This document shows, one piece after another, positions 1-64,000 of a stretch of DNA of 64,000 nt; position 1 is the first letter of the stretch; each line of letters starts with the position of its first letter. The translations under genes and the position numbers were made by a program. Under the pieces are notes generated by a model. The model ran no database searches. It was not told the origin of the DNA and was given only the letters and a program-made list of their open reading frames with translations. The stretch lies in the NCBI RefSeq assembly GCF_002113885.1, contig NW_018404512.1, forward strand, positions 218,553-282,552, given 5' to 3'. This stretch comes from Mizuhopecten yessoensis. Its lineage: Eukaryota.

Positions 1-130
1 ATACAGTAAATTGTTACATGCATACAGTAAATTGTTACATGTACAGTAAATTGTTACATGCATACAGTAAATTGTTACATGCATACAGTAAATTGTTACA
101 TGCATACAGCAAATTGTTACATGTATACAG
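1..130. repeat. ~22-bp minisatellite (atacagtaaattgttacatgc), runs off the window start
   Basis: About six direct tandem copies visible. Confidence 0.9.
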
Positions 131-2304
131 TATGTCTATCTAATATCATATTGTTGACAATGATCACAATTATCATGACTGGTGAAATCATAATGTACTG
201 AACATGTTTATTTTGACATTCATGATATCATGCAGGAATTGGGCTTTTTCTTCATGAAAAATTGATGATCTGACCAGAATGTACTGGTCACAGAGCTTCA
301 AGATTTCTAAATTTCTGGCATGGTGCATGTACACTGTTGGAAAACTGCAGAAGGCCCATGGCCAGTTTCCAATCTCTTAACGTAGCTCTAGGACTAGTAC
401 TATATTATAATCATGTACAGATAATTAATTGTTTTATATAAATAATAAATAATAAAATGATGGTTGATACTTGTATACACTTTTTAAAGCCTAAAAAGTC
501 TGTGTTTCTTAAATTGTCCATAAATGAATAAAAAACTTTCGCAAATATTTTTCATTTCAAATCAAACAGAAACAAAAAATGATTAAATCTAGTGATGAGA
601 AAACTGACAAAAATGTTATAGTCACTGGAGTACATTGCATGTTTCACTGATGATCGGAATATGATATTGTCTCTGACAACATATTTTATTTCCTCCAAAG
701 CTTTCTGCCAATGCAAATGACAGGCCAATAGCTGTGACATTGAGGTCATGCATCAAGTCGCGATCAATAACATTTGCATTATATAAAATAAAGGGTACCA
801 ACAAGTTCGACTATATTATTACCATTGTAATACATTCGTATTGTGAAATATTTGTTAAGTCCTTTCTCAAAATAAATTCTCCTTAAAAATCCCATGTTGC
901 TGCATGTGGATTTTATAGAATTGTAGCTACATAGTTGAATTGGTTGAAAATAAAATAAAAATTAGCCTAGCTGCTAGAGAACAGTCCCTGCAGATAAAAA
1001 AATTGTTGACCAAATCTGTCAGGAAACCATTATGGATCAGGTGGAACAGTTTCCACAACATGTACTGTATTACTGTATATATATGTCCAGTGATTATTTT
1101 TGGGTGCGCCATTGCAGGATTCCCACAATAATATGCATTTCAAAATACTGCCCATAAGAATGGCTTTGAATTAATTACTGACTTTTGACACGCTGAGCGA
1201 CACAAGTGGAAATAGACAAGTCTACTGTAATCAAACACACCCAGATACGTCATGTGACATGCATTGAAACACACACGGAAATCTTAAATATAACTATATT
1301 TGACCATGTAGTTTCTAAGATCAGAGCAGCGAAGAAGAGTCCCATAAGATCATACTGATAGTTCATAACTATACAAACATAATTAATGACCAAAAGAGTT
1401 CATAAATATACAAACATAATTAATGACCAAAAGTGTCTTTAACTTATGTGCTACTTTTACGATTCTTAGGAAATTTGGTCGTATGTTACTTGATCCAGCA
1501 AAATTAGGGTTTTATTTTTTTATATTATTTTATAAAACATTGAAAAATAAATGTCAGATGAATAAACAATGATATATTTTTGGATTTTCTTCACAAACAA
1601 CTGCATTTTTCTGATTTTCTGCACAAAAACATTAATAGATTGCATGTACTTCAACTTTGGACATAGGCTGTACATTATAAAGCTTCAAACACAAATTCAA
1701 ATGTCATTACTTAGTCTTAAGATGGAGCAGTGGGAATTGGTATGTACAGTAAATTTATCAGTATTATCACAGAATTAGATAAATAAGTCTGTAGTATTAT
1801 AACTTTAATTGAAGCTTAATTAACGTTTCCTTTTAGATTAATTGTTTTTTGTTTTAGTAATATATGTATACAATGTATACATGCAACTTGCCCCACTTTT
1901 GCAAACAAAAAGGCCCCACATTGTTTTGCTATAGGGCCAAAACTGATGCCCCCTTAATACTGTAAGCAAGGCAAGAACAATAACTGCAATTGTGGCCGCA
2001 TTCTTCTCGTGCACATAAAAAAGGTTATGGATAAATGAGCCAGTCTGTGAAACAAAATTCTTTAATCTAATAACTCAATTTCTGGAAACTTTGTTTCTTC
2101 GATGGTTATACAGGAAAATTGGTTATGATTTCTGTTACAAGTACATGTATTTTCCAAAAGCACACCTGAGGCCTTATGGTCAAATAAATTTGAACAATGG
2201 ATTGGGCAAAAGTTATTACAACTTATATAATTATCATAGCCTTCTCCTGTCACTACATTTAGCATTGCATGATTTTAATAAAACATGAAGTATATATATT
2301 ATTC

Positions 2305-2925
2305 CAATCTAATTAAAATTATATCTTCACATCGCTCCCGTTTACTGATATGTCGCGTTGAAGATCTAACAACATCCCGTAGAGGGTCACGTTCAGGCGA
2401 CCTTTGCATTAACCAATCAGATGAGAGCTTACGCATTTCTGTAAGTGATGATGTAATGATTTTGGAACACACTTGCTATGATAAAAGACCGAGAGGTGTC
2501 AAATGAGCATCGAAAATGGCGGCGCCCATGACACCACGCCTTGTCTATCTACAAGACAACATTTGTACAATTTGTGGATTTTGCTTTGAAATAAGAGAGA
2601 CTTCCTCTTCTGGTGATGTTGTCGTTAAAAGTTAAACAACCTGAAACTAAAATTTACCAATGACAGGCTTCGCAATATTCAAACTATCACTGGACCAGAC
2701 GAAAAAGTGGATTTTGGGCTACGAGGTGTCTGCATTAAATGCTACAGGTCCTGCTTTCTGATTGGTTGAAAGAAAGAGTTATGCCGCGTTTTGATTGGCT
2801 TGTTATAAATACGATAATACATTCATGTTGACCTCTGACGTGACCCTCTATGGCATGTTGTTAGATCTTCAACGCGACATATCAGTAAACGGGAGCGATG
2901 TGAAGATATAATTTTAATTAGATTG
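2305..2925 (+). mobile_element. Non-autonomous DNA transposon with ~90-bp TIRs (CAATCTAATTAAAATT...) and a 9-bp TSD
   Basis: Left end 2305-2400 is the reverse complement of 2830-2925. Flanks atattattc (2296-2304) and atgttattc (2926-2934) match 8/9. Confidence 0.9.
2516..2748 (+). pseudogene. Frameshifted 5' remnant of a transposon gene with a CxxC...CxxC (ZAD/zf-AD-like) zinc finger
   Basis: Manual translation: MAAPMTPRLVYLQDNICTICGFCFEIRETSSSGDVVVK / frameshift / KLNNLKLKFTNDRLRNIQTITGPDEKVDFGLRGVCIKCYR. ATG lies in an aaaATGGCG context downstream of a CCAAT box. Confidence 0.6.
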
Positions 2926-3411
2926 ATGTTATTCACACAGACGCATGTTTTTACTTCTTTCATGAAATTTAACTTCAATATAGCAAAAATTGTCAAAATC
3001 AATGTTAACTCAGTCTCTGTCAATAATGGAGAATAGAGAAAACATATTATTACAATATCAGACAAGGAACTGATTTATAATGAAAGAAATTGAATGTTAA
3101 ATTTCATAAGTTCCTGTCTGTATAGATAATGAGATTAGTTTCACCACTTATAATCCCAAGCATGGGTAGGTCGTGACACCGGTCATCGACGTCTAAAACC
3201 ATACTTATGTACTTACAGGACTTTATATGAAACAGGAGCAAAATTTAATTTATAAGTGAACATTTTATATGCCTTGAAACGACTTGCGTTAGTCCCGAAA
3301 CATCTTGTGTTATGCCTGGAAATGTCTTTGGAACTCCCGAAAAGACTTGTTACTGAAACGACCTGTTACCCAAACGACTAGCATTCAATACCAGAATGTT
3401 TCTACAAATAT

Positions 3412-3815
3412 AACAAGAGTACCGCTGGGCGGAACAATTTACTGAAATGAGCAAAGGGCAATAACTTTTGCAAAAATTGTTGAATCAAAATTCTTTTAGG
3501 GGAGACACAACTTCATATCATGTTTATATACTGTATACCAAGTTTCAAGAGATCCAAGAAATCCGTCAAAAAATGTAGGAGATCTCCAGACAAAAAATCA
3601 AATACTGAAATGAACAAAGGGCAAAAACTTTTGGAAAGAATTTTGAATCAAAATTCTTTTAAGGGAGACACAACTTTATATCATGATTATAATGTATACC
3701 AAGTTATAAAGAGATCGGTCGAAAAATGTAGGAGGAGATTGCCAGACAAACAAAAGTTTACGCCGGATGACCCCATACCATAATACTCCCGTCAAAATTT
3801 GACGTGCGTATAAAA
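3412..3815 (+). mobile_element. HINE/Helentron-like non-autonomous element with ~160-bp internal repeats
   Basis: Starts aacaagag, has two internal copies of a ctgaaatga..aaagggca..gagacacaactt unit, and ends with a hairpin (cgtcaaaatttgacg) plus tataaaaa. Confidence 0.6.
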
Positions 3816-4040
3816 AGAGAATGTGGGATCCTCAAAACTCTAAGCAGACGCTAGCGCTCTACCAATTGAGCTAACTGGTTGCCAACAATTGACCCAGTCC
3901 AGTTCTGCTACAACCCTCCCTCCTTTTTTTAAGTCCAGGCCCCCAATTTAAACTCAGGTTCAGATATCCCCTTACTAAGCATTTACCCAGTGTTTGACAC
4001 AAGGGTTGACAAACTCGCCAATTTTGTAACAAGAGAAATA
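3816..4040 (-). mobile_element. Miniature LTR element (TRIM) with tRNA-like LTR: 5' LTR end, PBS, ~110-bp internal region, PPT, 3' LTR
   Basis: Minus strand reads ...ctcttgttaCA aaatTGGcgag...internal...aaaaaaaggagggaggg t TGtagcagaactggactggg...agttagctcaattggtagagcg (tRNA A-box). Confidence 0.8.
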
Positions 4041-4134
4041 GCCTGAGTTTCCTCTGGCCCTGACACCAGACTTAAGACATTTTGACAGGTGTGGGGCCAG
4101 AGCGCACTACTATATATATGAAAACGTGGAATTC

Positions 4135-4478
4135 TCCGACACCATTTGGTGTCGTAGAGTTTTGAGGTGCTGACAACAAAAATCGTCTATGACAAAACAC
4201 ATACCTCACATATATTTTAATGGATTATTTATTAATCCAAATTACATCCGCCCTTTTATCACCAACATCTGCTAAATTCCATCATAAGAGTCCTCGGTTT
4301 ACAATCGTTCAAAACTTCCCACCTGAGCAGACACCATTTTTGTATGTCAGGGTAGTGACTAATCAACAATCTGTACAGATCCGGACCGAAATCTTTTATT
4401 TCATGTTTAGAAAATTTCCGTACCGCTTTTTCTTGTTGATAGCAGCTCAAAACTCTCCCGACCCCAAACGGTGTCAGA
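4135..4478. mobile_element. MITE with ~45-bp imperfect TIRs, apparently interrupting the tRNA-LTR
   Basis: tccgacaccatttggtgtcgtagagttttgaggtgctgacaac (4135-) is inverted at 4431-4478. Confidence 0.65.
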
Positions 4479-4579
4479 CCAGGGTTCGAACCTTGGACCC
4501 TCCGAACTCTAGACAGACGCGCTCTACCAATTGGGCTATCTGGTCGCCGATGATCGACCAGGACCAATTCCGAAACACA
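4479..4579 (-). mobile_element. 5' part of a tRNA-containing LTR (same family)
   Basis: Minus strand: ggcgaccagatagcccaattggtagagcgcgtctgtctagagttcggagggtccaaggttcgaaccctgg, with A and B boxes; homologous to 36578-36706. Confidence 0.75.
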
Positions 4580-5073
4580 AAAAATAATTTGTGTTCAATG
4601 GTACATGGCATTTTAACTGTTCTTGTTTGCTCTATGATGCAAATTATTGTACTTGTGGGCTATATCATTATTTTTACTGACAGTTTTATGTACTTTCGTG
4701 TAAGTTAATCCCCGTTCATAGAGATCTTTGTAAGTAGGGTGCATCTCGTTTTGTGGAATCCATCTCGGGAAGTCGAGAGATCCAAACCTGGTTAGCTATA
4801 CAGTACTGTACTGTAGACGTGTACAGTAGTATAGGGAGGACGAGTGGGGGGTGGGGGTAGTTGGAGCGTATGTTTGGGGAGAGTAAACCACCAAAGCACT
4901 ACCATAGCCTCGACATATGCGTTTAATAGTCCTCACTTCATTTATTTTCAAAATCGTGGGCATAGTCTCGAAATTGAAACGTTGACGTTGTCGTACACCA
5001 AACATAACCACCAGGTGAATCAAGAACAGACATGCTTGATAAAACACGCAATATTTTCAATATTTTTACTTAC

Positions 5074-5109
5074 GTCGATTGATTCTCCCATACTGAATAG
5101 ATCCGCCAT
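5074..5109 (-). CDS. Probable first coding exon of an unidentified gene divergent from Hsp110 (MADLFSMGESID)
   Basis: actATGGCG start, 12 open codons, then a perfect GTAAGT donor at 5073-5068. A YY1-like aaaacATGGCG motif lies ~120 bp upstream, head-to-head with Hsp110. Confidence 0.45.
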
Positions 5110-5464
5110 AGTATTACTTTAACAAATATATAGATCCCTCCATATATACCACAACAATGTCAGTCATTTCACATAAAATTGTCAATAAATTCCGTTTCAG
5201 TTCCATGTTTTCCGGGTGAATCTCGCCATGTTTTGAAAATCTCAAAGACGCGCCTCAACTTGAATCGGTTTTAGTCCAGCACTGAATAAAATAAATAATT
5301 GCAATAAAACAACGATATCTTTCTTGAATAAACACCCTTTTAAAAATACTTTACACGAAAAGCAGTTTGAATAATTATTGATTGATGTTACAATTTTTTA
5401 ATATATTCTCAAAATTTCTGCTGTTCTAGTATTTCTGGGAAGACTCATCGGAAGGCGTTTGGTT

Positions 5465-5502
5465 CACGTGTGTTCCAGAAGATTCGCCGACAGAATATAT
5501 AT
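5465..5502 (+). promoter_or_regulatory. Hsp110 promoter: E-box, perfect 3-unit heat-shock element, TATA-like tract
   Basis: CACGTG 5465-5470; gTTCcaGAAgaTTCg 5472-5486 (nTTCnnGAAnnTTCn); aatatatat ~5494-5502; ~170 bp upstream of the ATG. Confidence 0.8.
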
Positions 5503-5637
5503 CAACACGAAGAAGGACTAGGAAAGAATTTGTCAGAAATATTACGAATATATGTATTCATAATTAACACCAAACAGTGATTTCCGACAGTTCTTACATT
5601 GAAGGCTTTAGCTAACAGAGAAATAATATCGGTGTAG

Positions 5638-24365
<18,728 letters not shown>

Positions 24366-27042
24366 TAATTGTTTTGTTAGATTGATTGTTATCGTTAGGG
24401 GCACTGCTGTTATGGCAGCGACAGTGGGATCACCAAGACTACTTGTTATGGAAAGACCACTTCAGGTCTTGCAGCTTTGCATGGTTAATTAACATTGGAT
24501 TTTCCTGTGAAGGAAATATCGTAGAAAGTGCTTACTTTTCAATGTGATCATTGTACATATTTCAGGATTCTACACCATTGTATGGTGTGGCTAGCTGAAA
24601 CGATCTAACCTGTGTGAGGACTGCTGAGAGGATCTAACACGGCACCACTGATCAAAGCAAGCCTCTACAGCTAACAGGATACTTGTTGTGAGAGTATTAG
24701 CTTTTCTATTGAAGCCTCAACAGTGTACAGTGATTGTAGCTAAGTTATGGTCAACAGCACGGCCACAATATTCATCTTCTAACGCTGAATGATGAGTTTG
24801 TCATCTTACCTTCATGAAGAGGCAGGACAAATGAATTTACATTAGCTTGGTGGATGTTACATGAACACATGAACAAGTCCACAAAATAATGTGCGAGTGT
24901 TAAAATGTTTTCTGATGATATACAGCATTAACATAAATGTCATGAAACCAGATTGATTATCAGTTGTAAATCATTCCTAGTTTGAGCAGTTCACCAACTG
25001 AGATCACAGACACATTGAGACAATATAGAAATGTTACCGGTGTCCTGTAACTTAAATTTTGTCTCTGTGTGTTCTCACTATGGATCAAATAGGTTAAGCC
25101 GTTATTTATTATTCCTGCAATCAACTAATCTTAGTCACATCATAGTTCACTGTACATTCTTTTTTTTTCACAGTGCTCATTTCTTGATTTTAGATTTCAT
25201 CAAGTACATCAACATACCATACTCAAACTAACAAGTGCCCAAGGTACTAAGCATTTTGGGAAAATAAAAATTATTGCACTTTCTCACTTTGGTCCATTAT
25301 GTTTGAAGAAACGAGATACTTAGACAAGGATAGAGTTGGACATTTGTAAGGTTGAATATGACAATTGTATTTCTAGTCCACTTGCACAGGAGATTCCACA
25401 TTTTTGAAAGCAAGAACATGTACTGAAAATGGTAACTGGAAATCTCTTATCTAATCAGGTCTTTCTAATTGATTTCCCCTGTCAGCAATTTCAAGAAGAT
25501 AAAGAATTCTGCCTTCGTTTCATGTTCAAGTGGTTGAAGCATCTGCATGCTTGTCATATACATTTTAGGTGGTAGTTCATGCAATTCCTACCTTTGCTTA
25601 TCATTCAGGTGTTGAAGATGTCAACAAGCTTGTTGGTCAAAGTTGTAGTTTGTGTAAATCACATATTTATCGAGACCTTTTAGAAATATTGATCTTCGGA
25701 AGACCTATGGAAGATAGTGAGGATCTTAGTGTTGCATTTATGGTCTCTGTCAACTTTGTAGACAACACCCATTTCTTATTTTTCAGTGGATTGTTGTACT
25801 CTGCTGCTTATGAATAGTCCAGATTAATTCAAATCTTTTAATGGGATTTTATTTAGTATGAGAAAATTCATGGATAATACAGCAGGTTTCCTGACCCTGT
25901 TAGGTAACGCACTGATCAACCTGTATTAGGTAAGATTAACACTAGTCTCCTCCAGCAGCAATTAAGCTTTTGAATCAATCTGCACACTATTTATTTGAAT
26001 TTGTACCATTCATATGGTCAGTTATGATGAATATGTCTGAAGAAAAAAAATTATAAAAAATTTATGTTAAAAATTTGTGTTCGTTGTTTGTCAACAAGAA
26101 GCTTATGACCAAGAGTAAAGTCGAAAAGTTTGTATCAGACCTTGTCAGTCTTATCAGTATCCTCAGACACTAGAGCTGTGAATACAGTTCATTGAATATT
26201 AGTAAATTTAACTCCGGCAGGAATTCCAATATTAGTACTATAGTATATTTTCTCAAAGGTTTTGGTCAAATAGCACCCTGGGTATTTTTTTTGGAACAGG
26301 AACAACATAACCTTAAACTGTTGAACCTTGTACTTCATTTTACCTGTATCACACACAAGAGCGCCTTAGCTCCAATAATTTATGTACTTATAGTTTACCC
26401 TAAGCCTCGCTTCGACTGAAGTTGTGGGTATCTAGTATTGGCAGACTCCGTCCGTGCATACTGTGGCTTCTGAAGCCTGTTCCGTTTACTATTTCATGAA
26501 TTGGCATCAAACTTTTTATGTATTAAATCATGGGAAGGTGGTGTGTCGCATCCTAAAACAGCAAGCTGTTGGAGAACAGCATAGCTCGCCTATTGGTGAT
26601 ATATGTTATAAGATGGCAAATATCAATAGAAACAAATGTATAGTAAAACGGCAATATACTGCCCATCATTTCATTTGCCACCTCACTTACTGCCAACATA
26701 TTTAATGTTTAATAATCTTTTTCTTAAGAATTCCTTATACGTTTCCCTCAATTTAATCGCCAAACCCCTTTATAATGCCAACATTTCTTTGAACAAATGA
26801 TGGCAATAAAACAAGGTGTTGCTGTACCTTAACATGTAAGAAGAGATGACCAGCCAATGTGAAATAGTCCACAGCGTATTGATCGTGGTGACCGATCTAA
26901 CACTGCACAAAAAAACTTGTCCAACTTACCAGTTTTGGCCCCTAAAATAATGAAAATATAATTCAGAACATTGCTTAAACTCCATGTAAATACTCCAACT
27001 TTATAACAGCCTACTGATAGTGGTGATCCAACACTACACAAT

Positions 27043-27702
27043 ACAAGAGACCCAATGGGCCTGCATCGCTCACCTGGTATTAATTTCACACTTGTAATCT
27101 TAAAAGTGGACTAAAATACAGCAACAGGCAGAATATCAGTGTTTGATTCATAAGAACTTATTAAAAGATTTAAACATGACGCCTGTGACCTTGAATGTCG
27201 AACAAGGACATTAGGTTGAAAGTGGGTCAAGAACATTCATTTGAGTAAACTTGGTAGCCTTTCATCCTAGCATGCTACAGGCCCAATATCAATACCCTGG
27301 ACCTTTTGGTTATTGAGAAGAATTTGTTTGAAGATTTTAAGACATTTGACCCCTATGACCTTGAAAGTGGGTCAAGGTAATTCATTTGATCAAACTTGGT
27401 AGCCCTTCACCCCAGCATGCTACAGGCCCAATATCAGTACCCTGGGCCTTTTGGTTATCAAGAAGAAGTTGTTTGAAGATTTTAAGACATTTGACCCCAG
27501 TGATCTTGAAAGTGGGTCAAGGTCGTTAATTTGAACAAACTTGGTAGCTCTTCATCCAAGCATGCTTCTGGCCAAATATCATCACCCTAGGCCTTTTTGT
27601 TACTGAAAAGAAGTTGTTTAACGTAAAAAGTTGACACCGGACTGACGACGGACGCGGCACTATGCCATAAGCTCACTTGGCCCTTGGCCAGTTGAGCTAA
27701 AA
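27043..27702 (+). mobile_element. HINE/Helentron-like element with ~145-bp core repeats
   Basis: 5' acaagagacccaatgggcc..gctcacc; tandem tgaccttga units; gacggacg tract; terminal hairpin gctcacttggcc/ggccagttgagc; aaaa. Confidence 0.75.
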
Positions 27703-27738
27703 ATTTGGCATAAAAACTTTAGCCTCAAGTTTACCAAA

Positions 27739-28938
27739 AACAAGAGGCCCAATGGGCCTGCATCGCTCACCTGGTATAAATCTCACACTTGTAACCTTAA
27801 AAGTGATCAAAATAAAGCTACAGGCAAAATATCAGTATATATGATTAAAATTCCTTCAAAAGACCCATTTAATTTTTAAAACATTTCATCCCTGTGACCT
27901 TGAAAGTCGAACAAAGTCATTATGTTGAACAAGTTTTATAGCCTTTCATTTCAGGATGCAACTTGCAAAGTATCAACATCCTGGGACCCATGGTTATTCA
28001 GAAGAGGTCGTTTAAAGATTTTAAACAAATTTGACCCCTGTGACCTTGAATATAATTCAAAGTCATTCACTTTAACAAACATAGTAGTCCTTGATCCCAG
28101 CATGCTACTGACTAAATATCAACATCCTGAGCCTTTTGGTCATTCAGAACAAGTTGTTTAAATATTTTGAACACATTTGCTCCTTGTGACCTTGAATATG
28201 ATTCAAGGTCATACATTTAAACAAATGCGGTAGTATGCTTCTGACTAAATATCATCACCCTGGGCATTTTGGTTATTCAGAAGAAGTTGTTTAAAGTTTT
28301 TAACATGTTTGACAACTGAGACCTTGAATATGGATGAAGGTCATTTATTTGAACAAACTTTGTAGCCCTTTATCTCAGCATGCTACTGGTCAAATATCAT
28401 CACCCAGGGCCAGGGCATTTTGGTTATTGAGAAGTAGTTGTTTAAAGTTTTTAACATATTTGACCCCTGTGACCTTGAATATAGGTGAAGGTCATTCATT
28501 TGAACAAACCTTGTAGCCCTTTATCTCAGCATGCTACTGGCCAAATAGCATCACCCTGGGCATTTTGGTTATTGAGAAGAAGTTGTTTAAAGTTTTTTTA
28601 AGACAAAAAATTGACCCCTGTGACCTTGAATATAATTGAAGGTCATTCATCCTTTGAACAAACTTGGTAGCCCTTCACCCAAGCATGCTCCTGGCCAAAT
28701 ATCATCTCCCTGGGCAGTTTGGTTATAGAGAAGATGTTTAAAGTTTTTAACATTTTTGACCCCTGTGACCTTGAAAATGGGTGAAGGTCATTAATTTTAA
28801 TAAACTTTGTAGCCCTTCATCCCAGTTTGCTTCTGGTAAAATATCGACACCCTAGGCCTTTCGGTTATTAAGAAGAAGTCGTTTAAAAGTAAAATATTGA
28901 CGCGGGACGCCAAACGCTACAGCATAAGCTCACTTGGC
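27739..28938 (+). mobile_element. Second HINE-like copy, same family, ~7 core repeats
   Basis: Same 5' end aacaagaggcccaatgggcc; ~145-bp units; truncated 3' hairpin. Confidence 0.75.
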
Positions 28939-29010
28939 ACTTCATGCCTCAAACTTGCCCCAAAAAACTTTAACCAAGTCCAATTAAGCTGTGTTTTGCC
29001 CCTTAAATAT

Positions 29011-30300
29011 AACAAGAGGCCCAGGGGCCTTAATAGCTCACCTGGTATTTTATTTTTCAATTTAAAACCTGCTGAGTACCATTCAGGTTTATCAAAGGAG
29101 TACAAGTAACAAAGTTGCATCTTCCATTTATAAATATTCAATTCCCTTTGCCCAAAGATTCTCTAAAACAAGTTTGGTTAGGTTAAAATCCCTTCAACGG
29201 TACAGAAGGAGAAGGATCTTTAATGTTTTCCTCTATTTCCCCTAATGGGCCCCACTAATCTGCCCCAAAGAAGGGGAATCCACACACCTCAGTTTAAACA
29301 AAATTGATTCTTTTCTCCCTAAGCATGCTTCAGACTGCATTTGGTTTAAATCCCTTCACTTGTATAGTAGGAGAAAAAAAATCCTCTATTTCCCCTATTG
29401 GGCCCCGCTCCTATGCCGCCAGAAGGCCCACACCCTCCGTTTATACAAACTTGAGTCTCCTTTGTCCAAAGATGCTCTAGGACAAATTTGGTCAAAATCC
29501 TTCAATTGGTTGAGGAGAAGATTTTTAAAGATTTACCTATTTTCCCCTATTTGGCCCCGTCCCTCTGCCCCCAGGGGGACCATACCCTCCGTTCATACAA
29601 AACTGAGAACCCTTTGGCCAATGATGCTCCAGACCAAATTTGGTCAAAATCCCTTCATCGGTACAAAAGGAGAAGGATATTTGATGTTTTCCTCTATTTC
29701 CCCTAATGGGCCCCACCCATCTGCCCTTAGAAGGAGGCCCACACACCTCAGTTTATACAAAATTGATTCTTTTGTCCCTAATCATGCTTCAGACTGCATT
29801 TGGTTAAAATCCCTTCACTTGTATAGCAGGAGAAAAAAAATCCTCTATTTCCCCTATTGGGCCCCGCCCCTCCGCCCCCAGAGGGGCCACACCCTCCGTT
29901 TATACAAACTTGAGTCTTCTTTGTCCAAAGATGCTCTAGGACAAATTTGGTCAAAATCCTTCAATTGGTTGAGAAGAAGAACATTTTTAAAGATTTACCT
30001 TTTTTCCCCTTATTTAGCCCCGCCCCTCTGCCCCGAGGGGGGGCTATACCGTCCGTTTATACAAAACTGAGAACCCTTTGGCCAATGATGCTCCTGACCA
30101 AGCTTCAGACTGCATTTGGTTTAAATCCCTTCACTTGTATAGTAGGAGAGAAAAAATCCTCTACTTCCCCTATTTGGCCCCAACCCTCTGCCCCCAAAGA
30201 GGCCACACCCTCCGTTTATACAAACTTGAGTCTCCTTTGTCCAAAGATGCTCTAGGACAAATTTGGTCAAAATCCTTCAATTGGTTGAGAAGAAGAAGAT
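29011..30300 (+). mobile_element. HINE-like element of a different family; ~150-bp monomers in a ~460-bp higher-order repeat
   Basis: 5' aacaagaggcccaggggcc..gctcacctgg; tttggt(t/c)aaaatcc(c)ttca about every 150 bp; long identical blocks recur ~460 bp apart (29226 vs 29687). Confidence 0.75.
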
Positions 30301-30547
30301 GATACACTCGATATAAATGACTTAACCTCATAATAGACAACAGTCTGATGATCCAACACTGTCTGGAAAAAACTTGCCCAAAACCTAAGCTACCTTTATT
30401 TGTTCAGGGCATATTTCGGCCACTGTTGCATGAATGGCCATCACACTTTGTTAAATAGGTACACAGGGAAAGCAGTGTGTCACATTCAGAAATGAGGTCA
30501 TTGTGACCTTTATTTGGCCTTAATTAATGAAACATGGTGTACTACAG

Positions 30548-30785
30548 GGCCTGTGTTCGTGACACCGTTTTCATGCTCAAGTCCAGTTTCTTGATCCAGT
30601 GATAATTTAGTATATAATCATACTTCGTCAATGATATGTTAGATATTCTGAGGGACTTTAACCGATGACTGTTTTCAGTGTTTACAATTGACTTTTTGAT
30701 TACAAGATTTAAGCAGGTTACAACAAAGTCTGCTTGAGCACAGAAATCATGCTTGGGCATAAGAATGGTTTCATGAATATGGGCC
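30548..30785. mobile_element. PIF/Harbinger-like MITE
   Basis: TIRs ggcctgtgttcgtga..catgctcaag / cttgggcat..tcatgaatatgggcc, with 3-bp CAG direct flanks. Confidence 0.6.
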
Positions 30786-33516
30786 CAGGTTTCTGAAGTA
30801 TATCTTTACTACCATTTCATATATGGACTTAAGATTTGGTACAAGTGTACATTATAATCAAACAAATGGGTTCAATTTAACCTCGGCAACATTTAAACAC
30901 AGCATGGGCTAAGGTCTGGGAAACTACTTCTACCATTTTATATACGAATGTCAGACTTTTAAGAAGGTAAGGTAGTCGGTGTAGTGAAGCAGAATGAGGT
31001 TCATGAGGCTACTGTTCATCTCGTTTAATTTGACCTCAAGTACTGAACGATGTTTATAAAGGAACAGATATGCGGGGAGAGGGGGTATCTTAAGCCCCTG
31101 CTGTAAGTTAAATTTAGTCAAGATCCACGAATAATGTGGAGAAATCCAGAGTCCCTCAGTGGTTAGAAGTATGCAATGTTAGAATAGGGAAACATTTTGT
31201 TATTGTGTCCAATCTCATATAAAACAATATCAAGATGTACCTCATTGACAATTTTGTAATTCATGGTGTTAAAATAGAAGATATACATGACCAAACAATT
31301 TCAATGATTGGGGTCAAAGTTAAAAATATAAGCAAGTCACTTTGCCATCTGGTAATACACCAGATTATCTAATTTGGTATCTTCAGGTGAATGGATACAA
31401 TAGATTTGTCATAACGTTTGGCCCAAAACATGGATGGACTTTGAAGTGTAAACCTTAAGTTCCCTCTGGCAGTATTAATGGGATACTGTTTAATGATGAG
31501 AAAAACAAAATTTTAAAGACGCAAGGTTTATTGTGAAATTTTTCAACATGGAACAAGACAAACAAGCTTCAGATACATTGATAATTAAACATCTTTGAAG
31601 CAAAAGGGAAATCATATGATCATTACAATACTTCTCAGACCTTTTCATGGATAACCACTTAATTTTTAATTAACGATTATCCAATGTTAGTAAGGTTAAA
31701 ATTGAAAATGTCCATATTTATGTTTGCTTTGTTGCAGTAAAAGGTGAACAAAGCAAACATAAGACAACAACCAGATTATGGATATATAACATGTCGCTCT
31801 TTTTCTACAGTTATGTATTCATTCTGTTGTCAAATATTCCTTGTTTGATTATCGTTAGACATTCAACACATTAGATGTCTCTTAATTCGGAGGTAACATT
31901 TCACGACAAGTCCAAAAAACCCACTTGAGAAAGTGAATCTTAAGTTCAAAATTAACACACAAATTGCAAACAACATAAATGTCATGCAAAAACAAATATA
32001 CAAGTAATGTGGTCATGTATAAAGATTTGCATATAAGATCAATATGAATAAAAAGATATTGATATAATGAACAATAATATTATTGAAACATGCATATTCA
32101 ATATTTATATGCATGCAACACCTCTGCTGAAGTGGTCCACAATAGTGAGATTCAGTAATGCTATCTCCTGTTTATACACAGGATCTCAGTAATAGGGAAT
32201 GCCCTGATCAAGAGTACCAAAGTGATATAGTAAATCAAACTCGTAAACAGAGTACACACTTTAAGTAAAACGTTATACTAGGAAAGGTTTAATATCAATA
32301 TTTACCCAATGTAAATTTCAGCAATGACAAGGAATTTCTCTGTTAGGTATGTTGTAAAACATGATTTGCTGTAATGATAAACTCACCCCAGTTTACAGTA
32401 GTAAACCAAAACTTGTAGAAGTAAATCACCCCAGTTTTTTACAGTAGTAAACCAAAACTTGTAGAAGTAAATCAACTCTGAGTACAGACTTGATGTAGTA
32501 AATCAATACTGAGTCCAGATTTGTAAACTAATAATTTATACTGAATAGATTTTGTAAACAATAAACACAGAATGGTTGAAGTTTTTGATTAAAACAGTTT
32601 TATTGATGTTTTTCTTATCTTTTCTAAAAAGTCACGTGATAAATTTAAAAGCAATGAAGGCATCCCTCTAATTTTGAAATCCACAGGATTTTGATATCAC
32701 ATCTTCTCTGCACCCTCTGAATATATCCCGACAGAAATAGAGAGACAGGGTCAGCTATCTGATGGGTACCACACGTAAAAACGACAGACACGTGTCCCTG
32801 AACTTTGAAGGTTACGTACATGCTCATCAGAGATGAAAGGCCATCAATTTAACCAGTTCATGTGCGATTCAACTTTATCTTGATTCAAATCACTACACAG
32901 AAATAAAGAACTAGGGTTTGTACCTTCTACAAGGTGGCACATACAAAGACTTTGATTCTGTCACGACATATGCAAAGGGTGCAGAGCAGATATTCGAGTT
33001 GAACCCTAAGATTCTGAAGATGGCATCCCACACTGGCGTAACATAAATTAGCAGCAATACGGGTGTCTTACACAGGGCAGTGATATAAAACAAGCAGCAA
33101 TGAAGGTGTCCCACAGACAGCCTGTTGGTGTAATACATCAAATAGCACGGCTACCTGCCCTCTTGGCAACAATACATCAAAATTTGAATACAACATCAAC
33201 TGTCACTATTGCACTTTGCCGCAGGAAATTTTCATTCATGTGGTCTCTCACTGTTCAAACTTTTTCTTTGAGGATCTAAAAGAATGAAGTAAAACACATC
33301 AACATTTAGGATTTCATGGTCAAGATTATTATTTGATCCTTGATTTAAAATATCTAGATATCGAACATCCTTAATTTGATATAGCAAAATATTATTGTTG
33401 TTTTGATGCAGCTAGGTTTAACAGCTAAATATAAGATAAAAATAAAATCTAAAATTAATGTGTAATGCAAGACTATGCAAACAGGACATTAATTCTCTCA
33501 AAGAAAATGGAGATGC

Positions 33517-33659
33517 TTACTTTTTCTTGCTCTTTGGAGATGTAGACTGGAATACACTACTGGCAGCCATGAGGTTTTCTATGTACTGACCCAGCACCTG
33601 GTTCTCCGACTTCAGCTTCAGATTCTCCTCCTTTACAGTGTCCACACGTGATGACAGGT
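33517..33659 (-). CDS. SCOC: SCOC terminal coding exon
   Basis: [31 protein letters not shown]...SKKK then TAA. Confidence 0.95.
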
Positions 33660-36600
33660 CTGTAACCAGGGCAAACAAACATAACGGGAAGGTAATCAAG
33701 ACAACAAAATATTATACGTCTGTTATCATGTCAACACAACAGGATCATAGCTATAAAAAAAGTATAATATTCTATAAAGAAGTTTATACTTTTTAGTTTG
33801 GATATCAGTCATATAAACCATATGATCTCACATATACTTAAACTACCAATATAAAAACAAAAAAAATGGCTGATTCTATCTGCTTTTGTTCATTTTGGTT
33901 GAATTTGCAATTCGTATAGAGAGTGAAGTCCTTTGTCATTAATAGAGCTTTTTGTATCGGCCAATCTGATTAAAATCATCTGTTACATGGCTCCGCCTGA
34001 ACATCTGAATGTGCCCCGGTCAGGGTCACGTTCAAGTGACCTTTAGATGAACCAATCAGAGGCGCACTGGCAAAATTTGCCAGCGAATCGGAATATCATG
34101 GTCGATACATAAATAGCGAGGGGTATCGAACAGATTAGTTTTCCAAGATTGATTGGTCAAAATTTAATGAGTATTTATAAATATAAAGGTCACCTGAAAG
34201 TGACCCTGACCGCGGCATACTCAGATGTTTAGGCGTAGTACGAAGTTAACGAAGCCATGTAACATATGATTTTAATCAGATTGTGTATCGGCAGACCCGA
34301 CAGAGAATTAAAAGTTGTTTGTATAAGTAAAAGTGACCTACCATCCAGTGTATTCTGTAGCTCCATCACCTGGGCGATGAGGCGCTGCTTCTCTTCCTCC
34401 TCGTCTGGGTTCACATCCAGGTCAAGGCCTGCATTTGAAGTAAAAAATCAACCACATTAAAAAGGATATTGAATAGTCGCACATTAGAAATGATATATAT
34501 TTTCGAACATCTGTGTTTTCCTCTGGTCACAGGAAAATATCCTCTTCATCAGGATGATGAATTACTGTATAATCTGTACAGATAACGTCAAACCATTTAA
34601 TTTGATTCACTCAATTTAAGCATTGTGCAATCTGGCATATCTAACTTTCCAACACAGAAAACATACAGAGTCTTGACAAATAGGTGACTGGCCAGACATG
34701 GTTTTTATATAAGGTTATATAAGTGTTAATATGATATAAAAAAAATCACTAAATGGTAATTGTGAAATTATGATGATGGCACACAACCATAATTCAGTGT
34801 TACAAATTTACCACTGAAAAGTAATATTTGAAGTTTATTTAACATAAATTCAAGATAATTTTTCATGCAACATTTATTTGTTGGTCTCTGTGGGAAAGGT
34901 TTATATCACACAGGTGTTAATGGACTTACTGCTGTAAGTGTCTGTCCGAACTTCCCCAGGGTTGATGAATGGATGGTCAACAGTTTTCACATCTCCTGGA
35001 AAAATTTCATCAAATAAACAGGTGAATTAAGTAAATACAAATTATCAATTTTGTCACTTTAAGTATCAAACAACAATGCTATTTCTGAATATTTAAGATA
35101 GTAAACCATCTTGAAGAACTTATACAGTACAATTTGTAAGCTACTGGGTTCAACACGTACATAATCCTGAATGTTAAGAATATGCATTTTAATCTTTTTA
35201 TGTACATTTTACCAACACAGAAAAGAAAAAGAAAAAAAATCACTTTGTGTAAAAAAAATATCTTTTTTTTCCTTCTAGAGACAAGTTTGTTTAAATATTC
35301 CAGAAAGAAGTTTGATACAGAGGGATTCTCAATCTTATAGAACTTTAATCTCTGTGTTACGTCTATCACTGATGGCCAGTTTCTGATAAGTCATTTTCCA
35401 AATCGAACACTTATGCTCTCTATAATATCACATATTTTCTCTGCACCCTTGGATTTTGTCAAGACAGAATTGAAGTCCCTGTACACACCACATTGCTTAG
35501 TTAACTAGACCTGCACACCTCCTTCATGGTATTGCATAACGATAAAGCAGAATAACCAGATGTTTTTGTACAGACTTCAGTGATAATGACCTTTGACCTT
35601 GTAACTTCAAAATCTAGAAGTTCCTCATAACCATTAGAAAACGGTACTCTTATAAGGAAATAAGAGTATTGACTAATCCTATTAAATTTCAAGGTCTTCC
35701 AGGCAAATAGATATAAATAATCACTGATACATTATCCATAAAATAGATTTTATCTTATCACAGAAAAAAAGTATCCAATCCCATGTTTCTATGGGAGTTA
35801 CAGTTTTTGACTGTGATATGGGGACATCCTTAAATCTATTTTAAAAGAATCAGTGATTATCTCCCTTTACATGTGATACAATTCCAAATTCCTCCAAAAA
35901 ACCCCAAAAGAGCAACACCAGGATACACATTATTATGTACATACCTTTCCTTGTCTTTTTGCAGAAGAAAATTAGGGATTTGTCAAACTAGTATAATGAT
36001 CATAGCATAATGGGGGATTTCAAATGCAAGAGGTAGTAAACAGACAACTCCTTTTGAAGTTTCAAGTTAAAATTCTTAAAATGATCTAAGAATTTGTTAG
36101 TCTAAAATTGTAAATGGAGAAAAGATTGCAACAGAAGTGAACTACAACAATCTACTATGATCAAGTACACTTCTGCCAATCCTAAGAAATATCTGTGTGT
36201 TGTCTTTTCTCTCTTGAACGGGATTTTGGGAATTTAAAGAGTAATAAGATGACTGTATGTGTTCACTAATAATGATGCCATTCAGGGGCACCTGGACACC
36301 TCAAACAAGTCGGACAGACAGCTCACTCATTATTCTTGCAATAGACTTATCAAAGGTGCCTAAAACAGACACAGGGGATCAAAAATATACGACATGTGTG
36401 CAGTCAGTTAATAGATGCTCCAAGATTTTATTTAATATATTGGACCATCTAATATCCCCTTTCACATAAGTTTGGACTTTATAGCTGAGCAAGCTAATTA
36501 TTTACCTGCTCAGCTGGGGATGTATATGTATAAGCAGAAATTCTATCAATGCATGTTCATGACCACCCCTGATCCACTGTAGCGGAACTAGACTTGGTCG

Positions 36601-37187
36601 TTCATTGGCGACCAGGTAGCTCAATTGGTAAAGCGTCCATCTAGAGTTTGGAAGGTCCCGGGTTCAAACCCCGGTCTGGCTGGCATTCTCCCTCTCCTAA
36701 CTTACAGTGGTGCATGTGATCACCCAACCCTTGTTTCAAGTATTGGTGTATGCTTGGCAAGGGGACATTTATATTGAGTCTTGGGACCACGGGTACTTAA
36801 TAAGTCTTTTCTGTAAATACACTAATGTTAATATTATGGGTGTACCCGTGTTAGGACAGTCTTTACAGACTTACTGTGACAAGACTGACCCGAGTACCAG
36901 TAGAAAGGCCCAAAGCTCTAATACGACTGAATTTAGGCCATCAAGAACTGTAATCTTCCTCTTTACATTACTACTGCAAAATGTCAACTGCAATAATCGT
37001 TATTTACATCACATCATTCAAATTGTGGAGTTCTGAATAAGAGACTGTGTACAGAATATTCGCTGTACTTGTAACCAGACAACATAATAAATTATCGCAT
37101 GCATACAAACAAATGAGTCGAACCTGTGTCACTATCGCTAGAAAGAGGCACGTTAAAGAGATTTTCTTTGTTGGTTCCCGTGGACAT
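33517..37187 (-). CDS. SCOC: Short coiled-coil protein (SCOC/UNC-69 family), 4 coding exons, 119 aa
   Basis: Exons 37187-37124, 34995-34930, 34428-34342 and 33659-33517 join in frame (360 nt). Conserved core [58 protein letters not shown]. Confidence 0.92.
33962..34283. mobile_element. MITE with CAATCTGATTAAAATCAT ends and a perfect 9-bp TSD
   Basis: tgtatcggc at 33953-33961 and 34284-34292; long imperfect TIRs; ends related to the 2305-2925 element. Confidence 0.9.
34342..34428 (-). CDS. SCOC: SCOC coding exon 3
   Basis: [28 protein letters not shown]. Confidence 0.93.
34930..34995 (-). CDS. SCOC: SCOC coding exon 2
   Basis: [21 protein letters not shown]; tttttccag acceptor, gtaagt donor, phase 1-1. 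Confidence 0.75.
36578..36800 (+). mobile_element. tRNA-containing LTR (TG...CA, 36578-36706) plus PBS and internal region
   Basis: TGtagcggaact...tRNA-like 36610-36677 (tagctcaattgg, ggttcaaacc)...ttaCA, then gTGGtgc and an internal sequence homologous to 3913-4024 (-). Confidence 0.8.
37124..37187 (-). CDS. SCOC: SCOC coding exon 1 (coding part)
   Basis: [21 protein letters not shown](G); in-frame stop 24 nt upstream; phase matches the next exon; donor gttcga is weak. Confidence 0.65.
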
Positions 37188-37465
37188 TGTGCTGTATTCT
37201 TGTGCCCGTATTTATACAAGACCAGGCGAAGATGGCGATAAATCGGCGACTTCAGATGCTGGACAGGTCCCAAGGCAAGCCTCACAGTATGACTCAACAG
37301 TCAACAGGCAGTCTGTAGATGAAACAGAGAGATACAAAATGACGCATTATACCAGGAATTAATAACCGTATAACAATACTGAAAAAGATATCAAGCAAAC
37401 ATTTAAACGTGAAGTAATATTTACAATATACTTGCTTAACATTTACAACTAACATCAGTCGCCAT

Positions 37466-37560
37466 ATTGGATTTTTATTCAAGTCACATGACTGTGACGT
37501 CACGATAAGGTGCTCGTTCACACACGAGTTCATTCAAGCTGTCAACAAACCACGAGGAAT
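37466..37560. promoter_or_regulatory. Bidirectional promoter (SCOC / WW-domain gene) with CLEAR/M-box-like and CRE motifs
   Basis: GTCACATGAC 37483-37492 lies next to the palindrome GTGACGTCAC 37494-37503; CpG-richer than the surroundings; first-exon-like donors on both sides. Confidence 0.6.
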
Positions 37561-37653
37561 GTCGACTGAGAGTGACAAGCCTTAAAATGTCGGACGCTAC
37601 CTCGACTGTCTCGCGGACTCCATAACGACCGGAATCAGTCATGTCTCTCACTT
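37540..37653 (+). other. Probable non-coding first exon of the WW-domain gene
   Basis: CpG-rich stretch ending in a perfect gtaagt donor at 37654; only short ORFs. The start coordinate is approximate. Confidence 0.5.
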
Positions 37654-39157
37654 GTAAGTAGAACTATTTCACACAAATGATTAACAGCGGTGTGTATTTT
37701 AGAGTTTATTTATGTTTTGGAGTATGAGCGAAAAAAGTGAAAAAAAATTGGCCTGAGAAATTAGTAGGATATATATCGCTCTGATTGTCAGTGGCCCACT
37801 TGTCACACCTGTGTGCTTTTGCTTTTGTTATAAATCACAGAAACACCTACAACCCTTCCCTTTGTACCGACATCACGGTCATCACATAAACATGCTCCCC
37901 AACCACAGACAGACCCCCTAATTCTTCTGTATTTCTCACAGACGGGAGGATAAAGTGATATTTTAGATAAAATCTTTACCCTGCCAAACAATCATATACT
38001 AGTTTTTCATTTTTTATTTATCACAGTGGTACAATTGTACTTACAGCATGTCGTGTGAACATTTTATTCATCTTTTTGTTACTTTTTGATGTTGAGTATT
38101 TACTGATTTTGTTATATTGTTAGTTGGGTTCACTCAGGTATACCATGATTTAATTTTGCGATGACAGGTAGATTTGTTTGTAGGAAAATAATAAGTCGGT
38201 GTTAAAGATCTGAGTAAGAGACACAGTGGCACACACTGTCCTATATATCTCAATCTGATAAGGGAAGAGCCCGATGGCAAACAGTGTCCAACACAAGTTA
38301 TCCCTACATACCTCTTTTAAATTTTAAAACAGTGTTTTGTGACAAATTTGAAAGCCCTATGTATATCTGTGTTGTAAGATAAATGTTTTTGAGATATGCA
38401 ACACATGTCAAAACACGACATGGTGTCTAATGTGATGACCCAGATATGTTACAAGATATATAGACACTTGTGTTTTTTTAACAATAAGTAAATATTTAAA
38501 CTATTTCAAGTCAATTTTTACGAAAGTCAACAATTCTGACGTGCTAGCCTGCCAGGTTATGTGTAAGTGTACCATTTAGTCCCACAGGACAGGTGAGATT
38601 ATTAAGTGGTGTAACGATATATCATACTGGAACAGTAGTAGGTATTTCTAAGTCTAACCAAGGGATTAGTAACCTACAGGCCGGACAGAGGGTGTGTGTG
38701 TACTATTTACACAAAACCCTGAATTACCCATATGTTTATACATATCACACCCAAACTATAGTATTTCTAAAGCTTAATGATAAAAGAAATGAGCACTACT
38801 AGTTTTTTGTTTTTTTATTACAACTGATTAAAAACAAAAATGCATATCAAAATTATTCTGTATATAAGTGAAAATCATTACTAAAATTTAGTATTATTTT
38901 CCTAGAGAAGCAACTGTAAAACTGTCATTAAATAAATAGCTTATGTATACAGCTTATATAACGTTAACTACACCAGTGATACACACATACCACTTATACA
39001 TAGGTATTAGGTAGCATTAGCACATATTAACATGTTTGATAATAGGAATAATATTGGCAACCTCCAATTACACACTGTATAGTAGTTACACACTGTAGAG
39101 TAATACTTGAGTTTGTTATAATGAGGTGGTTTTACACACAACCATGAGTACTTAATA

Positions 39158-39343
39158 CAGTCCAACATGCTGATGTGACCACCTCTGTAAACAGACCATC
39201 TGTGTTAAGAGACATCTTTAAATGTTCCTCATTGTAGCAAATTTATTGTAAACTGAACTTGTGTTAAGATACCAGTTTGGTTACTAATAGAGATCACTGT
39301 TTAAGGACCCACTGAGGGTGATCTCTTATAACAGGTTTGACTG
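39158..39343. mobile_element. Tc1/mariner-type MITE
   Basis: ta|cagtccaacatg ... caggtttgactg|ta with internal gacca(c/t)ct repeats. Confidence 0.65.
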
Positions 39344-40914
39344 TAGTTAGATATTTATTTAGATGTTTCTTCCTAGCACAATCACATCGTTCAAATTTAA
39401 AAATGGACTACATTTACATAACTCTTCACAGGTACAAGTTTACTTCTTTTAAATATATTCTCCTCAGTCATAGAGAGCCTTTCTATCAGTTATGATCAAA
39501 TTATATAGATATCCAATACATCATATTGAGTAACACTTCGCTGTCGTCATAACTGTGAGGTAATTGAAATAAATAGATCTGTCAATCTGTATTTTATGGT
39601 TGGCAGGTCTTGTAACGGTGTAGCATACATGCTAACCTCTTAATTTTTCTTCTGTAGGCCTGCCAAAGAAGTTAATTCATATTTTAAATTTGTGTTTATG
39701 ATTATAAGTTGAAACTAAAAATACAGAAGGGTCAGTAAGTTGTAAAGTATTTTTTTCAATCGGTCTACTATTTCTGATTACAAACTGATCATTGATTATG
39801 ATTATCAAATGACTGCCTACCAATATATGTAGGATTTAGTGATGTTGTCACATGTTCTACTGATCTTGAAGTTGAAAATCACAGTATATAAGACTTTGCT
39901 TATACGTAGTGACAGTGCCCTATATAGCTGGAAACCTAGCATTACTCTTCAATAGACCTACAATTCATACCGTCAAATAATACAATCAGTACAATTCGAT
40001 GATTTCGAAGATTTCAAAGGAACTTGCCTTATCATGCATTCAATACTAGTCCTATGCCACCTGGTTTGTACCTCCAGGTATGTGTATGTCACCTAACTGC
40101 AATGATGAAGCAAAAGATACAGTGAGCGCAGCACCGACCCAAAACCATTTTATACCCCACCTAGGTTATTTGAGCAGATTAGGAAGGAGTCACTTTCCCG
40201 GAAAGTCCATGTTACAATGTCAGTCAGTGTGAAAGGCCAGTTTACCTATATCTGACAATTTCTAGGTGAAAAACTCTGTAACAAAATCTGAAAATGTCTT
40301 AAATATATGTACCAGCACCACTGTCAGTCAAAATAAGTTAGGTGTTCATTGTAAATGAATTAATTGAATTTAAGCAAAACTAAAGGTTTTGTATTTCAAT
40401 TTGAAAGTGAATGTAAAAATTGTCTCATTCCAAAATATAGAGAATTTGCAAGTCCTGATTGCAGATTATTGGTCCTGTAATAAATTGGTTAAATAATAGT
40501 GAATCAACCTGGTTCAGTTTACAGGTAGATATATGTGCAATTCAAAATCAGTTTTATCGAGAAATTGAAGAAAAAAAAATTAATTTATTTGTCATTTGAA
40601 TTGCCGGATTGATTTCAATATCAAATTTAAATTCTAAACCATGGTATCTATTTAAATGTAGAAAGAGAAATTAAATACGCTATAATATCATCAATCATGC
40701 ATGAGAAATAATGCAGAAATTGACAGGTGACCTTTCAGACTATCAATATATACACAACTTATTACTTGCCCTATAGATCTGTTCTAATAAAATATGTTGC
40801 TGGAAATGAAGTATATATTTTGTTTTGTAGCACCATATCTAGTAGTCCTTCACTGTGTATGTATATACGCTTACCAAATTTAGCCATTAAATGGTTAAGA
40901 TAGTCAAATTAGAC

Positions 40915-41280
40915 AGAGTTCAGAGGTCACAGTAAACTAATTGACAACCCATGGATTGTACTGCAATCTGTAGGATGTCCAAGGTCACAGTAAACTATAA
41001 GACAGTCCTTGGATTGAACTGAAGTTTGGCAAAGGTCAAATGTCACAGTAAACTATTAGCCCCTGTATGGTATTGCAGTCTAACTGAGGTCACAGTAAAG
41101 TAATAGTCCATTATCAAGTAATTGTACAACAGTCTGTAAGAGAAAAACAATTAGACAACCAGTGTATTGTACTGTGGTCAGTCTGACTTCAGAGGTCACA
41201 ATTTAAACGTTACAAGGATTGGACTCCAGTCTGTGTTTACAGTGAGCTATAAGCCAGTCCATGTATTGGACTGAAGTCTT
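40915..41280. repeat. Degenerate ~59-bp tandem repeat
   Basis: Recurring aggtcacagtaaacta...attg(t/g)actg. Confidence 0.6.
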
Positions 41281-41399
41281 GATTACAAAATTTCAGGGGT
41301 GAATGAGTTACAGATTCATGTTCTGCAGTCTTAGTTCTGAATTCAGTGACCAGAGTAAACTAATGTTGTATAATACTGTATATATATAAGGCTCTTTTT

Positions 41400-42876
41400 A
41401 AATCTATCTGTATAATACCAGAAGACCTCGATTCCGAGTACCGTATAATATCAGGGTTGGAGGAGTGTGCTTGGGATTCAATTCATTGATAATAGTTTTA
41501 AAAGTTTTGAAGTCAGATGTTTTGACCAGATCTGCTGGGAGGTTGTTCCAATCAGTGATGGTACGTGGAAAGAATGAGCTCTAATACATATCAGTATTAC
41601 ACAGAAACTGCCCGAACTTTTCACTGTTTTTAGCAATTGTTTGATGCGGCCATGACTGATCTACACGTATGTCAACTAGCTCCTTCTTACTACTGATCTA
41701 CATGTATGGCCACTAGCATCTTCTTACTACTGATCTACATGTATGGCCACTAGCTCCTTCTTACTGATCTACATGTATGTCAACTAGCTCCTTCTTACTG
41801 ATCTACATGTATGGCCACTAGCTTCATCTTACTGATCTACATGTATGGCCACTAGCTCCTTTTTACTGATCTACATGTATGGCCACTAGCTTCTTCTTAC
41901 TGATCTGCATGTATGGCCACTAGCTCCTTCTTACTGATCTACATGTGTGGTCTCTAGCTCCTTCTTACTGATCTACATGTATGTCAACTAGCTCCTTCTT
42001 ACTGATCTACATGTATGCCAACTAGCTTCTTCTTACTACTGATCTACATGTATGGCAACTAGCTTCTTCTTACTACTGATCTACATGTATGGCCACTAGC
42101 TCCTTCTTTCTGATCTACATGTATGGCAGCTAGCATCTTCTTACTTCTGATCTACATGTATGGCCACTAGCTCCTTTTTACTGATCTACATGTATGGCCA
42201 CTAGCTTCTTCTTCCTGATCTACATGTATGGCCACTAGCATCTTCTTACTTCTGATCTACATGTATTGCCACTAGCTCCTTCTTACTGATCTACATGTGT
42301 GGTCTCTAGCTCCTTCTTACTGATCTACATGTATTGCCACTAGCATCTTCTTCCTTCTGATCTACATGTATGGCCACTAGCTCCTTCTTGCTGATCTACA
42401 TGTATGGCCACTAGCATCTTCTTCCTACTGATCTACATGTATGGCCACTAGCTCCTTATTACTGATCTACATGTATGTCAACTAGCTCCTTCTTACTGAT
42501 CTACATGCATGGCCACTAGCTTCTTCTTACTGATCTACATGAATGGCCACTAGCTCCTTCTTACTGATCTACATGTATTGCCACTAGCATCTTCTTCCTT
42601 CTGATCTACATGTATGGCCACTAGCTCCTTCTTGCTGATCTACATGTATGGCCACTAGCATCTTCTTACTGATCTACATGTATGGCCACTAGCTCCTTCT
42701 TACTGATCGACATGTATGGTCACTAGCTCCTTCACAACTTTATAGAAGAGGACAAGTCGATGGTCCCTTCTGCTATCCCGGAGTGATGGTAGTTTTGGGG
42801 CATCCAGCATTGACATCGCACTGCTTCTTCTCCGGAAATCAGATGTTATGAACCAGGCAGCACGACGTTGTATCAT
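41400..42876 (-). mobile_element. 3' fragment of a non-LTR retrotransposon (LINE ORF2 C-terminus), interrupted by a minisatellite
   Basis: Minus strand: IQRRAAWFITSDFRRRSSAMSMLDAPKLPSLRDSRRDHRLVLFYKVVKEL ... SSFFPRTITDWNNLP, typical LINE C-terminal motifs. Confidence 0.85.
41655..42732. repeat. 34/37-bp minisatellite (tgatctacatgtatggccactagctccttcttac)
   Basis: About 30 tandem copies. Confidence 0.95.
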
Positions 42877-43006
42877 TGTTTATCCTAAATCATCTATATA
42901 TTGCCATACTTCAAAAGATAGTACAGTAAATTGTGATCTTTGTGATAAATATCATAAGAAAAAAACTCATTAGGGGACTGTTTGGACTCCAACCTGCAGA
43001 TGGACG

Positions 43007-43522
43007 GCTCCTACCTTTATATTGACATGTAGACTAGCTCCTACCTTTATATTGACATGTAGACTAGCTCCCTACCTTTATATTGACAGGAAGACTAGCT
43101 CCCTACCTTTATATTGACATGTAGACTAGCTCCTTACCTTTATATTGACATGTAGACTAGCTCCCTACCTTTATATTGACATGTAGACTAGCCCCTACCT
43201 TTGTATTGACATGTAGACTATAGCCCCTACCTTTATATTGACATGTAGACTAGCTCCTACCTTTATATTGACAGGTAGACTAGCTCCCTACCTTTATATT
43301 GACATGTAGACTAGATCCTTACCTTTATATTGACATGTAGACTAGCTCCCTACCTTTATATTGACAGGGTAGACTAGCCCCCTACCTTTATATTGCCATG
43401 TAGACAAGCTCCTACCTTTATATTGACAGGGTAGACTAGCTCACTACCTTTATATTGACATGTAGACTAGCTCCCTACCTTAATATTGACATGTAGACTA
43501 GCTCCTTACCTTTATATTGACA
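43007..43522. repeat. 30-31-bp minisatellite (ctacctttatattgacatgtagactagctcc)
   Basis: About 17 tandem copies. Confidence 0.95.
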
Positions 43523-45654
43523 TTTTTTTCATTTGTTACTCTTGCAGTGTATTTGTTTTGCCATAATTGCCAAGGCATATCTTTATCTAATGGAAATTGT
43601 AAAAGAGGCAACTGTTAGGGAAAACTGTCTAAAATGGATATGCTGTGAATTACAAAAGGCTCAGGTATATAAATATTATATTGTTGTCTTGACCTGCATG
43701 TTCCATCATTAACTTTGAGGTACATCATGAATATGTTGACCTATAAATTGCTTATGGTAAATGGGGTTTACTGTTTGACTCTGAACAGCAGAATTTTCAT
43801 TGGAAAGCTTTATAAACAAACCTGAATTGACTTTTTAAAGCAACATCCAGTTATTTTTCAACTGTAGTGACACTGGAAAGTTAGTTTAAAAGGTCTTGAG
43901 CAGAAAATATTCAGGGGTTTCATTGGGTAATAAATACACTTCACAGTAAACATTGATTTATCCTCATGTGTACCTCACGACCTCAGGTGTTGTTCCATTT
44001 TATACTGTCAGTCCTACTCCTTCCAGAAGGAAAGTAGCAGAGTATCCAATTACCTGTGTAAACTATGTGGCTCACTGCAGATAAGTAGCTGTAGGCATAC
44101 TGTCTGTCATGGCCGCCATATAAACTAATGGAAATCTAAATACTCCATAATACTTGTAATGAACCTTGTCAGCTGTATCCCTCAAGTCTACAATACTCAA
44201 CAATCAAGCGAAAGATAAATTAGGGTCAATTGTCTCTCCCTGACCTGTCTTCCTACAGCCGATTGAACGCATCATTTACACAGGACAACTCTGGGTGACA
44301 GTGTCAACATAGACTTCTTGGTTCATTAGTGTTAAAATATGTGACAGATATATGCAAAGCTTTGTATTGTAAATATTTACACTAGGACAAGACTTAAACA
44401 AAATGTATTAATCCTATAATTTGTATAGTAAACTAAATAGTGTAACAGTGTAGAAAGTTGTGCGTTAATATGGTATGCTAGCCAGTGTATTGAAGACAGA
44501 ATGTTAGTTATAGATACTACATTAAGTTGTTGTTACACCACTTAATAGTATACAATGTATGTAGAACTAACTCCATTATTATTGTCCACCACCTTTTTCA
44601 TTAAATGACATCTCCTCCCAAACTACTGAACAAACTTCAACCTAATAAGGTATGCAAATAAAGGGACTGACCGTCCTCATGGTTGAGGGCCTGGGTCAAA
44701 AGTGGTCGAATAGGTGGACTTGCCTTAAAATCCAAAACTACTTAGCAGATTTCAACCAAATTGTAGTAGAAACATGCTTATTCCATTGGGATAAAATGTT
44801 TAAAATTAAATGGGATTTTCGTCCTGGAGGCTAAAGGGCTCTTAAGTATCTTGCACTGTTTTGTCTCCTTAGTGAGTGAGATTTTACATTTTACCCACCA
44901 GCCACTTAATTCAGCTGTTCATTTCTCAGTGTAAATCATGCTTTGTCCAGATCATAACTACTGAACCGCTGAAACTATGTTTACTTTAGTAAGAGAGCTA
45001 AGTATCAGGACAAGACGACTATGTCATGCTCAGGGGTGTAGGATAGGGAAATTACACCCAAGGGGTTTTAAAACTGGGTAAAATAATGTATTTCTACACC
45101 ATGATAAGTTTAAATGCAAATAATTTCACATGACGTGGAGATTTCCACTTCTACAGTACACAACTCAGAAATCTCTAGAATGTAAATTGAATGAATAAGT
45201 CATAAAATATTGTATAAAACGTGAAAGTCTTGATAATCCAAGAGCCTGAACAAACTCAACAATCTTGGATTTCTATATACATATGGATATTTGGCCTTGG
45301 AGTGACTGTTTATAATGTTGTGTACTTTTGTGGGAGTATATTTTATCTAGACCTTGGAAGTGTCTTGTTGTGAGTGTGATTATATTTTGTTTATACATAG
45401 TAAATACCTCTCCTGAATAATTGGAATATTATCTTTATTAAAATATTGACTCTTTTTTCAGAAGTGGACGAGCCAGTTCAACTGATGTAGGACTTTGCGG
45501 ACCAACGTTTCATTTGTGTAGTGTGTTCTGGTTTGTTGAGAAAAAATAACTAGAGACAAATGGAAATTAATTAAACATAACGAGCTGATGGTGGCATTAT
45601 CGTTGTTGTGTGGATTACTATTGGGCCGGGTGTTGTGTTGCCACAGAGGCCACA

Positions 45655-45752
45655 ATGGCCAACATCAACCTGCTCAGTCGCATTAACAACGGTCTGCCGG
45701 AAGGTTGGGAGGCAAAGCTGACTGTTGACCACGGCAGAATCTACTACATAGA
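45655..45752 (+). CDS. First coding exon of an N-terminal WW-domain protein (family unresolved)
   Basis: GCCACAATGG Kozak context; MANINLLSRINNGLPEGWEAKLTVDHGRIYYID matches the WW N-half LPxGWE..G+xYY; gtaagt donor. Confidence 0.8.
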
Positions 45753-47479
45753 GTAAGTATTGAGCATTGTCCACGTCCTCCGAGAGGTGGGAACGTTCCC
45801 ATGTCTATACTGATGTACAGCTCTTAACAATTACTGATAAGTGGTAAGTTCATTGTTAAATGTTCAAATACTATGGTGGCTAAAGGCTTATGATGGCCAA
45901 ACATGGCCAGGCAATTTACACGTCTAATATGCACTCGACTTGTACAGTTTTCAAGACATGTACAAGTATTTAAATCACACATCTAATGACCATTAATGAA
46001 AATTCAATATGTGTTCATTGAGCTAGTTGTGGCCGTGTGTCTAGTGTGTTACAATGCAGATGAAGTTAAGATCTACAAGTAGTAATTTTAACTTACAGAT
46101 TACCAATCATGGTGTTTGCATCAAGCCCCTGTTATATAATTATGTCAGATTTGTGTATATGTAGAGCACAATGTACTGCAGTACCCAGACAGTGTGAACA
46201 AAAGACACACAGTACATTATGCAGACAGGAATGATAAGCTTTTTGTTCGGTGTTTGTTATTCTATACCTTAATTTTACAAAAGCATGTTTCCAACTTCCT
46301 AGATTCAGTATAGCGATATTTTTATTGAAATTGGTAAGGTATTTCCTCATATTTGCTTCATGTTAGGAAAATAAAACAATTTTTCTTTGTGGGAAGCAGC
46401 TGGTATACGGCTGTAATACTTAAGGCCAAAATAAGTCACTGTTGTAGTTTGCAATATATTGCAATATAGACAGGTACAATACATTGATCATATTACAAAA
46501 TAACATGTTATGTAGACAGGTACATGTAGGATACTTTGATCGTAGTATATGTAAGGTTGAAAGTGTACCTCACTAAACAGACCTGAGAATAGTCTGCTAG
46601 GCTTTGTGTGATTAACTCAGGGCAAGTTGAGATAGCCTGTAGTTACAGTTCTGTGTAGATAGGGAGAACTCCCTGATTCTCCAGGCCACCCCTACACAGT
46701 ACTCTGTCGGTAGGGAATACTCCCTGGATCACAAGCTATAAGGCCACCATCACATGTCAAACAGCTACAGATTGACCCCCAGATGCTGCAATCTCTCATT
46801 GAACCCTCCAAGAAACAACCTACTTGGGCCAAGTTGGCCTGTAATGCTTGTAGTGTCACAAAAACTCACCTCTATAACATGTATAAGGTCATAAAGTCTT
46901 AATATTTCATAGATGGTGAACTTACAAAATCCACACAGGATCAGTCTAACACTTGAAGAAGGTCACCCCTCCAGACACTGATACAGCATTGCAGGGTTTT
47001 AGTTTGTTGTCACTCCCACGTAACTATGAGAGAGATAGGCCTCAGCCTCCAGGGTTAACTTGTATCTGGTATGTAACACTATGGTAGATCTAACAGTGGG
47101 ATACAGGCAAGGTAGATGTTTTTGTAAGATGTTGAAATAAACTCTTCAGTTATAAAATGGGATTTGGAGGATTACAGAGACAAGTTATAAGATGTGTATT
47201 TATATAATTATAACCAACAGAACTACTGGGATTCAGTGCCACAACCCACTTGTTTCTGGGGCTGATCATCATCAAAATCCACAGGAAAAGTGTTATTATC
47301 AGCAATAAGGAAGCTCTTATCAAATCATTTTCTATGTTTAGGTCAGGGTGTTCAAATCTTATTTACCCATCACCACTTGGGTAGATAATGTGTATCATTA
47401 GGAGGCTTGTTATCAGCTTGTCTTTCCTACACCCACCTGTATCACAGTCTGTATTTAAACAGCCATCACGCCTACTGTC

Positions 47480-49434
47480 TATCACTTAAGGTGCCTAGCC
47501 CCACTCTCTCTCTCTCACAGACATCACTTAAGGTACCTAGCCACACTCTCTCTCTCTCACAGAAATCACTTAAGGTACCTCGCCCCACTCTCTCTCACAG
47601 ATATCACTTAAGGTGCCTAGCCCCACTCTCTCTCACATACATCACTTAAGGTACCTAGCCCCACCATCCCTAACAGACATCACTTAAGGTACCTAGCCAC
47701 ACACTCTCTCTCTCTCTCTCACACAGACATCACTTAAGGTGCCTAGCCCTACTCTCTCTCACATACATCACTTAAGGTACCTAGCCACAAACTCTCTCTC
47801 TCTCTCTCTATCTTTCTCTCTCTCTCTCCCTCTCTCTCTCGCTCTCTCTCTCTCTCTCCCTCTCTCTCTCTCTCTCCCACAGACATCACTTANNNNNNNN
47901 NNNNNNNNNNNNNNNNNNNNNNNNNNNNNNNNNNNNNNNNNNNNNNNNNNNNNNNNNNNNNNNNNNNNNNNNNNNNNNNNNNNNNNNNNNNNNNNNNNNN
48001 NNNNNNNNNNNNNNNNNNNNNNNNNNNNNNNNNNNNNNNNNNNNNNNNNNNNNNNNNNNNNNNNNNNNNNNNNNNNNNNNNNNNNNNNNNNNNNNNNNNN
48101 NNNNNNNNNNNNNNNNNNNNNNNNNNNNNNNNNNNNNNNNNNNNNNNNNNNNNNNNNNNNNNNNNNGTGCCTCGCCCTCCTCTCTCTCACACACACCCAC
48201 TCTCCCACACCCCCCCCCTCTCTCTCTCTCACACACCCTCACTCACACACCCCCCCTCTCTCTCTCTCACTCTCTCTCTCTCTCTCACAGACATCCCTTA
48301 AGGTCCCTAGCCACACCCTCTCTCTCTCTCTCTCACACAGACATCACTTAAGGTGCCTCGCCCTACTCTCTCTCACATACATCACTTAAGTTACCTAGCC
48401 CCACCATCCCTAACAGACCTCACTTAAGGTACCTAGCCACACTCTCTCTCTCTCCCCCTCCCCCTCTCTCTCTCTCACACACACCTCAAAATATACACCC
48501 CCCCCCTCTCTCTCACACACACATCACTTAAGGTGCCTAGGCCCAATCTCTCTCTCTCACAGACATCACTTAAGGTACCTCGCCCCACTCTCTCTCTCTC
48601 TCACGCTCTCTCTCTCTCTCTCACAGACATCACTTAAGGTACCTAGCCCCACCATCCCTAACAGACCTCACTTAAGGTACCTAGCCCCACTCTCTCTCTC
48701 TCTCTCACAGACATCACTTAAGGTACCTAGCCCCCCCACCCCTAACAGACATCCCTTAAGGTCCCTAGCCACACCCTCTCTCTCTCTCTCACAGACATCA
48801 CTTNNNNNNNNNNNNNNNNNNNNNNNNNNNNNNNNNNNNNNNNNNNNNNNNNNNNNNNNNNNNNNNNNNNNNNNNNNNNNNNNNNNNNNNNNNNNNNNNN
48901 NNNNNNNNNNNNNNNNNNNNNNNNNNNNNNNNNNNNNNNNNNNNNNNNNNNNNNNNNNNNNNNNNNNNNNNNNNNNNNNNNNNNNNNNNNNNNNNNNNNN
49001 NNNNNNNNNNNNNNNNNNNNNNNNNNNNNNNNNNNNNNNNNNNNNNNNNNNNNNNNNNNNNNNNNNNNNNNNNNNNNNNNNNNNNNNNNNNNNNNNNNNN
49101 NNNNNNNNNNNNNNNNNNNNNNNNNNNNNNNNNNNNNNNNNNNNNTGCCTAGCCCCACTCTCTCTCACATACATCATTTAAGGTGCCTTCCCTCTCTATT
49201 CTTCACAAAAATCACTGAAGGAGCCTAGCCCCACCATCCCTAACAGACCTCACTTAAGGTACCTAGCCCCGCTCTCTCTCTCTCTCTCCCTCTCTCTCTC
49301 ACAGACATCACTTAAGGTACCTCGCCCCCCTCTCTCTCTCTCACACACTCTCTCTCTCCCTCTCACACAGACATCACTTAAGGTGCCTAGGCCCAATCTC
49401 TCTCTCTCACAGACATCCCTTAAGGTACCTAGCC

Positions 49435-49481
<47 letters not shown>

Positions 49482-49625
49482 TACATCATTTAAGGTGCCT
49501 TGCCCCTCTATTCTTCACAAAAATCACTGAAGGAGCCTAGCCCCACCATCCCTAACAGACATCATTTAAGGTGCCCAGCCCCATTATTCTTAAAACTTTA
49601 AAGAAATAACTTCAGGTGCCTAGTC
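47480..49625. repeat. (CT)n-containing satellite (acatcacttaaggtacctagcc) spanning two assembly gaps
   Basis: Tandem units; N runs at 47893-48166 and 48804-49145. Confidence 0.9.
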
Positions 49626-50789
49626 CATTATACTTAATAGCCATTTCTCAAGTTGTCTGGCAAAAACTTATTTTTGTCCCAAGTGCATTTTAGCATAAAT
49701 CAAAAGGGCTCGTTTCCTTAAAATTTAGGAAAGCTGTGAAGATGCCAATGTACAGAAGCTAATCCATGTGGACAGGTCACTAAAAGGCCTGTCATTGGTG
49801 TTGTTTATGATGAGCTATCATCTTTGTCATGATTAAGCCAAATGTAGACCCGCTTAAAGATTTTAATTTTGTTGAGGTTGCAATTCCTGGAAAATTTTAA
49901 GTTGTGTCCTCAGAATGCATATTTTGAGTCCTCACGTGTCCAACGACAGGCCGTTTAGAGTCCCAGGTTGTCACCGGGGATTCCTCATCATGGTGATCGT
50001 CTCCGGCAGCCAATCAATACCACATCTTTTTCTATCAATGCTGTGTAGCCATGCAGACAGCACAGAATGCATCTTACAGTGCTAATAGCCTGTGGCTACA
50101 CAGCCTAATAAGCTTATAAACTACAGACAGGAGTGTATTGGGTTGAGTGGAACACAAGGGCTATTCATAGAGGTGTCTTATCACCCCTAATTCATTGGAG
50201 ATCAGTTCAAAGGTCACAGAATGGTTGACCCGCCTCAAATGGTCATATATGATGTCCACTATAGGATCTACCACTGGTTGCATATATATTTTATGTGTGA
50301 GAGGACTCTGTAAGTGACAAGTTAAGTGGGCCCAACTGTGTACTAGGGTACTATAAAGTGTGTATTGGTGGAACCATAAATTGGGACTGATGTGTTATAT
50401 GTATCAAATAAATCTGCCTATATTGTGGGGAAATTATCATTTTTTTGTTGGGAATGAAATTCTAAACGGGCTGATTTAACATCCGAGGAGAAGCACATGA
50501 TAAATGAGGACTGCTTTGTCAGGGTCTGCTCTGATCATACAGGACAGATAGAGATCTTGACCTCTCAACGCTTTCAAAGTCACATTGGCAAATATTGTTG
50601 GAAAGGCTATTACGTGTATAACTCAAGTAGGACCTTTATATCAACTGAACCCATTGGCAGTTTACCCCTTAAACATGAAAGTAAAACATTCTCCATTTCT
50701 GGAAAATGACATGTCCGAGACATTAGTGTTGAATACATTATCATATGAATCATAGCCCACACTAACCTTGTGTGTATCATTTAATGAAG

Positions 50790-52148
50790 GTATACCAGGA
50801 ACTGGGTACTATTAGCATTTCATACCCAGAAATGGGTACTGTTCAGGCCTCGAATTAAACATTTTATGTCACTTGCTGAAAAAAGTGCCTAAATTTTTTA
50901 CTTGCTAAAATATTTTTTTACTTACTATTTAACTCTAACTACAGTTGAACTTGCTTATTATGATATTCTATTTGCCAAAGAAAAATATTATAATAACTGT
51001 TTTATTATAAACGATCATCAGATATAGGTAGATAGATGTGGGAACATTTGGAAATATGAATACAAATTGATATTGTAATAAATGAAATAAATTGTTAGTT
51101 GTAATTTATATCATTGTGTTGGGAAAATTTGAGAAAAATTACATTTTTGCCGTCGCAATGATCGGTATGTAAATTCTACTTTTTACTTTCAAAAGACTTT
51201 GAGCAATTCTTAAGAACTATCATTATACTACATCCTAGCTAAGGATACTGTAATGTAACAGTCAATAGTATGTAGGGATGTCACGGTTAACCGAAATAAC
51301 GGTTAACCGCGGTTCAAAAGACCACGGTTCAGTTCGGTTCATAATTTCCGTATTTTGGTTCGGTTCTGTATAAGTGGGTCATAGTTGTTTGGTAGCAGCA
51401 AAGGCGTGTATTATTTGTGTCACTCGATCGATACACGCCTCTGACTCTGGGTAAATGGAGAGATGCTCCGAATGGCAGATGTGACGGCCATTTTGGTGTT
51501 TCACATGTTACGACGATCACAGGCTCGACATGCAAAACATAAATAACAACTGCATTTTCCACGAGCAACACTTAATTGATTTTTTATGGAATTGATCAAG
51601 TGTATGTATGATATAACCACTCGCAGAAAAGATCAAGTGCATATTTTTCCTACTTGCTATTCTCGGTAATCTACTCGCAAATAGCGAGTCATAAAGAGTG
51701 AAATTTGAGGCCTGCTGTTAGCATTTTATACCCAGAAATGGGTATTGTTAGCATTTTATACCCAGAAATATGGGTACTGTTAGCATGTTCTACCCAGAAA
51801 TGGGTACTGTTAGCATTTTACACCCAGAAATGGGTATTGTTAGCATTTTACACCCAGAAATGGGGATTGTTAGCATTTTACACCCAGAAATGGGTACTGT
51901 TAGCATTTTACACCCAGAAATGGGTATTGTTAGCATTTTATACCCAGAAATGGGTACTGATAGCATGTTCTACCCAGAAATGGGTACTGTTAGCATTTTA
52001 TACCCAGAAATGGGTACTGTTAGCATTTTATACCCAGAAATGGGTACTGTTTGCATTTTAAACCCAGAAATGGGTACTGTTTGCATTTTATACCCAGAAA
52101 TGGGTACTGTTAGCATTTTATACCCAGAACTGGGTACTGTTAGCATTT
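50790..52148. repeat. 30-bp minisatellite (tacccagaaatgggtactgttagcatttta), split by a transposon
   Basis: About 2 copies before 50844 and about 14 after 51714. Confidence 0.9.
50844..51714. mobile_element. Non-autonomous DNA transposon with CAGGCCTC TIRs, containing a nested hAT-like end near 51273
   Basis: caggcctcgaatt / aatttgaggcctg; ctgtt duplicated at both junctions; subterminal acttgct motifs; internal tagggatgtcacggttaaccg. Confidence 0.8.
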
Positions 52149-54825
52149 TGTTCTGATGTACCAAGCTAGAAGTCTCAATACGCAGGAGCAAAGTCTGCCA
52201 GCAGTGAACTTGACCTTTGTGGACAGTACTGTTATAATGACTTCCGTAGAGACTATATATGTTTGTCTGAATTATTACAAAATTCATGTCTGTACAAGGT
52301 AGGAGGCAGTACTCATTAAAAATTCACAGCAATGCAGCATATTTAATAACACACATAAACAAATACTTGCTGTCTACCATTTATACTGTGTAAACGTAAT
52401 ACATTGTACGTACCAGGACACAGACAAAGTCTGGTAAACTTACCCTGTACTAACACAATACCAGGACACAGTCATACACAGTTTGGCTAACTTAGTAGAT
52501 CAATTTTAGAACTGTCATTATTTATAAAAGATATTTGTTTCACAAAAAAATTGAACAAGATGAATTCATTTTCATCCAATCCTTTTATATATATACTACA
52601 CAATAAAACTTGTTAGATCAAGATTGTTATATATGGTATTCAGTTATGTTTGTGCAACAGTTGTCAGGTATTCTAAATTTCATTGTCAGAAATCCTGTTA
52701 TCCAGGAACGTCCAATTAGACAACAGGATGTTCTGTTGTCGTGCTTTGCAGGGAAAGTGACATTGTAGGTGTGTTGTGCTTAGTAATCAATGCAGCACAG
52801 ACATTGTGTTATGAGCCATATGACTAAGATATATAAAGTTATTGGGGAAAACATGCCATTCATTTACATATAAATGAAACATTAAATGTAGCAAATTAAT
52901 TCACTGGAACCAATGTCACACCGTTATGGTAATTATTTAACAGAGATAACTAGTCCAAGCACCAGATATTAGCTATACAGGTTTGTCGCTCTAGTATTGG
53001 AACATTTAGATGACTGTTTCTGATTCTGCTGGAATTCCTCAGCTCAACCCCACTGTCAGTATATAGCACTAGAGTGATGACAGAGCCTGTAGTCCAGGGT
53101 TTGACTCCTAGCAGTCAGGTTTTGGAGACAAAGTGTTCCTGTAACTTGTACATAGTTGTCCACAGTTGTTTTTAATCTAATATGGAAGTCTTTAAAGGAC
53201 AACATTGAGTTTGCTTTTGTATATCAAATCTGGTATACAGTAGAAATAGACACAAATTGTGTAACTGTAAATCTGGTATACAGTAGAAATAGACACAAAT
53301 TGTGTAACTGTAATATATACAGGTATAGCCTTTGTCCAATTTGGCATTTATGGTCTGCAGAAGATGATTTAAATATTTTCTCATTTAAAAATCCTGTGAG
53401 TTTTAGAATAATATCACTGTGCAGAATTCATAGCAAAACAACATAAATAAATACATATGAAAAATTACTTATTCAATAAAAAAAAGAAGATATTTTTAGA
53501 TCCATATCAATCTTTTTGAGTCAACATATCTTTGAAGTTAAAAGCTTAAAAAAAATGAGTATGTAATATGCATCTTGCTTAAGTATACAACCTTTGAATT
53601 ACTCAGGTATGTATATGTACTATAATTTGTACGCATTGCTTAATACTTTATAATGAAGTTTTGTAATCATGCATGCAAAATATTGATACATTGATAATTT
53701 CAATATATCAGTAAACACAATTTTTTTTATCAGATCAAAACATTACCATAACATTTTGTCGGTTTATACTAGGTGTATGTGGCAGCGGTTTACCTGTGGG
53801 AGACACTACCTACAGTATAGATCAATAGATTTTATTAACACTGAATTATGTAAACAATGTGTTCATGACGGGTGTAGATGCATGTTTGTAAGATGTATTT
53901 GGGACATAAGTAAAATATATTCATGACAACATAAGTAAAACATATTCATGACAACATAAGTAAAACATATTCATGACATGTTTAAGATATTTGTAAGATG
54001 ACTATTTAGGACATATGTAAGATATTCGTAATATATATATATGTATTTGGGACATGTTTAAGATATTCGTAAGATGTTTCAAGAGTTTTTAAAATATGTG
54101 TTATAGGGTTGTGTTCAGGAGAGGTTAAGGACTTGTCTAGGATGTGAAGGGCGGTTTTGTACTTAATATTATTATATAGTCCTGCGGCTTTTGATTGCTG
54201 GTGTTGATATGTCAGCTGAAATACTTGACAAGGTACATTAAGATGTGTACAATACGATCCTTGTTGGTGTGTATATACATGGTGTGTATTGTAATTATTA
54301 AGTTATCACAAGGTATACATACAATAACTTGTAGAGAATCATGTTTTATGTCGCTTGATATGTGGTGTTTTGATCGCTCTGTGTACCTGTAGGGTTCTAC
54401 ACAAGTCCTTATGTTACACAAAGATAAATTGAAATAATTAACATTGTACTATGTTGCTGTTTGTTGTGATTAAATCGTGTGTAGACAAGGTTTTGGTGCA
54501 GTGTCACATTAATCGGTCAGTCCTTTAAGGTGGTCCTCTAGCCATGTCTACGTTTGACAACAACCCTTTGTTGTAGCTGTCATATTTTAGTTGTTAGTGA
54601 AATCCATTGATGTATAGGTAGGTATACATGTGTCAGCTATTTAAATATACCGGTGAGAGTCCTAATGTTAAAGGTTTCCTAGGATATTTTCATAAAAAAA
54701 ACACCCAATAAAAACTTTGTTATTGTAGCTGTTTTTTGCGTCCTGTCGCCCGTCACAAGGAGGGGGGGGGGGGGGCTAAATATACTATTTAGTGTTCCAT
54801 CTCATACTGATATTTAATCATTCTT

Positions 54826-54992
54826 AGCTCTCCACCACTGGGTCACGGGTTCAAGACCCATGTGGGGCAGTCCCCTTAGGAACTCGCCGTTGGTTGGTGG
54901 TTTTTCTCCAGCTTTCCTCCACCATCACACATGGCACGACCTTAAATGACCAGAGCTTTTAATAGGACGTAAAACATAAATAAACCAAACCA
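54826..54992 (+). mobile_element. 5'-truncated tRNA-derived SINE
   Basis: B-box gggttcaagaccc, central ggtggtttttctcc..tttcctccacc domain, taataggacgtaaaac, and an aaacc-repeat tail. Confidence 0.7.
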
Positions 54993-56261
54993 ATATAACA
55001 TTACCTTAAAGTACACATTATTGGGATTCAAAAATATTTCAAAAGTTTACCTTACTTATTTTCTCTGATTGGAAAATATCATTCAATTTCTTATTCATAT
55101 TTATTGCGATTGACTTTTGAAAATCAGAATTGATAATGACGAACATTACAGGAAGCAGGTTAATTAACGGAGGTGTTGTTCGTATTGATCCTCAATATAA
55201 ATCCCCGATAGAGACGGGCACGACGTACGACACTGATTGGCCAGTTGTTATTGTCTCCACCGTGATTAGAACCATCAGATAGATCTCCTACATCTCCCGT
55301 AGGAAGATGGCCACGGTGTTTATTTTACCGGTTGGGACTGACTTATACGGAGGAATCCTGTTCCTATTGAATTTGATGGGATTATATTGGTGTAGTTATT
55401 GATTATTAGGCATCATGGGTAACCTTGCTAAAATGGCTTGTCAGGTTCTCGGTGATAGGCCAGGACTGGGCAGTGGTAGTCAGTGTCATGGACCAAATTA
55501 ATCACGCGATGAATTTAATTTGATAAATCACATTATTTATAATTACTTGCCAATAAGCCATTGTTTCCCTATATAGAAGCACATGAGTGGCCTGATATAG
55601 ATGTTTGACCTTTTACTATAAATCTACATCTTCTAATTCTCCTGTCAGCTTGGTCCATATAATGATAAACCTGTAGCCTCTTACACAATCTACAAATGTA
55701 GATCACAAACAGTAACTTTTTCATAGTATTGGTTTAAATATTCATAAATGAACAAGAAAACTAAAGAATTTACATTGACCTTTAATTATGGGAGAAGGTT
55801 GGTGATAATTGACCACAGTTTTGAAAATCTATAGAATCAAATACATAATAAACCAAGTTATAATTGGGAAGGATTCTCACCCCACAGCTTCAGCAGGGAC
55901 CTGTCTTATCATGTATATATATAGCAGTCAAAATATTGGCACATCCCTAATTGAACACTTAAAACCTTAAATGTCCAAACCTTCTAAAATATGGTGCTAT
56001 TTAGATTATTGATATGTATTGCCTTAAGCGACACATCTTTAACATTTCAGATCGATGCACATTCAAGATTCTGATATTATTCAACTGATTTGAACATGAA
56101 TACAATCTTGTGAATACATTTGTGGGAGGATTATTCATTACTTATATAATTACAATAAATGTTATTGTATTTCATTGTTTGAACAGATAAACAAATACTG
56201 GCCATTAGACATTTACATTTTTGAAGACAGTTTTTGGTGAGATTTGTCCATTGATGATGTA

Positions 56262-56417
56262 TAACTAGGCTGGCGCTCTCACTGGCGACCAGGTAGCACG
56301 GACCAGGTAGCGTGAGGTAGCGTGGACCAGGTAGGTTTGCTGGTTACAGCACCACTACAGTTTTGAGGTCCCAGGTTCAAATCCTGGTCTGGCTGTTGCA
56401 TGTTTCCTTTTCTATAA
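56262..56417 (+). mobile_element. Diverged tRNA-LTR copy with internal triplication
   Basis: ggcgaccaggtagc (repeated) ... gaggtcccaggttcaaatcctggtctggc ... ttccttttctata. Confidence 0.55.
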
Positions 56418-57198
56418 TGCAAATCAACGTCCCAATAATATTGGTCAGCTTTTTATTTACAAGGCAAACAAATAGCACACCAAACTGTTAAAAAGTAGTC
56501 TTCAGATCTTAAAGTCAACTGCTGATGAAAATCAGTAACTAATAATGATAATTGCATTTAGATTTCACCTAACCCGAGTAAAACCACCTTATTTCTGATA
56601 CTGGTCAAGGATGTTAATGAAGTTATAGGGAACTAGGATTTTATTTGATTATGAGGTATGAATTTTATGTTCAAAACTATCTGATTAAAATGTGGTAGTT
56701 TTTCTATGAGAATCGCAGCCAATCTGATTCTATCCCGAGTATGTTTTACACACTTGACACAGGAGATACTGTATTCCCTGTACATATTTGACCTGGGCTA
56801 TGATATACAGTACTAGTGAGATGTATTTACTTGTGATAAGTACCAATCTTCAACTGTCACTCTTTCCTACTAAGGTCTTTGTTTAGGAAATGTGTACAAG
56901 TATAAACTAGCTTACTGCATATATACACCTGTACCCCAATTACCTACGTATACCTGTTCAACAGGTGAGTAAGGTGAAAACCTAGGTGCCTCTTAGCTGC
57001 CAACCCGGGGCAGACAGGTATATAGTTACCCAACAATTAATGTTTAACTTAAACAAGGATTTAGTGAGGTCACACTGTATGTAGTGGGCCTTAACTCATC
57101 TGTTCAGTGACAAGGGCAACTTAAGCTCAACAGAATCAGTTTTTGCCATTTTACTTTCTATGTAAATTGGTACAATGCCAACACAGAAATAATGAAAG

Positions 57199-57455
57199 TT
57201 GATCATATATATACAGGGAACTGATGTAAACATATGATCATATATATACAGGGAACTGATGTAAATATATGATCATATATATACAGGGAACTGATGCAAA
57301 CATATGTTCATATATATACAGGGAACTGATGTAAACATACGATCATATATATACAGGGAACTGTTGTAAACATACGATCATATATATACAGGGAACTGAT
57401 GTAAACATACGATCATATATATACAGGGAACTGATGTAAACATATGATCAACTGA
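57199..57455. repeat. 35-bp minisatellite (gatcatatatatacagggaactgatgtaaacatat)
   Basis: Seven tandem copies. Confidence 0.95.
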
Positions 57456-59147
57456 TGGGAAACTGGAAATACACATAGAATTGGTGCCTAAAATTGATTT
57501 TTTCTTTTTTTCTTACCGGGTATTTTTTTCTTTTTTTAGATAAATATGATCAATATACAGTTTAATAATTTCAGCAAACTAGATAATCTAGAGACACCAT
57601 GACTACAATTGAGGTGGGTTTTTCAATACTTTACAAACTTTAGATAATTTCTACATACTAGACAACCGAGACGCAGTTAGGTGGTGGGGAGCTTATTTAA
57701 AGTACACAGATGGGACTGTGAATATATGTGTGCAATAATTTAAAGTGATGAGAAACTGAAAGTAGGCAGGTATATCTATTAGAGGAATTTCCTGAACATA
57801 CATTTAACGTTAAACTAAATGAACATTGTACTTTCATGTTAAATTGAAATCCATTTCGTTGATCATGAAAACATGTCACCTGTTTTGAACCAGTCCTGCT
57901 TTCAATGACCAATAACACAGGTAGTAGTTATAATACAGCAACATGAGGAAGATTTTGAAATGTAATTCTGATGGTAAACTTGAGTAAGTAACCAATTAGA
58001 TTGATATTTAATTACTATTCAATATAACTGTCAGCTTATGTTAATGTGTTAAGATGGCTGATGAGCTATTTATGACTTCTATGGTACAATCTCTACTCTA
58101 ATGAGCTTTTCATATGTTTCTGAATTGATCTACCTGTGAATGTTTAAATGGGAGCTAACATTACACAAGATACAAGTATAGTGGCATTCTTGTGTGCTGA
58201 TTGGACTACCGTGTGGTATGTCGATATCTCCAGTGAAGAGGATTTTTTTTACTACAGGTATTTGAATTACAAAATAACAATTTGCTACAATTGTATAGGA
58301 GATAACGTGTGCACAGCAATGTGGAAGATTTTATATTACAGGCAGGGAACTAGATATAACCTCTCATGTACATTAGAAAGTGTTTGAAACTATATTTTTC
58401 TTGAGGTAATAATGGAAAGACACAGCTATCAAATCTAGGAGAATGTAGTATAAAAGAAATGTTTGGGAAAAAAATTGATAGAATCTATTGAAAAGCATGT
58501 AAGTTAACCAGACTTTTTGTTAACTGTAGTCATAACTGTCTATACATAGACTTCAGTGAACCGGAAATAGCACCCGGTGCAGAAATATACCTGGAATTCT
58601 TACACACGCATTAAATACACAACACAGCAGACAGTGCTAACATTGGTTAAATACAGCAGTATCAGACTTTTACACCTTCTCAAATAAAGTAGTATGCATA
58701 CCTGTATTAGACATTTACTCATTTAAGGATTGTACAAGGATGTAACGATGAATCTGATTGGTTGACATAAACTTTGTAAATTTGATAACACTGAATTGAT
58801 TTTCAAATCATTAACAATTATATAAATGCTGTCGATTCAAGAACCTGCATATATGGAGGTCTTTAAGATATTAGTATTAGGTGATCGTTTATTGATCTCT
58901 ATGATGTTTATTGATATTGATCTATTTTTAGAGATTTGCTCCTATACCATGGTTAAACACCATGCGTGACCCTAGCTGTATTCAGCTCCTAGATGAGAGG
59001 AACAAAGAGTAAAATCATTGAATATGGTACCTTTACATCACCTTAACTTAAAAACAGTGTCAATGGGTTAACAACATCTGTATTAGTTTTCACTTACGGG
59101 AGTTGTATGAAGATTCTAATTTATAGAAGTTGTGTGTAGATATCAAT

Positions 59148-59276
59148 TGTGACAGGAAAAAGAGAAATGCATGGCCAGACTGGGATTCAAACTTATGACC
59201 CTCCGAACTCTAGACAAATGCTCCCCCAATTGAGCTACCTGGTCAATGACAATAGACCAAGTCCAGTTCCTCTACA
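59148..59276 (-). mobile_element. Solo tRNA-containing LTR with 4-bp TSD (CAAT)
   Basis: TG...CA ends; caat at 59144-59147 and 59277-59280; internal A box gtagctcaattgg and B-box-like gtttgaatccc on the minus strand. Confidence 0.85.
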
Positions 59277-61234
59277 CAATTATAACTAATGGCAGTTGTT
59301 TGTAGATTTTAACTAGCAGGAGTTGAGTGTAGATTCTAACTAGCAGGAGTTGTTTGTTTATTCAAGTTAGAAGGAGTTGTTTGCAGATTCTAACTTTGTA
59401 GGAGTTGTCTGTAGGTTAAACTAGAAAGAGTCAATCAGAAGACGTAGTAAACACCAAGTCAGTCCTGGCCAGTAGAGTCAGGCTGGCCAGGAAACGCTAT
59501 GCTTCATTTTATACCCAGCAGTTTAATTACCTCCGGAGTATAAACATTCTAAGATAAAATAATCGTTATTGGTCATTAAACCATTGGAGGAAGTTTAGTC
59601 CAAAGGTCACTGATAGTTTTCACCTTCATAAAGATTTTAATCGCTACCTGTGGAATCGTAAACCTTCTTGTATCTGTCTACCTGTAAACTCGTTATCTTC
59701 AGGTGAAAACAACCTAGGATTGGGTCCGGGATGAGTACATAATAGAAATAAGCCTTCTCATTGATCGATAAGCCCCTTAAATCTGTGGATAAAGGGGCCA
59801 GGTATATTGATGAGTGTATGTGGTGGTCAGGGTCGATTACTGGTCAATACCTTATCTCTCTAGTAGCCAATATCAGTTATCTGTTCACCTTAAACGACCT
59901 TCATTGGAATGCATTCCTTATTATTGTACATTAAATTTCTACCCCCAGCTTTGTACTTATGAAATTCAAACTGAATCTCACTTGAAAATATTCACACAGT
60001 GCTTATGTAGCAAGTTGATCTGAGAATGGGGACCATCATTCTTTTTTGGGCCAGTGTTCCTCCTCTGTGTATGAGGTTAGGGTGTGGTGTGGGGTAATGT
60101 GTTCTTCCTACTGACTTACTTCAGGAAAGGGCAGTGTTTCTACTTTATAGGTGTTCCTCCTATGTCTGGGTACTAGGTGAGGGGAGCAGTGTTTTCCCAG
60201 TAAGGGATAGGTAGGATCTACTTTCTGTTCCACTGTTTCTGTACATGTGAAATAATGTCTGCAGAGACACACTTTGGAGTCTATTCTTTATCTGGGTCAC
60301 ACCTACCCAAATTTGCACTACATTATAATGGCAGTTCATTCATACATTATTGATAAACTGTCAGTGCCACACTGTACAGTTTACATTTAAACATCCAGGG
60401 CCCTTTTTTTCAAACCCTGATCAACTTAATGAGAAAATCAATATTATTGAGAATCATCTTAAAATGTTAAAATGTTTCTTTATCCTTTGCATTATGATGA
60501 TATAATTTGATCCCTACTCATTCAAACTTAGTAAGGAATTTTCATATATTTGAAAGTATGCTACATGAAATGTTATTGTTAATGATTGGTGAAGCTAACC
60601 AGGCTTTGTCTAGTTAGGCTTAGTGGGATGAGACTAGATTAATTCTTGTCACCTACTGAATGACTTTTATGAACATTGGAGATCCTGTATATGTGTGTTG
60701 TATCAGAAATTTGTGTAAGGTGTGATAAATGTATATTGTATAAATATCATATTCTTTTGAATGTTTATTTAAATCGATAAAGTGGACATGAATACCAGTT
60801 TGACATACATGTGAAAGATAATATAATTATGTATACAGCTTTAACAGTATATGGTTGATGGGAGTGTAAATACCTATAGTTTAGATCTTAGAATGGATAG
60901 AGTAACAGGATTGGTGCAGATCAATGAATTATTTCATCAAAAATAAAATATGTTTGTATGACATTTAAGCTGACTGTTTGTATAGAATGAACTACATTAT
61001 GTCTTGTACTACAGATTGAACTAAATGTTTCACTCCATTCATCAGTGAGTCCTTGTGTCCCTTTGTTAGGGGATACCTCGTATACTCTTTTGATTATATG
61101 TGAATACCTTATGATGCGGCGTAGAGTTGTATATGCTGAATACAGGTCTTGTGCCCCACTATACAGAGTTATGACCCTTTGTCACTTTTGGATACTAAGT
61201 TGGGACCTGTGATGGCACACTGACAGTGACATTT

Positions 61235-63100
61235 TGACAGGAATATTCCAGTACCCATAGTGGTGTACTTATAGGGATAATCTGGGTCCTGTAGTGAGTG
61301 GCATACTGACAGGAATATTCCAGTATCCATAGTGGTGTACTTATAGGGATAGTCTGGGTCCTGTAGTGGCATACTGACAGGAATGTTCCAGTACCCATAG
61401 GGGTGTACTTATAGGGATATACTGGGTCCTGTAGTGGCATACTGACAGGAACATTCCAGTACCCATAGTGGTATACTTTTAGGGATATTCTGGGTCCTGT
61501 AGTGGCATACTGACAGGAATATTCCAGTACCCATAGGGGTGTACTTATAGGGATATTCTGGGTCCTGTAGAGGCATACTGACAGGAATATTCAAGTACCC
61601 ATAGTGGTGTACTTATAGGGATATTCTGGGTCCTGTAGTGGCATACTGACAGGAATATTCAAGTACCCATAGTGGTGTACTCATAGGGATATACTGGGTC
61701 CTTAAGTGGCATACTGACAGGAATATTCCAGTACCCATAGTGGTGTACTTATAGGGTTATTCTGGGTCCTGTAGTGGCATACTGACAGGAATATTCCAGC
61801 ACCTATAGTGGTGTACTAAAGGGATATTCTGGGTCCTGTAGTGGCATACTGACAGGAATGTTCCAGTACCCATAGGGGTATACGTATAGGGGTATTCTGG
61901 GTCCTGTAGTGAGTGGCATACTGACAGGAATATTCCAGTACCCATAGTGGTGTACTTATAGGGATAATCTGGGTCCTGTAGTGACATACTGACAGGAATA
62001 TCCCAGCACCCATAGTGGTATACTTATAGGGATAATCTAGGTCCTGTAGTGACATACTGACAGGAATATTCCAGCACCTATAGTGGTGTACTTAAAGGGA
62101 TATTCTGGGTCCTGTAGTGGCATACTGACAGGAATATTCGAGTACCCATAGTGCAGGACTTATAGGGATATTCTGGGTCCTGTAGTGGCATACTTACAGG
62201 AATATTCCAGTACCCATAGTGCTGTACTTATAGGGATATTCTGGGTCCTGTAGTGTCATACTGACAGGAATATTCTAGTACCCATAGTGGAGTACTTATA
62301 GGGATATTCTGGGTCCTGTAGGGGCATACTGACAGGAATGTTCCAGTACCCATAGTGGTGTACTTATAGGGATATTCTGGGTCCTGTAGTGGCATACTGA
62401 CAGGAATATTCTAGTACCCATAGTGCAGTACTTACAGGGATATTCTGGGTTCTGTAGTGAGTGGCATACTGACAGGAATATTCCAGTTCTCATAGTGGTG
62501 TACTTATAGGGATATTCTGGGTCCTGTAGTGGCATACTTACAGGAATATTCTAGTACCCATAGTGCAGTACTTATAGGGATATTCTGGGTCCTGTAGTGA
62601 GTGGCATACTGACAGGAATATTCCAGTACTCATAGTGGTGTACTTATAGGGATATAATGGGTCCTGTAGTGGCATACTGACAGGAATGTTCCAGTACCCA
62701 TAGTGGTATACTTATAGGGATATTCTGGGTTCTGTAGTGAGTGGCATACTGACAGGAATATTCCAGTACCCATAGTGCAGTACTTATAGGGATATTCTGG
62801 GTCCTGTAGTGAGTGGCATACTGACAGGAATGTTCCAGTACCCATAGTGGTGTACTTATAGGGATATAATGGGTCCTGTAGTGGCATACTGACAGGAATG
62901 TTCCAGTACCCATAGTGGTGTACTTATAGGGATATACTGGGTCCTGTAGTGAGTGGCATACTGACAGGAATATTCCAGTACCCATAGTGGTATACTTATA
63001 GGGATATACTGGGTCTTGTAGTGGCATACTGACAGGAATATTCTGGACTAGAATTGGCACACTGAAACATTCTGGGTCCTATAGTGGCCTTCTGAGAGGA
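61235..63100. repeat. 68/72-bp minisatellite
   Basis: ctgacaggaat recurs every 68 bp (72 bp with a gtga insertion), about 26 copies. Confidence 0.95.
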
Positions 63101-63692
63101 ATACATTTTAGATCCTTCAAATATACATTACAAGGCGGGGTTCCACCGATCAACCCATCTATACAACAACAAGACATTGGCTCTACATTTTTTTATAAAT
63201 ATACATTGCATAACATGTTCTATTCTTGGAAACAAATGCTGAGCTAATGACAGGATGGAAAAAGAAAACATAAACAATTACCTAGTGTTTGAAATAGCAT
63301 TGAAGTGTTTTGTATTGGTGTGTATTGTAAGTGTACACAAGTGTGATGTACTAGATAAGATAGTACTCAAAGTGTTTATTTTGTAGCAGATAAGTTGTTT
63401 ACCAGCCTGGAAATCCTGGTGTGACAATCACAATGCATTTCACAATAAATTTTCTCTTCCCATCAAAGCTAACTCATATTTAATACAGGCATTGAACCAA
63501 GAAACAAATTGTCTCAATTAAGTTATACATACAAATGACAAGGTGTGTCAAGTGTCTCGAAGATTCAGTAAAGAAATGGGAGATTTTTTTAAAATTTAGA
63601 GATGAATGCTCACAGGTGTTGTGGGCGGGCGACCTGTTGTTATGAATGGAAATCACTTCTGTTGGAAGGGGGTGGAAGGATGTTCAGATACA

Positions 63693-64000
63693 TTATTAGC
63701 TCACCTGGCCCGAAGGGTCTCAAGTTCCATAAGGCCAAGGGTCATGATATTTGGTCAGTAGGTACCTGGGATGTAGTGCTATAAACTTTCATCATTAAAA
63801 TGACCTTGACCTATTTTCAAGTTCACAGGGGTCAAATATGTTAAAAATCTCAAACAACAATATCCTAAGAACCATTTGAACTAGAGTCATGGTACTTGGG
63901 TATGTTATATAGACCAGCAGTGCAAATCTTTTTCTCAATTACAGTCATGAGGTCAAATGTCAACTTTAAATGCTAGTCGGGGGTCAAATGTCAACTTTGG
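63693..64000 (-). mobile_element. HINE-like element fragment running off the window end
   Basis: ttattagctcacctggcccgaaggg terminal motif and tgaccttgacc / ggggtcaaa core motifs. Confidence 0.55.

What the first reader, a model, noticed from the sequence alone, without database searches (positions are those of the whole stretch)
3816..4579. Miniature LTR retroelement whose LTRs contain a tRNA-like Pol III cassette (Helenus-like), with nested insertions
Seen on the minus strand: an LTR end (...ttgttaCA), a TGG-starting PBS-like site, ~110 bp of internal sequence, a polypurine tract aaaaaaaggagggaggg, then TGtagcagaact plus a tRNA-like sequence. The missing 5' half of the first LTR appears at 4479-4579, separated by a MITE (4135-4478) and a hairpin piece (~4040-4105). 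These copies look like SINEs but have LTR architecture. Known: Cassandra TRIMs carry 5S-like LTRs, and tRNA-like-LTR TRIMs have been described under the name Helenus. Inference: this is a non-coding, Pol III-driven TRIM family mobilised in trans.
Basis: partly seen in the sequence, partly recalled or inferred. Interest (0 to 1): 0.7.

Follow-up and report, generated by a model that had tools for sequence, protein, structure and literature searches.

The report
Scallop Helenus mini-retrotransposon with swapped primers
This is a decayed copy of a tiny gene-less jumping element of an already described kind (Helenus), broken by one inserted DNA transposon; its only unusual trait is that the same end repeat occurs in this genome with three different tRNA primer sites, which it likely picked up from the larger elements that would have copied it.

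Summary
The architecture is confirmed: LTR, primer-binding site (PBS), 112-bp internal part, polypurine tract, LTR, on the minus strand. The family has ~128-bp tRNA-like LTRs and 4-bp target-site duplications (14 of 41 exact, control 1.3%, none at 5 or 6 bp). Its PBS matches the host tRNA-Arg(ACG) over 14 nt. By eye the LTR is close to published scallop Helenus-2_PeMa and Helenus-1_ArIr, so this is a new member of Helenus.

One correction: the 'MITE' and the 'hairpin piece' are one ~540-bp element with 9-bp duplications, cut short here by a deletion.

One addition: the same LTR carries Arg-, His- or Lys-type primer sites. Arg and His types share their internal body. Arg priming is not listed for bivalve Helenus. 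A decayed Gypsy element has the same bulged His site (16 nt), and another Gypsy family has the Arg site and the same LTR end; this suggests helper switching.

Pol III transcription remains untested. The scan noted Helenus-type elements before in other genomes, not this sequence.

The parts
4475..4577 (-). 5' LTR, main part (starts TGTTTCGG; family start TGTAGCGG)
4475..4542 (-). tRNA-like cassette in the 5' LTR; A box 4538-4527, B box 4492-4482
   Evidence: Rfam tRNA 23.1 bits, E 0.48, below the gathering score in this decayed copy; 47.6 bits in the younger copy L129; boxes read
4039..4478 (.). One non-autonomous DNA transposon (MITE) inserted in the 5' LTR; intact end at 4039, outer ~100 bp of the other inverted repeat deleted; TCTG overlap with the LTR at 4475-4478
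4025..4038 (-). Last 14 bp of the 5' LTR (ends CA)
   Evidence: joint with the MITE present in contigs of two runs
4007..4020 (-). Primer-binding site for tRNA-Arg(ACG); 12 of 14 here (two C-to-T changes), 14 of 14 in the family's commonest form
3913..4024 (-). Non-coding internal region, 112 bp (family median 123 bp)
3914..3930 (-). Polypurine tract
   Evidence: conserved in the family
3814..3912 (-). 3' LTR with A box; B box region (~27 bp) deleted and terminus not recognisable
36578..36765 (+). Second family copy: whole LTR (36578-36706), decayed His-type PBS and part of the internal region; its cassette is called tRNA-Ser(AGA) by ARAGORN
59148..59276 (-). Solo LTR of the family with an exact 4-bp duplication (ATTG)

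Best explanation
The locus is a dead copy of a Helenus-type miniature LTR retrotransposon (two ~128-bp tRNA-like LTRs around a ~124-bp non-coding core) whose primer site matches the host tRNA-Arg(ACG), which was likely transcribed by RNA polymerase III and likely copied and inserted by Gypsy-element proteins, and which later received one DNA-transposon insertion followed by a likely single deletion. Shown: structure, 4-bp duplications, PBS match, solo LTRs, tandem arrays, and three PBS types on one LTR. Inferred: Pol III would start at the tRNA-like +1 (about LTR position 33), read through the 3-5 T run in the 5' LTR and stop at the same run in the 3' LTR, which would give a terminal repeat of about 75 nt. 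Inferred: a Gypsy particle would package this RNA, prime it with tRNA-Arg, use the polypurine tract for the second strand and integrate it. Inferred: the lineage changed primer by exchanging only the PBS patch, likely by template switching with co-packaged helper RNA.
For: 4-bp duplication exact in 14 of 41 full elements with intact ends and within one mismatch in 27 of 41 (non-self pair controls 1.3% and 11.8%); exact at 5 or 6 bp in 0 of 41. 18 of 19 pattern hits are one tRNA 3' end, called tRNA-Arg(ACG) in 7 of 8 loci scanned. In 22 copies chosen by internal similarity, PBS positions 1-14 match that tRNA in 14-22 of 22 and positions 15-18 in 0-2 of 22. The pattern CA+PBS gives 57 rows against 0 for the control; 27 of 29 distinct loci read are family copies. 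A box in 64 and B box in 60 of 84 Arg-type LTRs; Rfam tRNA 47.6 bits in L129. LTR-anchored set by eye: 11 Arg, 10 Lys, 3 His, 6 solo of 30. Internal body identity Arg-His 0.775 against 0.767 and 0.806 within types and 0.57-0.59 to Lys. A gag/RT/integrase-bearing element at G000:C2186 shares 16 PBS nt with the His type, including the extra T absent from host tRNA-His. A second family (L217, L240; protease-RT-RNase H order) has an Arg PBS (18 of 21 by eye) and shares 13-14 terminal LTR nt with the Lys- and His-type copies tested.
Against: No transcript start or end was seen: in four RNA runs reads lie on both strands and 84-92% run on into unlike sequence. The window copy's core has almost no RNA depth. 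The T run behind the cassette is a problem for full-length Pol III transcripts (5 or more T in 13 of 15 Lys-type LTRs). The Arg helper link rests on one decayed PBS (L217) joined to pol only through gag homology with another copy (72%); a search for further copies with that LTR end plus TGG gave 2 hits, neither with a PBS. The shared LTR end did not score against the one Arg-type copy tested (L050), and ctcctgttaca ends four published Helenus LTRs. The His helper is one internally deleted copy without a 3' LTR. Only 9 His and 8 Lys elements entered the comparison.
Confidence: 0.88

Rival explanations
1. A tRNA-derived SINE; the LTR-like pairs are tandem SINE copies.
For: The cassette scores as tRNA, ARAGORN calls two window copies tRNA genes, and single units are dispersed.
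Against: Fixed TG..CA ends, duplications of exactly 4 bp also around solo units (4 of 9 exact; 3 of those 9 are by eye 3' LTRs that the filter let through), a PBS and a polypurine tract at fixed places, no tails in 30 loci.
Confidence: 0.02
2. A Helenus-like TRIM whose tRNA cassette is a passenger; its RNA came from Pol II read-through out of host genes or flanks.
For: All family RNA seen is two-stranded and runs into flanks; T runs follow the cassette; PMC10886601 states that Helenus Pol III activity is unvalidated.
Against: The LTR is almost only the cassette; the boxes persist in published scallop relatives; these libraries would miss short Pol III RNAs of a silent old family.
Confidence: 0.15
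3. Same element, but the primer site was re-templated from a mis-priming host tRNA during plus-strand synthesis, without exchange with helper RNA.
For: The Arg and His sites differ only between a shared TGG and a shared CCA, and the Arg site is a perfect tRNA complement.
Against: The His site keeps a bulge that tRNA copying would remove (7 of 7 matches in 6 loci not chosen by that pattern), and a Gypsy element has the same bulge; the only genomic hit for a bulge-free partner tRNA was that element. This route stays open for the Arg type.
Confidence: 0.3

Closest known systems
Helenus-2_PeMa and Helenus-1_ArIr (scallop Helenus, TRIMp3; Kojima 2024, PMC10886601; main text parts 1-4 of 6, supplement parts 1, 6, 7, 10, 11 of 11 and three motif searches read)
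   Same: LTR of 129-130 bp with the same start, cassette and end (by eye about 85-90% to L129 and 80-85% to the window's 5' LTR); 4-bp duplication; same 3' internal end and polypurine tract. The Lys type here looks like their orthologue.
   Different: They have a tRNA-Lys PBS and 90-93-bp internals. The window's type has a tRNA-Arg(ACG) PBS and ~124 bp. Arg is not among the bivalve primers listed, and the motifs tggcgagc and tggtgcctgtg have 0 hits in the supplement (line breaks could hide a hit).
His-primed scallop Helenus (Helenus-3/4/5_PeMa, -2/-4_MiYe, -4_ArIr; same paper)
   Same: Bulged His primer sites; the motif aacctgggttg of the Arg/His body occurs in three of their internals.
   Different: Different, longer LTRs (153-174 bp) and different 5' internal halves.
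Hymenopteran Arg-primed Helenus (same paper, Fig. S2A)
   Same: Arg primer, 4-bp duplication.
   Different: tRNA-Arg(TCT), unrelated sequence, longer.
biv-TRIM (PMC6934838; parts 1-2 of 5 and passages read)
   Same: Bivalve TRIM with solo repeats and tandem arrays.
   Different: 202-218-bp repeats, 77-80-bp core, no canonical PBS.
AcademH or Mutator-like non-autonomous DNA transposons (for the insert)
   Same: 9-bp duplication; PMC10045372 (passages) gives 9-10 bp for AcademH and 4-10 bp for MuDR and relatives.
   Different: No transposase was linked, so the superfamily is open. TAG..CTA ends favour Academ (recalled, not from a call; the AcademH paper was not held).

Membership tests
Helenus (TRIMp3) | Short non-coding element with two LTRs | tested here: met
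   LTR ~128 bp, internal median 123 bp, total ~380 bp; 66 of 106 units have two or more LTRs and a typed PBS
Helenus (TRIMp3) | tRNA-like sequence in the LTR with A and B boxes | tested here: met
   Rfam tRNA 47.6 bits in L129, 23.1 bits in the window copy; A box 64 and B box 60 of 84 Arg-type LTRs
Helenus (TRIMp3) | PBS complementary to a host tRNA 3' end | tested here: met
   14 nt to host tRNA-Arg(ACG); window copy 12 of 14
Helenus (TRIMp3) | Polypurine tract before the 3' LTR | tested here: met
Helenus (TRIMp3) | 4-bp target-site duplication (animal families) | tested here: met
   14 of 41 exact, 0 of 41 at 5 or 6 bp; not recoverable in the window copy
Helenus (TRIMp3) | Transcription by RNA polymerase III (proposed, unvalidated in the paper) | tested here: inconclusive
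   No start or end peak in four RNA runs
Helenus (TRIMp3) | Mobilised by a Gypsy element with the same primer site | tested here: inconclusive
   Decayed candidates for His and Arg; no intact helper seen
tRNA-derived SINE | 3' tail and variable-length duplications | tested here: not met
biv-TRIM | 202-218-bp repeats, 77-80-bp core, no canonical PBS | tested here: not met
AcademH (insert) | 9-10-bp duplication | tested here: met
   9 bp with at most 2 mismatches in 9 of 11 copies with both ends found, of 24 loci; control 0.000
AcademH (insert) | Autonomous partner with Academ transposase and helicase | not tested
   No search was made for a coding partner

The most novel reading that the evidence does not exclude
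One Helenus LTR lineage changed helpers repeatedly inside one genome by swapping only its primer-site patch: His, Arg and Lys versions share the LTR, the His version carries the same odd bulged site as a Gypsy element, and the Arg version is a primer not reported for bivalve Helenus. This would be a direct sequence scar of helper switching by template exchange in a Pol III-type TRIM.
Probability: 0.45. Interest if true: 0.5.

Novelty: new member of a known kind. Interest (0 to 1): 0.3.

Why it matters
The element class is published, including for scallops, so the finding as written is not new. What is added is modest. First, an Arg-primed and a His-primed subfamily that are not among the 13 pectinid families of the paper's table. 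Second, a clean natural case for how such parasites change primer and helper, which the paper leaves open. Third, an annotation warning: these LTRs are called tRNA genes (2 of 2 ARAGORN calls in the window), and at roughly 11 loci per Mb (2 in 187 kb; very rough) there may be of order ten thousand.

Tried and rejected
Separate MITE and hairpin insertions: rejected, one element. L055/L057 as autonomous partner: rejected; no LTR pair or gag-pol frame in the stretch read around L055, and the flanks are tandem repeats. Exact 16-nt Arg PBS: 0 hits. With 2 mismatches over 18 nt: 26 hits; 12 were loci already found as tRNA-Arg genes or a family copy, and of the 14 read by eye two were family copies, two LTR-element candidates (L201, L212) and ten unrelated. 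L212/L215 has an LTR end and a 15-nt Arg PBS but no gag; a weak integrase piece lies 3.8 kb downstream (E 0.0009); left open. Conserved hairpins in the internal region: stems are visible in single copies, but folding energy is no better than shuffles (median z about 0 for 42 Arg, 9 His and 8 Lys), so no claim is made. A host tRNA that pairs with the His-type site without a bulge: none found. RNA test of Pol III: uninformative. Long exact motifs found nothing in the supplement; shorter ones did. Literature searches; none listed a paper on this family or on Arg-primed bivalve Helenus, but Repbase and most subscription journals were not searchable. Lys-type priming was taken from the paper's Fig. 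S2C; the host tRNA-Lys was not searched.

Full report
Observation. On the minus strand the locus reads: 5' LTR part 4577-4475, an insert 4478-4039, the last 14 bp of the LTR 4038-4025, spacer, PBS 4020-4007, internal region to 3913 with a polypurine tract at 3930-3914, and a 3' LTR from 3912 that has lost its B box and terminus. The LTRs are about 76% alike. Contigs of two public runs reproduce 3883-4066 without a difference. The joint at 4475 is not bridged by a listed piece.

Family. The window is G000:C1185. A search with the core gave 1096 candidates, 40 scored; an LTR search gave 1665 candidates, 40 scored. From 101 loci I parsed 106 LTR-bearing units. Of these, 66 have two or more LTRs and a typed PBS, and 41 of the 66 have intact outer ends; the other 25 were dropped from the duplication count. 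A 4-bp duplication is exact in 14 of 41 and within one mismatch in 27 of 41, against 1.3% and 11.8% for non-self pairs. At 3, 5 and 6 bp it is exact in 0 of 41. At least two of the 41 (L028, L125) are parts of tandem arrays and cannot match. Solo LTRs carry the same duplication, for example window 59148-59276, and tandem arrays exist (L128). No poly-A or simple-repeat tail was seen in 30 LTR-anchored loci (by eye). This excludes a SINE.

Primer. 18 of 19 hits of a T-arm pattern are one tRNA end, and ARAGORN names it tRNA-Arg(ACG) in 7 of 8 loci scanned. In 22 copies chosen by internal similarity the first 14 PBS positions match it in 14-22 copies each, and positions 15-18 in 0-2. At the two positions where the window copy differs, 20 and 19 of 22 copies agree with the tRNA.

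Cassette. A young copy scores 47.6 bits against Rfam tRNA; the window copy scores 23.1, below the cut-off. A and B boxes are kept in 64 and 60 of 84 Arg-type LTRs. The anticodon reads AGA without a long variable arm, so it is unlikely to be a working tRNA-Ser (inference). Four RNA runs laid on a young copy gave 409-555 reads each, on both strands, 84-92% running on into unlike sequence, with no start or end peak. That is passenger transcription and leaves Pol III untested. A run of 3-5 T follows the cassette, so a full-length Pol III RNA would need read-through in the 5' LTR (inference).

Insert. 4040-4478 matches end to end at many loci. Of 24 loci, 11 had both ends found; 9 of these are 527-614 bp with a 9-bp duplication at two mismatches or fewer (control 0.000; no other length from 5 to 12 scores). 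The inverted repeats are about 127 bp and begin TAG. The window copy lacks the outer ~100 bp of one repeat and ~15 bp of LTR, joined over TCTG, which fits one later deletion. The superfamily is open: AcademH makes 9-10-bp duplications (PMC10045372, passages), and Mutator-like elements also fit.

Three primer types on one LTR. The LTR-anchored set holds, by eye, 11 Arg, 10 Lys, 3 His and 6 solo units. Median LTR-LTR identity is 0.81 for Arg (n 25), 0.82 for His (n 9) and 0.91 for Lys (n 7), so the Lys type is younger; the sets were chosen by different queries. Internal bodies of Arg and His types are as alike across types (0.775) as within (0.767, 0.806), with only two diagnostic columns, both in the LTR end. 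The Lys core is a different 88-bp sequence. The His site has an extra T relative to host tRNA-His, present in 7 of 7 matches not chosen by that pattern. The His pattern has 271 rows; the 12 dispersed loci read were all TRIM copies, and three further loci read were a minisatellite.

Helper candidates. A search for a tRNA that would pair with the bulged site returned one hit, which is no tRNA. It is an LTR-like end plus a 26-nt His-type PBS in front of a gag frame with zinc knuckles, a Ty3-like RT piece and an integrase piece (G000:C2186; Pfam scores below the cut-offs). It shares 16 nt with the His-type TRIM, bulge included. For Arg, L217 has an LTR end, a PBS matching 18 of 21 nt by eye and a gag start that is 72% alike to L240. 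L240 carries protease, RT and RNase H pieces in Gypsy order and an LTR ending in the same 13-14 nt as the Lys- and His-type TRIM copies tested. Both links rest on single decayed copies; a search for more Arg-family junctions found none. Shared PBS and LTR termini are criteria used for partner assignment in wheat (PMC9744471, passages).

Comparison. Kojima 2024 (PMC10886601; main text parts 1-4 of 6; supplement parts 1, 6, 7, 10, 11) defines Helenus, lists 51 bivalve families with 4-bp duplications and Lys, His, Ile, Pro, Glu or Ser primers, notes primer changes, and says Pol III activity is unvalidated. Helenus-2_PeMa and Helenus-1_ArIr have nearly this LTR (compared by eye; no alignment was run) and the Lys-type core. 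The Arg and His cores are not among the 13 pectinid entries read, and their PBS motifs have 0 hits. Supplement parts 2-5, 8 and 9 were searched by motif but not read. Repbase could not be consulted. biv-TRIM differs in size and lacks a PBS (PMC6934838).

Abundance. Twenty arbitrary 10-kb stretches (187 kb, on contigs that had hits elsewhere) hold 2 loci, and shuffles 0. The window holds 5, one of them weak.

Verdict. A new member of a known kind; the window copy is a dead, doubly damaged insertion. Membership in Helenus is well supported. Pol III transcription and the helpers' identity are inferred. The primer swap is the only point likely to interest a specialist. Earlier scan notes report Helenus-type elements in other genomes, nothing like this sequence and nothing on this family in this genome.

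Noticed in passing
window 36609-36684 and 56315-56395: Both ARAGORN tRNA calls in the window (Ser-AGA, Val-TAC) lie in LTR-derived sequence of this family, so they are likely false tRNA genes.
   Followed up: partly
G000:C588:104973-110765 (L171-L183): A ~54-bp minisatellite made of the LTR 3' end plus the His-type PBS, in long arrays next to a His-type core. A cluster of the same pattern lies at C1185:528327-529765 (not read).
   Followed up: partly
L128 (G000:C1665:53999-54992): Tandem array of five LTRs and four 88-bp Lys-type cores, nearly identical.
   Followed up: partly
L090 1-3404 (G000:C5591): An intact copy of the same MITE sits in another tRNA-like sequence with an exact 9-bp duplication; the MITE end also abuts the TRIM at L003.
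   Followed up: no
L215 (G000:C76724:390082, minus strand): A different LTR-like element with a 15-nt tRNA-Arg PBS, no gag, and a weak integrase piece 3.8 kb downstream.
   Followed up: partly
window 3440-3781: A ~163-bp two-copy repeat of very high depth in public contigs directly flanks the truncated 3' LTR.
   Followed up: no
window 5150-5240, minus strand: An AAAACATGGCG motif (recalled as typical of gene starts) and a short ATG frame ending at a possible GT donor; the element may lie in the first intron of a minus-strand gene. Unverified.
   Followed up: no
G000:C5592 and C5434 (L035-L049): Clusters of tRNA-Arg(ACG) genes at 1-3 kb spacing.
   Followed up: no
window 7963-8022: Weak LTR-like fragment (E 4e-5).
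   Followed up: no
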